Assembly: GCA_048941015.1 (NCBI GenBank)
Contig: JBHLNZ010000008.1
Coordinates: 1-64,000 of the forward strand
Source of the DNA: Promethearchaeota archaeon
GTDB lineage: Archaea; Asgardarchaeota; Lokiarchaeia; Sigyniarchaeales; SOKP01
Direction of reading: 5' to 3'
DNA: 64,000 nucleotides
In this document: positions 1 through 64,000 of the stretch, piece after piece
How positions within the stretch are numbered: position 1 is the first letter of the stretch
Layout of the letters: each line of letters opens with the position of its first letter
The notes under the pieces: model-generated
The model's database searches: none
What the model saw: only the letters and a program-made list of their open reading frames with translations
Told to the model about the DNA's origin: nothing
Made by a program: the position numbers and the translations under genes

Positions 1-642
1 AGCAATCCCTTTAAAATTACTAAGATAGTTGAAGAAGAATCTATATATGAACCGGAATCTATTTATGAGCCAGAACCAGAACCTACTTATGAGCCAGAAC
101 CAGAACCTATTTATGAGCCAGAACCAGAACCTATTTATGAGCCAGAACCAGAACCTACTTATGAGCCAGAACCAGAACCTATTTATGAGCCAGAACCAGA
201 ACCTACTTATGAGCAAGAACCGGAACCTATTTATGAGCCAGAAGATTCACTTGAAAAGAGAATTGACGCATGGTTAATTCAACTTATAACTTATAGAAAA
301 ATTTATGAGCCAGAACCAGAACCCATTTATGAACCAGAACCAGAACTTACTTATGAGCAAGAACCGGAACCTATTTATGAGCCAGAAGATTCACTTGAAA
401 AGAGAATTAACGCATGGTTAATTCAACTTATAACTTATAGAAAAATCTATGAACCAGAACTAGAACCTACTTATGAAGCAGAATCGGAGCCTGCTCATGA
501 AACAGAGCAGGAAATTACTTATGAACCTGAACCAGAGCCTATGTTTGAACCTGAATCTGAATTAGTATCAAAATCAGAAGATATACTTGAAAAGAGAATT
601 ACTGCGTGGTTAATTCAACTTAAAACTTATAGGAAAGTCTAA
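1..642 (+). CDS. 5'-truncated acidic Glu/Pro/Tyr repeat protein with three copies of the motif LEKRIxAWLIQLxTYRK (not in ORF track)
   Basis: Frame +1 is open from base 1 ([20 protein letters not shown]...) to TAA at 640-642. It reads (I/T)YEPEPEP repeats interrupted by three near-identical helical motifs. Confidence 0.85.
61..444 (+). repeat. Coding tandem repeat: 24-nt units (A[T/C]TTATGAGCCAGAACCAGAACCT) plus a 144-nt duplication (157-300 vs 301-444)
   Basis: Directly visible. Unit lengths are multiples of 3 and there are no unique spacers. Confidence 0.95.
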
Positions 643-790
643 CTTTGCCCACACTCAAACCACCCATACCAGCACTAATATTTGTTAGGGATAAGATTAA
701 ATTAAACCTGATAAATTTTATTATCAAAAATTCATGAATATTAATTTAATAAGTTAAGTCTATTTTATTTAAAATTTAGCACAGAACTGA

Positions 791-3040
791 TTATACAAGT
801 TTATATAGATTTATTTCCAAGTTTTTCAATTTTTCTTTATTATCATTAGACCTAGCCAACCAAGGTAATATTCCTTTTTCAATATTATAGAGATTAGCAT
901 CAATACCAATCCAATTTAGATTTAATTCAGAAGCAGTTTTTAATACAATTCCTAATTGGCAAAAACAATCCAAAATAAGGTCATTTTCAGTGGATGTTAG
1001 GTATAATAGTTTTTTGTATAATTTCTCTGGACGAAATGGTTTATTTATTGAAAAAGTAGGATGATCTTTTAATTTAATAAATAGACTTTGAATGGAACCG
1101 AATTGACCAGTATCAAGCCATAAAGAATTTGGTGTTGTTCCGCCATTCCCTGTTTTTCTAAATTCGTCCATTCTTTCTGAAAAAAAGATTTTAAGTCTTG
1201 GTATCCCTTTTCCTCTTTTTGGTTTAGTAAAATGAATACGATTCTCTTCTTCATATTTTTGAAGTGTATCTTTAGCATATCTAAATTTTCGAGTTAAAGA
1301 CAATCCATTTTTAAATACATAAGTATATATTTCATTTGAAGACTTTTCTGAAGCAATTAATGGTCTTGATTCCCATGGACCTCTTGGATCATTATCTGGA
1401 TTTTTATAAAGCTCATCAGATGGAGGAAATTTATTGAATTTCTTAAGATTTTCGTCTTTACTATATAAAAGAATATAATCAAAAGGATATTTGTAATATT
1501 TACTAAAATCTATTTTAATTGAAGAAAAGAGTTTGCTTTTTTCCAACTTTCTCCATATTATAGTTCCAATATAGTTTGATTTTCCGAATATTTCATCTAA
1601 AATAATCTTTAATTTTGGATAATTAGCCTCAATTGTGTGAACAATAATAAAACCAGTATCTTTAAGCATTTTTTTTACTTTATGGAATTGCAACTCACAA
1701 AAGGAGAGATATTGTTCAGATGTAAAACATGATAAATCTTGAAAACTAACAGGTGGAGCAAATATAACGGATTGAACTTTTTTAGATTTATCCATATCTT
1801 CAAAATATTCAGATAAAAAACTTAGTACATGAGAATAGTTCCCTTGAATTATTGTATTTTTGAGCAAATCAAAATTAGTCTTAGTTTTATTATCTTCACT
1901 TCTTTTTATTTTAACTAATTTACGTAATCCTGAGAAAGAAGATTCATTTTCTTTGAGCCATTTGATATTATTGATTTCATTATTTTTATTAATTTCAAAA
2001 ACAATGTCATTTTTTTTATTTGGCCAGTTTAATGTTAATTCTCCTTTAATTTCACCATAATCGTTTTCTTGTTTGGGGATTCTATTTTTATGATCACTTA
2101 TTAGTTGATAAACCTTACAACCACCTCCTCCTTTCCAATTAACTTTTCGAGTAATACCAATATCGATTTGAGGTTTTTCAGTGATTATTTGAGTAATTCT
2201 TTTTTCAGCCAAAGAAAAAGCAGTATTAATCGTTTCAATCCCTATGTAATTTCTTTTCATTTTATGGCTAACTGCTGCAGTTGTCCCCGAACCAAGGAAA
2301 CAATCTAAAACTAAATCATTTTCCTGTGTAGAAAGCCTTAAAAGATTATAAACTAACATTTCAGGTTTAGGTGTATCAAAAGCTGTTTTATTTCCAAAAT
2401 AGCTCTCTATTTCATTGGAGGCTTGTTGATTATAACCATATTTTGTAGGTTCAACCCATAGCATACTCTTGAGATGAGAATTATTGACTTTATTTTTATT
2501 TTTAGCATATATAAGAATATAATCGTGAATTGTGGATATCGTACTGGAGAGATTAGCTTGAGACTGTCTTCTTCTCCATATAATCGTACCAATTTTATTT
2601 TCTTCATTAAAAATTGAATTCATTAAGATTTCTAAATAGGCATGCTCATTATCATCAATCTGTAGAAAAATAATACCATCTTCTTGTAATAGTTCATGGA
2701 GCAATTTTAAACGTAAATGCATCATTCCTATCCATTCAATATCTTCAAAATGATCGTCATATGTACTGAAAACAAAACCAGTATTATATGGAGGATCGAT
2801 ATAAACACATTTCACCTTACCTCTAAAATCACTTACTAAAACTTTCAATGAAAGTAGACTATCTCCATGAATAAGGCGGTTATTAGTATCTTTTCTGCCT
2901 ATAGTTCTAATAAGTTCAAGTGAATAGTCTTTACGCAAAAGAGAGTCATTTCTATCTAGCCAAATAGGACTTTTAGGGATTCCATTTTGATTTAAATTAT
3001 AATATAATACTTTTTCTCTATTACTCCAATCTAATTCCAT
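791..3040 (-). CDS. Tandem two-module beta-class (Type III Mod-like) DNA methyltransferase; C-terminal module catalytically degenerate
   Basis: Module 1 has YIDPPYNTG, TPKPE and LDCFLGSGTT. Module 2 has FAPPV, KNPDNDPRGPW, FRPE and LDCFCQLG. Confidence 0.9.
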   Translation of the reverse strand: MELDWSNREKVLYYNLNQNGIPKSPIWLDRNDSLLRKDYSLELIRTIGRKDTNNRLIHGDSLLSLKVLVSDFRGKVKCVYIDPPYNTGFVFSTYDDHFEDIEWIGMMHLRLKLLHELLQEDGIIFLQIDDNEHAYLEILMNSIFNEENKIGTIIWRRRQSQANLSSTISTIHDYILIYAKNKNKVNNSHLKSMLWVEPTKYGYNQQASNEIESYFGNKTAFDTPKPEMLVYNLLRLSTQENDLVLDCFLGSGTTAAVSHKMKRNYIGIETINTAFSLAEKRITQIITEKPQIDIGITRKVNWKGGGGCKVYQLISDHKNRIPKQENDYGEIKGELTLNWPNKKNDIVFEINKNNEINNIKWLKENESSFSGLRKLVKIKRSEDNKTKTNFDLLKNTIIQGNYSHVLSFLSEYFEDMDKSKKVQSVIFAPPVSFQDLSCFTSEQYLSFCELQFHKVKKMLKDTGFIIVHTIEANYPKLKIILDEIFGKSNYIGTIIWRKLEKSKLFSSIKIDFSKYYKYPFDYILLYSKDENLKKFNKFPPSDELYKNPDNDPRGPWESRPLIASEKSSNEIYTYVFKNGLSLTRKFRYAKDTLQKYEEENRIHFTKPKRGKGIPRLKIFFSERMDEFRKTGNGGTTPNSLWLDTGQFGSIQSLFIKLKDHPTFSINKPFRPEKLYKKLLYLTSTENDLILDCFCQLGIVLKTASELNLNWIGIDANLYNIEKGILPWLARSNDNKEKLKNLEINLYKLV

Positions 3041-3348
3041 GGAATGGATACCATTTATCTTTTAATTTCGAGTCAATAAACTGATTAAATATGAAGTTAG
3101 TTTATTATCTTATTTAGTATAATTTGCTATCTAACATTTCTTTTTAATCCTATTAAAGTATATTGTATATTTTTTAACAATATAATAATATCTCTTTTGT
3201 TAATTACTCAGAAGATCTAATTTTCAGAAATTTCACGCGAAAAAATGATACATTCAAAAGAATTAAATAATCAAATTTTTATGTAGATTGTACCTAGGTG
3301 ATTTTTCGACAAAAAAATCTCTATTGACCTGTTTTAAAACGGATAACG

Positions 3349-3870
3349 ATGTATGATGCAATTTTCAAGATAGTTGTTTTTGGTGATGCGGGGTGTGGAA
3401 AAACTACTTTAACAAAGAGATACGTCACTGATTTATTTATTCCAGACTCCCATATGACCATCGGAGTCGATTTTGAAATAAAGGATATTAAGGTTAATGG
3501 ATATCATGTAAAATTATGTTTATGGGATTTTGGAGGAGAAGAAAGATTTCGATTTATCTTCCCAAAATACATTTCTGGAGCAATGGGAGGGATTTTAATG
3601 TATGATGTTACAAGTGATTCATCCTTGTCCCATGTTCATGAGTGGTTATCAGTTATAAATGGAACCCACAATAAGATTCCTATTATTTTAGTAGGTGGAA
3701 AGAAGGATTTAGATACTTTTCGCGAAGTATCTTATAAAGAGGGTTTTAAAATTGCAAAATCATTGGGTTTAGATTACTTTTTAGAATGTTCAAGTAAAAC
3801 AGGTGAGAATGTAGAAAAAATCTTCGAAAAATTGACAGAATTGATGGTTAATATGGCCATAATCTACTAG
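3349..3870 (+). CDS. Rab-like small GTPase (Asgard type)
   Basis: G1 GDAGCGKT, TIGVDF, G3 WDFGGEERF, G4 GGKKD, G5 ECSSK. Confidence 0.95.
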   Translation: MYDAIFKIVVFGDAGCGKTTLTKRYVTDLFIPDSHMTIGVDFEIKDIKVNGYHVKLCLWDFGGEERFRFIFPKYISGAMGGILMYDVTSDSSLSHVHEWLSVINGTHNKIPIILVGGKKDLDTFREVSYKEGFKIAKSLGLDYFLECSSKTGENVEKIFEKLTELMVNMAIIY

Positions 3871-3965
3871 ATTTTTGTAATATTTTTAAATTGATCTTTC
3901 TTAAAATTATTATTTAATGCTTCTTAAAAAATGTTTAATAAAGAAAGATTGAGAGTATAAGAAAC

Positions 3966-4877
3966 ATGAAACAAATATTAAGAGATGTTTACGTAGTTAA
4001 AGAGTATCAATTGGGTGATATGGATTGCTGCTTTTACTTGGTTAACACGAAAAGTGATGATGGACTAGTATTAATTGATGCAGGACTTTATTTTGATAAG
4101 ATCAAGGAAATTGAAAAACATGGATTTAAATTAAAAGATATAAAACATTGTCTCATTACTCACGGTCATATTGATCATTTTGGAGCTTGCCACGAACTCA
4201 AAAAAATCAATAAAAACATAAAATTCTATGCTCATGAGCTTGATGTTGATAAAATCGAGCAGAAACAAGAAGACAAATACATTCAACAATATTATGCAGA
4301 CTATAAGTATGAACCAGTTAAAGTAACTAATATAATAAAGCAAGATGGAGAAATTTTAAAATTTGGACAGTTAGAATTTAAGTGTATCCACATTCCTGGA
4401 CATACTCCCGGTTCATTGGTATATTTATTAGAAAAAGAGCAAAAAAGACTATTATTTGGAGGAGATCTCCCAGGACTTGCCATAAATTTACATGGAGGTA
4501 ATTTAGATGATTATGTTAAGTCAATACCGAAATTATATGATTTAAATATTGATATTCTTTGCGAAGGGCACGAGAATGTCATACAACCAGCAGAAAAAGT
4601 ATTAAAATTCATGAAAGGATACGTAAAATTTAATCAGTATCTCCATATAATTATTGAAGTGAATCCCTTAGATTCTAAAGCAGTACTTGAACTAACAAAA
4701 ATATCATGTGATTTAGAATTTTATGAAAATGCTCTAGATTTTTGTAATTATCTATTAGAAATTGATCCTAGTAATACAGAAGCTCATCAACTTTTAAAGG
4801 AGATTGAGACGCATAAACCAGCAAAGTATGAATTCCTAAAGGGACTGATTAAAGAAAGTTTCGGGAATGAAATTTGA
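3966..4877 (+). CDS. Metallo-beta-lactamase-fold hydrolase with C-terminal TPR-like helices
   Basis: THGHIDH, PGHTPGS, GGD and GHE motifs; C-terminal ALDFCNYLLEIDPSNTEA is TPR-like. Confidence 0.85.
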   Translation: MKQILRDVYVVKEYQLGDMDCCFYLVNTKSDDGLVLIDAGLYFDKIKEIEKHGFKLKDIKHCLITHGHIDHFGACHELKKINKNIKFYAHELDVDKIEQKQEDKYIQQYYADYKYEPVKVTNIIKQDGEILKFGQLEFKCIHIPGHTPGSLVYLLEKEQKRLLFGGDLPGLAINLHGGNLDDYVKSIPKLYDLNIDILCEGHENVIQPAEKVLKFMKGYVKFNQYLHIIIEVNPLDSKAVLELTKISCDLEFYENALDFCNYLLEIDPSNTEAHQLLKEIETHKPAKYEFLKGLIKESFGNEI

Positions 4878-4890
4878 ATTAAATCTTATT

Positions 4891-5076
4891 TTACAAGAAT
4901 TTGTCCATGAGGTATTTTTTCCTCTTAATACTCGCTATACTGAAATCTAAAGTGTCGATAATATGTTGTGCTTGATTGTTTGCTATTTTTCTCGCTTCTC
5001 CCTCATCTTTCGCAGTTATTTCAAATTTCCTGTAAGGAAATAGATGAAATTTTATTTTAACCTCATAATCAGGCAA
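4891..5076 (-). CDS. Small hypothetical protein
   Basis: 61-aa ORF filling an intergenic gap, plausible composition. Confidence 0.6.
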   Translation of the reverse strand: MPDYEVKIKFHLFPYRKFEITAKDEGEARKIANNQAQHIIDTLDFSIASIKRKKYLMDKFL

Positions 5077-5243
5077 ATTTAGTCCCTCTTAAATTTTTAT
5101 AGTTATAAAATTTAGTTTGCTTTAAGGTTTAATTGAGACATTTATACATTTAAATCTAATATGTTTTAATTAATAATGTGTTATTTAAAAAAATTGAATA
5201 TGTTTTATTTTTAGATTAAAATATAGAATTTAGGATGTAAAGC

Positions 5244-5471
5244 TTGAATAAATGGATTGATAAAATACATAAAAGAATAAGAAATATCTCATTAGTAATT
5301 GTAATAATTGGCTTTTTATTGATGATAATTTGGATGATAATCTATTTATATAAACCCAATAAAGAGCTCTATTTTGTTTTAATTATAGGAATAGTTTTAT
5401 TCCTTGCTGGAACGCTTGCTTTTACTCGAATTCAATTTGTACTTTGGCTTCAAAAAAGAATGAGTGGATAA
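5244..5471 (+). CDS. Small 2-TM membrane protein
   Basis: Two hydrophobic segments; co-oriented with the next gene. Confidence 0.7.
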   Translation: MNKWIDKIHKRIRNISLVIVIIGFLLMIIWMIIYLYKPNKELYFVLIIGIVLFLAGTLAFTRIQFVLWLQKRMSG

Positions 5472-5513
5472 TAAGATTTACAATTTAAATCTGATCCTAA
5501 TTTTATTACTTTT

Positions 5514-6263
5514 ATGAACATTATTCAAATTTTATTATTATCTATATTGGGGTTAATTATTATTCTATTTTTAATACTTGCACTTCCACGTAAAATAAAT
5601 GACAGGATGCCAAGTATAGAAGGTTTAGATGATCATAAGGTTGCTGAAGCATTTGAGAAGATGAACAGAACTCCTCCCTTCAAGATTTTAAGAAAAAAGG
5701 TAATTTCAGAACTAAAGAGATTAAATCCATCAGGAGTTATCTTAGATTTAGGATGCGGCACAGGAAATCTTATTATTAAAATAGCTAAAGCGTTTCCTGA
5801 AAATGAAATTATTGGAATTGATATTTCTAGTGAAGTACTTGATATTGCGAAACATAATGTAGAGAAAAAGGTTATTAATCAAGATATAAAATTTAAAGTT
5901 GGCAGTGCTGAAGATTTGCCTTTTCCTAGTGAGAGTATAAATTTAATTATTAGTTCTCTTTCACTCCATCATTGGTTAGATCCAATTAAGGCTTTAAATG
6001 AAATTTACCGTGTATTATCTAAAAATGGAGCATGTTTAATTTTTGATTTTCGCAGAAATTCAAGAAAGTTTTTTTATGGGCTTTTAAAATTTGCCACTTA
6101 TATTGTTGTACCTAAAGCATTAAAAGAGATTAAAGAACCATTAGGATCCCTTATAGCATCATACACAGCAAATGAAGTAATTCGAATAGTTGAGCAAAGC
6201 CCCTTTAAAACCGTTAAAATAACACCATATTTAGCATGGATGTTTTTAAATTTAAAGAAATGA
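5514..6263 (+). CDS. Class I SAM-dependent methyltransferase (UbiE-like) with N-terminal membrane anchor
   Basis: ILDLGCGTG, GIDIS, SLSLHHW; hydrophobic N-terminus. Confidence 0.9.
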   Translation: MNIIQILLLSILGLIIILFLILALPRKINDRMPSIEGLDDHKVAEAFEKMNRTPPFKILRKKVISELKRLNPSGVILDLGCGTGNLIIKIAKAFPENEIIGIDISSEVLDIAKHNVEKKVINQDIKFKVGSAEDLPFPSESINLIISSLSLHHWLDPIKALNEIYRVLSKNGACLIFDFRRNSRKFFYGLLKFATYIVVPKALKEIKEPLGSLIASYTANEVIRIVEQSPFKTVKITPYLAWMFLNLKK

Positions 6264-6284
6264 TTGAGCTATGATATATTATGA

Positions 6285-7511
6285 TTAGCTAAGAACTTCT
6301 GAAATATCTTGACCATTCTCGAATATCGCTTTTGCTTTTTCCATAAAATCAGGGATATCAATTTGCTGTGGACATTTTTCCAAGCATTCACCACATTTTA
6401 TGCATAAGCTTGCTGCTCCATCTACCTCCTGTCCTTGAGCTTTCTGTTTTTCAAGTTCGTCTTGGCTTTTCACCAATCTATTATAAAAAGAAGTTATACG
6501 TTCTCTTCTGGGTTCTCCCCAATATGCAATCTCATTTAATAGTAAGAAAATATAAGGAATTGTGACTCCATTTTGGCAGGGCATACAATATCCACAATTT
6601 GTGCAAGGAATAATGGTATATTCATTAAATGCTGAAGCTAAATCTGAAATTGTATCTAATTCATTGGGAGTTAAAAGATTTATCCCCGAATTGTTAGCAG
6701 ATTCTACGTTTTCTATTACTTGTTGCATACTACTCATCCCACTTAGTACAACTGATACTTCAGCTTGGTTCCAAAGGAATTGTAATGCCCAATCTGCCAT
6801 TGTTCTTTTAACTTCGGATTTTTCAAGTACTTTCTTGATTTCGGGCTTTTTATCTAAGGCCTTATCCGGAATCGCTAATTTTCCACCTCGAATAGGTTCC
6901 ATAATAATAACGGCTATATTTTTACTTGCTGCATATTTAAGACCCTTAGTACCGGCTTGATAATTAATATCAAGATAATTATGTTGAATTTGGCAACATT
7001 CCCATTGATAATAGTCGATTATATCTTTAAAAACATCAAAACTGTCATGGAAAGAAAAACCAAAATGTTTGATAATACCATTTACCTTGATTTCTTTCAT
7101 ATTAGTTATCAAATCGAATTTTTTTAGCTTTTCAAAGCGCGTTTTATTTAAACCATGAAAAAGGTAAATATCTGGAGTGGTTTGTAATCTTTCAATCTGC
7201 TGATTTAACAATAATTCAAAATCTCCTTTTTGTGTTAGTAACCACATTGGTAGTTTAGTAGTTAGATATACTTTCTCACGATAACCGTCCTTTAGAGCCT
7301 TACCGATAACTACTTCACTCATACCATCATGGTATGGGTAAGCGGTATCAATATAGTTCACACCATGATCAATCGCATAACGAATCATTTTGATCGATTC
7401 TTCTTCATTAACTTTATTTTCCTCTGTTGTTGGTAAACGCATAGCTCCAAATCCAAGAGCAGAAACCTTCCAATCCAGTGATCCCATTTTTCTATATTTC
7501 ATAAGCATCAA
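6285..7511 (-). CDS. Aldo/keto reductase with C-terminal 4Fe-4S dicluster
   Basis: LGFGAMRLP, YIDTAYPY, MEPIRGG; CTNCGYCMPC and CIKCGECLEKCP. Confidence 0.93.
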   Translation of the reverse strand: MMLMKYRKMGSLDWKVSALGFGAMRLPTTEENKVNEEESIKMIRYAIDHGVNYIDTAYPYHDGMSEVVIGKALKDGYREKVYLTTKLPMWLLTQKGDFELLLNQQIERLQTTPDIYLFHGLNKTRFEKLKKFDLITNMKEIKVNGIIKHFGFSFHDSFDVFKDIIDYYQWECCQIQHNYLDINYQAGTKGLKYAASKNIAVIIMEPIRGGKLAIPDKALDKKPEIKKVLEKSEVKRTMADWALQFLWNQAEVSVVLSGMSSMQQVIENVESANNSGINLLTPNELDTISDLASAFNEYTIIPCTNCGYCMPCQNGVTIPYIFLLLNEIAYWGEPRRERITSFYNRLVKSQDELEKQKAQGQEVDGAASLCIKCGECLEKCPQQIDIPDFMEKAKAIFENGQDISEVLS

Positions 7512-7630
7512 ACACTTGAGAAGATTATATTAATCCATTTAGTGACTTCTTTTTGATAAAATTTATTAATTTTTACTTGATAAAATTAAGGAGAAAAATA
7601 AAAGAAGAAAAAGTAAAATTTAATTATATT

Positions 7631-8968
7631 TTAGCTAATTCTATATTGAGTCTTTAAGAAATTAACAATAAATTTATTTACTTTACTACGATCAGGTAAG
7701 CTTGCAACCATTCCATACATTGCAGCTTCACCATCAGATAGCTTTTCAGGATGGTCACGAACTTTATTTACAGCATCATTGAGATCTTTTAGGAAATCAT
7801 CAACAACATCAGCGTGATGTGGATTAACCATCATATGTAAAGCAGAGGGAAATTGAATTCGATCCAAATGCCAACCTTTTTCATCTAAAACATCTCCGAT
7901 TTGAAAAATATTTAATTTATCAGATGTAAAAGAAAATACGCTCATTACAGGGTTTCCAATCACATACAATTCAGGGATTTGGTTAATCCCGTCAATTAAT
8001 TTTTCTGTAGCATCCATTACAATCTTTGCTAATTTCAAATATCCATTGATTCCTAATGTTCTCATTGCAACCCACGCTGCTGCTATCGCACCTCCAGGAC
8101 GCGTCCCCCTCATAGTAGTAGAAATATAAACCCCACCAGACCAGTCTGTATAGACTGAAAATTGATGTTGCCATACTTTTTCACTTCGATAAAGGATTGT
8201 AGAAGCTCCTTTAGCACCATAGCCATATTTATGAACATCTGCTGATATTGAAGTAACCCCTGGAACTGAAAAATCAAAATCAGGTACTTCATAACCTAAC
8301 ATTCTGACAAAAGGTAACATAAAACCTCCGAGACAAGAATCAACATGCATACCTAAACCATGTTTCTCAGCTATAGCTGCTAAAGACGAAATAGGATCAA
8401 CAACACCTCTGGGAAAATCACATGCTGAACCAACGATGAGAATTGTATTATTATTTACAGCTTTTTCCATAGCTTTCACATCTGCTCGATGAGTTTTTTC
8501 GTCTACTGGTATAATTATTGGTTTCACATCAAAATAATCTGCGCCTTTATAGAAAGCAGGATGTGCCGAGCTAGGTAATATCATTTCAGGATTTTTAATA
8601 TCAGGAAATTTTTCTCTTGCCCAGTCTCGATAAGTTTTAACCGCCATTACTATACTTTCGGTTCCTCCAGAGGTCATACTGCCACAGCATTTTTTATCGC
8701 CTCTAAATAAATCAATTGCCATTGAAACGACTTCGGTTTCGAATTTTCTTAAGCTTGGAAAAGCCAATGGGCTTAAAGCATTCTTGGAGAAAAACATATT
8801 ATAGCTCTTCTTAAGTAATTCAGTATGTTCGTTAGAAGCATGATAAACTAAACTCCAAACTCTACCTTCTTCCCACTGAATATCATCTTTAGCAATACTT
8901 TCCATTTCTTTTATGAGATCATCACTGGGAATACCATTTTCAGGTATAACTACTTTAGGTCTAACCAT
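7631..8968 (-). CDS. Sphingosine-1-phosphate lyase-like PLP-dependent enzyme (group II decarboxylase fold)
   Basis: TSGGTESI, SAHPAF, HVDSCLGGF, SADVHKYGY (PLP lysine), GTRPGG. Confidence 0.88.
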   Translation of the reverse strand: MVRPKVVIPENGIPSDDLIKEMESIAKDDIQWEEGRVWSLVYHASNEHTELLKKSYNMFFSKNALSPLAFPSLRKFETEVVSMAIDLFRGDKKCCGSMTSGGTESIVMAVKTYRDWAREKFPDIKNPEMILPSSAHPAFYKGADYFDVKPIIIPVDEKTHRADVKAMEKAVNNNTILIVGSACDFPRGVVDPISSLAAIAEKHGLGMHVDSCLGGFMLPFVRMLGYEVPDFDFSVPGVTSISADVHKYGYGAKGASTILYRSEKVWQHQFSVYTDWSGGVYISTTMRGTRPGGAIAAAWVAMRTLGINGYLKLAKIVMDATEKLIDGINQIPELYVIGNPVMSVFSFTSDKLNIFQIGDVLDEKGWHLDRIQFPSALHMMVNPHHADVVDDFLKDLNDAVNKVRDHPEKLSDGEAAMYGMVASLPDRSKVNKFIVNFLKTQYRIS

Positions 8969-9076
8969 TTTTATTCAAATACCTTTATTTTAATACTATA
9001 ATTTTTGATTTAAGCGTTAATAAAATTATATAGTTTTAGAAATAATACCATAAATTTGAAGATTTAGGATAAATTA

Positions 9077-10198
9077 TTAGGAATTTAAAGAGATAATTTT
9101 GCTTTCTTTGGAAGATTGATAAGCCATCTCGATAATTTCATGTGCTCTATACCCAATTTCTAATCCGGGATAAGGCTTTTTTTCTTCGATGATTGACTTC
9201 AAAAAATTGAGGTCTTCGAACATGAAATGTCCAGTATTTGGGTATACTAAGGGCAAATTATGAGCTTTTTGATACTCTTGAATAATATCTCCAGCATTAA
9301 GTTTAGTTCGTTTCCTTTCTATTAAATATTCAAATTTCCTGAAATAAATATCGCTAAATCCTCCCAATAATAAATATCCATTTTCAAAGAAAATTTCAAT
9401 TAATCTCGCATCCATTTTTGTTTTGTTCCAAATACTTGTTAAATTTCCAGTAAAGCCATCTTCATACTCAAAATTTAAATTTGCTACATCTTCAATTTGA
9501 TTCTGAGATAAAGGAGCGACAAATCTCACTTTGGCAAATAGATTTAAGAGTTTGAAGTTATCTCCAAAAAAGTAATCAAGTATATCAACATCATGAATAC
9601 TATGTTCGAATAAACAACCAGCATGAGCTAAAGTGGGATCTTTCCTCCAATCCGAACGAAAATTACGCCATTCGACTGGCCATCTTTGAGTGCTTCTTGA
9701 GATAAAAGATAATCTTTCACCAAGGCTTTCCTTATTTTCTAATAAGATTTGTTTTAATTTCCACATAGTAGGACAATGTCTTAATACTAAACCTACCTGT
9801 GCAAATATGTTTTGTTTCTTTTCAACAGAAACCATTTCCTTAATATCTTCTAATGAAAATGCGAGTGGTTTTTCACAAAAAATGTTTTTTCCCGATTCAG
9901 CAGCTTTAATAAAATAATCTTTGTGAAATCGAGTTGGGGTGGTAATATACATTATATCAATTAATTTATCTTTAATTAATTCTTCAGGATTGATTGTGAA
10001 ATAATCAATATTATATGGATTCTTTTTTTTTATGCTATTTAATGAATCTTCATTAATATCTGCTACTCCACGTATATTTAACTTAATTTTATAATTTGAG
10101 AGGAGATTTTTTTCTATTATATTCTTTAAGGAAAGCAAGTGTGTTAATCCAATATTTCCAGCTCCAATCAGCCCTATATTTAAATTCATTAAAACCAT
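9077..10198 (-). CDS. Gfo/Idh/MocA family oxidoreductase
   Basis: GLIGAGNIG, CEKPLA, EHSIHDVD. Confidence 0.9.
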   Translation of the reverse strand: MVLMNLNIGLIGAGNIGLTHLLSLKNIIEKNLLSNYKIKLNIRGVADINEDSLNSIKKKNPYNIDYFTINPEELIKDKLIDIMYITTPTRFHKDYFIKAAESGKNIFCEKPLAFSLEDIKEMVSVEKKQNIFAQVGLVLRHCPTMWKLKQILLENKESLGERLSFISRSTQRWPVEWRNFRSDWRKDPTLAHAGCLFEHSIHDVDILDYFFGDNFKLLNLFAKVRFVAPLSQNQIEDVANLNFEYEDGFTGNLTSIWNKTKMDARLIEIFFENGYLLLGGFSDIYFRKFEYLIERKRTKLNAGDIIQEYQKAHNLPLVYPNTGHFMFEDLNFLKSIIEEKKPYPGLEIGYRAHEIIEMAYQSSKESKIISLNS

Positions 10199-10291
10199 TC
10201 CAGTGCATTAATTAAATCAGAAAAGTTTTAATTTAAATTAAATTTAATTCTTCTACAAAAAAGTGAATTTGAAATGCATCTCATTTAATTA

Positions 10292-11473
10292 TTGAAAGTA
10301 ATTATGATGTATGATGTTGTAATTTCAGGAGCAGGTCCTTCAGGGTCTCAATGTGCAGAAGTATTAACTAAAGCAGGTTTTAATGTTGCTTTGCTAGAAA
10401 AAGATATAAACTGGCGCAAACCCTGTGGAGGTGCTATTAATCGTCGTGTTTTAAATTACTATCCAAAATTAAGAAAATTAGATTTACCAAAAATTCGGGG
10501 AATATCTATACATTCATCGGATTATCATGAGTTAGAATATGAAGTTGGAGAGAAATCTCGTGGAAGTGTAATGGATCGTTTAGATCTTGATAATTTGATG
10601 AGAAATATGGCAGTAGATAGTGGAGCTGAGCTTTTTGACAAAAATCTTTCGGTAGATTTTATTATAAAAAATCAAAAAAAAGTTGGTATTCTTACTAAAA
10701 CTCCAACTGGTAAAAAAGAATATATTGGGAAAATATTGGTATTAGCAGATGGTATGAGTTCCAAGTTAGCACTAAAATCAGGAATAAGAAAAAAATGGGA
10801 AACTGGAGAGATTGCAAACGGAAAGTGTGCAATTATGGTGGGAAGCCATAATTTAGATGAGGGATTTATATATATCTACTTTATGCCTTATAAAGGATAT
10901 GGTTGGATATTCCCTTTAGATAATAAGAAATTCAATATTGGAGTTTATACATTTGGAAAAGATAATCTCAACTATAACTTAGACAAGATTTATCATGAGT
11001 TTCTTCAAAATCCAAATATAAAAAAGCTTATTCCAGGTTCGAATTACAAAACTTTTTGGTCAGGTGCTTATCCTTTTCCAACAGAAGGTGTACTTGTAAA
11101 AAGTTTATATGATGATAATTTACTCTTAATAGGTGATACAGCAGGTTTTGTATCTCCAATTAGCGGTGAGGGTATTCAAACTGCATTGAGTTCTGGAAAT
11201 GTTGCTGCAAATATTGCAATTAAAGCTCTTGAATTAGAAGATTATTCTAAAAATATTTTGAAATCATATAAAAGTCATCCTAATATAAAAAAAATTGTAA
11301 AATCTTTTAAGCTAAAACGATCAATGAGACAATTCTTTTATGCTAACAAGGGAGAAGATCTAAATAAATTATTAGAACTCACGGAAGGAGATGAAGAATT
11401 TAAGAGTAAAGTAATTGATCTTTTTATGTCTAGAGACGTTCCTGTAGAAGAAATCTTCTCAAGACTTAGATAA
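10292..11473 (+). CDS. Geranylgeranyl reductase family FAD oxidoreductase
   Basis: GAGPSG, KPCGG, ADG, GYGWIFP, GDTAGFVSPISGEGI. Confidence 0.9.
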   Translation: MKVIMMYDVVISGAGPSGSQCAEVLTKAGFNVALLEKDINWRKPCGGAINRRVLNYYPKLRKLDLPKIRGISIHSSDYHELEYEVGEKSRGSVMDRLDLDNLMRNMAVDSGAELFDKNLSVDFIIKNQKKVGILTKTPTGKKEYIGKILVLADGMSSKLALKSGIRKKWETGEIANGKCAIMVGSHNLDEGFIYIYFMPYKGYGWIFPLDNKKFNIGVYTFGKDNLNYNLDKIYHEFLQNPNIKKLIPGSNYKTFWSGAYPFPTEGVLVKSLYDDNLLLIGDTAGFVSPISGEGIQTALSSGNVAANIAIKALELEDYSKNILKSYKSHPNIKKIVKSFKLKRSMRQFFYANKGEDLNKLLELTEGDEEFKSKVIDLFMSRDVPVEEIFSRLR

Positions 11474-11508
11474 GAATTTTTATTGATATAAATAAAAGGA
11501 ATTAGTTA

Positions 11509-12348
11509 TTATTCATGTGGCAAAATTATTACTAGCGTTATGATAATAATCAAGCCTGCAATGAATATTAATGCTTGAATGATGGACTTTTTTAAATCTT
11601 TTTGCTTTATCAATTCAGGCATCAATTCTGTGCTAGCTAAATACAAGAATCCTCCACCTGAGAATGCTAGAAAGAATAAATTAAATAATTCGACTGTATC
11701 AGATAAAATGAACCCTAATATTCCTCCAAGTAATGCGACCATCGCACTTAGAAAATTGAAAAAGAGAGCTTTCTTTTTAGTAAAACCACCGTATAAAAGA
11801 ATCCCAAAATCCCCTACTTCCTGTGGTAATTCATGAAACAAAACAGCAAGCGTAATGACAATACCATTTCCAAATCCACTTAGAAAAGAAACCATTATAA
11901 TAACGCCATCTAAGAAATTATGTAAACCATCGCCTATCAAATTAAGAAGAGCGAAACTTTTTATTTTTCCACCCCTATTTACCATTATATCGGGGCCTTC
12001 TGTAATACTATCATAACAAACCAACTGGTCCTCTTTTTGATGTGCATGTCCATGAAACCAATAAATAAATCGTTCGAGTATAAAAAAAATGACATATCCA
12101 ATAATTATAAAAACAAAGACAATGCTTTCATTTAATGCTGCTCCTTCGGCATTCAATTCTTCAAGATGGTGTATTGATTCAGGTATTAAATCGAATAAAG
12201 ATGAAGCAAGAATTGTACCAGTTGCAAATGCAATAAGTATGAATAGAAGGCGGTCTAAGGTTCTTTCTTTGATAGAAATCATGAATAAGCCAATCAAACT
12301 AAGGAGTCCTATGAGAAAAATCATTAAGAAGCCAATAAGTATATTCAA
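11509..12348 (-). CDS. ZIP family zinc/metal transporter
   Basis: HGHAH loop, GDGLHNFLDG, HELPQEVGDFG, multiple TM helices. Confidence 0.93.
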   Translation of the reverse strand: MNILIGFLMIFLIGLLSLIGLFMISIKERTLDRLLFILIAFATGTILASSLFDLIPESIHHLEELNAEGAALNESIVFVFIIIGYVIFFILERFIYWFHGHAHQKEDQLVCYDSITEGPDIMVNRGGKIKSFALLNLIGDGLHNFLDGVIIMVSFLSGFGNGIVITLAVLFHELPQEVGDFGILLYGGFTKKKALFFNFLSAMVALLGGILGFILSDTVELFNLFFLAFSGGGFLYLASTELMPELIKQKDLKKSIIQALIFIAGLIIIITLVIILPHE

Positions 12349-12474
12349 CTTTATAAAACCATTAGATTAATGATAATTTAGAGAACAAATTCTCTTATGA
12401 TTATACCCTCTAATTCTATAATGATTAAATAACTTACTTTTTCAAAAAATAAATAATGATCAATCAGATCATAT

Positions 12475-13329
12475 TTATACAATTTGTTTTTCAGAGAAAA
12501 CAGATTTTAGAAAAACGTGAAATTCTTCAGCATTTTTTTCTAAAATACGGGTGTTCTCTATTATATTATTTTTTATAAATTCCTTAATAAGCTTGTTTTT
12601 CAAGATTATCAAATTAACGATAGTTTTCACTTCTTTTCTTACATAAACATTAAATGGTGCTTTTCTTTTACCACCTCTTTTAGGTACATCAACTATTTGC
12701 TGTTTATATAGACTAGTTATAGTTTTATAAAAATTTTCATGAGGAAAACGTTCATTATACCACGTCTTCAAATCTATTATTGGTGAAGGATTCTTAGATA
12801 AATAATCAAGAGTTTCGATTACACTTTTTTTCTCTAATAAAGTTGTTATAAATCCTTCTTCATGCTTTTCTTGGACTTCATCGATAATTGCCAAGTATAA
12901 CTCTTTAATCCAAGTTTTAACCAACTTTTTTTCATTATTATTAGTAATCTGTTTATTTTGATTTTCTGAGTTATAATTTTTATAAAAAGCAATAAAGATA
13001 TCATCTCTCTCTTTCAACCATTCTGAAAATTCATTACATAGTGAAAATACTACTTTTTCAATCTCAGCTGATATAGCGTCTTTAAAAATGACTGATATCA
13101 TCAGAAATTCTTTATATCCGCGAGCCCATTCTGAATCAATCTCAAAATAGTAATTTAATGTATTGCATCCATTAAATGAATAAGTAAAAAAACCTTCAGA
13201 AATCATTTGATCCATGAGATTCGCTACAATACAGGCTTCATTTTCATTCAAATTTCCCTTTGGGTAAGTATAGAAAACAGTTGGACCAATTATTTTATCA
13301 AAGTATGAGAAAACGATGTAAAATTCCAT
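12475..13329 (-). CDS. Soluble longin-like (NPRL2/3- or uDENN-like) protein with C-terminal helical/wHTH-like region
   Basis: N-terminal FSYFDKIIGP (FDxxxGP) and NYYFEIDSEWARG...LMIS pattern resembling Asgard longin/uDENN-like proteins. Confidence 0.65.
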   Translation of the reverse strand: MEFYIVFSYFDKIIGPTVFYTYPKGNLNENEACIVANLMDQMISEGFFTYSFNGCNTLNYYFEIDSEWARGYKEFLMISVIFKDAISAEIEKVVFSLCNEFSEWLKERDDIFIAFYKNYNSENQNKQITNNNEKKLVKTWIKELYLAIIDEVQEKHEEGFITTLLEKKSVIETLDYLSKNPSPIIDLKTWYNERFPHENFYKTITSLYKQQIVDVPKRGGKRKAPFNVYVRKEVKTIVNLIILKNKLIKEFIKNNIIENTRILEKNAEEFHVFLKSVFSEKQIV

Positions 13330-13544
13330 TTTAATATATTTTTACTTCAATAATTCAGTTGCTTATAAAATAAATTTCATGTATAAAAATTCAAATAATA
13401 TTTACAAAATACTTCTTTAAGAACGACGGTTTGAAAAAATCCGAAGCAGGCATTATTACAAATTTTCTGCTTCCAGTTAATTTATAAAAAGTATTTAATA
13501 TTTGAGAATATTTACTATTTTAAAATTATTGATTAAGGATAATA

Positions 13545-14333
13545 TTGAAAACTACTATTTTTTATTTTACAGGGACAGGAAATTCGCTTAAAGTCGCTAT
13601 CGATCTATGTAACTTATTAGATAATTGTGTGCTTAACCCAATGGTAAAAGAATGGGAAAAAGACGTAATTAATGTAATTACTGAAAATGTAGGTTTTGTT
13701 TTTCCAATGCATTACTGGGGATTACCACGAGTTGTATATGATTTCATTAATAAATTAAGTTTGAATAAAGTAAAATACCTTTTCGCAGTAATTACAAGAG
13801 CTAGTGATGTAGATGGCATAGCTTTAGTTCAAATAGAAGAACTTCTGAATAAGAATGCAAAGCATCTTAATGCGGCTTATTTTGTTGAAATGCCAGCGAA
13901 TTTTATATTAGGGGAAGATATCTACTCTAAAGAAGAACAAGAAAGAGTTTTCAAAGAAGAAGAAAAAGAAATTGGTAAGATTGCAAATGACGTTATGACA
14001 AGAAAGACGTTTATAGAGATTGATCCTACTAAAAAGAAAAGATCTTTTGAAAAAACTAATAAAGGATTTCGTGATAATGTTTTCGAAAGTGACAAATTTT
14101 TCTATGCAGATGAAACTTGTAATAGTTGTGGCATTTGTGAGAAGATATGTCCATTAAATAATATTAAAATTTTAGAAGGAAAACCTCAATGGCAGCATCG
14201 GTGTGTTCAGTGTTTAGCATGTATTCATTATTGCCCTGAAGGATCAATTCAGTATGGTGATAAAACAATTGAAAGAGGAAGATATCATCATCCTAAAATT
14301 ACCATAAAAGATATGATTGGTCAGAAATCTTAG
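13545..14333 (+). CDS. EFR1-type flavodoxin-ferredoxin fusion
   Basis: YFTGTGNS; CNSCGICEKICP; CVQCLACIHYCP; RYHHP. Confidence 0.9.
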   Translation: MKTTIFYFTGTGNSLKVAIDLCNLLDNCVLNPMVKEWEKDVINVITENVGFVFPMHYWGLPRVVYDFINKLSLNKVKYLFAVITRASDVDGIALVQIEELLNKNAKHLNAAYFVEMPANFILGEDIYSKEEQERVFKEEEKEIGKIANDVMTRKTFIEIDPTKKKRSFEKTNKGFRDNVFESDKFFYADETCNSCGICEKICPLNNIKILEGKPQWQHRCVQCLACIHYCPEGSIQYGDKTIERGRYHHPKITIKDMIGQKS

Positions 14334-14455
14334 ATTATAAAAATTCTGTTATTCTGAAGTATTTTTGTTAAAAAATATTTTTTTGTAATCGGCTTTTAGG
14401 ACTTAAAGGTTAATTTTATAAATCGCTCGAACTAAGAGGTAATAATAAACATCTT

Positions 14456-15727
14456 GTGATAAATAAATTGGAACGAGAAAAAGTATATTTAAAATTATTT
14501 AGCAAGAAGCTAATTAGTTTCAAAAAACTTAAATCCGGAGAAATTATTGGTACAGGCCTATTGAATCCTATCCTCGATAGATTAGGATTCTTTACAATGC
14601 TTCTTATACAAGCTAAATTTTATAGAGGATATAAAAATTTAGGTAAATGGAATGGAAAAAGAATTGCTAATACTTTTGCTCCTCCTGTTGGTAGTAAACC
14701 GATGTTTCGATTATTAAAAGCAGCAATAAAAGGCCGTATATTAAAATATAAATTTCCTGTTGCTATGACTTTTGCTGTGACATATAAATGTCAGTGTAAA
14801 TGTGTTCATTGTAGTGCAGGAAAGCATTTAAGAAAGGATGTGCCTGAGCTTACTACAAAGGAAGCAAAAAGAGTTATTGATGAGAGTTTAAACCTCGGTA
14901 TATCTATTCTTGCTTTTACAGGAGGAGAACCATTATTACGAGACGACATTTTTGAGCTTATATCTCATGTTGATAAAAGAAAAGCGGTACCTATTCTGTT
15001 TACTAATGGTCAATTTTTAAATGAAGAAAATTCAAAAAAATTAGCTGAAGCAGGATTATATTCAATTTTTGTAAGCATTGATAGTCCTTATCCAGATGAA
15101 CATGATAATCTAAGAGGGATGCCTGGGCTTTTTGATTCAGCCATAAAGGGAATTGAGCATATGAAATCTCAAGGTATCTTTGTTGGTTTATCATCCTATG
15201 CTACCCGCTCAGGAACCGATAGAGGTATGTATAAAAAGATTTATACTCTTGCGAGAAAACTCGATCTAAAGAATGTAATGCTTTTTGATGGTGTTCCAAC
15301 AGGTAATATGCTAAAAAATACTAGTGAGATGTTAACATATGAGCAAAGAGAGGAAATAAGGGAGTTTTCTTCAAAGATTTTTAAAAATGACATAATACCA
15401 CCACTTTCTTCACAAGCGTGGCAGAATTCTATTGAAGGATACCTTGGTGGTATTGGATGTCTCGCAGGGAATATTCAATATTATGTTTCAGCATATGGAG
15501 ATGTTACTCCATGTGATTTTACCCCTTTAAGTTTTGGAAACATACGAAAGGAATCTCTCAGCAAGATCTGGAATAGGATGGTAAAACATCCCGCATATAA
15601 TCATAGAAGTACTTTTTGCAGAATGCAAAATCAAAAGTTCCGTCATTTCTACATTGATCCAATTCCTGATAATGTTATTCTTCCATATGATATTAATAGA
15701 CTTGCCTACATTGATTATAGGAAGTAA
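14456..15727 (+). CDS. Radical SAM protein with SPASM/twitch domain
   Basis: CQCKCVHC, FTGGEP, GCLAG...GDVTPC, FGNIR. Confidence 0.92.
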   Translation: MINKLEREKVYLKLFSKKLISFKKLKSGEIIGTGLLNPILDRLGFFTMLLIQAKFYRGYKNLGKWNGKRIANTFAPPVGSKPMFRLLKAAIKGRILKYKFPVAMTFAVTYKCQCKCVHCSAGKHLRKDVPELTTKEAKRVIDESLNLGISILAFTGGEPLLRDDIFELISHVDKRKAVPILFTNGQFLNEENSKKLAEAGLYSIFVSIDSPYPDEHDNLRGMPGLFDSAIKGIEHMKSQGIFVGLSSYATRSGTDRGMYKKIYTLARKLDLKNVMLFDGVPTGNMLKNTSEMLTYEQREEIREFSSKIFKNDIIPPLSSQAWQNSIEGYLGGIGCLAGNIQYYVSAYGDVTPCDFTPLSFGNIRKESLSKIWNRMVKHPAYNHRSTFCRMQNQKFRHFYIDPIPDNVILPYDINRLAYIDYRK

Positions 15728-15747
15728 AGCTGATTAGATTAATGGTC

Positions 15748-16833
15748 CTATTTGGAAAATTCATCAAAAGTTTTAAATTTAGGTTTATTTTTTTTCAATT
15801 CTATTTTTTTTAAAAAGGATGTTGAGAAGATCTTTTCTTTGTTAAGAGATTCTATCACTTTTGAGTAAATTAATTCTTTATTTTTTTTTATATCATCATC
15901 GGGAAGTATTTCTATGTTTGTTTTTGATTTCCAAGTTAAATCAATAATTATTTTTATAATGGATTTAGTAGTATCTGTTCCTATGTTTGTATAATCTGCT
16001 TCAATTTTGGGTATTCTCCAATCTTCCATAATTCTTTTTTCGATTAAATCTTTATAATTCTCGTTTATCTCATATCCTATTCCTTTTCTTTTAAATAATC
16101 TACAGACCTTGAGAGTTGTCCCCGAACCTAAGAAAGGATCTAGAACAGTTTCACCTTCTACTGTATGCATTCTTATCAGTCGATAAGGAATATTCTCTGG
16201 AAATGGGGCAGGATGACCAAAAACGTTTTCTCCTTTACTACTAATTTTAATTACGGGAGAAATATCATCCCAAATACATCTTACCGCCCAATGTCGCCAT
16301 TCAGATTTCGTTAATAAGTTACTCTCTAAAATTTCTTTATCAATAGTCCGTGTTTTGCCTTTTTTAACCCATACAAATATTTGTTCAAATGAAGTATTTG
16401 AAGCGATATTAGTGGGTTTTGGATAACTTCCCCATGAAACATTATTTATATAAGCAGATTTGTCCCAATAATGCATCCCACTTAGATAAAGCTCATTTTT
16501 TCTCATAAATGCCTCAATATCAAACATGATATTTTGAATAATTCGTCGATTAAAACCTGAATATTCCCTGCTTATGGGTAATGGTTGGAAATTGATTGCA
16601 ATTTTTCCATTTGGTTGTAAAGTGCGAATGCACTCTTTCCAAACTTTATTTAAAGAGGTAATATATTGATTATAGGATTGTCCAAATCCGATTTGATTGA
16701 CATCTCCGTAATCTTTTACATTCCAATAAGGCGGTGAGGTCACGATTAATGTAATGGATTCTGAATCGACTTCTTCCATATGTTCAGAAGATTTAAAAAA
16801 GACTAACTGGTTGTCGATTCTCATTTCATGCAT
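15748..16833 (-). CDS. Orphan beta-class N4-C/N6-A DNA methyltransferase
   Basis: VTSPPYW, HPAPFP, LDPFLGSGTT, IGYE; no nuclease nearby. Confidence 0.92.
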   Translation of the reverse strand: MHEMRIDNQLVFFKSSEHMEEVDSESITLIVTSPPYWNVKDYGDVNQIGFGQSYNQYITSLNKVWKECIRTLQPNGKIAINFQPLPISREYSGFNRRIIQNIMFDIEAFMRKNELYLSGMHYWDKSAYINNVSWGSYPKPTNIASNTSFEQIFVWVKKGKTRTIDKEILESNLLTKSEWRHWAVRCIWDDISPVIKISSKGENVFGHPAPFPENIPYRLIRMHTVEGETVLDPFLGSGTTLKVCRLFKRKGIGYEINENYKDLIEKRIMEDWRIPKIEADYTNIGTDTTKSIIKIIIDLTWKSKTNIEILPDDDIKKNKELIYSKVIESLNKEKIFSTSFLKKIELKKNKPKFKTFDEFSK

Positions 16834-16912
16834 AAAGAAATGTCACACTTAATCCAAAAAATATTTAATTATCAACTTGATGATAATGTATAAAAAAAGA
16901 ATGTAAAAAAGC

Positions 16913-19219
16913 TTAATTCGAGTATTCTTTTTTATCGATTGGTTGGAAAATGCCTTTTTTAATCAATTGGAGAGTAATCTGATAATCTTTTGGACTACAG
17001 GTATTTTCAGGAATAAGATATAGAAAATAGAAGTAAGGAAAGTTATGTTCTTTCATAAAAGTCTGAGCTTTTTTAACCATATCCCTTTCATCTTGATTTA
17101 ATTTCATATCTTTTTTAATTGTGACAGTTAAAGGATAAAGTAAGGAAACATTGAGGTCACTCTCAACTAACTTTTTTATACTTCGAAAAGGTATAAGATT
17201 ACCTTGAAAGTCATCAATTAATTTGCCATAATATTTATAGATGTGATAAGCAAGAGACTCTATAGAATATATAAAATTTTTAGATGGATTGCTCTTCATA
17301 ATTACAATTAATCTCAAGTTGATGAATTCCGTCATAAAAATAATTGAATCTTTATACTCTACTTTCACTGTTTTTGAGTTTTTTGCTCCTTCAATAACTT
17401 CAACTCCAAAATTATGAATTGCTTGTAGAAAGCCCGAAATTAGAGTAGGATCTAAATCATTTTTTTCAAATGATTGAGAAAACAAATCGATTCCAGTTTT
17501 TACATCAAGAACAATTATATTTTTAATATTCATAATATCATTACATTGTTTTAGAATTAGATTTAGCTTTTCTCTACGTTTTGATCCAACTTTTTTAATA
17601 GCAACATAACTAGAAAATCCAAGAGTTATTCCTCCCCCAATAATTAAGCCAATAATGAGAAAAAAGAAGAGATTCTTATCAGAATTAGTTAAAGTTGCTT
17701 TGGTAATAGTAAAAATTTGGAGACTACTTCCAGCGTCAGTTTCGTTATTCCAAAACAAATAAGCAATATAATCTCCTTCAATTGAATTAGCAGGTATTTC
17801 ATAAGAAAAGAGATTACTTTCTGATGGGAGCTGTTTAAGTAGTTGATATTTTTCTAATCCAAATGGATCATTTAATATAAAAGTATAATTTCCTGCTAAA
17901 ATTGGAGAGTTAACAGAAAATCTTAGTTCTTGTTCAATTTTAAAATCAGTTTTAGGTGCATTGATAGTAATATCAATATGAGGTGAGTTAGCTGTAATCT
18001 CCCAATTAACTCCATTTTCAATAATATTATTAGGAATTATGATTGAATGGTCTATAGTGTTAATAATTATTTCTGATGTAATTTCTTCTTGGTTTTTAAA
18101 AATCTTTAGATTAAACCAACTTTTAGGGTATTCAAATTGAACGGTGTGGTTATTTGAAACTCTGGTAATTTCTGGATTGATATTCCATTGATTTACTCTA
18201 TTAGTTGTAACATTTAACTCCCCTGGAGCATTAAAAATATTAGAAATGTTAAAATTGTAATTTAAGCTAAATTTTAAAGTTTCAGTTTTATTATTCTCAA
18301 TTTGGATTTCTATTTGTTCATTATGTGGCTTATAATTTATATTATTTCTTTTTAAATATCCTTCTCCTTGAGTATAACCATTCAATACCTGATAGGAATA
18401 ACTATTAAATTCTGCTGTCATATTAATTTCTTCAGGATAGACGAGAGTTTCATTCATTCGAATTATTTTATATAAATAAGGAGAATTAGATGTTCCATTG
18501 CTCCATGTGTCTGTATCATCATATTCTGAAGTACTTAGATTCGAATTTGTTGGATCGATGTCATTATAATACCAATAATAACTGTCGTCACCAGTAGCCG
18601 ATAAGTTAGTACCGTTTAATACTAAGTAAAAATTACCATCTGGTAATGTTAGTGGAGAGGTAAAATTTTGTAAATACCATCCCTCTTGAGTGGACATATT
18701 AATATCCATAGTGAGATAGTAACTATTATTAGGGCTATTACTAATTGAATCATAACCTCTTATCTGAACTTGAATTATTTTTGGATAAGTATCACTAACT
18801 TTTTTCCCATAAATATAGACTCCATAAAGAGTTTCAGTTTTATTTAACTTAATTTGAACTCCTAACCCTTGACGCCTAAAATTTTTATTTTTGTAATAAA
18901 TATCATTATAAATTCCAGTATAATTTTTATCTTCGATATTTACTATTTCCTTGCCTAGTTCTAATATATCTGTAAAATTAAGTTCAATATCATTTAATTG
19001 CCAATTTGAAGTGGGTAATTCGACTTCAATTGAACTTATATTTTCGAAATTTCCTTGTTTAACAGAAGTTTCATTCATTTCAAAAGAAATATTATTTAGA
19101 ATTAATGATATTTCATTATTATCTGATGATTTAGCTCTTTTAATTGGTATAAAAGATAGAAATAAGCTAAATAGGATAATTACCAATAATAATCTCTTAA
19201 AAATTAAAACAGATTTCAT
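16913..19219 (-). CDS. Single-pass membrane protein: signal/anchor, beta-rich Asn-rich ectodomain, TM, cytoplasmic longin-like domain (paralog A1)
   Basis: N-terminal hydrophobic segment, many NxS/T sequons, TM LFFFLIIGLIIGGG, then LDPTLISGFLQAIHNFG. Confidence 0.8.
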   Translation of the reverse strand: MKSVLIFKRLLLVIILFSLFLSFIPIKRAKSSDNNEISLILNNISFEMNETSVKQGNFENISSIEVELPTSNWQLNDIELNFTDILELGKEIVNIEDKNYTGIYNDIYYKNKNFRRQGLGVQIKLNKTETLYGVYIYGKKVSDTYPKIIQVQIRGYDSISNSPNNSYYLTMDINMSTQEGWYLQNFTSPLTLPDGNFYLVLNGTNLSATGDDSYYWYYNDIDPTNSNLSTSEYDDTDTWSNGTSNSPYLYKIIRMNETLVYPEEINMTAEFNSYSYQVLNGYTQGEGYLKRNNINYKPHNEQIEIQIENNKTETLKFSLNYNFNISNIFNAPGELNVTTNRVNQWNINPEITRVSNNHTVQFEYPKSWFNLKIFKNQEEITSEIIINTIDHSIIIPNNIIENGVNWEITANSPHIDITINAPKTDFKIEQELRFSVNSPILAGNYTFILNDPFGLEKYQLLKQLPSESNLFSYEIPANSIEGDYIAYLFWNNETDAGSSLQIFTITKATLTNSDKNLFFFLIIGLIIGGGITLGFSSYVAIKKVGSKRREKLNLILKQCNDIMNIKNIIVLDVKTGIDLFSQSFEKNDLDPTLISGFLQAIHNFGVEVIEGAKNSKTVKVEYKDSIIFMTEFINLRLIVIMKSNPSKNFIYSIESLAYHIYKYYGKLIDDFQGNLIPFRSIKKLVESDLNVSLLYPLTVTIKKDMKLNQDERDMVKKAQTFMKEHNFPYFYFLYLIPENTCSPKDYQITLQLIKKGIFQPIDKKEYSN

Positions 19220-19298
19220 CTTATTGAAATTTCAATTTCAACTTTCTCTACATTCTAATCATTATTTTCGAAATAAATAATTTTCCCTTTTTTAGAAT

Positions 19299-20153
19299 CT
19301 ATTCTGATTTTTGTAAATCTTGAATAATACTTTCCATTCTTTTTTTCACATTACTTCTCAAAAATCTATGGCGATCGGTTGGAATGTAAAATTTATCATC
19401 ATTCAAGATGGTTTGATATAGAATATCAGCCACAAATTTAGGAGTTATTCCATTCTTAATAGATTGACGATAAGCATTAATGAGTGGTTCTAGTTTAGGA
19501 TTAGTTTTTATCGAATTATCCAGTTCTTTAGGTCTATTTCTATCACTGGTACAGAGGTTTGTCTGCACAAAACCAGGGCAAAGAGCAAAAACTTTTATCT
19601 TACTGCCTAAAAAAGCTAATTCATGTTTTAAGGACTCACTTATGGCGATTACAGCAAACTTAGTTATACTATATATGCTTGTTCCAATAGCAGGGGTAAT
19701 TAAACTTGCCATAGAGGCGGTATTAATAATAATGCATTCCGTTCCTTGTCTAATCATAATAGGAAGAAAAACATGAATCCCATTTATTACGCCCCATATA
19801 TTAACATCAAAAATCCATTTCCAGTCATTTAATGAATTTTCCCAGATAGATGTTGACGAATTTCCAGAAAATCCTACTCCAGCATTATTGCATAAGATAT
19901 CTACTTTTCCATAGTTATCGATACACGTTTTAGCTAAAGATCTTACATCATCAATTTTTGCTACATCTGTTAATATTCCTAAAACATTTGGATTAAATTG
20001 TCGAATTCTCTGTTCTGCTTCTAATAAAGCTTTCGATTCTATGTCTGCCAATACTACTTTGATACCCTCTTTTGCGAATTTTTCAGCTATTCCATATCCA
20101 ATTCCACTAGCAGCACCAGTGATAACAGCTACTTTATCTTTAAATTCCTTCAT
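19299..20153 (-). CDS. Short-chain dehydrogenase/reductase
   Basis: ITGAASGIG, NNAG, YSITK. Confidence 0.95.
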   Translation of the reverse strand: MKEFKDKVAVITGAASGIGYGIAEKFAKEGIKVVLADIESKALLEAEQRIRQFNPNVLGILTDVAKIDDVRSLAKTCIDNYGKVDILCNNAGVGFSGNSSTSIWENSLNDWKWIFDVNIWGVINGIHVFLPIMIRQGTECIIINTASMASLITPAIGTSIYSITKFAVIAISESLKHELAFLGSKIKVFALCPGFVQTNLCTSDRNRPKELDNSIKTNPKLEPLINAYRQSIKNGITPKFVADILYQTILNDDKFYIPTDRHRFLRSNVKKRMESIIQDLQKSE

Positions 20154-20316
20154 ATTTTTAATTATGTTATATATATTTATAAAGACTCACACATTTGTCA
20201 ATCCTAATAATTTAAAAACTAAACTGATTAATTATTTGAAAAACTAATAATCATCAATAGGATGTTTTAATGTCAATTCTCTTTTAAATCATAAATAAGC
20301 TTATCACCAACGAAAA

Positions 20317-20829
20317 ATGTATGATGCGATATTTAAGATTGTAATTTTTGGGGATGCTGGTTGTGGTAAAACTGCTTTAACAAAAAGGTTTATTACTGAT
20401 ATGTTTATCCCAGATACCCAAATGACAATTGGAGTTGAATTTGAAATTAAAAGTATGGAGATTGGTGATCAAATGGTCAAACTCCAGATTTGGGATTTTG
20501 GAGGTGAAGAAAGATTCAGGTTTCTCCTTCCTAAATACATTAGAGGCGCCTCTGGGGGTGTGCTGATGTATGATATCACAAACTATAGTTCCCTCTCTCA
20601 TGTTGATGACTGGCTTTCTGTAATAAAAGAAAACCAAGAGGTTTTTCCAATAATATTGGTTGGCGGTAAGGCTGATTTAGAAGAGGATCGCGAAGTTAGT
20701 AAAGAAGAAGGTTTAAAGATTGCTTATTCGAGAGGGATCAATAGCTTTCTTGAATGTTCGAGTAAAACTGGAGAAAATGTTGAAGAAATTTTTATTCTAT
20801 TAACTGAAAATATGTTAAAAAAAATATAA
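20317..20829 (+). CDS. Rab-like small GTPase, close paralog of 3349..3870
   Basis: GDAGCGKT, TIGVEF, WDFGGEERF, GGKAD, ECSSK. Confidence 0.95.
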   Translation: MYDAIFKIVIFGDAGCGKTALTKRFITDMFIPDTQMTIGVEFEIKSMEIGDQMVKLQIWDFGGEERFRFLLPKYIRGASGGVLMYDITNYSSLSHVDDWLSVIKENQEVFPIILVGGKADLEEDREVSKEEGLKIAYSRGINSFLECSSKTGENVEEIFILLTENMLKKI

Positions 20830-20876
20830 AATAGGAAAAAAAAAGAATTTTAAAACTTTAAAATGGTAGATATGAC

Positions 20877-21914
20877 CTATATTTGATATCTTTGGTTAAT
20901 AACGGTTTGAAATTGAATATTTGGTTTTTCTTGGTGTTGATACCCGCCTCTTTTTGAAACCAAATAAAATTGTACCATTGTTTCATCATGAACTAGCGAA
21001 ATTCCTCGCCATTTATTATTATTTGATTTGAATTCTACAACATTTCCGAGACCAATACCTTTTCTTTCTGAGAAATCAAGCTCTAATTTGTTTAAGACTT
21101 TTAGAAATTCATCGTGGTATTCAATATTTTCTCTTTTTACAGATTTCTCCTTGAATCTTAAAGCTTCTATTGAAAATGCTCGAATAATATCTGTACTCAT
21201 AAATTTCCATGCCTCTGAGTTAGCATAGAATTCAATTCCAATGAATTCATTATTAATAAAAACAGCAATTCCACATTGGTTATCAATATTTTTGAAATGT
21301 TTAACTATATCTTCTGTTTGTTTCTCAATATGCTTTGTCATTTCAAGATAACTTTGAGTAGGAGCTATATTTGCAGCATATTTCATTTCAGCTCTGTGAG
21401 ATTGGATTTCATTCCAAACTCCAGCTTGACCTACAGCTGAAATTGCCTCAAAGGCAACGTTTGGATGAAGTCTTGTTGTCGAAGATTTAAAGTTTTTACC
21501 TTTTACGTAGCTCCATCTTGATTGCTCAACGCATTTAGCAGGGATAACATATTTCTGTCCCAAATTTTCAGGGTTAGTCCTTAATATGTTTCCTTTTCCA
21601 CCTGATGGTAATAGGATAGGCTCCCAGATTGTCCTATCTTGCTTTCCACCATGGACTGTCATTCCGAATGGGATTAACAGTTGTTTATCACTTTTATTAA
21701 TAACTTCTAATTGACTAACTGTGTCTGATTCTATTACTTCTATTAAATTTAGTTCTTCAGCTTCTTTTATACTAATAAAATCAATGAATTTATCATCTTG
21801 AACAATAATGGGGATAACTGTCATATTTTTATAAACTTGAGGATTACCCAATTTAAGAAAACCAAATGGAGTTTCAAACATTTGTTTTACAAACTGAATA
21901 TTTTCCCTTTTCAA
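20877..21914 (-). CDS. ARPP-1/DUF6569-like protein
   Basis: Motifs GGKQDR, CVEQSRW, QAGVW and FIGIEFY recalled for this family. Confidence 0.65.
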   Translation of the reverse strand: MKRENIQFVKQMFETPFGFLKLGNPQVYKNMTVIPIIVQDDKFIDFISIKEAEELNLIEVIESDTVSQLEVINKSDKQLLIPFGMTVHGGKQDRTIWEPILLPSGGKGNILRTNPENLGQKYVIPAKCVEQSRWSYVKGKNFKSSTTRLHPNVAFEAISAVGQAGVWNEIQSHRAEMKYAANIAPTQSYLEMTKHIEKQTEDIVKHFKNIDNQCGIAVFINNEFIGIEFYANSEAWKFMSTDIIRAFSIEALRFKEKSVKRENIEYHDEFLKVLNKLELDFSERKGIGLGNVVEFKSNNNKWRGISLVHDETMVQFYLVSKRGGYQHQEKPNIQFQTVINQRYQI

Positions 21915-21916
21915 AC

Positions 21917-22327
21917 TTATTCTTCCTCCTTTTTTTTATTTTTACTTTTTTCTTTTTTACTTTCTTCTTCATAAAGTGGATCTATAAATTGATTTACTAT
22001 ATTTTTTCCATTTTTAGTAAGCTCTATCCCATAAGATACTCTAAATTTGCCGCTTTCACCCTTACCATTGATTCTAACACCTCTTTCAGAAGGCATTTCT
22101 TCCCTTTCTTCAGTATGAGTTTTTATTAATCCTCCTTTCTTCAGGGCTTGTATATGATAATTTATATTTTGCTTTGGTATTTCAAACTTATCGGCAATTT
22201 CTTGAGGTTTTTGGACACTTTGAGAAATTTCTCTCATTATATCTGCTCTTATAGGACTTCGAAATACAAGACCCACTTTATCGAAGATTGGCTTTTTTCT
22301 TTCTATTTTTTCTTCTTTTTTTGCCAT
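21917..22327 (-). CDS. ArsR-like winged-helix transcription regulator
   Basis: RSPIRADIM...EIADKFEIPKQNINYHIQALKKGGLI. Confidence 0.85.
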   Translation of the reverse strand: MAKKEEKIERKKPIFDKVGLVFRSPIRADIMREISQSVQKPQEIADKFEIPKQNINYHIQALKKGGLIKTHTEEREEMPSERGVRINGKGESGKFRVSYGIELTKNGKNIVNQFIDPLYEEESKKEKSKNKKKEEE

Positions 22328-22338
22328 ATTTTTAAAAC

Positions 22339-22566
22339 CTAATTTATATTTAGATTAGAATTTAAATTAAAATCTCCAAATTCCTTAACTTTTTCAAATT
22401 GAGAAATATGATAACCACACATAGGACATTCATTTTTCATTTCTTTAGATTGAATGTCAAACGCTTTAAATGAAAATCCACAAACCGGACAAATTATCAA
22501 AATTGGAGATTCCATTCCCTTCATCTTTTTTTTCATGTTTTTTATTTTTTCTTTCACAATAATCAT
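22339..22566 (-). CDS. Small zinc-ribbon protein
   Basis: CPVCG...CPMCG; tightly linked to the wHTH gene. Confidence 0.75.
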   Translation of the reverse strand: MIIVKEKIKNMKKKMKGMESPILIICPVCGFSFKAFDIQSKEMKNECPMCGYHISQFEKVKEFGDFNLNSNLNIN

Positions 22567-22597
22567 TATTCATTAAAGATAAATTAGTCCAAACTTT

Positions 22598-22625
22598 TTT
22601 TACCGTAAAAGTTTTTACTGTAAAA
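22598..22625. promoter_or_regulatory. Twin palindromic operator TTTTAC-N-GTAAAA (22598-22610 and 22613-22625)
   Basis: Two perfect 13-bp palindromes with 15-bp spacing, lying between a minus-strand TTTAAATA box (~22644-22651) and the operon start at 22566. Confidence 0.7.
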
Positions 22626-22883
22626 AATAAATAGTCAATCTCATATTTAAATGTTTGCATCTTTTTAAATTGAATAAAACGAGTTTTATAGCAAGAGACC
22701 TAAATGAATAATACAAAATAATCTCTAATTGATGACATTGATTTGTCAAAAATTTTAAACATTTTTAACAAAAGTTTTTTTCAAAAATTGTTAAATTAGA
22801 GCGAGATTTCTTGTAATTTAATCAAAAACTAAATTATTTTAATATTTTTAGACAATATGTAAAAAATATAGAGGTGAAAAGTA

Positions 22884-23129
22884 ATGGTATTGTTAAAGAA
22901 ATTAGGAAAAGAGAGTGGAGATATTGCTTTAGCATTTTTGCTAACTTGGTTAAGTCTTGATCTAATCGGGATGATTTTTGGTCATTATTTCCCAGATACT
23001 AGTATTTTTTCTTTCTTTGAAGGTTTGCTATTAGGAGTTACAATGGTATTAGTAATAACAGGTCTATATTATTACGGACGCTCAATAAGAGAATCTCGAA
23101 AATCCTCAAAAGAACAAGATACAAAATAA
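22884..23129 (+). CDS. Small 2-TM membrane protein
   Basis: GAGGTG ribosome-binding site upstream; two hydrophobic helices. Confidence 0.8.
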   Translation: MVLLKKLGKESGDIALAFLLTWLSLDLIGMIFGHYFPDTSIFSFFEGLLLGVTMVLVITGLYYYGRSIRESRKSSKEQDTK

Positions 23130-23203
23130 TTTAATTTAGTAAATTATTTTTTTTCCTCATATAAGATATTAAAATTAAAATAAATAGTATAATGGTGTAG
23201 ATT

Positions 23204-23767
23204 GTGTCAATTCCCTCTGAAGATGTTATAATAAATGCTCTAAATCATGAGATTCGACGAGAAATTTTGAGATTATTAAAAGAAAAGAAGATGAGTTATT
23301 CTAATTTATTAGATCATTTCGCGATATCTACAGGCAAATTAAATTATCATCTAAAACTCCTTTCTGGGTTTGTTGAAAAGGATTCAGAAGGTCTTTATAA
23401 AACAACTAAACTTGGAATTAGACTTATCTCTCTTTTAAAATATTTAAATGAATCCATTACTGATGAGGACAGACCTCTACTTAAAAAAGCGTATGTTTCA
23501 CAAATAGGAACAGATAAATCATTTCTTCGTATTCGATTAGTTGGAGGAATTTATTTTAAAATCACGGCAGTAATTGCTGTTGTTATATTAATTATTGTAA
23601 TGACGATTTATTATGCTATTGAAGGGGTTGATATTTTAAGTTTTTGGCCGTTGTATTTGATGCTTGCCATTTTAGTCCCTGTTGGACTAATATGGGCTCT
23701 TAGACTGTATAAACCTGCTAAACAGTTTGCAGATCGAATTGATAAAATATTAGAAGAATCAGATTAA
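23204..23767 (+). CDS. ArsR-like wHTH protein with two C-terminal TM helices
   Basis: ALNHEIRREIL...STGKLNYHLKLL; two hydrophobic segments near the C-terminus. Confidence 0.85.
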   Translation: MSIPSEDVIINALNHEIRREILRLLKEKKMSYSNLLDHFAISTGKLNYHLKLLSGFVEKDSEGLYKTTKLGIRLISLLKYLNESITDEDRPLLKKAYVSQIGTDKSFLRIRLVGGIYFKITAVIAVVILIIVMTIYYAIEGVDILSFWPLYLMLAILVPVGLIWALRLYKPAKQFADRIDKILEESD

Positions 23768-23809
23768 TTAGGATTTATTTTATTGTATAGAGAGGTCTCT
23801 TAGATCATC

Positions 23810-24787
23810 TTAAAAATCTCGTCCTCTCCAGGTTTCGACCAAATCAAAGGTCATTAATTCTTCTGGATAGGGATTAAAAAAACGTTGTTCCATCAGATAT
23901 TCTTGATTAAATCGTATCACCCATGATTTAATTAATTTATTTATAGAAAATAAAGGGATCCAGCCTGAACGATACTTTTCTAGCTCCTCTAAGAAAAATG
24001 CTTTTTCTTCTGGTTTGAGTTTTTTAGAAAAATAACCTAAAGCGTGCATAAGGACATTAATATTTGCAGTATCTTTTGGAAGTGTACTTAAGATTTCAAA
24101 TAATTTAATTTCATATTTATTAATAATCTCTTTAAAACTTGCTTTTTCTAAGTTTGCTACTATTCTACCCATATCCCTCAAACCAATCTGATTATAAGCC
24201 ATGAATATGAATTTATTTTGGGTATGAAAATTTACTAATTCATGCAATGAATTACTTTTTTTTATTGTATTAAACAAAGCTTTTAAAAATATTTTTGTTA
24301 ACCAATGTTCTCTTATCCTGAAGTTATTTAGTCTCCCTTCAGTTTCAATAGCTAATTCTGGAAGCTTCTGAAGTACTGATAGGCCAAATAGGCCTGGACC
24401 ACGCCCTAGAACAGCTGCTCCTTTTAGCATACTATGATAATATTTGGTTTGGAATAGACCACAGGAAGGTGATTTTGATTTTAAAATAAATCCATCAATT
24501 TCATTAATAGAAGCAAGAAATTTTAAAGTAAATTCAGTCATTTCCTTAGTCAATACTTTTTCAGTGTTACTTTGTATCAACTTTAAATTATCATTTTCTT
24601 TTACAATTCTAACTGGATCTCGAGGAATACCTAATCCAATTTCGAATTCTGGACATATTGGTATGAATTGAACATAAGATTTTAAAATTTTCACAAATGA
24701 GCTTTGAATAATCGCACCATTCCATCGACAAGGATCAAATTCAATGCACTTGCTTACTATTATTCTTGGTTTATTGAAATTCTTCAT
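23810..24787 (-). CDS. DUF523 (TudS-like thiouracil desulfidase) + DUF1722 (YbgA) protein
   Basis: VSKC...CRW, ICPE...GLGIPR, LKSKSPSCG, FH...K, HALGYF, PYPEEL. Confidence 0.88.
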   Translation of the reverse strand: MKNFNKPRIIVSKCIEFDPCRWNGAIIQSSFVKILKSYVQFIPICPEFEIGLGIPRDPVRIVKENDNLKLIQSNTEKVLTKEMTEFTLKFLASINEIDGFILKSKSPSCGLFQTKYYHSMLKGAAVLGRGPGLFGLSVLQKLPELAIETEGRLNNFRIREHWLTKIFLKALFNTIKKSNSLHELVNFHTQNKFIFMAYNQIGLRDMGRIVANLEKASFKEIINKYEIKLFEILSTLPKDTANINVLMHALGYFSKKLKPEEKAFFLEELEKYRSGWIPLFSINKLIKSWVIRFNQEYLMEQRFFNPYPEELMTFDLVETWRGRDF

Positions 24788-24957
24788 CCCTCTACAAATT
24801 TTTCTATTATTTAATGAAAATGATTATTATCAATTAATAATTTTAATTTATAAATCATTTTCTTTTTTAGCTTTAATATAAGCAGGATTAATTTTTAAAG
24901 TTAAGAATATTATTTCGAATTAACAAAAAATTAGACATTTTTAGGGGATTCTTTTAG

Positions 24958-27111
24958 ATGGTTAATAATAATAAGTTATCTAAGCTAAAACCTCATGGTC
25001 GGGTAGATGAAACGGTTATTGATAGGCTTGCTGAAATCTGGCCTGAACCAAGAGAACAGCTGCATTTTGGAGGATGGAAGGCTACTTACCAATTAGTTGA
25101 AAAATTAAAACTAGACAAAGCGAATAGGATTTTAGATATATGTTGTGGAGAAGGAGGGACAGCTTGTTGGCTAGCAAAAAAATATGGAAGAAGAGTCAGT
25201 GGTGTAGATATTTTAAATAATGCGATTGAAGTAGCAAGAAGTAAAGCAAAAAATTTAGGCGTTTCAGATTTAGTTGATTTTGTATGTTCTGATATTTTCG
25301 AATTACCTTATCCAGATTCAACCTTTGATGTAATATATGGTCAAGATCCAGATGGTTTAGCCCATAAGGATAGAAAATTAATATTTAAGGAACTGGAAAG
25401 AGTATTAAAACCTCATGGTAGATTCGCTTTTCAGCTTTGGATACCTTTTCTAAGCGTACCTGATGAAAAAATAAAATACTTTGAGAGTATTACCGCTAAA
25501 GTTGGTTTTCCAGAGATGGGTCGCCTTTCTGTTAATGAATTTGTTGAAGATTTAAAAGAAGCAGGATTTACCAACATAATTATTGAAGATTTAAGTAACC
25601 TATATGAAGAGCATTTGAGAAAAATGGAAGATATATTTAAACAAAAACTTAAATCACCAGACAAATGGCATAATATGCTTTTGAAGTTAATAGATGATGG
25701 TTATAAAATAGGTGTTAGGATTATTGCTAAAGTAAAAAAAGATCTAAAAGATCAAATATATAGAAAAGAATTACCAAAAGCCGAAGATCTTTACTTTTAT
25801 GGAACGGGAATATACAGTCCTGATTATATATTTGATTTCAATACCATTGCTGAAGAAAAAAAATTTAGAAATCTAATTCTTGATTACTTAAATGAAAATT
25901 TTCCAAAATATAATTGGAATATTAAAGGAAAAGGTGTTTTAGCATCTGGAACTGTAGATAATTATTCACCTCCAAAGGTTGGATGTTTTTTAAGTGTAAA
26001 TATCAATCAAGCTCTACTCTCAAAAAAATTTAATATTAGAATTAACGATAAAAAATACCTTGATTGCCACATTGATGATGCTTTTATAGATATATACCAT
26101 TTTAATTGTGCTATTTTGCATTTTATTCTGTATATTCCCAATGAGTCTTGGCAAGATAAAGAAGTTCTCAAAAGAGTGCGTTTTTTTGTCCAAAAACATC
26201 AACACCCCATAGAGGAATTTGGAATCGATATGGAGTCAATTTTTGCTCCTATAATAACTGAATTGAATTCAATATTTACAAAGGTAGTTAAAGAAATAAA
26301 ACCACCTGTCTTAAAAACACCATTCTTGGATTTTACTCAGTTGAGTGAAGAAGTACCAACTAAGCTATTTTGGACACACAGTACTATAGTAGCTGCGATG
26401 CTTGAGGGATTTGATCCAAATACGAATCATTTTCAAGAAATTCTTCTCAATGTTAATCCAAAAGGGATATATAATTACTCTATTTTACCAAATATTTTTG
26501 CATATGTTGAGTCCGGGGATTCACTAATTTGTATACCTAATGTTCCAGATATACGGAATAGATCACCTAAAGTAATAATAAAGGAGGATTGGATATCTTG
26601 GATTGCAATACAGCATTATACATGGAAAACCGTATGGGAGTTAGACAGAGGATTCTATATCCTCTTGAATGTTGTTACTTCTCATTTAAAACATAAACGG
26701 GCCGAACAATATCGTGATGTTTACGCTGTTAATGCATTAATTAATCATATTTATTTAGTTTTAGATACTCATAAACCGAGAAATGTCACTTCTACATATT
26801 ATAGCATGGATTTTATTGAAAAAATAAGAGATGCTTGGAGAACTGATAATATTTTAGAAGCTGCTATTTCAAAAATGGAAACATTAAGAGATTTAATTAG
26901 TCAATTAGATGAAATTGAGAACGCAAGGAGGAGTAAACGTTTAGAATTATTTCTTACTTTACTTGGAGTTTTCACATTAGGTAGCTTGGTACTAGACTTT
27001 CTAGGGGCTATGTCTTTTAGTGATCAAGTACCATATTGGATAAGTTTATTTCTAGGGATATCAATTCCATTTGGATTTTCTTTAATTGCTTACAAGTTGT
27101 TAAAGGATTGA
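24958..27111 (+). CDS. Class I SAM methyltransferase fused to a large domain ending in a coiled coil plus 2 TM (CorA-like layout)
   Basis: HFGG, ILDICCGEG, LPYPDSTFD, RVLKPHG in the first ~260 aa; C-terminal amphipathic stalk and two TM helices. Confidence 0.75.
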   Translation: MVNNNKLSKLKPHGRVDETVIDRLAEIWPEPREQLHFGGWKATYQLVEKLKLDKANRILDICCGEGGTACWLAKKYGRRVSGVDILNNAIEVARSKAKNLGVSDLVDFVCSDIFELPYPDSTFDVIYGQDPDGLAHKDRKLIFKELERVLKPHGRFAFQLWIPFLSVPDEKIKYFESITAKVGFPEMGRLSVNEFVEDLKEAGFTNIIIEDLSNLYEEHLRKMEDIFKQKLKSPDKWHNMLLKLIDDGYKIGVRIIAKVKKDLKDQIYRKELPKAEDLYFYGTGIYSPDYIFDFNTIAEEKKFRNLILDYLNENFPKYNWNIKGKGVLASGTVDNYSPPKVGCFLSVNINQALLSKKFNIRINDKKYLDCHIDDAFIDIYHFNCAILHFILYIPNESWQDKEVLKRVRFFVQKHQHPIEEFGIDMESIFAPIITELNSIFTKVVKEIKPPVLKTPFLDFTQLSEEVPTKLFWTHSTIVAAMLEGFDPNTNHFQEILLNVNPKGIYNYSILPNIFAYVESGDSLICIPNVPDIRNRSPKVIIKEDWISWIAIQHYTWKTVWELDRGFYILLNVVTSHLKHKRAEQYRDVYAVNALINHIYLVLDTHKPRNVTSTYYSMDFIEKIRDAWRTDNILEAAISKMETLRDLISQLDEIENARRSKRLELFLTLLGVFTLGSLVLDFLGAMSFSDQVPYWISLFLGISIPFGFSLIAYKLLKD

Positions 27112-27128
27112 AGATTTTTTAATTCAAG

Positions 27129-27668
27129 TTAAGAATCAAATTTCTTAATCATTTCTTTTGTTAATTCATAGAAAATTTCATCAACTTTTATTGCTTCTTT
27201 TGCACTTGCTTCAAAAAACATGCATGAAGATAAATCTTCTTTAAGTTCAGTAAATTGTTCTTTATTTAGATTATTATCTTTGGGATTTATTAAATCAATT
27301 TTATTTCCAACCAAAACATTGGGTAAAATCCCAGCTTTTGATTCAACTTCATCTTTCCATTTCCTTATACTTTCAAATGTATTATTCCTAGTTAGATCAA
27401 AAACATACACTATTCCCTTCGCACCTTTATAGAAAGCATGCCGTACCCATTGAAAATGGTCCTGCCCTGCTAAATCCCATACTTGTAAAGTAATGATATT
27501 CTTAATTTTAGGAAATTTGAGATATTTAACAAAAAAATTGGATCCAATTGTTCTTTCTGCATCAGAAATAAATCTTCTCAGTAAGTATTGATGAAGTAAA
27601 GTAGTCTTTCCTACTTCAGAATCTCCAACAATACATACTTTATAGAAATATTTTCTTGCAAGAATCAT
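27129..27668 (-). CDS. Rab-like small GTPase with canonical motifs
   Basis: GDSEVGKT, WDLAGQ, NKID, EASAK. Confidence 0.95.
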   Translation of the reverse strand: MILARKYFYKVCIVGDSEVGKTTLLHQYLLRRFISDAERTIGSNFFVKYLKFPKIKNIITLQVWDLAGQDHFQWVRHAFYKGAKGIVYVFDLTRNNTFESIRKWKDEVESKAGILPNVLVGNKIDLINPKDNNLNKEQFTELKEDLSSCMFFEASAKEAIKVDEIFYELTKEMIKKFDS

Positions 27669-27876
27669 TTGGAACTATATCTAAATTAATTTATTAAATA
27701 CATAATAGATAAGAGTAATATAAAATTTCTTTATTGAAATTATAAAAGTTCTTCTCTATAATATTATCTATTTTTTTAGAAAAAATTATAAAGCGCAGAT
27801 CCTGGTAGGGGTACTTTCAATTCTTTATTTGATCCATTTTAAATTCATACATTTGATTCTATGAAGAAGAATATTA

Positions 27877-29067
27877 TTATCTCCATTCTGTACCACATTG
27901 TCCGCATATGTATTTCTTACCATAAATTTTAGGATAAGCTAAGATAATATTATTCTTATCATCCATCTCCCGGATTTGTGATGAATTTTTATTTCCGCAT
28001 CTAGGACAAATCTTTTTGCGTTCAGTGGAATCTACATCATACGTTTCTTCTGCACCGCTATATGAACTTACTTGAGTCTTTTCATCAAATTTTATATTTG
28101 ATTCGATTTGTTCTTCTTTAAGCAAAACAAATTCCTTTGGTTTCGTTCTGGTTTTGGCTTCAAAATTTAATGGAGGAATTGAAGATTTTATTTTCTCAAT
28201 AATTTTATTTTGCTCAATAGGAGATTCTATTTCATAGGTAGGTTCAATTTTAGGTTCTATTTCTTCTTCCATTTCTTTCCCTTTTAATCTCAGATTTTCA
28301 TTTTCTAATTCTTTAATTTTGCTTTTTAAATCTGAAACTGTATTTTCTAATTTTATAACTGTGAATTTCTCTCTTTTTAGTCTTTCAATAGTACTACTTA
28401 ATTCTTCAGTTTGTTGTTCTAGTTGTACATTCTTGTTTTTAAGAGTATCTACTATTTGCTCCAATTCAGATTCCTGAAGAATTTTGCTTTTCAAATTATT
28501 AATATTTTCTAGTAGGTTTGCTCTCTCATTTTCCAAATTTTGAATTTTTAGGTTTAATTTAATGAATTCTGGTTTCGATTGTGAGCTTGAAGCTTGTTGC
28601 GATTTTAATGCATCAATATTATGTGTTAATATTTCTTTCTCAGACTCTAAATTTTTGACCTTATTCTTTAAATCGTCATTAATTTTCTCTAATCTTGAAT
28701 AATCTTCCATTAATTTATTAAGAGCATTCTTAGACTTATCTGAATACTCTAATTTTTCTTTCTGATCGACTAACTTAAGATAAGCTTCTTCTAATCTTTT
28801 TTGTAAATCTTTGATGTCTGATTCTTTATGTTGTAATTCTTGTTTTTGCGAATCAATTAAACTCTTTAAAGTATTGATTTCTTCAGAAAGATTTACATTA
28901 ACTGGAGGAATTTTTAACTCATGTTCAGGTTTCTCTTCTTTTAATTTATTATTCAATCGATTTATTTCAATTTTCAGTTGTTCAATCGTTTTTTCTAGTT
29001 GAGCACGATCTTGATCGTCTTTTTCTGCCTGTTCAATTAGATCTCTTAAATCTGGACTCATTTTCAA
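27877..29067 (-). CDS. Long coiled-coil protein with C-terminal zinc ribbon
   Basis: Heptad-rich for ~265 aa; CPRCG...YPKIYGKKYICGQCG at the end. Confidence 0.85.
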   Translation of the reverse strand: MKMSPDLRDLIEQAEKDDQDRAQLEKTIEQLKIEINRLNNKLKEEKPEHELKIPPVNVNLSEEINTLKSLIDSQKQELQHKESDIKDLQKRLEEAYLKLVDQKEKLEYSDKSKNALNKLMEDYSRLEKINDDLKNKVKNLESEKEILTHNIDALKSQQASSSQSKPEFIKLNLKIQNLENERANLLENINNLKSKILQESELEQIVDTLKNKNVQLEQQTEELSSTIERLKREKFTVIKLENTVSDLKSKIKELENENLRLKGKEMEEEIEPKIEPTYEIESPIEQNKIIEKIKSSIPPLNFEAKTRTKPKEFVLLKEEQIESNIKFDEKTQVSSYSGAEETYDVDSTERKKICPRCGNKNSSQIREMDDKNNIILAYPKIYGKKYICGQCGTEWR

Positions 29068-29287
29068 TTAGATAAAAAATTTAGTTTTTTTCAAAAATGT
29101 TATAAGTTAATAATATAAATCTTAAGATAATTTTAATTAAAAAAACTTACTAATATTATTCTCATTAATTATAAGAGATAGATAAATTAATAACTTTAAA
29201 AGTAAAATAAGACATAATTTAAATTCATTTAAATGAGATTATAAGGTTATCAAACCAAATTGATTATTAGGAATAAAAGGGAGATAA

Positions 29288-29602
29288 ATGGATAATTTTT
29301 TCTCTAAACGCGTAAAGGATCTCATAAAGGGAATACCATATGGTAAAGTTGCGACTTATGGTCAGATTGCCACTAGTGCAGGAAATCCACGTGCTGCAAG
29401 ACAAGTCGCATGGATATTACATTCTTCTTCTAAAAAAGATAATTTACCATGGCATCGAGTTATTAATAGTAGGGGATATATTTCATTACCTCATTTTGGA
29501 GGTTATGAACTTCAAAAAGAACTATTAGTTAGTGAGGGAATTCAATTTAGCAATAATGACTTTATTGATCTTAAAAAATATCGATGGCGAAATTTGAAGT
29601 AG
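29288..29602 (+). CDS. Alkyltransferase-like protein (ATL/YbaZ, MGMT family)
   Basis: IPYGKVATYGQIA, RAARQV, and PWHRV (Trp in place of the catalytic Cys). Confidence 0.92.
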   Translation: MDNFFSKRVKDLIKGIPYGKVATYGQIATSAGNPRAARQVAWILHSSSKKDNLPWHRVINSRGYISLPHFGGYELQKELLVSEGIQFSNNDFIDLKKYRWRNLK

Positions 29603-29640
29603 TATTTTATATCTAGTTTATGGACGAAATTAAGGGTTAA

Positions 29641-30072
29641 GTGAGAATTTTGAAGGAAGAGAAATCGATAGCTGCAGTAATTTTTCACGAAAAGAAATAT
29701 TTATTATTAAAATATGGATTAGGACATTGGGGTTTGGTAAAAGGTCATATAGAAGTAGGAGAATCAAATGAAGACACTATTATGAGAGAATTACAAGAAG
29801 AAACTGGGATAACTGATGCGAATATTATAGAAGGCTTCAAAGAAAAATATGATTATTATTTCGAATTTCAAGGTCAAAAAATCCATAAATATGTAGATTG
29901 TTATCTCATAAAGACAAATACAAAAGAAGTTAAATTAAGCTATGAACATGACGATTATATTTGGTTACCTTTAAAGGAAGCTATAATACGGGCTACATTT
30001 AATAATACTAAAATTTTACTAAAAAAAGCTAATTCATATCAAAGAACTACATTAGACAGATTTATTAAGTAA
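29641..30072 (+). CDS. Nudix hydrolase (Ap4A hydrolase-like)
   Basis: KGHIEVGE...RELQEETG; LSYEH. Confidence 0.9.
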   Translation: MRILKEEKSIAAVIFHEKKYLLLKYGLGHWGLVKGHIEVGESNEDTIMRELQEETGITDANIIEGFKEKYDYYFEFQGQKIHKYVDCYLIKTNTKEVKLSYEHDDYIWLPLKEAIIRATFNNTKILLKKANSYQRTTLDRFIK

Positions 30073-30132
30073 TTAATATATAATTCATAACGAAGAATTT
30101 AAGTTAAAATAAAAAAAAAGAGAAATTAGAAG

Positions 30133-31023
30133 TTATTCTGGCATTGAGAAATCAGTAATTTCGGGTAAAACCTCGAGTTTAGGATAGATATATCCAGGTA
30201 AAGGAGGTGGGGAATTATAAACTTGCTCGATGCTAATTTCACCTAAATTAATTCCACGACACTTGTTAAACCCATTAAATGTACCCTTAACCACTTGAGC
30301 AATAAAGTCCATTGTCATTCCAAAAACTGCTACCTTTGATCCTTTAGGGATGTATTCTAAATGTTCTTTAAATAAGGCTGGAGAAAAAACCAATTTTGTT
30401 CCATCTGCTGCTAGTGCCTGAAAACAAGGAACAATTATAGGGTAATTATCTGCTGGATCTAAAAATGCAATAAACTTTGGGTTCATAGCTCCAGAAAAAA
30501 TTTTTCTTCCGAATTTATCAAGTCGTTCTTCAGCTGATTTGTTTTTTGCTCCTCCCTTAGCAAATAAAGTAAATAGGATCCCTTTCAATAACTTTCCTAA
30601 TGAAACTATTTGAATTGGAGAATTTTTATAGATATTACTGTAAAATGCTCTCCACACATTCATAGTTGTTGAATATCTCATATCTCTACGATTCCAAAAG
30701 TCTAAATCCTCTCCGCTCTTGAGAATATGGGAAAAATCAGCCTTAATTTGAACCATTTTAAATGGTCTCTTAATTGTCATGAACAAATATCCATGTTTTG
30801 GTCTTTCTTGAATGAACTGCTTAGATTTACCATGCAAGAATTGGCCCCATACAATTTGATCTTGTGATTTTGCTTTATTCGCAGCTATAAAAGTTAGATG
30901 AGGCCATCCATTATCATCAACGGTGGCTAATAACTTCACCATCATGGGAATTTGAGTTAATTCAAAAGCCTCTTGAGATAATTCATTTTTCCAATTAAAA
31001 ATTTCTTTTGTCAATCTTATCAC
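30133..31023 (-). CDS. Tandem split-barrel protein (pyridoxamine 5'-phosphate oxidase-like)
   Basis: Two repeats: KLLATVDDNGWPHLT and KFIAFLDPADNYPII; 6 nt downstream of the GRE gene. Confidence 0.7.
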   Translation of the reverse strand: MIRLTKEIFNWKNELSQEAFELTQIPMMVKLLATVDDNGWPHLTFIAANKAKSQDQIVWGQFLHGKSKQFIQERPKHGYLFMTIKRPFKMVQIKADFSHILKSGEDLDFWNRRDMRYSTTMNVWRAFYSNIYKNSPIQIVSLGKLLKGILFTLFAKGGAKNKSAEERLDKFGRKIFSGAMNPKFIAFLDPADNYPIIVPCFQALAADGTKLVFSPALFKEHLEYIPKGSKVAVFGMTMDFIAQVVKGTFNGFNKCRGINLGEISIEQVYNSPPPLPGYIYPKLEVLPEITDFSMPE

Positions 31024-31029
31024 CTCTCT

Positions 31030-33540
31030 TTAATTACTGTGCATTTCTCTAGCTATTATTTCATTCTGTAGTTCAGTTCCAATCGTTACAAAATATGCGT
31101 TATAGCCCGTAACTCTTACAAGCAAATCTTTATAATTCTCGGGATGTTTTTGGGCATCCTTGAGCAATTCCGTGCTAATCATATTAACTTGTAGAGCAGT
31201 TCCTCCATTTTCAATGTATCCCCTCAAATATGCTTTAAATTTTTCCTTATGTTCAGGATCTTTTATGATGCTTGGATTGAATGTAATAGTGTGACTAGCT
31301 CCGTTAGGCAAGTAATTAATATACTGTCCATCAGCATCTTTTCCCCCTAAGGCATGTCCCACTGAATTGGTGACTGCTGTAGGCCCATTTTTTGTTGCAC
31401 CGGTTGTAGGACAAATTGCATTTGATAAATACATACCTTGAGAACGGCCATCTGGGGTAGCAGGAGTTCTAGATGCATCTGGCCCCGCCCAATAATTCCA
31501 AGAAAGCATTCCTGGACGGAATTGAAATCCATTTGGTGTTTTGTACTTCCATGTTTCATTAGTCCATGTTTTCATAACTTTTCGAGCAATTTCATCGAAT
31601 TCATAATCATTATTACCATATTTTGGAGCTTTACTTTTAAATAAAGCTTGCATTTTAGGATAATCATCATTACCTTCCCAATTATCAACTAAAGCTTTTT
31701 TGATTTGTCCTATTGTATACTGTTTATCATCGTATACGTACTTTTTTATTGCTAATAAAGAATCTACCGTAGTACCGAAACCAACCCCTTCTATAGTAAT
31801 AAAACTTAATTCTGGGCCCCCACTTCTAACATCAAGTGCTTTTTCTGCACATCCGTTCACTATTGTAGATACGAAAGGCGTTGGAAGGAATTTGGACTTT
31901 AAATCTTCTTGTGGGTTATATACTTCAACAATATGTTTTATGAGGAATTTAGTTTGCTGAACCCAAGCATTCCAAAATTCTTCCCAGGTTAAAAAATTTT
32001 TAGGATCACCTGTTTTAAGTCCTTGCTGTTTCTTTGAACGTCCTAGATCATCAATTGGAATATTTTTTCCATTCCATAACGTAAGTTCTATTGATTTTGC
32101 AAGATTAGGATTACAATTTACAGTTCCAGAGCGGTCATTACCTTGCATAGTATTTTCAAGACATCCTACACAAGCATAATTCCACACTTTATCTGCTGGT
32201 ACACCTTCTAAAACTAAACCCGCCATAGATCTCTCATCAAAATTTAACAAGAAGGGCGCTCCTTGTGAACGAGAAATCATATCTACGATAATATCAAGCA
32301 ATTTGTTCGGTGTATTTCGATGAAGTCTTATATTAGGCTTTGGTTCTAAACTCGGAAACCATTCGTCAATGACTTCTAAAATTGTATAAGTTAATTCATT
32401 TGTAAGATCTTCTCCATTTGGCCCACATCCGGATAAGGTTATGAGTTGACCAAATGAAGAGTTAATGCCATGTCTTCCCCATAAAGCCATCATAGAATCG
32501 TAAGCAGTATGACAATGGAACCAAAAACTTCCTAAAATTTCTTTTGCGAAATCCTTAGTAATATTTTTTTCCTCAATCACATCTTTTTGATACAAATGCC
32601 ATAAATGTTGGTCTATTCTTCCAAATGAAGTTCCTGCTCCAGGATAAGATTCCTCAGCCATTATCATAAGATGAGTTAACCATATTGCTTGAAGTCCTTG
32701 CCAAAATGTTTGAGCTGGTTCCCAAGGAACAATTTCCAGATTTTTAGCCATTTGCTCAAGTTCCTTAACTCTTTCTTCTGTGGAAGCAGTTGCTTTTAAT
32801 TTTCTACATTTTTCAGCATACTTTTTTGCTAACTTTTTTGGAATCTGAGCTGACTGCATCATTGCTCTCAATTGATTGCCTTTTGGACCCTTTTTTTCTT
32901 TATCAGTAAGTTTTTCATAATTATTTACAATATTTTCGTAGATATACCTGAACCCTTTTTTAACGACTGTTTCAAAATCGCATATAATATGACCAGAACA
33001 AGCACCAGCGTTTCCATACCCATTGTAATGAAACTCCCTTATAGATTCTCTATTCTTAAGAGCCATTTTCCAATATTGCTTTGCTTCTTTTTCATTTAAA
33101 CACCTACTGAGCATTACACTAAATCTGCCTCCAGCTAAGAGATCATTCTCAGAAATTATTTCTTGTGGAACATAATCAAGCATTATGGTTTCAAAGAATT
33201 TTGTTCTTCTTTCTGGAAGAGATAGTTGCCAAAAATCATCGGGAAGTTTTACAGATGCCGCCATTGACTCTGCTGAATAATATGCACCCTTTCCCTTTCT
33301 TCCAACCATTTCTAACACCTCTGGACCTACATAGAATTCTGCTTCATACAGGATTACATCCCAATCAACTCCAGTTGAAAAAAACATGAACTGATTATTC
33401 CATTTTCTCTTGAATCCTGAAAAGTAATAATCTCTAAGCCATTTTGATCGTGGTAATAGATCGTGCGCTTTTGCGATTTCAAATTTAGGTTTTCTTTCTT
33501 GAATTTCTGAAGGATTCTTAATATCACTCATATAATTCAC
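31030..33540 (-). CDS. Glycyl radical enzyme (PFL2/eliminase-like, substrate unknown)
   Basis: C-terminal RVTGY glycyl loop, GCLE cysteine loop, SFGRIDQ, PKYGN, ATPDGR. Confidence 0.93.
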   Translation of the reverse strand: MNYMSDIKNPSEIQERKPKFEIAKAHDLLPRSKWLRDYYFSGFKRKWNNQFMFFSTGVDWDVILYEAEFYVGPEVLEMVGRKGKGAYYSAESMAASVKLPDDFWQLSLPERRTKFFETIMLDYVPQEIISENDLLAGGRFSVMLSRCLNEKEAKQYWKMALKNRESIREFHYNGYGNAGACSGHIICDFETVVKKGFRYIYENIVNNYEKLTDKEKKGPKGNQLRAMMQSAQIPKKLAKKYAEKCRKLKATASTEERVKELEQMAKNLEIVPWEPAQTFWQGLQAIWLTHLMIMAEESYPGAGTSFGRIDQHLWHLYQKDVIEEKNITKDFAKEILGSFWFHCHTAYDSMMALWGRHGINSSFGQLITLSGCGPNGEDLTNELTYTILEVIDEWFPSLEPKPNIRLHRNTPNKLLDIIVDMISRSQGAPFLLNFDERSMAGLVLEGVPADKVWNYACVGCLENTMQGNDRSGTVNCNPNLAKSIELTLWNGKNIPIDDLGRSKKQQGLKTGDPKNFLTWEEFWNAWVQQTKFLIKHIVEVYNPQEDLKSKFLPTPFVSTIVNGCAEKALDVRSGGPELSFITIEGVGFGTTVDSLLAIKKYVYDDKQYTIGQIKKALVDNWEGNDDYPKMQALFKSKAPKYGNNDYEFDEIARKVMKTWTNETWKYKTPNGFQFRPGMLSWNYWAGPDASRTPATPDGRSQGMYLSNAICPTTGATKNGPTAVTNSVGHALGGKDADGQYINYLPNGASHTITFNPSIIKDPEHKEKFKAYLRGYIENGGTALQVNMISTELLKDAQKHPENYKDLLVRVTGYNAYFVTIGTELQNEIIAREMHSN

Positions 33541-33597
33541 TTTTTTCTATAGTTTTTTATTTTAATTTTTATGTAATTGAATCAAGTATAGTATTTA

Positions 33598-33707
33598 AAT
33601 GTTCGATCCCTTTTTAAATGGATTCAATGTTCGATAAAAAAATGTTAATAAACTAAAAATTTATACACACATTAAAATAGAGTACATCATTAAAAGAAAT
33701 GAACATT
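33598..33707. promoter_or_regulatory. Repeated AATGTTC(GAT) boxes between the divergent GRE and regulator genes
   Basis: AATGTTCGAT at 33598-33607 and 33626-33635; inverted GAACATT at 33701-33707. Confidence 0.5.
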
Positions 33708-33768
33708 CGAAAATTATAATTAGAGAATTTATTTATTAACGATTCAAGAAAAATTATAATTCTTTAAG

Positions 33769-34446
33769 ATGTCTGCTGATAAAGAACTTAAAAAACGAAT
33801 AGAAACATTAAAGTTAATGGAAAGCTTAACTCGCTTGAGAATAATATTAGCGCTTTTAATCTTTAGAAAAGTAAGCTTAACAGAATTGAGTACTTTATTA
33901 GGACGAGTTAAATCTACTTTAACACACCATATCAAAAAGTTAGAACACTTAGAAATCATAAAATCAACGAGAAAAGAAGCTAGAGGTTCGATTGATGCTA
34001 AAGTATATGAATTAATACCAGGTTTTCTTGAAAGATTCCATATTGATCCTGATATGATTGGATTAGATTTATCTAATGAGATAATTCTGAACGATTTACA
34101 GTTTTTTAAGGTAATTAAAGTCATTTATGAACAAGTAATACTTTATTATGAAGCAGTTTCAAAACGAAAAAAAACTAAATCTTTTAAAGATTTTCGTCAA
34201 GATCATTTCAAATCTCCGATTAGTTATAAATACTGGTTCCTTTCTGATGATGCAAGAGTAAAATATGAAAAATTAATGGAAGAATTTGATAACCGATTAA
34301 AAAAATTAATAGCTGAAGACAATTTGAAGAATCCTGAGGCAATTAGACCATTTCTTGTGTTACAAACTTTTTTCCCACTAAAGCAAATAATAGAATATGA
34401 TTCTGAATTAAATGAATTCAGAAAGTTTTTTCAAGCACTTGAGTAA
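33769..34446 (+). CDS. ArsR-like wHTH transcription regulator
   Basis: TRLRII...SLTELSTLLGRVKSTLTHHIKKLE. Confidence 0.85.
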   Translation: MSADKELKKRIETLKLMESLTRLRIILALLIFRKVSLTELSTLLGRVKSTLTHHIKKLEHLEIIKSTRKEARGSIDAKVYELIPGFLERFHIDPDMIGLDLSNEIILNDLQFFKVIKVIYEQVILYYEAVSKRKKTKSFKDFRQDHFKSPISYKYWFLSDDARVKYEKLMEEFDNRLKKLIAEDNLKNPEAIRPFLVLQTFFPLKQIIEYDSELNEFRKFFQALE

Positions 34447-34509
34447 ATATTAAAAAAAAGTATATATAAGATAAGATAGAATTTAATTTCGAGGTTGTGA
34501 AAGAATTTT

Positions 34510-35241
34510 ATGGAAATTAATGCTATATTAATAACAAATGGACTCTCCAGTTTGATTATCTCAATAGTGTCAATTGTTACTGGGCTAAAAATAGCTTCTA
34601 AATATTTGCAACATAAAGAAAGAGTTCTTATTTTCGCAGGGATTACATGGCTATTGATGTATGAAGGATGGTGGGGGCCTTCGATTGCCTTTATTGTACT
34701 TATTTTAACTAACCAAAGTATAGCTATAGAATTGTTTTATATAATTTCAATAAGTTTAACTCCAATAGCTATCACTTTGTGGATGGTTGCGTTTACAGAG
34801 TTAAAGTATAAAAGATTTCAAAATATAATTGTAGGAATTTTTTTGATTCAAGCTTTGATATTCGAAATTTTTTCATTTTATTATTTGGTTGTAGAACCAT
34901 CGATTATTGTCGAACGAGTTGGAGTAATCGATGCTCAATACAAATCGTTTGTAGTAATATTTTTTATTGAAATCGCTGTAATACTTTCTATAACAGGAAT
35001 ACTTTTTGCAAGAGAATCTTTAAAGATATATACTCCCGAAATTAGATTAAAAGGAATCTTTCTTCTTTTAGGATTTATTTCTTTCATAATTGGCTCTATT
35101 TTTGATGTTTTTCTTGAATTAAACATTTTTACTCTCTTATTATATCGAGGTGTATTAGTATTTAGCTCCTTTTCTTTTTACTTTGGTTTTTTTCTTCCTA
35201 AACCATTAAAAAAATTCCTACTCAAAAATAATAAAATTTGA
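34510..35241 (+). CDS. Seven-TM integral membrane protein of unknown function
   Basis: About seven hydrophobic helices; GAGGT ribosome-binding site. Confidence 0.8.
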   Translation: MEINAILITNGLSSLIISIVSIVTGLKIASKYLQHKERVLIFAGITWLLMYEGWWGPSIAFIVLILTNQSIAIELFYIISISLTPIAITLWMVAFTELKYKRFQNIIVGIFLIQALIFEIFSFYYLVVEPSIIVERVGVIDAQYKSFVVIFFIEIAVILSITGILFARESLKIYTPEIRLKGIFLLLGFISFIIGSIFDVFLELNIFTLLLYRGVLVFSSFSFYFGFFLPKPLKKFLLKNNKI

Positions 35242-35354
35242 AAATAGGTTTCAAATACAATTCTATAATTATATATAGAAATTGGACTCTATAAAAATTA
35301 AATTAGTTTGGAAAACACCAAAGATATAAAGAAAAATAACATATTTGATTTAAA

Positions 35355-35852
35355 ATGAATGTTAAAAGACATGATGGTCATGAGAGGGAAATTCCAAATG
35401 CACATATATATCATACTATTTTACCCATTATATTTATGATTACGTGGATCTTAGACTCTCTAATTTTTCAAGTCTCGATTATTTTGAACAATTTTGTACC
35501 TTTGATAATTAGATTCTCCCTTTTTATATTAATTTTTATAATTGCTATTATACTTATTATGCTATCTCACCGAGCATTATTTAAGAATCATCAACCTCCT
35601 GCCAACGTAATTAAAACCGGTATTTTAGGTTATACCCGCAATCCAATGTACTTTGGTATTATGTTAATCTATGTTGCATTTATCTGTTTTTCTATCTCAC
35701 TGATCAGTGTTGGAATATTTGTTCTTGTGTTTCTCGTTTATAATAAGATGGTAAATTTTGAAGAGAAGCTACTTGAAAATATGTTTGGTGATAAATATTT
35801 GGATTATAAAAGTAGAGTACCAAAATGGTTTCCAAATATATTTAAAAAATAA
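35355..35852 (+). CDS. ICMT/PEMT (Ste14) family membrane methyltransferase
   Basis: TRNPMYFG; EEKLLENMFGDKYLDYKSRVPKW. Confidence 0.9.
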   Translation: MNVKRHDGHEREIPNAHIYHTILPIIFMITWILDSLIFQVSIILNNFVPLIIRFSLFILIFIIAIILIMLSHRALFKNHQPPANVIKTGILGYTRNPMYFGIMLIYVAFICFSISLISVGIFVLVFLVYNKMVNFEEKLLENMFGDKYLDYKSRVPKWFPNIFKK

Positions 35853-35909
35853 ATAAATTTAAAAGAAGAGAACTACGGTTCTCAATTATACTCTTATTAT
35901 TATCAGTAG

Positions 35910-36464
35910 TTGATAAAAATCGCCCAAGAAAATAGTAATTCTCGACGTAAAAAACTTGTAGCTGTTCTAATAGTAAGTGGAATCTTTCTTGTAATTATTT
36001 TACCTTTCCTTGCCGTAATTTTTTCAATTAATATTGAAAGTTTGTTTAATATTCCTAAATTGATACCTATACCATATAATATTATTGTTGGAATAATTAT
36101 TTTCCCTATTGGGTTTTATTGGTCAATATGGGCAAATACTGCTTTATATAAAATAGGTAATGGAACTCCAGTCCCATTAAAAGATACACAAACAACTAAA
36201 CTTGTTATCATTGGCCCCTATAAATACTCCAGAAATCCTATGGTCTTTGGGTATCTTTTATTATGGTTTGGGTTAGGATTTATATTTAATTCTATTATTT
36301 TGTTATTTGGATTCACAATTTTAATAACTTTAGCGTTAATTCTATTTGTGAAAATTTGGGAGGAAAAAAATCTAGAAAAACGTTTTGGAAAATCATATCT
36401 AGATTATAAGGAGTCAGTCTCCTTTATAATTCCTTTACCAAGGGCTAAAAATAAAACTGAATAG
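35910..36464 (+). CDS. ICMT/PEMT (Ste14) family membrane methyltransferase
   Basis: GTPVP, LVIIGPYKYSRNPM, EEKNLEKRFGKSYLDY. Confidence 0.9.
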   Translation: MIKIAQENSNSRRKKLVAVLIVSGIFLVIILPFLAVIFSINIESLFNIPKLIPIPYNIIVGIIIFPIGFYWSIWANTALYKIGNGTPVPLKDTQTTKLVIIGPYKYSRNPMVFGYLLLWFGLGFIFNSIILLFGFTILITLALILFVKIWEEKNLEKRFGKSYLDYKESVSFIIPLPRAKNKTE

Positions 36465-36611
36465 AGTGTTTATTTTAAAAAATTAAATGATTTTCGACTT
36501 ATTTTTTAAATTTATTATATAAATTGCCTTTCTATTTTAAAATAATTAATAATAAGAATTTGGGAACTCTATTTAAAAATATATTATCAAGTTGGATTTT
36601 GTGAAAATTTT

Positions 36612-37277
36612 ATGAAAGAGTCACATCATAACCATGAATGGAGCGGGGAAAGAGCAGAAAGATTTATTAAAACAATGGAAACAATGATAGATTCTCGATA
36701 TAAACCTTTTGCTAAGCAAATTATCCACATATTGAATATTTACAATATGAAAAACAAAGAGATAATCTTGGATATTGGATGTGGTCCCGGTTTACTCTTG
36801 TTTGAGATTAAGAAACTAAACCCAGACCTACAATTAATTGGTATTGATCCTTCCGAAGCAATGTTAAATGCAGCAAGAAAAAAAGCAAAAGAATATAATT
36901 TTGGGGATTCAGAATTCAGAGTTGGATATGCTGAACAAATTCCTGTATCAAATAACGAGATAGAAATTGTTACTTGCTTCAATAGCCTACATGATTTTAG
37001 AAATCCAGAAAAAACAATAGAAGAAGTTTCTCGTATTTTAAAAAATCAAGGCATATTCATTTTAAAGGATAAGAATGGTTCTTATCCCAGATGGAAAATG
37101 CGTTTACATTTTCTATCATTAGCATTAAAATTTGGAAGAAAACAAGCTAAAAGATATTATAAAAGCAGAACATATTGGCTTAAGGTTAATCAAGTGATTG
37201 ATTTGATGTCTAAAAATGGTTTTGAAACTAAAATCTTTGAAAAGGAAGCAGATTTTTTGATATTGGGTAAAAAGTAA
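36612..37277 (+). CDS. Class I SAM-dependent methyltransferase
   Basis: ILDIGCGPG, GIDPSEAML, SLHDF. Confidence 0.9.
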   Translation: MKESHHNHEWSGERAERFIKTMETMIDSRYKPFAKQIIHILNIYNMKNKEIILDIGCGPGLLLFEIKKLNPDLQLIGIDPSEAMLNAARKKAKEYNFGDSEFRVGYAEQIPVSNNEIEIVTCFNSLHDFRNPEKTIEEVSRILKNQGIFILKDKNGSYPRWKMRLHFLSLALKFGRKQAKRYYKSRTYWLKVNQVIDLMSKNGFETKIFEKEADFLILGKK

Positions 37278-37468
37278 GATAATTTATCTGGCTTTAGAGT
37301 TATATTTTAATTTCTATCAGTAGCACCAATTTTAGTAATTTTCCCACTGAAGGATATTTATGATGAAAGATTAGAAATTAAATTAACTAGGTTGAAAGTA
37401 AAAAAAATTTTTAAACTTTAATTGAATTAATTCTTATATTAGCATATGTTAATAACAGGCAGAATACA

Positions 37469-38230
37469 ATGAAATTGTATAACATCAGTGATAATGGAGA
37501 TTTAACTGAATTAAATCAACTAGATTTTAAGGAAAACGATGTTTATCTTGTTGATGATATTGAAAAAAATACAGTTTATATGTGGGTTGGATTAAATGTT
37601 CCTCAATATAAAAAGGATATTACTGCAGCATGGGCTCGAAGATTAGATAAAGAGAGAGGAAGTTCCTCGAAAATATTGATTATGAAACAGAAAAGAGAAT
37701 ATGGTTCATTTTTAGCCATGATGGAAGATTTGAGAAAAGGTTTAATTCCAGGACATACAGCGGAAAGAAGACCAGAGTTAATATTAGAAAAACCTAAAAA
37801 AGAGATTGAACTTGTCAGTAACCAAGAGAAAAAAGTAGATCAAGTGATTATTTCTGAAAAATCAGAGTTAGAAACACGGATTCTTGCATGGTTGAATCAA
37901 ACTAAAACATACAGAAGATTAGAAACCGAAAAAGCACCTTTAGAAACAGAAGATAGAGAGGAAATTGATTTTGAAACTCAGATTAGAGATGCTGCTTATT
38001 TTCTATCTTTGGATCGCTATACATATGATGAATTATGTTGGATGTTAGCTGAAAAAATTCAAAAAATAAATATGAGAATGCCTTCTATTGAAGATATTAA
38101 AAAGAAAGCCGAGGAAGTATTTAATTCTTCAAGTAGCTATGATGAGTTATGTTGGTTAAATGCGGAAATGGATATATTAATCTTAAAAAAGTATATTGAA
38201 AAGGATAAAAAGCCTTTTGATTTTCTTTAA
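37469..38230 (+). CDS. Asgard gelsolin-domain protein with domain X (1DGelX-like)
   Basis: DVYLVD...VYMWVG gelsolin core; duplicated YDELCW(M/L)xAE helices at the C-terminus. Confidence 0.8.
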   Translation: MKLYNISDNGDLTELNQLDFKENDVYLVDDIEKNTVYMWVGLNVPQYKKDITAAWARRLDKERGSSSKILIMKQKREYGSFLAMMEDLRKGLIPGHTAERRPELILEKPKKEIELVSNQEKKVDQVIISEKSELETRILAWLNQTKTYRRLETEKAPLETEDREEIDFETQIRDAAYFLSLDRYTYDELCWMLAEKIQKINMRMPSIEDIKKKAEEVFNSSSSYDELCWLNAEMDILILKKYIEKDKKPFDFL

Positions 38231-38234
38231 AATT

Positions 38235-38570
38235 TTACGATTTTATCATTATTAACATCATTTTAAATCTTTCTAGTGCTTTTAGAGCATGGGGTTCATT
38301 CGCGGGCATAATGATCATCTGCCCTTTTATTAAAATATAACTTTTTTTTGAAATGATAATATCTGCTTTGCCATCAAAAATGTAAACGAGAGCGTCAAAG
38401 GGAGCAGTATGTTCACTTAAACCTTGGTTTTCATCAAAAGAAAATAGTGTAACTGTCCCTACATTTTTATCAATTAAAGTTCTACTTACAATAGACCCTT
38501 CTTGATAATCTAAAAGACTATCTAAATTTAAAATTTGACTTAATTTAGTATTAGGATTAATTTCATCCAT
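38235..38570 (-). CDS. Cupin domain protein
   Basis: GSIVSR, GLSEHTAPFDA, MPANEPHAL. Confidence 0.9.
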   Translation of the reverse strand: MDEINPNTKLSQILNLDSLLDYQEGSIVSRTLIDKNVGTVTLFSFDENQGLSEHTAPFDALVYIFDGKADIIISKKSYILIKGQMIIMPANEPHALKALERFKMMLIMIKS

Positions 38571-38740
38571 ATTAAAATCACCTTCTTGAAAAAAAATTTA
38601 TTAATAAATTAATGATTAATTTCCATTTAAAATTAGATTTGAACATGTTCTTTTCTATATATTAATTTAATTTATAAAAGTTATTCGGAATGGATAATTA
38701 GTCTCCTTCTTAAAAGGGATTCATTTCCCAACAAATCACT

Positions 38741-39496
38741 TCATGTTTGCTTAATAACCTCAAAAAGCATCTTGAGTGCACTTAAACCTTTAATAGTAAT
38801 AGAATATGATTTATCAAGCTCACTACTTTCTACAAATTTAGCATCTTTTAATTCCTTAAGATGAAAATTAAATTGACCTCCTTTTAATCCTACTATTCTT
38901 TCTAATTGTGTATAGTAATTCCTTCCTTTACTTAATTCTTTTAAGATTTTGATACGATTTTCATTGCCTAATACAGACATAAGCTTACTTTCTTCTTTTT
39001 CATTTCCTTCAAATAATTCAAATTCGTTTTCTCGTTTCAATAATTCCTTGAAATCTGAAATTGAGTTTTGCTTTGTGGTATTTAAGAAATCACTAATATT
39101 AATTAAAATTAATTTAAAATTATCCAAACAAACACTATCTTGGCAAATTCCATTTTCTAGGTAAGAATCAATTGAGTTAATATATCGATTTATTAATATA
39201 CTCGCCTCATAATGACCCTGTTCTGAAAAAACTCTTAATATCTTCATTACTCGTTTTTGGATAATGGTAGAACACTGATTAATTACTTGACAATTTTTTG
39301 GTCTATTATCCAAAAATTGATTTATCATTTCTTCAGTAGATTTTATTAATTTTGTATGAGAATTAGAACTTATTTGATTCCTTGTTATGAGGGAAAAATC
39401 AAGTTTCATCTTCAGAATTAAATCTTGTAAAAAAGCGAGTTTATTATTTAGTTCTTCAAATTTGCTATCCATGGTCTTTGGTTCTATTGAGTTCAT
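38741..39496 (-). CDS. C-terminal wHTH (ArsR-like) regulator with four-Cys N-terminal domain
   Basis: LGNENRIKILKEL...GGQFNFHLKEL; CQVINQC and CQDSVC. Confidence 0.85.
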   Translation of the reverse strand: MNSIEPKTMDSKFEELNNKLAFLQDLILKMKLDFSLITRNQISSNSHTKLIKSTEEMINQFLDNRPKNCQVINQCSTIIQKRVMKILRVFSEQGHYEASILINRYINSIDSYLENGICQDSVCLDNFKLILINISDFLNTTKQNSISDFKELLKRENEFELFEGNEKEESKLMSVLGNENRIKILKELSKGRNYYTQLERIVGLKGGQFNFHLKELKDAKFVESSELDKSYSITIKGLSALKMLFEVIKQT

Positions 39497-39506
39497 AATG
39501 AGAAGA

Positions 39507-39538
39507 TACTACAAAATAGTGTAGTAAATACTACTACA
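39507..39538. promoter_or_regulatory. Triple half-site operator TACTACA / TGTAGTA / TACTACA
   Basis: Half-sites at 39507-39513, 39520-39526 and 39532-39538, abutting TTTATATA, between divergent genes. Confidence 0.7.
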
Positions 39539-39556
39539 TTTATATAGTATGAATAA

Positions 39557-40729
39557 TTGGCATTATATATAAAATTAACCATTGGTTTACGAAAAATGGC
39601 AGAAAAATATGAATTAATGAAGGAAGATAATTTAGAAGTATATAAGAAATTGCGTCAGCATCTTGATAAATTACCTATTGGATACCCTGAAACAAAATCC
39701 GGAGTTGAAATGCGGATTTTAAAGCATTTATTTACTCTAGATCAAGCTGAAATTGCATTAAGTCTTGGATTTTATCCAGATAACATAAAAAAATTGCAGA
39801 GAAAATTAAAGAAATATAGTAGCGAAGAATTAGAGCATCGCTTAGATGAAATGTATTTTAAGGGTCTAATAAATCGAGGTATTAGAAATGAAAGCGGAAC
39901 AGAAGAAAAGTATTACGCTTTAGCACCCTTAGCAATAGGTATGTATGAATATCAATTAAATCAATTAACTCCAGAATTTTTTAGGGATGTGGAAGAGTAT
40001 TTCGATGAGGCATTCTTAGATGAGTTTAATAAAACTCATATCCCCCAGTTACGTACTATCCCTATAGAGCAGACTTTTGATTATGAACAAACTATTGCTT
40101 CATATGATGATTTAAGAAATGTGATTGAAAATATAGGAGGGCCAATTGCAGTGTTTGATTGTATCTGTAGAAAAGGTACTGATCTGATTGGTGAACCATG
40201 CAAAAAAACAGATCTCCGTGAATCGTGCTTTTCCTTCAGGACTGCTGCTAAAGTATACATTGAGAAAGGCCTTGGAAGAGAGATCAGCAAGGAAGAAGCT
40301 CTTAAAATATTAGAAAAGGCACAAGAAGATGGTTTAGTTCTTCAACCAGGAAATTCTCAACGACCAATGAATATATGTACATGCTGTGGTTGTTGCTGTG
40401 GGGTATTGTCGCATCAAAAGAAACTTGATGAACCAGCTCAATTTTTTGCAACAAATTTCTATGCTAAAGTTGATCCTGATGAATGTATCGGGTGTGGAAC
40501 TTGTGAAGAAAGATGTAATATGAACGCTGTTCACGTGGAAGATGCCATCGCAGTTGTGGATTTAGCTCGTTGTATTGGATGTGGTGCGTGCGTTCCAACT
40601 TGTACTTCCGAAGCAATAAAATTATATAAAAAAGAAGAAGAAATCATACCACCCAAGAGTACTGTAGAAACTTATTTAGCTATAATGGATAAAAAGGCGG
40701 AATTAGCTAGAGCAGAAAAAAGTAATTAA
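39557..40729 (+). CDS. 4Fe-4S dicluster protein (likely start MAEK at ~39596)
   Basis: CICR, ICTCCGCCC, CIGCGTCEERC, CIGCGACVPTC. Confidence 0.9.
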   Translation: MALYIKLTIGLRKMAEKYELMKEDNLEVYKKLRQHLDKLPIGYPETKSGVEMRILKHLFTLDQAEIALSLGFYPDNIKKLQRKLKKYSSEELEHRLDEMYFKGLINRGIRNESGTEEKYYALAPLAIGMYEYQLNQLTPEFFRDVEEYFDEAFLDEFNKTHIPQLRTIPIEQTFDYEQTIASYDDLRNVIENIGGPIAVFDCICRKGTDLIGEPCKKTDLRESCFSFRTAAKVYIEKGLGREISKEEALKILEKAQEDGLVLQPGNSQRPMNICTCCGCCCGVLSHQKKLDEPAQFFATNFYAKVDPDECIGCGTCEERCNMNAVHVEDAIAVVDLARCIGCGACVPTCTSEAIKLYKKEEEIIPPKSTVETYLAIMDKKAELARAEKSN

Positions 40730-40752
40730 ATTTTATCTATTTATAAATAAAC

Positions 40753-41778
40753 TTATTCTTTTTTTGAGTCGACTAAACTATAGTAGGAGGCAGGGCGCCC
40801 AATACCTTCATTATCAACTATTTCTTTTATTTTTCCATCTTTAATTAAATATGTTAAAATTTCTTTTAGTTTTCCGCCTCCTATTCTTGACTTAGTACTT
40901 AGATCTCTGGTTTTAATTGATTTATGCTTCTCAATTATATCTAAAACGTTTTGAATAGGCTCTGGATACTCAATTGCTACTTTTTTAATAATCGTTAAAA
41001 CGTCTAAATAATTTTTTGCCTGTTTTGCAAAATTTCCTCGAAATCCATCACAATGAAAAACCTCATTCTCTCTAAATATTATTGCGTTTAAATAATTCTC
41101 ATCCAATAAAATGTGCCCAATATTTACAATATCATCGTTATATCTTACTACTTGGCATGTACGCTCTTCAGTCTGAATTATTTCCATTCTAATTCTCTTT
41201 AAAGTATCGGTTAATTCTTCAAAATAATTAGGATAATATTCAAAATCTGAAAGAGAAAAATAGATCCTAATGTCTAAGCCTCTTATAAAAGCATCATAGA
41301 GGACTGGTTCTAGCTTTCTAAGTACAAAAGGCGGTAATGAGGTCATTACAATTTCTTCCTTTGTATCATAAATAAGATCAAATAAATTTTCTATTGCAAG
41401 GTTAATATTGGAGTAATGGTAAAATGAAACATCTTTCAAGCATCGACCGAATTTACTCTGTTGAATCTGGAGTTCTTCGTCTAAAGTTCTTATATTTTGT
41501 TTAAATTTATCGAATTTATTATTTAGTAATTCTGTTAAAGCGATTTTTGGATTTGTTCTGTAATAAATCTTGGGTTTTGAATCAGTAGAAGACTCAACTA
41601 GGTTTTTCTCTTCTAAAAAGAGTAGATTGTGATATACTTGGGTATAAGAGTAATTTAATTCATTTTTGATATCTATTATAGTTCCAAATTTATTTTTCAA
41701 TAAATATTGATAGATATTCAATTGAATATCAGAAAAACCAAAATCATTAAGGAAGGAGATTAGACTGGAATTTATCAT
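40753..41778 (-). CDS. TrmB-family regulator with additional C-terminal wHTH (start taken at MINSS)
   Basis: FGFSDIQLNIYQYLL...QVYHNLLFLEEKNLV...KPKIY; C-terminal GIGRPASYY. Confidence 0.85.
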   Translation of the reverse strand: MINSSLISFLNDFGFSDIQLNIYQYLLKNKFGTIIDIKNELNYSYTQVYHNLLFLEEKNLVESSTDSKPKIYYRTNPKIALTELLNNKFDKFKQNIRTLDEELQIQQSKFGRCLKDVSFYHYSNINLAIENLFDLIYDTKEEIVMTSLPPFVLRKLEPVLYDAFIRGLDIRIYFSLSDFEYYPNYFEELTDTLKRIRMEIIQTEERTCQVVRYNDDIVNIGHILLDENYLNAIIFRENEVFHCDGFRGNFAKQAKNYLDVLTIIKKVAIEYPEPIQNVLDIIEKHKSIKTRDLSTKSRIGGGKLKEILTYLIKDGKIKEIVDNEGIGRPASYYSLVDSKKE

Positions 41779-41820
41779 TATAAATAAAAAACGGATTGTA
41801 GTTATGTACTTATTAAAATA

Positions 41821-41878
41821 ATTTGTGACATGATTTAAAAATATTTTGTATGGCAAATAATTTTTTATTGTCACAAAT
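41821..41878. promoter_or_regulatory. Inverted repeat ATTTGTGACA-N38-TGTCACAAAT
   Basis: Perfect 10-bp arms in the divergent promoter region between TrmB and the 43-aa ORF. Confidence 0.6.
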
Positions 41879-41933
41879 AATATATTACCTTAATATCCAT
41901 TAAAAATAAATTAAGAAAATTAATGTGAAAAAA

Positions 41934-42065
41934 ATGGCAGTATGTAAAGATTGTAAATTTTACAAACCAATTGATGATACTAAGGGAGATTGTTTTGGTC
42001 ATGAAGTACCAGCAAATTTAGATGCTGACAAATGCCCAACAAACAGTTTTCAACCAAGAAATTAA
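41934..42065 (+). CDS. 43-aa Cys4 protein resembling glycyl-radical-enzyme Fe-S small subunits (BssC/HpdC-like); not in ORF track
   Basis: MAVCKDCKFYKPIDDTKGDCFGHEVPANLDADKCPTNSFQPRN; stop 3 nt before the next gene. Confidence 0.8.
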   Translation: MAVCKDCKFYKPIDDTKGDCFGHEVPANLDADKCPTNSFQPRN

Positions 42066-42068
42066 AAG

Positions 42069-42701
42069 GTGATTAATTTGCCCTCAAAAATCGATTTCAA
42101 AAAGACCATGAAAGAATTATATCAACCAAGCTCGAAAGAAGTTGTTAATGTTAAAGTTCCTAGTATGCAATTTTTAATGATTGATGGCATAGGTTCTCCA
42201 GGAGATGCTCAGGAATACTTAGATGCTCTTGCTACTCTTTATCCCGTAGCTTTTAAAATCAAGTTCTTAAGCAAGGCAAATGGTAAAGATTATGTAGTTG
42301 CTCCTTTAGAGGGGTTATGGTGGGCAGATAATATGAGTGATTTTACAGAAGGAAAACGCGATAAATGGAAATGGACAATGATGATAATGCAACCTAATTG
42401 GATAACGAAAGAAATGGTTGATGAAACAATAAAAGTAACGAAAAAAAATAAACCTGAACTCCTTGGAGGAATCAAAAAACTTAGATTTGAAAAATATAAT
42501 GAAGGAAAATGTGCTCAGATAATGCACATCGGCCCATATTCAGAAGAGGGCCCTACAGTCAAAAAGGTTCACGATTTTATAGAAAAGCAAAATGGGAAAT
42601 TCGACGGGCACGTTCAGAAGCACCACGAGATCTATCTAAGCGATCCAAGAAGAGCAAAACCCGAAAATATGAAGACTATAATAAGACAACCTTATTTATA
42701 A
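42069..42701 (+). CDS. GyrI-like small-molecule-binding protein
   Basis: FLMIDG, PLEGLWW, HIGPYSEE, HHEIYLSDPR, TIIRQP. Confidence 0.9.
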   Translation: MINLPSKIDFKKTMKELYQPSSKEVVNVKVPSMQFLMIDGIGSPGDAQEYLDALATLYPVAFKIKFLSKANGKDYVVAPLEGLWWADNMSDFTEGKRDKWKWTMMIMQPNWITKEMVDETIKVTKKNKPELLGGIKKLRFEKYNEGKCAQIMHIGPYSEEGPTVKKVHDFIEKQNGKFDGHVQKHHEIYLSDPRRAKPENMKTIIRQPYL

Positions 42702-42806
42702 AAAAAATTAATCTTTTATTTCTTTTTTAACGTAAAGAGCAAATATTTTTAATATCTTCAACTAATTCTTTATTAATCAAAAAATATACTTAGGGGATTA
42801 TGATTT

Positions 42807-43190
42807 ATGCCTGAGAATTTTGGAGATTCAATAAAGAGGATTTATGAACCTTTAAACCAGTCGGAAAAATTTAAAGAAAAATATAAAGAAGAGCAATTTA
42901 AAGTGCTTTTAAATCCTAAAGATGGCGATTATGCTGCCTTATTATCAATTGATAAAGGAAAAATTTCTGTTGAAAGCATTAGAAATAAACCTAAACTGAA
43001 TTTAGATAAAGAAACTTTAGGGTGGGATGGCTTCCTACAAACTAAAATAGAAATATTCAAAGATATTGGCGATGGAAAGCTTAAGGGCGGAGATATAGTA
43101 AAGAAAGTAGTTACAGGTAAGATTAAAGTAAGGGGGCCAAAATTTTTAACCCAATTTGCTGAATTAGGCTCTATATTAAAAGAAGACTAA
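42807..43190 (+). CDS. SCP2 sterol-carrier-like protein
   Basis: C-terminal VVTGKIKVRG pattern; size fits. Confidence 0.65.
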   Translation: MPENFGDSIKRIYEPLNQSEKFKEKYKEEQFKVLLNPKDGDYAALLSIDKGKISVESIRNKPKLNLDKETLGWDGFLQTKIEIFKDIGDGKLKGGDIVKKVVTGKIKVRGPKFLTQFAELGSILKED

Positions 43191-43321
43191 TCATTTTCTT
43201 TTTTATTTTATTAAGTTTGAATAAACATTCATTATATACCACTATATACCATAGATTTATATAACTTGATCTTTTATCTTGACTAAAATTGTTTTAATAA
43301 TAAATTGGTGAAGTCAAAAAA

Positions 43322-43900
43322 ATGAGTAGTGAAGAGATTAGTAGCGAAGCCTTTTGGAAAAAAAAGATCAAAGATCATAAGATTGCATTTATAATTATGA
43401 TTATTGCAGGTGCTTGTGCAATTCTTGGATTACTACTAGTATTATTCTGGTTTATAGGTGCATCTCCTCTCGGGGGTAATGGAACTTGGACTTTCAATCA
43501 ATGGTCAGTAGGCACATTATTATTATTTTTTGTGTTTTTGGTTTTATTTGAGCTTTTGTTTGTTGGCGTTCCAGCAGCTCTATTTTTTGGAATTGGAGGA
43601 TATTTATGGTGGCGAAGATTACCAACTGAAGAAAAACAAGAATTTAAAGACAGAGAGAAGAAAGAGACTCATAAAAAGAGAAACTGGGGTGGTGGGGGTG
43701 GATTTAGTTTCTTTATATTCCTTGCTTATTGTATTTATTTAGCAGTTGATGGTAACTTCAATACAGCATTTGGTACTTATCCCTATACTTATTGGCTCTA
43801 TACATGGTTCCTAACAATAATGTGGATTGTGATTGTGCTTGGTGTTCCAGCTGGTATAATTTTACTTATTGTCTACTTTAAAGTATGGCGAAAAAAATAA
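43322..43900 (+). CDS. 4-TM membrane protein of unknown function
   Basis: Four hydrophobic segments with an internal repeat; TATATACCA direct repeat upstream (~43233-43251). Confidence 0.8.
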   Translation: MSSEEISSEAFWKKKIKDHKIAFIIMIIAGACAILGLLLVLFWFIGASPLGGNGTWTFNQWSVGTLLLFFVFLVLFELLFVGVPAALFFGIGGYLWWRRLPTEEKQEFKDREKKETHKKRNWGGGGGFSFFIFLAYCIYLAVDGNFNTAFGTYPYTYWLYTWFLTIMWIVIVLGVPAGIILLIVYFKVWRKK

Positions 43901-43915
43901 TTGTAAAATAAGCTA

Positions 43916-43928
43916 TTTTTTTTTTTTT
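43916..43928 (+). terminator. Oligo-T archaeal terminator candidate
   Basis: 13-T run 15 nt after the stop codon, between convergent genes. Confidence 0.5.
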
Positions 43929-43947
43929 ATTTAAAAAGTAAATGAAT

Positions 43948-46212
43948 TTAATTATCTAAAGTTTGAAAGATAGCTTTATTTATCAATTCTAAGATAATAT
44001 TTGCGTCCTTTACTTGAAATCCCTCTTTAAGTGAAAATAATTTCGAAACATAGAAGTGATTTGTATTACTTATTTTCATAATTTCTTTTGCTTTACTTAT
44101 CATTGATTTTTCGGTCTTATTCATCTTAATCTTCACGGATTCATCAATTTTTAATGGATAAATCAGCTTTATAGGTAATCTATTTTCAATTAAATCTTTA
44201 ATACCTTCGAATTTGGAGATTTCTCCATCGAAATTTTGAAATAGATTTCCATATTTCTCATCAATGTCGTATGATAAGGTTTTAATTGAATCCAAAAAAT
44301 CTTCAGAAGGATTTTCCTTCATAATTAAGGTCATTCTGAAATTTTTAAACTCAGCCATTAAAATCTTTGATTCTTGGTATTCAAGCCGAATAGTTTGGGA
44401 TTGCTTATTAGAGCCAGTAAGGTCAATTCCAAATGACCGAATTGCTTGTAAAAATCCCGAAATAAGAGTAGGGTTGAGTTTCTTACTGGCGAGAATTTGA
44501 TCATAAACATTAATACCTCCTTCTTTTTCAAGAACCATAATGTAATCCAAGTTTAAAATATCCATGTATTTATTGTATATCGCTTTTCTGTATTCTTCTC
44601 TTTGTTTTTTAATTCTTTTAATCAATTTAAATGAGGTAAAACCACCAGCAGCACTTACGGCACCTATTATCGAAATTGATGCGATTAAAATTGGAATAAT
44701 ATCGATATTTACGGAAAAAGTTTGAATCTTTAATCCCGCAGCAGAATTATTATTCCAAAAAACAGCTGCAGTATACGCTCCTTCATTCGGATTTGAAGAA
44801 AGCGTATAAGATAAAACAATCTCTTCTGAAGTAATTTCAATAATTTCAATAGATTCATTATATTCTGGATAATCGAACGGATCATATAAAATATAAGTAA
44901 GATTTCCTGGTATAATTGGGGGTAAAACAGAAAATTTTAAATCTTGATCTGGTTCATATGCTACTTTTGGAACCTCTAAAGTGAGTTCCATATTATTTGA
45001 TTGCGCAGAAATGACCCAATCAGAATCAAGAGTAATAGTTTCATTTGGGATAATTATATAATCAGAAGTAAGATTGATTTGAGATGTAATATCTTGCCCA
45101 TTTCTGAGTACCAAAAGGTTGAACCAATTTTTAGGATATTCAAATTTGAAGGTGTAATTATTTGAAATTCTTGATATGTCTGGAATTAGTGTCCAATTAT
45201 TATATGAATTTTGTTTAATTAAGAGGTTGCCTGCTGAAATGATTGCATTCTTCAATCCAATTTTATATGAGAGATTAAAGTACAATTCAATAGAATTATT
45301 ATTACTAATAAAAACGTCTAAATAATTCTTATTGGGAGAAAAATCTATTCCAGTCACTGTTAAATTTCCTGTGCCAATTTCAAATCCATCTATGATATTG
45401 TAAATTTCATTATTTATTTCAGCAGTCATATTGATACTTTCAGGATAATAAGTTCTATTTACCCTTTGAATTAGTTTATGTAGAAAAGGTGAACCTTCTT
45501 TACCTTGTCCCCATATCCAATTCATAAGAACTCTGCTAAATTGAGAAATATGTAGGGTTGGATAGATTGGGCTTAAATTATTATAAAACCAATAAATAAG
45601 AGTATCATCAGATGCAACAAGACTTGAACCATTCAACACAAAATAGTAATTTCCTGGTTGCAGTAAGACAGGGCTTCCAAAAACCTGATTATACCACCCT
45701 AAATTTTGAGACATATTTAATTCTATACTAGCGTAAATAGAATCATTTGGTCTGTCAATAAGATCACTATAACCACGTATTTGAACAAGTATCTTTTCTA
45801 AACCCTTTTCTATAGGTGCTGCTCCATATATTTGAACTCCAAAAATTGTTGTTTCTTCAGTCAATTTTATTTGTACTCCAAGACCTCTAATTTCACTATT
45901 TAACACTCCAAAACCGACAGTTGTATTATCCTCAATCGTCTTAACTTCACGATCTAGTTTAATGTTAGTAAAATTCAGTTCCAAATTTGTCACATTCCAA
46001 GTATCTAAAGTTAAAGGAATTTCTATAGAGCTATTACTTTCCATAGAATCCATAATGTCCGCATACTCCATCATACTAGCATTAATTGGTTGATTTAGAT
46101 AAATATAAGGAGCTTGAGCTTTAGAAATTTGGAATGAATCTACCATATTAAGAGAAAAAATTAAAATAAGTAAGAAGTATAAGAAACACTTTAAAACTTT
46201 AGATTTTTTCAT
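43948..46212 (-). CDS. Single-pass ectodomain + longin-like protein (paralog B1)
   Basis: Same layout as 16913; LNPTLISGFLQAIRSFG; tail FYVSKLF. Confidence 0.8.
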   Translation of the reverse strand: MKKSKVLKCFLYFLLILIFSLNMVDSFQISKAQAPYIYLNQPINASMMEYADIMDSMESNSSIEIPLTLDTWNVTNLELNFTNIKLDREVKTIEDNTTVGFGVLNSEIRGLGVQIKLTEETTIFGVQIYGAAPIEKGLEKILVQIRGYSDLIDRPNDSIYASIELNMSQNLGWYNQVFGSPVLLQPGNYYFVLNGSSLVASDDTLIYWFYNNLSPIYPTLHISQFSRVLMNWIWGQGKEGSPFLHKLIQRVNRTYYPESINMTAEINNEIYNIIDGFEIGTGNLTVTGIDFSPNKNYLDVFISNNNSIELYFNLSYKIGLKNAIISAGNLLIKQNSYNNWTLIPDISRISNNYTFKFEYPKNWFNLLVLRNGQDITSQINLTSDYIIIPNETITLDSDWVISAQSNNMELTLEVPKVAYEPDQDLKFSVLPPIIPGNLTYILYDPFDYPEYNESIEIIEITSEEIVLSYTLSSNPNEGAYTAAVFWNNNSAAGLKIQTFSVNIDIIPILIASISIIGAVSAAGGFTSFKLIKRIKKQREEYRKAIYNKYMDILNLDYIMVLEKEGGINVYDQILASKKLNPTLISGFLQAIRSFGIDLTGSNKQSQTIRLEYQESKILMAEFKNFRMTLIMKENPSEDFLDSIKTLSYDIDEKYGNLFQNFDGEISKFEGIKDLIENRLPIKLIYPLKIDESVKIKMNKTEKSMISKAKEIMKISNTNHFYVSKLFSLKEGFQVKDANIILELINKAIFQTLDN

Positions 46213-46422
46213 TAAATCCCCCTTTTATTAAATACATTTTTGTCTATTAGATTAGCTTTTAAAAATCATATCTTAATTTTCTTATTTAAATTTTCATTCT
46301 AAAATTTCTAAAAATTATAAAATTAAAACATAATGTAATGAATTAATTATGTTCTTGAATTGGATCGAAAATCTTTCTTAAAAAGAATTAGGTATAATGA
46401 TTTCCAATTTAAAGAAATAAGT

Positions 46423-48690
46423 CTAAGCTTTTGTTGTTGGGGTAAAGACTCCTTTATGTAATAAATCCAATATTGTTTTGTAATCTTTTGGAGTACACAC
46501 ATTCTCAGGGAGCAAATAAACTGAATAAAAGTAATTAAAATTATTTTCTCTCATAAATTTCATTGCTTGATCAACCATTTCTTTCTCTGCTTGGCTCAAT
46601 TTGATATGTTTCGATAAATCAATTTTTAGAGGGGATAAGAATGAGGTTGTAAGGTGCTTTTCAATAAGATCATCAATACCTCTAAATTGCTTTATATTTC
46701 CTGAAAAAGTATCAATTAAATTACCATATGTTTTAAAGATATCATAGGCTAAATCTTCTATCAAATATAAGAAATTACGAGAAGGTTGTTCTTTTAATAT
46801 AGTAATAAGCCTTAGATTTACGAACTCAGTCATTAGCATTAATGAATCTTTATATTCTAATTTCACAGTACGTGAATCTTTCGCTGCTTCTGAAACCTCT
46901 GTTCCAAAAGATCTAATAGCTTGAAGAAATCCTGAAATTAAGGAGGTATCTAATTTTTTTGCCGCAAAAGTTCTGGAAAATATGTCAATACCCGATTTAT
47001 TTTCAATAACAATAATATATTGTAAATTAAGGATATCATTACATTTGTTTAAGATGCTTTCTAGCTTTCCTCTTCTTACTGTGCTTAATTTCTTTACAGC
47101 AATATAAGTAGACCCACCTATTGCTGCACCAATTATAGAAATTAACAAAATAATCAACCCCAATGGATTATTATTATTGGGTATAGAAATTGTAATATTA
47201 AACTGTTGATATTGAACTCCTGCATCTGTTCCATTAAAGAAGAACAAATAAGCAAAATAAGTACCTTCAACTGCATTGGAAGGGATTTCATAAGAGAAAA
47301 TGAAATCACTTGTGGGATTCAATATTGAAAATCTATGTTCTTCAAATCCCGAGGGATCACTTAAGAGAAATGTATAATTTCCCGCTATAGGATTTAAAAT
47401 GGAAAATCTCAATTCCTGTCCAAGGTTATATTCTGTTTTAGGAGCATTTATTTCTAAAGGAATATAAGGAGAATAGGCTTGAATCTCCCATTCTGCACCA
47501 TTTGATATCATGTCATCTGGTATAAAAATATAGTTTTCAATGTTGTTAATTTCTACTCCTGAAGAAATATTTACTTGATCTTTATAAACAGTTAAATTCT
47601 CCCAGCTGCTTGGATAATCAAATCTAACTGAGTAATTATTTGAAGCCCTAGTAATACTAGGGGTTATGCTCCATTTATTTGATGAACTCAAATTTATTGT
47701 GAGAAGAGATTGGCTAAAAAATTGATGATCAATATAAATTTTGCTACTTACATCAAACTTTAGATAACTAGAACGATTATTATAGACAGAAATAGTATAA
47801 GGTGTGATTGAAGGAAAAAAAGTCAAACCAGATTGTTTAATAGTACCTTCTCCAGCGGAAGATCCATTAGAAACCGTGTGAAAAACATTATTTATCTTAA
47901 TAGTCATATTATTATTTTCCGGATAAAAAGATACATTTAATTTGCGATAAAGCTTGTATAAAAAGGGAGCTCCATAATCTCCAGCGTTCCATTGATTAGT
48001 GTAATTTAAGGTATACAAACTATTATCCAAAGGATCAATTGCGTTATATGCCCAGTAGAATCCAACATCATATCCCGGATTATATATAGGAAGAGAAGAT
48101 CCGTTTAATACAAGAAAATAATTACCAACATTTAATGGTTGGGTAGTGAAATTCTGAAAGTACCATCCAGGAGTAGTAGAAATATTTAAATTAGTTGAAC
48201 CATAAACCGTATTATTTGGAATGTTATTAAAACTGTCATATCCTCTTAATTGTATCTGCGGAGTGCCTATATGAGAGCCATTATATCCATAGATATAGAT
48301 ACCATGGATAATTGAAGGTTCTGTTAAGTTTATTTGCACTGCTAAACCTAAAACCTTTTGAGGTCCATTTTTATAAAATACTCGTTTATAGGTACCATGA
48401 AAGGTATCTTCCATAGTAACATTATCAATACCAAATTCGATATTAGTAAAGTTTAAATCAATAGCATTAAGCTGCCAAGAGCTAGAAGGTAAATTTATAT
48501 TAACCTCGGTGGTATTTTGTAGTTCATTATCTATTGTTGCGTTTTCATTGAGTTCAAAATAAGTATTAATGTTTAATGAACCTTCAACTCCATTAGCTTC
48601 GACTATTTGCGAATTGGACAAAATTCCAAATAGAATAAATCCAATGATTGAAATTATTAAAATAAACCTTAAGAAATCAGCCTTCCTCAT
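46423..48690 (-). CDS. Single-pass ectodomain + longin-like protein (paralog A2)
   Basis: LDTSLISGFLQAIRSFG; tail PENVCTPKDY matches 16913 PENTCSPKDY. Confidence 0.8.
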   Translation of the reverse strand: MRKADFLRFILIISIIGFILFGILSNSQIVEANGVEGSLNINTYFELNENATIDNELQNTTEVNINLPSSSWQLNAIDLNFTNIEFGIDNVTMEDTFHGTYKRVFYKNGPQKVLGLAVQINLTEPSIIHGIYIYGYNGSHIGTPQIQLRGYDSFNNIPNNTVYGSTNLNISTTPGWYFQNFTTQPLNVGNYFLVLNGSSLPIYNPGYDVGFYWAYNAIDPLDNSLYTLNYTNQWNAGDYGAPFLYKLYRKLNVSFYPENNNMTIKINNVFHTVSNGSSAGEGTIKQSGLTFFPSITPYTISVYNNRSSYLKFDVSSKIYIDHQFFSQSLLTINLSSSNKWSITPSITRASNNYSVRFDYPSSWENLTVYKDQVNISSGVEINNIENYIFIPDDMISNGAEWEIQAYSPYIPLEINAPKTEYNLGQELRFSILNPIAGNYTFLLSDPSGFEEHRFSILNPTSDFIFSYEIPSNAVEGTYFAYLFFFNGTDAGVQYQQFNITISIPNNNNPLGLIILLISIIGAAIGGSTYIAVKKLSTVRRGKLESILNKCNDILNLQYIIVIENKSGIDIFSRTFAAKKLDTSLISGFLQAIRSFGTEVSEAAKDSRTVKLEYKDSLMLMTEFVNLRLITILKEQPSRNFLYLIEDLAYDIFKTYGNLIDTFSGNIKQFRGIDDLIEKHLTTSFLSPLKIDLSKHIKLSQAEKEMVDQAMKFMRENNFNYFYSVYLLPENVCTPKDYKTILDLLHKGVFTPTTKA

Positions 48691-48869
48691 ATCATTCTGT
48701 AAATTATATATTCTTGAAGTTTAAAAAGATTTTGATTATTAGCTATTAATGTCAAAAATATTCAAAATTGTATATAGATATTAAATAAAAATTTTATCTT
48801 TTAGTTATTAGTTCTAATATTTTTACTTTATTTATAACTTTTTAAAACCAAAATTATTATAAGAAAGGA

Positions 48870-49793
48870 TTAAGTTAGAAGATAAAATATGAAAGAGATT
48901 AGTCCTAAAGTTAACATTACTAAACCCATTGATCGTCCCATGATTTTAGCAGATAATTTCTGAATAAATATTGAGGATGTTATTCCGGTGATTATAGACC
49001 CTATTGCTAAATAGAAAGTTAATTCCAAATCATAATAAAACTGACCTTTAATAATAATTCCCAGAACTTGATAGATGATAAAAGTACTAGCACTAACTAA
49101 TATACTCAATAATAAGGCAGTCCCAACTCCTTTCTTTAGTGGGTATCCATAAAGGATTATTAATGCTAAAACAATAACTAAACCAGAATTAGCACCAAAC
49201 ATACCTGAATTTATACCCATAAATATACCGAAACCAAGTGCTAAGATATAAAAAATTCTAGAATTTGTTGGGATTATTCCTTCAATTTCGTCAGATTCAA
49301 CATCAAGTTGCTCGGCTATCTTTTTTTCCAATTCTGTTAATTTTATTTCATCTCCTTTCTTTTTTAATGCTCGATAAGCTATGTTCTGAACAGTCTTTTT
49401 AACAGATTCTTTAGTTGGAAATCCTATTTTTACAAATAAAGCACCTAAACATGTAATAAATAAGGGAAGAAACCAGCCAAAAATCGATCCTAAAGGTGTA
49501 GTCATTAATACTAAGACTCCGAAAAATGCAACTGTTATTGCTATAACTACTAATAGTAAAATATCCTTTCTAACCTTAAATTGCTTATTTTTAATAAACA
49601 TGATGCTTGTTGTAGAAGCGGTAATTAAATCATTTAATACATTTATTGCTATTGATAAAAAAACATCTCCAGTTATTAAAAAAATAAGTGGAAAAACTAC
49701 TCCTTGTCCTGTTTGACCTATAAAACTTACACTAATGCCAACGAGAGCTCCTATTACGAGTAGAAGGATAATCTGATAAAGTTCTAGACTCAT
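48870..49793 (-). CDS. TauE/SafE (TSUP) family transporter
   Basis: Two repeats of four TM; SGMFGANSG...YPLKKGVGT. Confidence 0.8.
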   Translation of the reverse strand: MSLELYQIILLLVIGALVGISVSFIGQTGQGVVFPLIFLITGDVFLSIAINVLNDLITASTTSIMFIKNKQFKVRKDILLLVVIAITVAFFGVLVLMTTPLGSIFGWFLPLFITCLGALFVKIGFPTKESVKKTVQNIAYRALKKKGDEIKLTELEKKIAEQLDVESDEIEGIIPTNSRIFYILALGFGIFMGINSGMFGANSGLVIVLALIILYGYPLKKGVGTALLLSILVSASTFIIYQVLGIIIKGQFYYDLELTFYLAIGSIITGITSSIFIQKLSAKIMGRSMGLVMLTLGLISFIFYLLT

Positions 49794-49983
49794 AATTTTG
49801 ATATCCTATATTTGATTTAGATAAAAATTTAATGAAATAATAAATTTCTAATTTTTTAAAAAGGATTTGGAATTATAAATTCAATATTTTTTTTCTAAAA
49901 ACTTCTGATATGAAGTTATCTTTATATTTTTTTGGAACAAATTACATCTTAAATTAAAATAATATGAAATAAAAGATTTTTTT

Positions 49984-51273
49984 ATGGAAATTGAAGTTCC
50001 TAAAGATGATGCTGAGTATATGTATAATTTAGTACATAGAATTATTAATGAGATTGGCCCTCGCATGTCATGCAGTCCACAAGAAACTGAAGGAGCGAAC
50101 ATGATAAAATCTGAATTAGAGAAAGTCTGTGATGAGGTTACTATAGAACCATTTACATGTCATCCAAAAGCTTTCCTTGGGTGGATTAGAATTTTATGTG
50201 TACTTAGCTATTTATCAATGGTGATCTATCTAATAATTCAGTTTATAAAGAGTTATGCTTGGTTATTATCATTAATTATGTTATCTTTTACATTGATATT
50301 TTTCTCTTTTATAATAATGTGGGAGGAATTTTTCAATTATAGAGAGTTTATCGATTTCCTATTTCGCAAAAAACCATCTCAAAATGTTATAGGAAAATTT
50401 AAACCAAAGGGAGATTTAAAGAAGATTGTTATTTTTTCAAGCCATATTGACTCTGCTTTACAATTTAACTTATTAAAATTATTAGGTTGGGGAGCCATTC
50501 CATTATTATTAGCTGCTATCTTTATAATTATTGTTTGGCTTGTTATTACATTTATTAATTTATTACTTATTGCTATTGGATTAGTTGTATTTAAAAATTT
50601 CTTCTTTGTTTTAAGTATCGTTTTCTTAATCATCAGCTTACCATGCTTTTTTATAGTCTTCTTTTTTGTACCTTTAGGAGATAAAGGAAACGTGGTTCCA
50701 GGAGCAGTAGATAATCTAAGCAGTTGTTCTGTAATAGTAGGTCTCGGTAGATATTTAAAAAATCACTCAGAAATTATTCCAAATAATATGGAAATTAGAT
50801 TAATTAGTTTTGGTTGCGAAGAATGTGGATTACGAGGGGCATATAGATATGCTGCAGCTCATTTAGACGAATTAAAAAATTATGATGCAAATGTGGTTAA
50901 TATGGATGGATTAGAAACTCCAGATAAATTCATGGTAATTGAACATGAACCAACTACTCGAACTAGTCATTCTGAGGAAGTTATTCAAAAATTATTAAAA
51001 GCAATTAAAAGTGTAGGAATTGATGCTAAACGTTTTGGGAGAGGAAAATTAGAAAAGACAGTGGGAAGATTGAGTGGCGGCTCTGACGCTGCAGCTTTTT
51101 CAAAAGCAGAGATTAAAGCAGGTTTCTTAAATTCTGCAGATTGGAAGAATAGAACAAGTTATTACCACCAAGCAGAAGATACTCCTGATAAAATAAAAAG
51201 AGGAACATTAGAAAATGCACTTCGAATCTGTGTTGCCTACATATTAAATGAAAAGAAAAATAGTGATTTTTAG
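49984..51273 (+). CDS. M28 family metallopeptidase with TM insertions
   Basis: SSHIDS, GAVDNLS, CEECGLRG, NMDG, GSDA, YHQAEDTP. Confidence 0.9.
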   Translation: MEIEVPKDDAEYMYNLVHRIINEIGPRMSCSPQETEGANMIKSELEKVCDEVTIEPFTCHPKAFLGWIRILCVLSYLSMVIYLIIQFIKSYAWLLSLIMLSFTLIFFSFIIMWEEFFNYREFIDFLFRKKPSQNVIGKFKPKGDLKKIVIFSSHIDSALQFNLLKLLGWGAIPLLLAAIFIIIVWLVITFINLLLIAIGLVVFKNFFFVLSIVFLIISLPCFFIVFFFVPLGDKGNVVPGAVDNLSSCSVIVGLGRYLKNHSEIIPNNMEIRLISFGCEECGLRGAYRYAAAHLDELKNYDANVVNMDGLETPDKFMVIEHEPTTRTSHSEEVIQKLLKAIKSVGIDAKRFGRGKLEKTVGRLSGGSDAAAFSKAEIKAGFLNSADWKNRTSYYHQAEDTPDKIKRGTLENALRICVAYILNEKKNSDF

Positions 51274-51282
51274 GGTATTTGT

Positions 51283-52191
51283 ATGTTGAATAATGAACTA
51301 AAATCCTTTATTAAAGATATTTTCGATAATAGTGAACTTAATAAGCTTCCCGAGAAGTTTGGAGGAGAGAGATTTTTTGCTGATCCTATAATTGGGGTTG
51401 CAAGAGGCGATGATCCAATCTTTCAAAAATTTAAAGAAGTAGTTGGTCCTGAACATCTTACTCCATTAGAGATGTGGATTGAAAATGGATTAGAAAAGAC
51501 TCCCGTATCAAATCTCTTTACAATATCAATAGTTTTTCCATTTGTTGAGAGAATTCGTAAAGAAGGAAGTGAGAATCAAGTGATAAAAACTCGTATTACG
51601 TTGCCAGCTGAAATATATTCTATTGCTCGAAACTATGCTAATGATTTTAAAATTTTTGTAATGGAAGAGATAATTAAGTTTTTCAAGGAAAAGGATTATC
51701 ATGCCACAGCTGGTATGCTTAGTAATGCATTTACTATTATTGCTAAAGGTAGATTCTATTCTACTTGGTCAGAAAGGCATGTTGCATTTGCAGCGGGTTT
51801 AGGAACTTTTAGCTTACATGAAGCTCTAATTACTGAAGTTGGATGTAATGTACGTTTGGCATCAGTAATAACCAATGCTCCTCTCGAAATTACAGTAAGA
51901 AAAAGTGATGAACCTTATGCAAATTGCTTATTTTATACCAAAGGAACTTGTAAAGAATGTATAAATAAATGCCCTGCAAATGCAATTACAGAAAAAGGGC
52001 ATGATAAAATACAATGTAATAATTATCGTTTAAAAGTCGCAAGAAGAATGATACCCCGCCTTACTCCATTACTCAAACCATATTTAAGAAGAATAAATTG
52101 GGAAGATAAAGATGATACCTTTCCTGTAGGCTGTGGTTTCTGTCAATTTGGGGTTCCATGTATGGATAAAAATCCAATGAAAGACCCTTAA
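51283..52191 (+). CDS. Epoxyqueuosine reductase (QueG)-like Fe-S/cobalamin protein
   Basis: WSERHVAFAAGLGTF, RLASVIT, CKECINKCP, CGFCQFGVPC. Confidence 0.8.
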   Translation: MLNNELKSFIKDIFDNSELNKLPEKFGGERFFADPIIGVARGDDPIFQKFKEVVGPEHLTPLEMWIENGLEKTPVSNLFTISIVFPFVERIRKEGSENQVIKTRITLPAEIYSIARNYANDFKIFVMEEIIKFFKEKDYHATAGMLSNAFTIIAKGRFYSTWSERHVAFAAGLGTFSLHEALITEVGCNVRLASVITNAPLEITVRKSDEPYANCLFYTKGTCKECINKCPANAITEKGHDKIQCNNYRLKVARRMIPRLTPLLKPYLRRINWEDKDDTFPVGCGFCQFGVPCMDKNPMKDP

Positions 52192-52291
52192 GCTACTTAA
52201 TAATAGGATTTTTAGTAATTTTTATATAAAATTACAAACTACAATTGCTATTCAAAAAATTTAAAATAATTAAATGTGAAGTGTTTATTAA

Positions 52292-52669
52292 TTGGCGAAT
52301 ATAATCTTGATAATTATTGGGGCTCTTCTTACTATGGGATGGGGAGTTAGTCATCTTATCCCAACAAAGAACGTTGTAAAAGATTTTGGTGATATAACAG
52401 AAGATAATAAAAATATTATTACAATGGAATGGATTATCGAAGGATTCACATTAATATTTATTGGATTACTTGTGATACTTATTACATTCTTAGGAGGAGT
52501 AGAAAATAATGTTTCACAATATGTATTTTTGATCTCTTCAATCATGCTCTTCGCTTTAGCAGTCCTATCTTTATTTACAGGATTCAAGGTGAATTTTATT
52601 CCATTTAAACTATGTCCTGTTATTTTTACCCTTTCTGGTATTTTAATTATACTTGGCACATATCTCTGA
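52292..52669 (+). CDS. Small 4-TM membrane protein
   Basis: Hydrophobic helices; WGVSHL and MEWIIEG. Confidence 0.8.
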   Translation: MANIILIIIGALLTMGWGVSHLIPTKNVVKDFGDITEDNKNIITMEWIIEGFTLIFIGLLVILITFLGGVENNVSQYVFLISSIMLFALAVLSLFTGFKVNFIPFKLCPVIFTLSGILIILGTYL

Positions 52670-52693
52670 ATAAATAATCAATCTTTTTCTTTT

Positions 52694-54205
52694 TTAAGTT
52701 CCAGCTATTCTTTTTGGCCATCTTGTTTGTGCTTTAAGATTCTCGTGCAATAACTTATTTACTAGTTTAAACCGCATTTCTTTAAAACCCTCATCAAACC
52801 ATAAATTATTTAGCTCGTGTGGATCGTTTTGTCTATCATAAATATCTCCAAAACCGGGTTTACTTTCATACACAGTTAATTTATATTGTTCAGTTATTAA
52901 ATGTCTCAAACGAGATTTAAGAGTGCCAACCTCTTCATCATTTTCAATTAGGATACAATCTCGTACTTGTATTTGAGGATCCTCTAAAATTGGTGTTATA
53001 TCATAACCTTGCATATCTGGAGGATGATAACGTTCTTTAATATTTAATAGATTCAAAATTGTTTTTGGATAATCGATTGAACTAATTAAACTCTCCGATA
53101 TTGCAGGTTTGGTTAAGCCAGGTACTTTCCAGATTAGTGGAAGTTGCAAAACTCCGTTAAAAGGGCAAGGTCCTTTAAATAGTAATCCGTGGTCCCCCAT
53201 CAAATCACCATGATCACTAGAATAAACAATAATAGTATTATCAGAATATCCTAATTTATCCAGAGTCGCTAAAATTTGACCGATGCTATAATCTACATAT
53301 GCTATTGCAGCATAAGTTAACGCTGTGATTTTTTTTACCTCTTCTTCGGTCGATTCTCGTATAAATGCCTTTTTAAACGGTGGGCTTTTCAAATGGTACC
53401 CTATAAATTCATGATTATATAAATTCTTAATATCATTGAAACTTGGTGGCAATTCTATATCTTCCGGTTTGTATTGATTTTGGTATTGCATAGGTGGAAA
53501 TAATGGATAATGGGGATCAGGGAATGAACAATGAAGATAAAAAGGTTTACCTCCATAATTTCCTTTAGCATTCCTCTCCAGAAAAGAAATTGTTCGTTCT
53601 CGGACAAAAGTAGTATTATAAAGATCTTCAGGGATCTCATCACAGAAAAGACTGAAGAGATTATCATAATTTTTCACCCTTTTTCTCATCTTTTCTGCTA
53701 TTTCTGGGGATCTCTCTTCTAACCATTCTAAATAATGACCAGAGCAAACAGTACCGTTACCCGATATTAATTCAACTTCATCATACCCATAATAGGGCAT
53801 AGGAAAGTTTTTAGAAGAAACTTTTCTATCTGCCCATTCATCAAGACTTTCTACAGATCTATATTTATGTTTGAAAGCACCTAACCAAAATTGATGGTGA
53901 ATTTTTCCTATCGCTGCTGTGTGCCAGCCTCTGCTTTGTAAAGTTTGCGTAATAGTCGGAATATTCTTATTTAAATTTATACCGTTACTTCTTACACCAT
54001 GTACATTTGGATAAAGTCCTGTAATTAAAGTTGCTCTATTTGGCATACAAATTGGGTTGTTACAGAAATAATTTGTAAACCTAACACTTTCTTGTGCTAG
54101 TCTATCAATATTAGGTGTCTTCAAATTAGGATTACCAGCACATCCCAAATGATCTGCTCGTTGAGCGTCAGTTATTATAAATAAAACGTTTTTATTTTCA
54201 TTCAT
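52694..54205 (-). CDS. Cys-type sulfatase
   Basis: ITDAQRAD, CMPNRAT (CxPxR), GKIH, DPH, SDHGD. Confidence 0.93.
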   Translation of the reverse strand: MNENKNVLFIITDAQRADHLGCAGNPNLKTPNIDRLAQESVRFTNYFCNNPICMPNRATLITGLYPNVHGVRSNGINLNKNIPTITQTLQSRGWHTAAIGKIHHQFWLGAFKHKYRSVESLDEWADRKVSSKNFPMPYYGYDEVELISGNGTVCSGHYLEWLEERSPEIAEKMRKRVKNYDNLFSLFCDEIPEDLYNTTFVRERTISFLERNAKGNYGGKPFYLHCSFPDPHYPLFPPMQYQNQYKPEDIELPPSFNDIKNLYNHEFIGYHLKSPPFKKAFIRESTEEEVKKITALTYAAIAYVDYSIGQILATLDKLGYSDNTIIVYSSDHGDLMGDHGLLFKGPCPFNGVLQLPLIWKVPGLTKPAISESLISSIDYPKTILNLLNIKERYHPPDMQGYDITPILEDPQIQVRDCILIENDEEVGTLKSRLRHLITEQYKLTVYESKPGFGDIYDRQNDPHELNNLWFDEGFKEMRFKLVNKLLHENLKAQTRWPKRIAGT

Positions 54206-54279
54206 ATTTTTCTGTTTTATACCTGACCTTGTTTAGATGATTATGAAAAAAAGAAAAGCGCAAAATAAAAAATTTTTTT

Positions 54280-56520
54280 TTAAAATGCAGGTTCAAATAT
54301 ATTTTTATCAATTAAGCTGAATATGGTCTCAATTTCTTTAGAATCAAATTTATTCTGTTTAAATAATTTTGAAACGTAAAAATATTTTGAACCATCACTT
54401 TTTATGAGTTGTTCAGCCTTTTGAATAATTTCTTTTTCTATTGGATTAATTTTTGTTGCTCCAGTCTTTATTATCTTTAAAGGATATAAGAAAGAAGTTT
54501 TTAAGTTCTTTTTAATTAGAAGTTCCATATCATTAAAGGGTCTAACGTCACCTTTAAAATTTGCGAGGTATTTGTCATACTTTTCACCAATATCAATAGC
54601 AAGTGCCCTTATGGAATCTAAGAACATATGAGAAGGAGTATCATTCATTATAAGGATAATTCGAAAGTGTTTAAATTCAGCCATTAATATCTTTGATTTC
54701 TTATATTCGAGTTTTATTGTTTGGGTTTGATCGTCTGAGTCTGTTAGCTCTATTCCAAACGTCCTAATAGCTTCGAGAAAACCTGAAATAAGGGTAGTAT
54801 CTAAAACTTTTCCAATAAAAGATTGTTCATATATATTTAAAGCAGATTTTTTATCGGAAACTATTATGTATTGGATATTCAGAAGATCATTACACTGATC
54901 ATATATTGCTTTTCTATATAGTTCCCGTTTCTTTTTGGCTTTTTTAATTAAAGTATAAGATGTGCTGGTGACTGCTAAAGTTGAACTAATAGCAACAAAT
55001 ATAAGAATTAAAGTTAAAGGATTTATCGTAAACGGTACAATGATTTTAAATACCTGTGTCTCAACTCCTGCGTGAGTTCCATTGAAAAAATAGATATACA
55101 CAATATAATCTCCTTCTATGGCATTATTAGGTATAGTATAAGAAAAGGTGTTATCAATTGAAGGGAGAGTCTTTGAAATATTATATTTCTCAAAACCGTA
55201 AGGATTAATTAATTGAAAAGTGTATGTTCCTGGTAATGGTGAGTCTGAAAGAGAAAATTGTAATTCTTGACCAACTCTATATTGTGTCGAGGGTATATTT
55301 AAGATGATTTCAGTATTTAATGAATTTGCGGTTATTTCCCAATCAGCTCCATTATCAATCGAATCATTTAAAATTATTATATACTTATCAATAAGATTCT
55401 CTTGTATTTCTGACGTTATATCAATTTCATCCTTTAATACCTTTAAATCAAACCAATTTTGTGGATAATAAAATTGAACAGAATAGTTACATTCGCATCG
55501 CGAAATGGTTGGCTTAATACTCCAAATAGGATTTTGATTTGCTTTAATAAAAACTGATCCCTCAGAGTTTAAGATATTTTTCATATTAATTAAATATGAA
55601 ACATTAAATGCTACTTGTACTGATTGGTTATGTAAAACAGGTACATATAAATTAGTACTATTCGGAAAAAGATTAAGATCTTCTATGGTTAAATTTCCTG
55701 TCCCAGGATTGATGCCATTTGAAACATTATAAACTTGGTTATTGATTGATAATGTCATATTAATATCTTCTGGTTTATAAGTAAGATCAGTCCTTTGAAT
55801 TAGTTTATGTCTAAACGGTATTCCTGGCCCGTCTTCAATCCAATTTGGAGTATCATATTTTGCAATATACAAGCTTGTATGGGGTGAATCATCTTCATTC
55901 AAATACCAGGAAAGATCGGAATTATCATTTGTTTTATACTCAGAACCATTTATTAACAGATAATATTGTCCTGTAGTTAGGGATATAGGTGTTGGAAAAT
56001 TTTGTATATACCATCCAAGATCATCAACAGTAACATTTAGTAAAACAGGTTCTCCATATATTGTATTATTTGGAGCATGAGTTATTTGATTATAGCCATT
56101 AATTTGCACATAAACATCACTAGAAAGTGGTATATTCAGATAGAGATATATATAAACTCCAAAAAGAAGGATATCATCAGTTATATTTAATTGGACTCCA
56201 TATCCTTTCGATCCTTTATTTATTACCTTGAAACTTGTTCCTCCTTCTTCTATTGACTTGATTTCTTGTCCTAATTTGATATCAGTAAAATTTAGATCCA
56301 TCCCTGTAATATTCCAATCCGAGGAGGGTAATGTAATATTAAGGGCATTTATATCAGAGTCTTCATGACTTTGATTTGCATATTCGATTAATTGATAAAC
56401 TGAGGTCTCAGTTAGTGAATCTTCATTTAACTGAGAAAAAGAAAAAGGAGTTTGAGAAATAATTCCAATCGTAGTAAAGATTAAGAGTAAAGAAATAACT
56501 AAAATTTTTCGCTTAATCAT
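54280..56520 (-). CDS. Single-pass ectodomain + longin-like protein (paralog B2)
   Basis: LDTTLISGFLEAIRTFG; tail FYVSKLF matches 43948. Confidence 0.8.
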   Translation of the reverse strand: MIKRKILVISLLLIFTTIGIISQTPFSFSQLNEDSLTETSVYQLIEYANQSHEDSDINALNITLPSSDWNITGMDLNFTDIKLGQEIKSIEEGGTSFKVINKGSKGYGVQLNITDDILLFGVYIYLYLNIPLSSDVYVQINGYNQITHAPNNTIYGEPVLLNVTVDDLGWYIQNFPTPISLTTGQYYLLINGSEYKTNDNSDLSWYLNEDDSPHTSLYIAKYDTPNWIEDGPGIPFRHKLIQRTDLTYKPEDINMTLSINNQVYNVSNGINPGTGNLTIEDLNLFPNSTNLYVPVLHNQSVQVAFNVSYLINMKNILNSEGSVFIKANQNPIWSIKPTISRCECNYSVQFYYPQNWFDLKVLKDEIDITSEIQENLIDKYIIILNDSIDNGADWEITANSLNTEIILNIPSTQYRVGQELQFSLSDSPLPGTYTFQLINPYGFEKYNISKTLPSIDNTFSYTIPNNAIEGDYIVYIYFFNGTHAGVETQVFKIIVPFTINPLTLILIFVAISSTLAVTSTSYTLIKKAKKKRELYRKAIYDQCNDLLNIQYIIVSDKKSALNIYEQSFIGKVLDTTLISGFLEAIRTFGIELTDSDDQTQTIKLEYKKSKILMAEFKHFRIILIMNDTPSHMFLDSIRALAIDIGEKYDKYLANFKGDVRPFNDMELLIKKNLKTSFLYPLKIIKTGATKINPIEKEIIQKAEQLIKSDGSKYFYVSKLFKQNKFDSKEIETIFSLIDKNIFEPAF

Positions 56521-56786
56521 TATTTTTTTAATCTAAATCCCCTATTATTAATTTAAATTTAGTATTTTATAAAATAGATTAACTATACATTTAACGTCTC
56601 TACTATTAATCTAACAAAAAATTAATGAAAATAATAATTTTTATAATTATCCATTTAGGAGATTATTAAATTGATGATACTGAATAAATATTAATTTATT
56701 GAAATCGATTTTTTTTCGTTCTATTTAATAGCACTAAAAAAGAAAATAATAGATTTTCAACATTAATAGAAAAATGAATAAAAAAA

Positions 56787-57350
56787 TTATTTTAATTTTT
56801 TAAGTACAAAAGCCATATTTTTTGCTAAGTTTTTAAAAGTTTTTATTCCTTCTTCATCTTTTAAAACTTCTCCTGGTTCTTTTCCTACACCTAAATTCCA
56901 GTAACTAGAGCCTACAACAATCATTTGCTTTATTAAAAAGAAATAGTTTATACTTGAAAATACATGGACCCCTCCTGCTCGCCTAACAGCTACTACAGCA
57001 GCTCCAACTTTATGTTTCAAATGTCCACCAGTAGCATATCCAGCTCGTTCAATTAATGCTTTTACACTTGAACTTACATTTGAGAAATATGTCGGTGATC
57101 CAATAATAATACCATCTGCCTGTAACATTTTTTCAATATATTCATTCATTTTATCGCCAGGGAGAACACATTTTTGATCATCATTATCTATGCATTTTAG
57201 ACAAGCAGTACATCCCTGTAACTTATTCATTCCAATCCACACATAATCACATTCAATACCTTCAGCTTCTAGTTCGTCCATTACTACTTTTAAAGAATGA
57301 TATGTATTTCCTTCTTTTCTTGGACTCCCATTGAAAAGTACAACTTTCAA
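56787..57350 (-). CDS. Iron-sulfur flavoprotein / flavodoxin family
   Basis: NGSPRKEGNT, CTACLKC...C, GSPTYF, GSSYWN. Confidence 0.92.
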   Translation of the reverse strand: MKVVLFNGSPRKEGNTYHSLKVVMDELEAEGIECDYVWIGMNKLQGCTACLKCIDNDDQKCVLPGDKMNEYIEKMLQADGIIIGSPTYFSNVSSSVKALIERAGYATGGHLKHKVGAAVVAVRRAGGVHVFSSINYFFLIKQMIVVGSSYWNLGVGKEPGEVLKDEEGIKTFKNLAKNMAFVLKKLK

Positions 57351-57482
57351 TTTAATTCAACCTCTACTTTTTATTAATACCTATTAAAATTCATTTAACA
57401 TTAAAAATTTAGAGGAATTATTCTATATTTATTTATAGAAAAGTAATAGATTATTAGCATTTTATTTATAAATTTCAAATAA

Positions 57483-58733
57483 GTGTTTTTTCTGTTGGTA
57501 AAACCTGAATTACTTGCACCGGTTCAAGATTGGAACTCTTTAAAAGTGGTTTGTGGTCTAGCAGATTCTATATATTTTGGAGTAAAGCAATATAACATGA
57601 GAATGGAAGCAGTAAATTTTGAATTGAATGACCTCAAAACTATTGTAGAATTTTGTCATTCTCAAAAATATCCTATTAAAGCATATTTAGCGACTAATAT
57701 CTTAATATATGATAATGAATTAAGAGATCTTGAAAATCTAATTTTGCAGGCTAAAAAGGTGGGAATTGATGCTATAATTGCTCATGATTTAGCAGCTATT
57801 GCTATTGCAAAACGAAATAGTATGAAATTTCATATTTCAACTCAAGCGAATATTTCTAATATTGAATCTGCGAAGTTTTATGAACAATTGGGAGCAGAAA
57901 GGATAATTTTAGCGAGAGAATTATCTTTAAATCAAATTAAATTAATAAAGCATCATCTAAATAACACTAAAATTGAATGCTTTATTCATGGATCAATGTG
58001 TACTTCCATTTCAGGAAGATGTTATTTATCTGCTTCGATTTGCGATTCTGAAGAGGCGTCAGCCAATAGAGGGTTATGTACTCAACCTTGCAGAAGAGAA
58101 TGGAGAGTAATCGACGATGAAAATAATGAATTTATTTATGATGGTCGGATGTTTTTAAATGCTAAGGATCTATGCATGATTGAATACATTCCCGAGCTTA
58201 TTGAAGCTAGAATCGATGCCTTTAAAATAGAAGGAAGGATGAAAGACCCATTTTACATTAAAACTGTAACAGAATGTTATCGAGAAGCAATTGATAGTTA
58301 CTTTAATAATACCTATACCAATGAAAAAGTTCAATATTGGTTAAATGAGTTATCTAAAGTATATAATAGAGGATTTCATACAGGATTTTATTTTCATAGA
58401 CCTACTATTGAAGATATAGAATTGGATAAAAGAGGGAATATTTCACCTTATAAGAAAATCTATATTGGCAAAGTTTTGTCCTTCGATGAAAAGAGTAAAA
58501 CTGCAAATATTTTACTGGAAAGTTTAGAAGTTCCAATAAATATCGGTGATGAGATTATACTTATTGGTGAAAATTCTTATCAGATCGAGAAGATAAAGAA
58601 AATGGTTTATAAGGGAGAGAAGATAAAAAGTATTTTCAGAAAAAGATATACAGACCCTGTGAAAATAAATTTGCGTATCGAACAATGTGAAGTCAATGAT
58701 AAAATTTATATCCTTTATAAAACAAATAAGTAA
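57483..58733 (+). CDS. Peptidase U32 family Fe-S protein (TrhP/RlhA-like RNA hydroxylase family)
   Basis: PELLAP, HISTQ, LAREL, HGSMCTSISGRC, NRGLCTQPCR, KIEGR. Confidence 0.92.
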   Translation: MFFLLVKPELLAPVQDWNSLKVVCGLADSIYFGVKQYNMRMEAVNFELNDLKTIVEFCHSQKYPIKAYLATNILIYDNELRDLENLILQAKKVGIDAIIAHDLAAIAIAKRNSMKFHISTQANISNIESAKFYEQLGAERIILARELSLNQIKLIKHHLNNTKIECFIHGSMCTSISGRCYLSASICDSEEASANRGLCTQPCRREWRVIDDENNEFIYDGRMFLNAKDLCMIEYIPELIEARIDAFKIEGRMKDPFYIKTVTECYREAIDSYFNNTYTNEKVQYWLNELSKVYNRGFHTGFYFHRPTIEDIELDKRGNISPYKKIYIGKVLSFDEKSKTANILLESLEVPINIGDEIILIGENSYQIEKIKKMVYKGEKIKSIFRKRYTDPVKINLRIEQCEVNDKIYILYKTNK

Positions 58734-58786
58734 TGATTGAAATCACGAACCTAAAATATAAGGTATAAGAATAGAGAGAACCCTAT

Positions 58787-59458
58787 ATGAGCTTTGAAGA
58801 AAAAAGAAGAAATTTAGTTGAAAGTTTAAAACAAAGAGATATATTAACTCAAAAAGACGTTATAAATGCAATGCTCTCGGTACCAAGACATAAATTTGTT
58901 CCTAAAGAAGCAAGTTCCTCGGCTTATATTGACTCTCCATTATCCATCGGTTTAGGTCAAACCATCAGTGCGCCACACATGAATGCTATGATGTGTGAAT
59001 ATCTAGAATTAAAAGAGGGTGATATCGTATTAGAAATTGGAACTGGATCAGGATATCATGCAGCTTTATGTGCCGAAATTGTTGCTCCAAAAGGTTCCAT
59101 TAATTCCGGTCACGTTTATACTATTGAGAGGCATAAGGAACTCGTAGAAAAAGCTAGAATCGCTTTGAAAGAATGTGGCTATAAAGACTCAGTGACAGTT
59201 ATTCATGGCGATGGAACTCTTGGTTATGAAAAGGCAGCGCCTTATGATAAAATACTAGTAACAGCATCTTCTCCTAATAAAATTCCACCACCTTTAAAAA
59301 ATCAACTAAAAGATGGGGGGATTTTATGCATTCCCGCAGGTTCTAAAGAATGGGGTCAAAACTTATATATTTTGTATAAATCAGGAAATGAATTCGAAAC
59401 TAAAAAAATAACTGGAGTTAGGTTTGTTCCACTTATTGGAAAATTCGGATTTGATTAA
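58787..59458 (+). CDS. pcm: Protein-L-isoaspartate O-methyltransferase
   Basis: VPRHKFVP, GQTISAPHM, LEIGTGSGY, APYDKI, RFVPLIG. Confidence 0.95.
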   Translation: MSFEEKRRNLVESLKQRDILTQKDVINAMLSVPRHKFVPKEASSSAYIDSPLSIGLGQTISAPHMNAMMCEYLELKEGDIVLEIGTGSGYHAALCAEIVAPKGSINSGHVYTIERHKELVEKARIALKECGYKDSVTVIHGDGTLGYEKAAPYDKILVTASSPNKIPPPLKNQLKDGGILCIPAGSKEWGQNLYILYKSGNEFETKKITGVRFVPLIGKFGFD

Positions 59459-59467
59459 TTAGAAGAT

Positions 59468-59611
59468 TTAGTCTAAATTATTCTTTTTAAGTTTTTCCTG
59501 CATCAATTTTTTTCTAATAGCTTTAATAAATTCATTGTTTTCAATATTATTTTTTAAGGATTTACTCGAATAAGAATAGCCATTTTGTTTTCCGTTTCTA
59601 TGATAAACCAT
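59468..59611 (-). CDS. Possible 47-aa basic protein (MVYHRNGKQNGY...KKNNLD)
   Basis: ATG-initiated ORF filling the gap between pcm and GH57; no recognised motif. Confidence 0.4.
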   Translation of the reverse strand: MVYHRNGKQNGYSYSSKSLKNNIENNEFIKAIRKKLMQEKLKKNNLD

Positions 59612-59741
59612 TAGTCAAAAACCTATGATAAAAAGTAAAACTATAGGTGATATTGTGTAGTTAATATATTTAAATCTAATCAAAATCGACAATTTTAGGG
59701 CATATCGTACAAAATTGTAATTTTTTTTTTTAATAGAAGTA

Positions 59742-61943
59742 TTAATAAATGGTCAATTTTAGATGATATTCTTGTTTTCTCTTTAACTTGAATTTCGGGA
59801 TTAAATTAATACCTTGGTAAATCTTTTTGTACCCTTCATCTGTATAAGCATAAGCGATAATTGGAAATTTGATAATTTTTATAGTATCTAAATCTGATTT
59901 TAAATCACTTAAAATTTCAAATTCAAAATTTAAATCGTAAGTATCATCATAAGCCTTAAAGTGAAAACCATCATATTCAAATGGCTTTAATAAATCATTT
60001 TCTTCTTTTTTTAAAAAAATAACTTGATTGCTTTCCCATTTGAATCTATTCGGGTCCCCATTAAAGAAAAAGGGAATATCTATTCCCATATAAAGTTTAT
60101 CTAAAATATTACTTAAAATAGATTCTTTTCCTGGCTCTCTTTTGAAATTGATTCTTATAAAAAGATCTAAAGTATTTTTTTCAACTTTTATTTTCTTAAA
60201 AACAGAACATGGATATTTTTCATTAGAATTAGTGTCTTTTACTTCGCCCAGAAGTTCTAAATCTATAATAGCAGATTTTCGATCTTTTATATTCTTGGTT
60301 ATTACAAATTTTCCATCACAGAAAGTTCCGAATTCAAAGTAAGTATCTGATTGAAGTTCTTTCAATGAATTATTTTCATGGAAAAAACGCAGTCTTAAAA
60401 TGCTCTTTCTATATCTATCAACCATGACTTCTTCTTGATTAATTTTTTCGCTATCATGATAAGCTTCTGGCCATCTTGTTAAGGTATTTAATAAATTGTA
60501 TGACTTTGGTTTGTAGTCTAATTCGAAAATAGTTCCCCCATCATCTGGATTTATATATAGATTTAAGAGATTAGATTCAATAATAATATCCATCTTACTA
60601 TCTTTATTGAAATCAATTGGAATAATGGACATATACTCATTTGGTATTTTATTTATTTTTGAAAGGAGATCATCAATGATTTTTTCAGCATTTAATAGAT
60701 GGGTATAAACTGAAAATCTTAAGAATTGTAAATAAACTCCACCAAATAACCCATGCCAATAACAATCATTACATTGAGCTTTATAAATCTCATTCCAAGC
60801 ATTTTCAATTTTAGTGTTATAGTATCCTATTTTTTCTTCACTCTTCAGATTTTTAATTCGGTTTTCAACTTGAATAAGCTTTTCTCTGACATGCAGCATT
60901 TTCTTATGCATATTATTTGATTCTGGATACTTTACCAAAAAATAACGCCAAAATCCACCTTTAAGAAATAAATATTCATCTTGTTTTTCTGGATCATCTT
61001 TTAGAGTTTTTCTAATTTTTTTAAATCTTTTTCTAATTGGTGTAAGAAGCACCCATTCTTCCATTTTATCATAACTTGCAGTAGGAAGATAAACTAAGCC
61101 TTTTGCAGGAAATTTTTCCATATATTCTGATAAAGTAATAGATTTAACCCAATCATTATTAGTAATTTGTTCAAAAAAAGCTGGAATAAAAGGTTTACCT
61201 TTATCACCCTCTTGATGACCTTTTCCTTCAATGTAGCAGAATTCATGAGTTGAGCCCCAAACGCCCATTTTTTCGGCATCTGAAATCAATAATGCCACAC
61301 GATCACCTTTTTCATCAGCACTTTTCTCTAAATAGTCAAGTGAGTAATAAGTTGGCTTCCAAGGTGTTAAATATCTTAATTGTTCGTTTATAGGGAATAC
61401 TCTTAGGGTTTTTCCTTCGTCTTCTGTGACATATGAATAAAAAGTGTCTTCTTCAGTGATCCCTGTCCCCCTAAAATGATTATCATCAACTATAACGTAT
61501 TTTAAACCAGCATCATTCAAAAAAGAAGGATAATTCGGCTCCCAAACTCTTTCTGATAACCAAGCACCCTTAACATCTAATCCAAATTCACTCTTAATTA
61601 GAGCAGATAATTTTTTCAGCTGAACAATCTTATCTCTATAAGGAATAATAGCAAATATCGGTTCATAATACCCCCCTCCAATGATTTCTATTTGTCCACG
61701 TTTGGCCATTTCTTTTAGTTTTTTTATTACATCTGGTTTGTGATTTATAAACCATTCTAATAGATTTCCAGAAAAATGAAAAGTAACTTTTACATCTGGA
61801 TAATTAAAAATATTTTCTATTAAAGGACCATAGGATTTCCTAAAAGCATCTTCAATAACCCATTGAAAATTATCGACAGGTTGATGAAAATGAAAAACTA
61901 TAGGAAGGTGGATTGTTTTATCCGTCATAAGATAAATCATCAT
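59742..61943 (-). CDS. GH57 alpha-amylase / 4-alpha-glucanotransferase
   Basis: HFHQP, GGYYEPI, WLSERVWEP, SDAEK, AQCNDCYWHG. Confidence 0.93.
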   Translation of the reverse strand: MMIYLMTDKTIHLPIVFHFHQPVDNFQWVIEDAFRKSYGPLIENIFNYPDVKVTFHFSGNLLEWFINHKPDVIKKLKEMAKRGQIEIIGGGYYEPIFAIIPYRDKIVQLKKLSALIKSEFGLDVKGAWLSERVWEPNYPSFLNDAGLKYVIVDDNHFRGTGITEEDTFYSYVTEDEGKTLRVFPINEQLRYLTPWKPTYYSLDYLEKSADEKGDRVALLISDAEKMGVWGSTHEFCYIEGKGHQEGDKGKPFIPAFFEQITNNDWVKSITLSEYMEKFPAKGLVYLPTASYDKMEEWVLLTPIRKRFKKIRKTLKDDPEKQDEYLFLKGGFWRYFLVKYPESNNMHKKMLHVREKLIQVENRIKNLKSEEKIGYYNTKIENAWNEIYKAQCNDCYWHGLFGGVYLQFLRFSVYTHLLNAEKIIDDLLSKINKIPNEYMSIIPIDFNKDSKMDIIIESNLLNLYINPDDGGTIFELDYKPKSYNLLNTLTRWPEAYHDSEKINQEEVMVDRYRKSILRLRFFHENNSLKELQSDTYFEFGTFCDGKFVITKNIKDRKSAIIDLELLGEVKDTNSNEKYPCSVFKKIKVEKNTLDLFIRINFKREPGKESILSNILDKLYMGIDIPFFFNGDPNRFKWESNQVIFLKKEENDLLKPFEYDGFHFKAYDDTYDLNFEFEILSDLKSDLDTIKIIKFPIIAYAYTDEGYKKIYQGINLIPKFKLKRKQEYHLKLTIY

Positions 61944-62049
61944 TTTATAGTTTTAAATTTATCCAGAAGCTAATTTATTCATATAAAAAGATATAAATTT
62001 GAAAAGCCCCGCAAATTATATTAATTATTAATTTAATAATTGGTTAAAT

Positions 62050-63786
62050 ATGTCAGAAAAGTTTGATAAAAATTTAATACAGCAGATAATTGATTCTAAC
62101 GAATTTAAAGGATGGCTTTTATCTAGGAGATGGTTTGGAGATAAATCTGCACTTTCAAATTTAGATTTTAAGATTGAAATACAATATTTTGAAATTATCG
62201 AAGAACGTTTATTTATAACTGTTATTAAGATTGAATCTGGGGATTACTCTAAATCATATTTTCTTCCATTAATTTATTATCATAAAATTGAAGAAATTCT
62301 TGAGCCAGATGAAAAAACTCAAGAAAATATTGTTAAATTAATTGGAAATACTTTTAGTAAAATGTTAATAAGAACTCTAAGCACTGAAGAACAAGGAAAA
62401 GTTTTTCCCGTTAATCTGATAGAGGCAGAATATTGTTTATTCTTTTGGAGAAAAATATTATTTGATACGATAATCTCAGAATCTTTCCCTTCTATGTCTT
62501 TAGAATTGACTCTATATACAGAACAATTCCAAGATGAAATAAATATGACAAAAGTCCAGACTCTGATAGAAGCAAGTTTATATCCAGAGAGATATAATCT
62601 CTCCCTTAAACAATTGGGTGGTGGAAATACGACAAATTTATTGTTTTTATTATACGTTCAAAATGTTAATAAGCCCCATCAGGATCCATTATCATATGTT
62701 ATTAAATCTTATAAAGAATATTCTGAAAGCTTAGAGCCTAAAACATTATTCGTTCTTGTCAAAAATAAATATCCTAATGCTCCAAAAATTTATGGAACTG
62801 TGAGGTTTCATAATAAAGAAACAATTGGAATATTAGAAGATGTTCCTAACATGGGTAATTTAGGAGATATATATTGGAAGGAGTTAAACAATATGGTTAA
62901 TTCAGTTTTTAAGAGTATTGATGATGATTATTCTCATCTTGCAGACAAAGAAAAGGTGTCTGAGATTATTAAAAACTTTTCTGTTGAGAGTTTAAGAGTG
63001 TCTGAACTAATTGGAGTTCATATTAAAGAACTTCATAAGGCATTGATTATAGTTGATGATAACCAATATAGTCAAGAAATCGTAGATAGTACAGAATATC
63101 TAAGATTATACACTGAAAAACTTAACTTTATGCTTTCAACAATTCAGACAAACATGAATAAGAAATCTGAAGGTGCATTTTATAATTCTCCGAAAATTGC
63201 TGCGATCCTTATAGATATTAATGATATCATTGAAAAGTTTCGAACGGAATTTGATGTTAAAAATATAAAAATTCAACCAGTTCACCAAGATTTGCATATG
63301 CAACAAATCCTTTACAACAAAATAAATGATCACTATCACTTTTACTTTATTGATTTTGAAGGAGATCCTCAATTAGAGATCACAGAGAAAAAAGCTAAGT
63401 TTCCAATAGAAAAAGATCTAGGGAGTTTTTTGCGATCATTGAGTTATATTAAATTTAATACCCTTCTTAACTTCATTGAAAAAATGATAGTGGATAAAAA
63501 GAAGTTTGAAGTACCAGAAGAATTTCTCTTTAGCATTTACTTTCGGAAATCAGCAAAAATTACTAGAAAACATAAAATGCTTGAATATCTATTAAAGCTA
63601 CTAAATGCTTGGGAGAATAGAATGATGGGAAAAATTTTTGATAAAAGCCTAAATCTTCATTTCACTTTGATTAATTACTTCACGATTGAAAGAGCCTTAC
63701 ATGAATTAGATTATGAATTATTATATAGACCACGCAATATAATTATTCCCATTCTTGGTTTGAAAGAGCTAATTGACAAGTATTAA
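62050..63786 (+). CDS. Maltokinase (Mak/Pep2)-like kinase
   Basis: WLLSRRWFGDK, HQDLHMQQIL, IDFEGDP, DLGSFLRSLSY, ERALHELDYEL. Confidence 0.8.
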   Translation: MSEKFDKNLIQQIIDSNEFKGWLLSRRWFGDKSALSNLDFKIEIQYFEIIEERLFITVIKIESGDYSKSYFLPLIYYHKIEEILEPDEKTQENIVKLIGNTFSKMLIRTLSTEEQGKVFPVNLIEAEYCLFFWRKILFDTIISESFPSMSLELTLYTEQFQDEINMTKVQTLIEASLYPERYNLSLKQLGGGNTTNLLFLLYVQNVNKPHQDPLSYVIKSYKEYSESLEPKTLFVLVKNKYPNAPKIYGTVRFHNKETIGILEDVPNMGNLGDIYWKELNNMVNSVFKSIDDDYSHLADKEKVSEIIKNFSVESLRVSELIGVHIKELHKALIIVDDNQYSQEIVDSTEYLRLYTEKLNFMLSTIQTNMNKKSEGAFYNSPKIAAILIDINDIIEKFRTEFDVKNIKIQPVHQDLHMQQILYNKINDHYHFYFIDFEGDPQLEITEKKAKFPIEKDLGSFLRSLSYIKFNTLLNFIEKMIVDKKKFEVPEEFLFSIYFRKSAKITRKHKMLEYLLKLLNAWENRMMGKIFDKSLNLHFTLINYFTIERALHELDYELLYRPRNIIIPILGLKELIDKY

Positions 63787-63998
63787 CTTTCTTCTTCAGG
63801 AATTTTAGCGAATTCGAAAGAATAATGAGAAGAAGACCTAATAATTGGATTAATTTCTTTTTGATATTGAGTTCTAATTTTACTTGTGCTCTCGATTTTT
63901 CCAGTTGTATAATCCTTATTGTACTCTTCTTGTCTGTAGAGCTGCCAAATAAAAGCTTCGACGAACTTTTGAGGGCCAAATTTATTCGTTATTAATAG
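63783..63998 (-). CDS. 3' end of a gene running off the window (...LLITNKFGPQKFVEAFIWQLY...AKIPEEES)
   Basis: Open minus-strand frame from the window edge to a stop overlapping the maltokinase stop. Confidence 0.6.
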   Translation of the reverse strand, partial: LLITNKFGPQKFVEAFIWQLYRQEEYNKDYTTGKIESTSKIRTQYQKEINPIIRSSSHYSFEFAKIPEEES

Positions 63999-64000
63999 AT

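Follow-up and report, generated by a model that had tools for sequence, protein, structure and literature searches.

A portable tryptophan-centred helix in gelsolin-type and acidic tail proteins of one Lokiarchaeial family looks like a docking motif

The question raised by this locus is why a short helix that is repeated three times in an acidic, repetitive protein of a Lokiarchaeial genome also occurs in the linker of a gelsolin-type protein encoded on the same contig. The stretch analysed, called the window below, comprises 64,000 nt of contig JBHLNZ010000008.1 (C122 here; positions 1–64,000, starting at contig base 1) and belongs to a 3.59-Mb assembly (GCA_048941015.1, G000 here). The organisms concerned are Promethearchaeota/Lokiarchaeia MAGs of an uncultured family, referred to as f1. 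A sequence-only reading of the window had noticed three copies of LEKRIxAWLIQLxTYRK in the acidic tail and a fourth in the gelsolin-X linker, 12/17 identical to copy 3, and had proposed a mobile short linear motif that binds actin or a partner of the gelsolin, with the triple array acting as a nucleator or bundler. The four copies and their likeness were confirmed in the present study, and the element is named the W-helix after its central tryptophan.

The tail protein is encoded at the extreme left of the window, where frame 1 is open over 1–639 (+) and closes with a TAA stop at 640–642. As indicated by this open frame and by full-length orthologues in sister genomes, the gene (1..639, +) consists of the C-terminal 213 codons, its 5' part having been cut off by the contig end. 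Full-length relatives have a beta-rich N-domain of about 130 aa, followed by an acidic Pro/Glu/Tyr repeat and then by 0–3 W-helices; about 130 upstream codons are missing here. What is left of the N-domain is its end, SNPFKITKI (1..27, +), which agrees with the conserved domain end -SNPF-I-Q/K (alignment A3) and with KSNPFKITK at this place in the closest relative (G054:C19). The sequence-only reading had called for recovery of the missing 5' part, but it was not found anywhere in the assembly, and neither were the N-domain or the acidic repeat on any other of its contigs. The acidic YEPEPEP(I/T) repeat (43..249, +; TRF: 24-bp period, 8.1 copies, 93% matches) specifies an extended, highly negative spacer, and a six-frame scan of the 3.59-Mb assembly detected it only in this gene. 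Overall the tail contains 27% Glu and 18% Pro and has a net charge of -46; its spacers carry net charges of -27, -12 and -16, and those between the W-helices are 31 and 47 residues long. Tyrosine is strictly periodic within the acidic repeat (43–540, +), in the context E-P-[IT]-Y-E, which recalls the bacterial EPIYA phosphorylation motifs. Two further ORFs at this end of the window, 1–216 (-) and 29–277 (+, frame 2), of 72 and 82 aa, are other-frame shadows of the 24-bp repeat and not genes.

The W-helix core occurs at just four places in a six-frame scan of the whole assembly, with per-genome E-values of 2e-9 to 7.5e-8 against a profile built from 26 sequences. Three of these are in the tail gene: copy 1 at 250..300 (+; aa 84–100; 36 bits, E 3.8e-8), copy 2 at 394..444 (+; aa 132–148; 36.5 bits, E 2.7e-8) and copy 3 at 586..636 (+; aa 196–212; 40.1 bits, E 2.0e-9), which ends one residue before the C-terminus. 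The fourth lies in the linker of the gelsolin-X protein at 37868..37918 (+; aa 134–150; 35.1 bits), inside a predicted helix (aa 124–148, pLDDT ~75). The DNA reveals something of their history. Copies 1 and 2 originate from a 144-bp higher-order tandem duplication (159..483, +; 2.3 copies, 94% matches by TRF), the units 157–300 and 301–444 being 96.5% identical, and copy 3 shares 87–88% DNA identity with both. The three tail copies are therefore not three independent events, and the array is partly recent. The gelsolin-X copy has only 60% DNA identity to those of the tail, so its likeness has been maintained at the protein level and does not reflect a recent transfer of DNA.

The protein that carries the fourth copy is a long-form gelsolin-W-X protein of 253 aa (37469..38230, +). 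Its first 95 residues (37469..37753, +) form a true gelsolin domain, recognised by phmmer against the Loki 2DGel structure 7whg (E 3.9e-11) and modelled with an AF2 pLDDT of about 90; the model matches Thor ProGel 7c2f with Z 13.5 (rmsd 1.6 over 85 residues) and 7whg with Z 12.5. Beyond it, a disordered linker leads to the motif-bearing helix, and another disordered stretch to a domain termed X at aa 168–239 (37970..38185, +), which is predicted with very high confidence as four helices formed by two I-x-x-A...Y-D-x-L-C-W-x-x-A-E hairpins (pLDDT 93–96). The segments on either side of the W-helix have pLDDT below 50, and the pTM of the whole model is 0.39. Domain X corresponds to no Pfam family and has no convincing structural relative, the top match (Z 7.3) being under the noise level for helical bundles. 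DUF2934 (PF11154) was rejected as its identity, at E 0.2 and 11.8 bits against a gathering cut-off of 22, across 11 residues. The villin headpiece (PF02209) gave no Pfam hit at E<=1 and was not among the structural matches to X, searches with helical bundles being insensitive.

Profile searches found domain X in 130/134 f1 genomes, in 11/19 genomes of sister families and in none of 246 Asgard genomes outside the order. The W-helix is narrower. A profile made from 26 copies (consensus E-x-R-I-x-x-W-L-x-Q-L-K-x-[HY]-R-K; matches score 20–42 bits) detected it in 72/134 f1 genomes in the search within the order, and in a 400-genome sample of the phylum in 69/134 f1 genomes and 1/265 elsewhere, all these tallies being lower bounds since variant helices of some gelsolin-X proteins (W-V-Q-Q, W-F-Q-Q) score below threshold. 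The sole match outside f1 is weak and partial (E 4e-4) and within chance expectation, and none was seen among the 19 genomes of three sister families. Such searches point to an origin of the W-helix within this one Lokiarchaeial family. The window's own assembly also encodes relatives without the W-helix, namely a short Gel-X paralogue of 221 aa (G000:C136:33012-33617, -) and an X-only protein of 102 aa (G000:C58:119213-119461, +). Since X is older and wider, and paralogues without the helix exist, the W-helix is a later addition to a pre-existing module. Two origins within that module were considered and rejected: the W-helix does not derive from an X helix by degeneration (hhalign probability <1%), nor is it a constitutive fifth helix of X, as AF2 leaves it undocked and the fold matches exclude it. 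Portability extends to X itself: in a protein of 1288 aa (L195:4200-8063, -; G080:C3), in which Pfam detects no family, a large N-terminal region, a coiled coil and a Pro-rich linker are combined with two X domains in tandem at the C-terminal end.

Altogether, 93 distinct motif-bearing ORFs were sorted by architecture. Most numerous are Gel-W-X proteins (55), to which can be added one Gel-W-W-X protein and one Gel-W protein cut by a contig end, giving 57/93 carriers with a genuine gelsolin domain. Small W-X proteins of 110–143 aa account for 21 and carriers without X ("tail" carriers) for the remaining 15. Domain X lies 15–60 residues downstream of the W-helix in 78/93 carriers (84%), and the W-X unit looks like a cassette. 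Carriers without X include the N-domain tails with one to three copies, in which a beta N-domain is joined to an acidic repeat, as in the window. In about 10/17 tail carriers, the window's included, the last W-helix lies within four residues of the C-terminus. Another carrier without X is an EV-repeat protein. Two further carriers of this group (L133:1298-2632, -; L132:623-1336, +) are made up of K/E-rich repeats of 35 aa, which reach 48% self-identity at that period, and end in a W-helix; a period of 35 residues recalls nebulin-type repeats. One more protein (L127:476-1360, +; G041:C81) has two strongly hydrophobic segments, a polybasic stretch, a tail of EEVEE repeats and a C-terminal W-helix, and is a candidate membrane-anchored carrier. 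With at least six architectures, disordered acidic flanks and helical periodicity confined to one face, the proposal of a mobile short linear motif was well founded. A lack of enrichment among actin regulators, which would have told against that reading, was not observed: the motif is enriched in the architectures of actin regulators.

In the family of the window protein the W-helix is facultative. The N-domain is present in single copy in f1, in two genera only (24/41 genomes of g1 and 29/54 of g22), and is absent from the window's assembly as it stands; its orthologues bear 0, 1, 2 or 3 W-helices, and tails with W-helices occur in only some g1 genomes. The domain (e.g., L045:730-1134, alignment A3) belongs to a large family (499 cluster representatives) whose members form tandems of 2–7 copies in long proteins that also contain NHL propellers, GH8, He_PIG, FG-GAP/ASPIC or PhoD. 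Bacterial members may also be single-domain proteins of about 155 aa, and the 3/3 examined start with a hydrophobic, signal-peptide-like N-terminus, which the Lokiarchaeal form lacks. No Pfam family, PDB sequence match or useful protein atlas entry was found for the N-domain. The tail gene and the long gelsolin-X gene lie on a common contig in eight or more genomes from two genera (the window's, G002, G008, G012, G054, G096, G107 and G110), at distances of 13–37 kb (about 52 kb in G096). This arrangement is a conserved regional synteny without adjacency, and not an operon. The gene neighbourhoods themselves are uninformative, with methylases and Fe-S/flavin redox genes and nothing cytoskeletal.

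Across 86–88 distinct copies the helix shows no or next to no variation at W0, L+1 and Q+3 and more than 90% conservation at R+8, and in 88 distinct copies E-6, R-4, I-3, L/I+4, K+5 and H/Y+7 are well conserved. The period of conservation peaks at 90–100 degrees, as in an alpha-helix (P=0.027 vs shuffles), and AF2 likewise predicts the W-helix to be helical (pLDDT 75–82, with low-confidence linkers around it). Conservation is one-sided, and on the conserved face hydrophobic residues stand beside polar ones, among them Q and R, as would be expected for specific recognition. The hydrophobic moment of the 17-mer is ordinary (0.21; 66–70% of shuffles are as high). In the tail, the W-helix forms a charge island of +2 to +4 amid spacers of net -12 to -27. 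A mixed, one-sided face, an ordinary moment and a basic island are more easily reconciled with a surface for specific docking than with a membrane anchor or a passive linker. The W-helix is real, conserved, modular, lineage-restricted and tightly associated with domain X.

Taken together, these properties suggest that the W-helix is probably a portable docking helix, whatever its receptor may be. It would be a helical short linear motif, a small positive island on long, disordered and mostly acidic tethers, and its various carriers would engage one common receptor. The window protein would be the multivalent version, in which a beta-rich N-domain and an extended acidic Pro/Glu/Tyr spacer present three docking helices, the last of them C-terminal. 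The receptor could reside in the gelsolin-X module, either in domain X or in the gelsolin domain, in which case the tail protein may gather up to three gelsolin-X or X-family proteins, and the W-helix inside the gelsolin-X and W-X proteins may work as a competitor or a latch, either in cis or head-to-tail. A parallel can be drawn with the DAD-DID autoregulation of formins, where a short amphipathic helix with basic residues near the C-terminus binds a helical domain of the same protein; similarly, the W-helix could bind a helical domain in cis and the free copies on other proteins could compete. There is no relationship to DAD-DID in sequence or fold, and cis docking is not confidently predicted by AF2. 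The whole account, a one-sided docking helix on flexible tethers with a receptor in the gelsolin-X module, is slightly favoured as the best explanation of the data. Its last part, taken separately, is a tentative and rather doubtful assignment, though the likeliest of the receptors considered. It is favoured by the position of X just downstream of the helix in most carriers. In the W-X model, AF2 gave no confident docking of W on X (pTM 0.57, linker pLDDT ~65), and the structural matches span residues 31–112 only. W columns covary with X columns no more than with Gel columns (P=0.20; low power), and helices on different proteins of one genome are no more alike than those of different genomes (P=0.40, 0.72; low power). 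These null results for docking, covariation, co-evolution and neighbourhood, of low power as they are, weaken the case for X as receptor. That the receptor is some other protein altogether is unlikely.

An obvious competitor of a receptor in the gelsolin-X module is actin itself. The W-helix would then be a WH2-like actin-binding element, the three-copy array would nucleate or bundle filaments, and the gelsolin-X copy would be the side-binding actin motif that has been postulated for 1DGelX. The C-terminal extension of the Thorarchaeotal 1DGelX protein has indeed been hypothesised to hold an additional actin-binding motif (Akil et al. 2020, PMC7444086), the presence of a gelsolin domain in most carriers sets the W-helix in the context of actin regulators, and the layout is like that of WH2 arrays (PF02205; Spire, Cobl, N-WASP), with a portable short helix, basic residues behind it, a tandem arrangement and Pro-rich disorder. 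A membrane-anchored carrier would also make sense as a tether between actin and the membrane. Unlike WH2, the W-helix has invariant W, Q and R, and its acidic spacers, of variable length at 31 and 47 residues, far exceed those of WH2 arrays. An hmmscan of P0001 and P0002 against Pfam (E<=1) gave no WH2 hit, and the residues behind the Trp in the 88 copies are L-K-x-[HY]-R-K, never L-K-K-[TV], so the analogy to WH2 and Spire drawn by the sequence-only reading fails on the features that define WH2. Its nucleator or bundler did not fare better, since a copy number that varies from 0 to 3 among orthologues, together with the recent duplication of two window copies, argues against a conserved design. 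The W-helix is moreover confined to one family, whereas nearly every Asgard genome has a conserved Lokiactin. The comparison to the Asgard 1DGelX protein (PMC7444086) extends to the single N-terminal gelsolin domain and the helical C-terminal extension that follows it, but to judge by the profile searches X here appears to be a separate four-helix module restricted to the order, and the W-helix an insertion specific to the family, as it was not found in the Thor and sister-family genomes searched. For the assayed Thor protein these genome searches detected neither a W-helix nor a homologue of the X found here, and as X lacks detectable homologues outside the order (0/246), the biochemistry of Thor 1DGelX is not simply transferable. 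An actin-binding W-helix therefore seems unlikely, as does actin in the role of common receptor. In short, the sequence-only reading was right to see a mobile linear motif with an enrichment in proteins of the gelsolin type; its WH2/nucleator mechanism is unsupported.

Two further explanations would place the partner outside the actin system or dispense with it. In one, the W-helix is a MIM1-type ligand that occupies the groove of an MIT-type bundle, either of Vps4 or of a large MIT-like repeat protein, and so links the gelsolin-X and tail proteins to ESCRT/Vps4. MIM1 has the consensus [DE]xxLxxRLxxL[KR], with an Arg that is central to binding (PMC12057046). Five of its six positions are matched by the W-helix (E-6, I-3, L+1, L+4, K+5), which like MIM1 follows acidic disorder and is often C-terminal in the tail carriers, the gelsolin-X and W-X copies being internal or N-terminal, and it is plausible that it docks as a lone helix on a bundle of helices. 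In place of the central Arg the W-helix has its invariant Trp, a departure from the consensus, and the conserved face is longer, reaching +8, with no MIM1 counterpart for Q+3, H/Y+7 and R+8. Both ESCRT-III proteins of the window's assembly (L205:1441-2070, -; L206:1390-2049, -) end in the same scaffold, L-x-x-E-[LI]-x-x-L-[KR], which is MIM1-like with Glu for the canonical Arg; the relaxed pattern is rare, at 0.12 per 1000 aa, and is found in the last 25 aa of 14/2525 long ORFs, the two ESCRT-III proteins included (matched by eye). Among the proteins encoded by the assembly are a Vps4 that has an MIT domain and other MIT-like proteins. One fragment (L199:3-1817, -; G000:C106) belongs to a very large protein, widespread in f1, that reaches 1400–2000 aa in relatives and combines coiled coils with several MIT-like repeats. 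The distribution of this MIT-like repeat protein merely tracks phylogenetic distance, the carriers of the W-helix are not ESCRT-III proteins, X is not MIT-like in sequence or fold, and a MIM1 ligand leaves unexplained why four-fifths of the copies adjoin domain X. The resemblance also emerged post hoc, when about five classes of motif were compared. We consider it improbable that the W-helix is such a ligand, and give an MIT-type domain only a slender chance of being the receptor. Equally improbable is a W-helix with no external receptor at all, acting by self-association (pairing or bundling of copies and of carriers), as a membrane-binding amphipathic helix or as a mere structured element of the linker. 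The hydrophobic stripe (I-3, W0, L+1, L+4, H/Y+7), the presence of several copies in one chain and the undocked helix of the AF2 models would suit it. The invariant polar Q and R on the conserved face and the many carriers with a single terminal copy speak against it, a membrane-amphipathic helix was rejected on a hydrophobic moment no higher than that of shuffles, and a passive linker element is not expected to be conserved at 20–42 bits across unrelated proteins. Self-association in particular is very improbable. Resemblances to the villin headpiece and to the WASP C/A region were set aside, as no tool result supported them.

Neither the W-helix, the X family nor the acidic tail protein is described in the full-text literature searched; published work on Asgard archaea has characterised gelsolin domains and profilins, and no docking motifs. 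The W-helix has the look of a novel plug-in motif for docking that is tied to actin regulators. It could, tentatively, be the first portable helical docking motif of archaea to couple an actin regulator of the gelsolin type to scaffold proteins and to proteins anchored in the membrane, be it by recruitment of gelsolin-X or X proteins, by direct binding of Lokiactin, or as a Trp-centred MIM1 variant that bridges to Vps4/ESCRT. A helix of 17–20 residues that is common to the gelsolin-X protein, the small W-X proteins, a membrane-anchored candidate and multivalent acidic tethers offers a cheap and concrete experimental handle. Its rapid, lineage-specific gain, loss and duplication exemplify, in archaea, a mode of network evolution by linear motifs that is usually regarded as eukaryotic. 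If the docking role holds true, eukaryote-style wiring of the cytoskeleton by short linear motifs would already operate, and evolve quickly, inside the Asgard archaea.

Follow-up and report, generated by a model that had tools for sequence, protein, structure and literature searches.

A 749-residue protein of an Asgard archaeon, encoded by one uninterrupted open reading frame (ORF), unites two modules of the Mod type known from Type III restriction-modification (R-M) systems, and its sequence argues quite firmly for a single-chain pseudo-heterodimer with divided labour, in which module 1 would methylate and module 2 would read. The gene lies in the window, by which is meant the whole 64,000-nucleotide stretch of DNA that was analysed (contig JBHLNZ010000008.1 of a Promethearchaeota archaeon). 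A Type III Res protein is encoded beside the two modules, or fused to them, in four relatives, and thus the window gene is best regarded as an orphan that derives from a variant of Type III R-M, this variant being a putative subfunctionalised hetero-Mod form and the gene a fused member of it without Res. A hard-wired division of labour like that of the EcoP15I Mod2 dimer had been proposed in an earlier note on this DNA, and the comparative evidence laid out below speaks for it.

Two stretches of the protein match Pfam PF01555 (N6_N4_Mtase; E 9.8e-68, 228.8 bits for a cut-off of 26.7), and the two modules also align to each other (E 2e-12 and 4e-9, 25-32% identity); this double match, together with the alignment between the halves, indicates that the repeat is not random. 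The earlier note had described two Mod-like modules in one ORF, each starting with an EL(x)xW motif, and these starts were found as MELDW and ELTLNW (Table 1). Recomputed coordinates placed the intact DPPY of module 1 exactly where it had been reported, accompanied by an intact FLGSG and by a TRD cut to 11 residues. This is the distance that separates YAKNK (residues 178-182) from the following LW in module 1, upstream of TPKPE (residues 223-227), as against more than 100 residues in module 2. The full TRD of module 2, its APPV in place of DPPY and its FCQLG in place of FxGxG were likewise confirmed. The protein ends about 35 residues past motif II of module 2. In relatives in which the modules are encoded separately, the equivalent of the linker is made up of the C-terminal tail of the module-1 protein and the N-terminus of the module-2 protein.

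Table 1. Positions in the window of the features of the two-module methyltransferase gene
Feature	Positions	Strand	Basis
Whole ORF, 749 aa and stop codon: beta-class (Type III Mod-type) methyltransferase with two modules in a single chain	791..3040	-	PF01555; PADLOC MTase_III 2e-102
Module 1, aa 1-315: predicted catalytic; NTD and MTase core, lacks TRD and CTD	2096..3040	-	structural matches to Mod chains; dN/dS 0.21
MELDW, aa 1-5: N-terminal strand of module 1, within the predicted inter-module interface	3026..3040	-	split-pair complex prediction
Motif IV DPPY, aa 82-85 (module 1), intact	2786..2797	-	DPPY/DPPF in 22/22 module-1-like rows
Place of the absent TRD in module 1: aa 183-193, 11 residues; an insert of ~100 aa stands here in module 2 and in ordinary relatives	2462..2494	-	
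Motif I FLGSG, aa 248-252 (module 1), intact: SAM-binding glycine loop	2285..2299	-	
Linker, aa 316-333	2042..2095	-	pLDDT <50 at 318-332; fastest-evolving part, dN/dS 0.63 over aa 316-334
Module 2, aa 334-749: predicted to serve recognition; Mod-like fold, TRD, degenerate motifs IV and I	794..2041	-	dN/dS 0.22; homolog P0015 matches EcoP15I Mod
ELTLNW, aa 334-339: N-terminal module-2 strand, equivalent to MELDW in the pseudo-symmetric interface that was predicted	2024..2041	-	
Motif IV APPV, aa 428-431 (module 2), degenerate, replaces DPPY	1748..1759	-	none of the 22 aligned module-2 rows fits [DNSH]PP[YFW]
Module-2 TRD (YKNPDNDPRGPW to PNSLW; roughly aa 534-641), with the highest conservation in the protein	1118..1441	-	family identity 55-93%; dN/dS 0.06; aligns to 6k0w TRD region
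YKNPDNDPRGPW in the module 2 TRD, aa 545-556	1373-1408	-	
PNSLW in the module 2 TRD, aa 637-641	1118-1132	-	
Motif I FCQLG, aa 693-697 (module 2), degenerate: Gln at the first glycine of FxGxG	950..964	-	whole sub-domain deleted in P0124 and P0125

The catalytic motif definition [DNSH]PP[YFW] was taken from published work (PMC12485025). Motif IV precedes motif I in module 1, where both the catalytic motif and the FxGxG SAM loop are present, while both motifs fail in module 2, which would thus have a Mod fold without enzymatic competence. The combination of DPP[YF] with F.G[ST][GAC] was found in all 22 module-1-like rows of the alignment and in all 31 ordinary Mods, but in none of the 22 aligned module-2 rows. 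In the latter, the first position of motif IV varies freely (A, S, T, C or R), as does the last (V, I, L, H, R, P or M), a terminal aromatic residue occurring in none. In two relatives, P0124 and P0125, module 2 entirely lacks its SAM-binding half (motifs I-III) but retains the TRD. The complementarity between a catalytic unit without TRD and a TRD-bearing unit without catalysis is seen in every member of the family. From these motifs, module 1 is expected to bind SAM and to methylate a flipped base, the most likely product being N6-methyladenine and the likely substrate DNA, and module 2, unable to bind SAM or to catalyse, would supply the sequence-reading TRD.

FokI-type Type IIS tandem methyltransferases also carry two domains per polypeptide, but both are active, one per strand. 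That the two modules of the window protein might similarly each modify one strand of an asymmetric site, with module 2 relying on non-canonical motifs, is very improbable. Most module-2 copies retain the Pro-Pro at the centre of motif IV, and some read SPPI or SPPL with a serine that the consensus allows; however, the terminal aromatic residue and the FxGxG loop are found in no module 2, the catalytic positions drift, and two members lack the SAM-binding half. Unlike the FokI-type enzymes, in which both domains have intact catalytic and SAM motifs, the window family has one domain that, to judge by its motifs, would be dead in every member.

Module 2 is nevertheless under purifying selection, which is strongest in its TRD, and it is not decaying. 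Relative to the ortholog in genome G065, the two modules have almost equal dN/dS values (module 1, 0.21; module 2, 0.22), while that of the module-2 TRD is 0.06; the earlier note had named a lack of purifying selection on module 2 as one finding that would speak against its proposal, and the reverse was obtained. Family-wide, the TRD is the best-conserved region, and every relative with at least 39% identity has an unbroken module-2 frame. It is hardly credible, then, that module 2 is a functionless remnant of a fusion or duplication. Such an origin would fit the weaker conservation of its methyltransferase core in distant members (27-40% identity, versus 47-64% in module 1), but not these dN/dS values, the intact frame, or the retention of module 2 as a separate gene in the split forms.

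The predicted structure of the full protein (AF2; pLDDT 82, pTM 0.83) has the architecture of a Mod protein, consisting of an NTD, a methyltransferase core and a central TRD, with these features divided between the two modules. Residues 1-316 of the model align structurally to the Mod chains 6k0w_B (Z 31.1, rmsd 2.4, 283 aligned residues) and 4zcf_A (Z 31.1, rmsd 3.2, 277 aligned), the TRD being skipped in both cases. On the reader side, the module-2 homolog P0015 aligns to residues 64-517 of the EcoP15I Mod chain 4zcf_A over 334 residues, TRD included (rmsd 4.9, Z 25.4), its C-terminal extension remaining outside the aligned part. Ordinary Mods are also the best sequence matches (3.6e-32 to 6k0w). 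Whether from H. pylori (6K0W), from Asgard archaea (L007, 421 aa; L008, 637 aa) or from bacteria (about 360 aa), they have the same core and the same YxNPDxDPRGxW TRD scaffold, but they differ from the window protein in that DPPY, TRD and FxGxG all lie within one module.

Short beta-class enzymes without a large TRD, such as MboIIA, M1.HpyAVI and M.BceJIV, are active as homodimers. Since TRD-less enzymes of this kind resemble module 1 in structure (9c3s_A, Z 24.7; 1g60_B, Z 23.0; 5hfj_C, Z 20.8), module 1 might work without module 2, as an autonomous small methyltransferase of the MboIIA or M.BceJIV type that module 2 regulates, tethers or stabilises instead of giving it specificity. We regard this as unlikely, although it deserves some weight. 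Against it, the strongest constraint in the protein falls on the module-2 TRD, which is homologous to the domain by which Mod proteins read DNA, and every member of the module-1 clan whose genomic context could be read has a module 2 beside it or fused to it.

How the catalytic and reading modules might associate was predicted for a split pair, P0122 and P0009, for which complex prediction gave an ipSAE of 0.87, the best of three controls reaching 0.00. This mark is attained by 58 of 80 solved complexes and by 2 of 110 mismatched pairs; as Mod dimers have already been solved, the score may reflect likeness to them and may not be independent evidence. Between runs, at least 85% of the contacts were the same, and partner pLDDT was at least 80. 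The predicted interface involves equivalent elements of both chains, residues 1-6 of the module-1 homolog touching residues 11-16 of its partner. The modules are thus predicted to pack like the Mod2 dimer, through their N-terminal strands and methyltransferase cores, a geometry that rests on the pTM and on the list of interface residues.

The complementary pattern defines a small family that is apparently restricted to Asgard archaea, with close homologs whose source names are Promethearchaeota and Hodarchaeota, in keeping with the Asgard attribution of the window. The search of Asgard genomes that the earlier note had suggested brought up fused, split and Res-linked relatives, in four layouts: a fused orphan; separate catalytic and reader genes; a catalytic gene followed by a reader gene with a C-terminal extension and by Res; and a single chain of all four parts. 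In the split loci L001, L002 and L026, the catalytic gene lies directly upstream of the reader gene. The Res-linked loci comprise L017 and that of P0134 (catalytic gene, extended reader gene, Res gene), L016 (extended fusion followed by Res) and L018, in which one chain of 1754 residues holds catalytic module, reader, extension and Res. PADLOC typed the methyltransferase as MTase_III and the Res protein of L017 as REase_III (3.6e-22). The claim that the methyltransferase has no Res partner therefore stands for the window gene, which adjoins no Res gene, but does not extend to the family. The asymmetry between a reading and a methylating unit is shared by the split two-gene relatives and is not a product of the fusion; the idea that complementary loss had been fixed within a single polypeptide holds for the pattern itself, but not for fusion as its cause. 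Fusion or fission has occurred more than once. FeoB/FeoA and ribosomal L37e neighbours are common to the fused locus L003 and the split locus L026. Some relatives adjoin genes for ribosomal L37e and LSM proteins.

In EcoP15I, the TRD of one protomer (ModA) reads the DNA and its CTD holds Res, while the other protomer (ModB) methylates, its own TRD and CTD being idle (PMC4490356). The window protein resembles the EcoP15I Mod2 dimer (PDB 4ZCF) in its fold, with an NTD, a beta-class methyltransferase core and a TRD between motifs VIII and X, and the family as a whole resembles it in that one unit would read and contact Res while the other methylates, some relatives carrying a Type III Res. Module 2 would then take the role of ModA and module 1 that of ModB. 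The two subunits of EcoP15I, however, are identical and fully equipped, and their asymmetry is conformational. In the window family the asymmetry lies in the genes themselves: TRD and CTD are gone from the catalytic unit, motifs IV and I from the reader, and the two are non-identical (25-32%) and encoded by two genes or as one chain, with catalytic motifs in one of them. As the pair is also found in two separate genes, or linked to the Res helicase, the Type III division between reading and methylating appears to be genetically written here. The C-terminal extension was found in all four Res-linked members, always on the reader module, and in none of the Res-less members examined, including the window protein; it measures roughly 110-150 residues in P0007, P0015, P0126 and P0134, and that of P0015 had no PDB sequence match at E up to 10. 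By analogy, its distribution mirrors the role of the ModA CTD. The window protein, which has neither an adjacent res gene nor a Res-contacting C-terminal domain, is accordingly proposed to act as a solitary (orphan) DNA methyltransferase.

We incline, with more reserve than for the division of labour itself, to the view that the family is an undescribed subtype of Type III R-M in which an obligate catalytic/reader hetero-pair replaces the Mod homodimer in a 1:1:1 assembly with Res, and that the window gene is its domesticated single-chain, Res-less orphan, serving as an epigenetic writer. Prokaryotic beta-class enzymes are still treated as homodimers in recent work (PMC12485025), and in the literature searched no account was found of a prokaryotic Mod pair in which one partner is dead. 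The 2015 structure of EcoP15I led to the proposal that recognition and catalysis are split between identical protomers, and the family would show evolution acting on that asymmetry. Each protomer seems to have discarded precisely what stays idle in EcoP15I, and the putatively Res-contacting extension is confined to Res-linked readers, which provides independent comparative support for the structural model. If this is correct, the family would define a hetero-Mod form of Type III R-M, single-chain versions included, and would demonstrate, as a natural genetic experiment, that beta-class Mod enzymes require one protomer solely for reading and the other solely for methylation. Separate units for specificity (module 2) and chemistry (module 1) would also be attractive for specificity swapping and for structural study.

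Pairs of an active beta-class subunit and a catalytically dead paralog that aids substrate binding are known from METTL3-METTL14 and from the ciliate MTA1-MTA9 (PMC12485025), and the window family would be a prokaryotic instance of this design, which DNMT3A-DNMT3L also represents. The parallel with METTL3-METTL14 drawn in the earlier note holds as an analogy only: PF05063 (MT-A70) gave no match to the window protein at E up to 1, and MT-A70 chains reach Z 12.6-13.9 against the model, as compared with 28-31 for Mod proteins. The Asgard source of the gene is of interest, but nothing points to ancestry of the eukaryotic METTL/MTA writers. The logic of an active and a dead partner and a distant fold similarity (Z about 13) are shared, but the eukaryotic dead subunits lack a Mod-type TRD, and MTA1c binds DNA through the additional proteins p1 and p2.

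The window gene is flanked by genes for a repeat protein, a small GTPase and a protein of the metallo-beta-lactamase fold, and the locus is syntenic between genomes G000 and G065. With the Res protein of L017, the nearest Res-linked relative, as query, nothing was found in the 95%-complete genome; generic ResIII helicase domains on its other contigs are not informative as to a cognate Res. Housekeeping neighbours without a nuclease partner, relatives that adjoin L37e and LSM genes, and the action of the beta-class relatives METTL3-14 on RNA would all suit a gene that acts on RNA or another non-DNA substrate, outside R-M biology altogether. This is quite unlikely, since sister members are linked to Type III Res proteins, which act on DNA, the TRD scaffold is that of ordinary DNA Mod enzymes, and the gene was detected in 2 of the 27 same-genus genomes searched, a patchiness typical of R-M-derived genes. 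The neighbouring metallo-beta-lactamase gene has a different context in four other genomes of the genus, so that no empty site can be defined.

In a tree built by a quick method, unrooted and with several module-2 rows on long branches, the module-2 rows group into a single clan (SH-aLRT 100), as do those of true module 1 (96), ordinary Mods forming a clan apart from both; the internal branching of the two module clans is broadly congruent. A duplication origin of the two modules is plausible rather than demonstrated, since the tree is unrooted. Six short module-1-like proteins (P0139, P0178, P0221, P0218, P0242 and P0253) were placed among the ordinary Mods and were for this reason excluded from the family. 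When contigs were scanned with conserved TRD peptides, 79 of the 80 matches listed were ordinary bacterial Mods, as these peptides are common to both groups; the sole family member among those listed was L027, the contig of P0013, which is labelled 'uncultured archaeon'.

The methyltransferase gene is a single uninterrupted frame, whose product matches PF01555 (N6_N4_Mtase, Pfam, E 9.8e-68) in two stretches and whose modules 1 and 2 align with each other (E 2e-12 and 4e-9, 25-32% identity). Once coordinates had been recomputed, all the motifs that the earlier note had named in it were located where that note had placed them.

Features of the two-module methyltransferase, of the predicted pair interface and of related loci
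Feature	Position	Strand	Detail
Methyltransferase ORF	791-3040	-	749 codons
Module 1 motif IV, DPPY	aa 82-85; 2786-2797	-	recomputed
Module 1 motif I, FLGSG	aa 248-252	-	recomputed
Module 1 YAKNK-to-LW gap			11 residues only
Module 2 motif IV position, APPV	aa 428-431; 1748-1759	-	recomputed
Module 2 motif I position, FCQLG	aa 693-697	-	recomputed
Module 2 long insert			YKNPDNDPRGPW to PNSLW
EL.L.W strand at start of both modules			MELDW (module 1), ELTLNW (module 2)
Interface, N-terminal EL.L.W strands	1-6 with 11-16
Interface, helix after DD.E motif	130-141 with 146-157
Interface, GTIIW strand	151-172 with 162-172
Repeat-protein ORF, open-ended	1-642	+
Small Ras/Rab-like GTPase gene	3349-3870	+
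P0126 gene	L018:6001-11265	+	1754 aa
SET-domain gene	L001:4393-4863	-
SET-domain gene	L002:4374-4838	-
P0124 surroundings (toxin-antitoxin pairs, SNF2-family helicase)	L024:254-1867 and 5847-8147
Post-Res gene, L016	L016:7907-8583	+	cut by contig end
Post-Res gene, P0134 locus	9985-12135		716 aa
Second PF01555 gene, L016	L016:2052-2885	-	277 aa
Type IIG-like Eco57I/N6_Mtase gene	L003:13451-15748	+	765 aa

In a 76-row alignment, DPP[YF] and F.G[ST][GAC] were present in all 22 module-1-like rows and all 31 ordinary Mods, and in none of the 22 aligned module-2 rows. Motif IV of module 2 reads APPV, APPI, SPPI, SPPL, TPPR, RPPH, CAPL, CPPL and others, with freely variable first and last (catalytic) positions, and none of these sequences matches the consensus [D/N/S/H]PP[Y/F/W] required by bacterial 6mA enzymes (PMC12485025). 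The fused members P0124 and P0125 have an intact TRD and stop just short of module-2 motif I, and the SAM-binding half of module 2 is therefore gone. This family-wide pattern bears out the complementary degeneration proposed earlier. Purifying selection on module 2, on which the earlier note had made its reading depend, is clearly present: between the window gene and its syntenic ortholog in the same-genus genome G065, dN/dS is 0.22 for module 2 overall and 0.06 for its TRD, 0.21 for module 1 and 0.63 for the linker. Family-wide, the TRD is the most conserved region (55-93% identity) and the module-2 core the least (27-40% identity in distant members).

The closest solved relatives of the window protein are Type III Mod subunits, including those of H. 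pylori (6K0W, 3.6e-32), EcoP15I (4ZCF, 5e-26) and Mbo45V (7DSU), and PADLOC types it as MTase_III (2e-102). Module 1 aligns with the N- and C-halves of Mod, and module 2 with its TRD region (YKNPDNDPNGAW in 6K0W). An AlphaFold2 model based on an alignment of 17 family sequences (mean pLDDT 82, pTM 0.83) was compared with single Mod chains, as had been proposed for EcoP15I. Module 1 (residues 1-316) superposes on 4zcf_A (Z 31.1, rmsd 3.2, 277 aligned, chain residues ~56-522) and on 6k0w_B (Z 31.1, rmsd 2.4, 283 aligned, chain residues ~36-495); in these models, the superposed part is the NTD and MTase core, the TRD being skipped. The model of the reader protein P0015 (pLDDT 79) aligns structurally with residues 64-517 of EcoP15I Mod (334 aligned, rmsd 4.9, Z 25.4), so that the TRD falls within the superposition. 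Ordinary relatives, such as L007 (421 aa) and L008 (637 aa), which belong to other Asgard genomes, and many bacterial proteins carry DPPY, the same TRD scaffold and FxGxG in one module.

In EcoP15I Mod2Res1, the dimer is assembled via the NTDs and MTase cores; ModA recognises the DNA through its TRD and binds Res through its CTD, and the flipped adenine goes to ModB, whose TRD stays out of the groove and whose CTD is solvent-exposed (Gupta et al., PMC4490356). Compared with ModB, the catalytic module of the family lacks exactly the TRD and CTD; compared with ModA, the reader lacks exactly the catalytic and SAM motifs. A C-terminal extension is found in all four Res-linked members, on the reader only, and in none of the Res-less members examined. 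Because the lost parts match and the extension is confined to the reader, module 1 is taken as the ModB counterpart and module 2 as that of ModA, and the window enzyme is predicted by analogy to work like EcoP15I Mod2. Unlike a Type III Mod, it has neither identical competent protomers nor a Res partner at its locus. Its likeness to METTL3-METTL14 and MTA1-MTA9 is in logic only: the protein has no MT-A70 match in Pfam, and MT-A70 structures score Z ~13 against its model, versus 31 for Mod. DPPY and the affinity to Mod point to N6-adenine in DNA as the predicted substrate.

That the two parts are fused in some genomes and encoded side by side in others is evidence, at the level of gene order, for a putative physical partnership. 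For the split pair P0122 and P0009, complex prediction gave an ipSAE of 0.87 (best of three controls, 0.00), a mark that 58/80 solved complexes and 2/110 mismatched pairs attained, with at least 85% contact agreement between runs and partner pLDDT of at least 80; since Mod dimers have already been solved, the high score may stem from resemblance to known complexes. The predicted interface, formed by equivalent elements from each chain, is pseudo-two-fold, resembling the arrangement that has been described for Mod2, and the location of the EL.L.W strands within it would explain why both modules keep this motif.

Two database searches, covering ~15 billion proteins at 50% clustering, recovered the same architecture in a small family, with about seven fused and a few single-module representatives. 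All source-named members are from Promethearchaeota or Hodarchaeota, and others adjoin archaeal marker genes, among them those for ribosomal L37e and LSM. Fused forms without Res, surrounded by ordinary genes, comprise the window protein, P0003-P0005 (76-80% identity) and P0012, P0013, P0014, P0124 and P0125 (about 40%). At L001, L002 and L026, the reader gene comes 0-18 bp after the catalytic gene, also without Res. In L017 and the P0134 locus, three genes stand in the order catalytic (332 aa), extended reader (523 or 557 aa) and ResIII helicase (936 or 741 aa), the last of which in L017 matches REase_III models (PADLOC, 3.6e-22). In L016, an extended fusion (900 aa) overlaps the Res gene. 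Finally, P0126 of Promethearchaeota (L018), with TPPR for DPPY in its reader, joins catalytic module, reader, extension and ResIII, and is, as predicted from its sequence, a Type III-like R-M enzyme on one polypeptide, with 1:1:1 stoichiometry built in. The asymmetry that the earlier note placed in a single polypeptide thus holds for the fused members and is not exclusive to fusion, given the two-gene forms.

A quick, unrooted IQ-TREE analysis of 306 core columns resolved one clan each for module 2 (SH-aLRT 100), the 16 true module-1 rows (96) and the ordinary Mods (97); several long module-2 branches limit confidence in deep nodes. One clan per module and broadly similar branching orders in the two subtrees indicate that the pair arose once and co-diverged. 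As the tree has no root, a tandem duplication of a single Mod gene is no more than its likely origin. Fused and split states are intermixed, and the fused L003 and split L026 loci have FeoB/FeoA and ribosomal L37e neighbours in common, which argues for more than one fusion or fission event.

No Mod pair with a dead member was found described for prokaryotes in the literature searched, although an earlier REBASE annotation is possible, and a 2025 structural paper still presents the bacterial enzymes as homodimers (PMC12485025). The chief value of the family is that it provides confirmation of the division-of-labour model from natural genetics; it also represents a hetero-Mod variety of Type III R-M, single-chain in some members.

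As noted earlier, the window gene has no adjacent Res, its neighbours encoding a repeat protein, a small GTPase and a metallo-beta-lactamase-fold protein, and a search with the L017 Res found no such protein in the 95%-complete genome. The gene lies at the same locus in G065 and was detected in 2/27 same-genus genomes searched, which are the only strong matches in the sampled phylum. Nine other phylum matches (E ~1e-21 to 1e-23, ~30% identity) resemble ordinary Mods, and the two that were inspected are indeed such enzymes. With no Res and this sparse occurrence, the gene is considered an accessory R-M-derived orphan rather than a core gene. The neighbouring repeat protein is highly repetitive and Glu/Pro-rich, with EPEPxYEP units and a short helix-like motif in three copies; these repeats also occur at the syntenic G065 position. 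The Ras/Rab-like GTPase gene, divergent from the methyltransferase gene and typical of Asgard content, has 86% identity to its syntenic G065 counterpart.

Several neighbours were observed at the related loci. In both L001 and L002, the catalytic Mod gene has a small, divergent SET-domain gene (PF00856, E 1.4e-12; 154-156 aa) on its upstream side, so that a possible lysine methyltransferase adjoins the DNA methyltransferase pair in these Asgard contigs; the window's copy has no SET gene alongside. A VapBC pair directly follows the P0126 gene. P0124 is flanked by VapBC and HepT/MNT toxin-antitoxin pairs, with a SNF2-family helicase (DUF3670, SNF2-rel, Helicase_C) 1.8 kb downstream past two unannotated genes; these defence-island-like surroundings might harbour a different partner. 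In L016 and the P0134 locus, which both have a VanZ-like gene upstream, Res is directly followed by a gene without Pfam match that may be a fourth system component. Upstream of the fused Mod-Mod-CTD gene of L016, and in divergent orientation, there is a second PF01555 methyltransferase gene, a small one. The Type IIG-like gene situated 3.5 kb away from P0012, a fused orphan, thus places a second, unrelated R-M-type methyltransferase in that region of the L003 genome.
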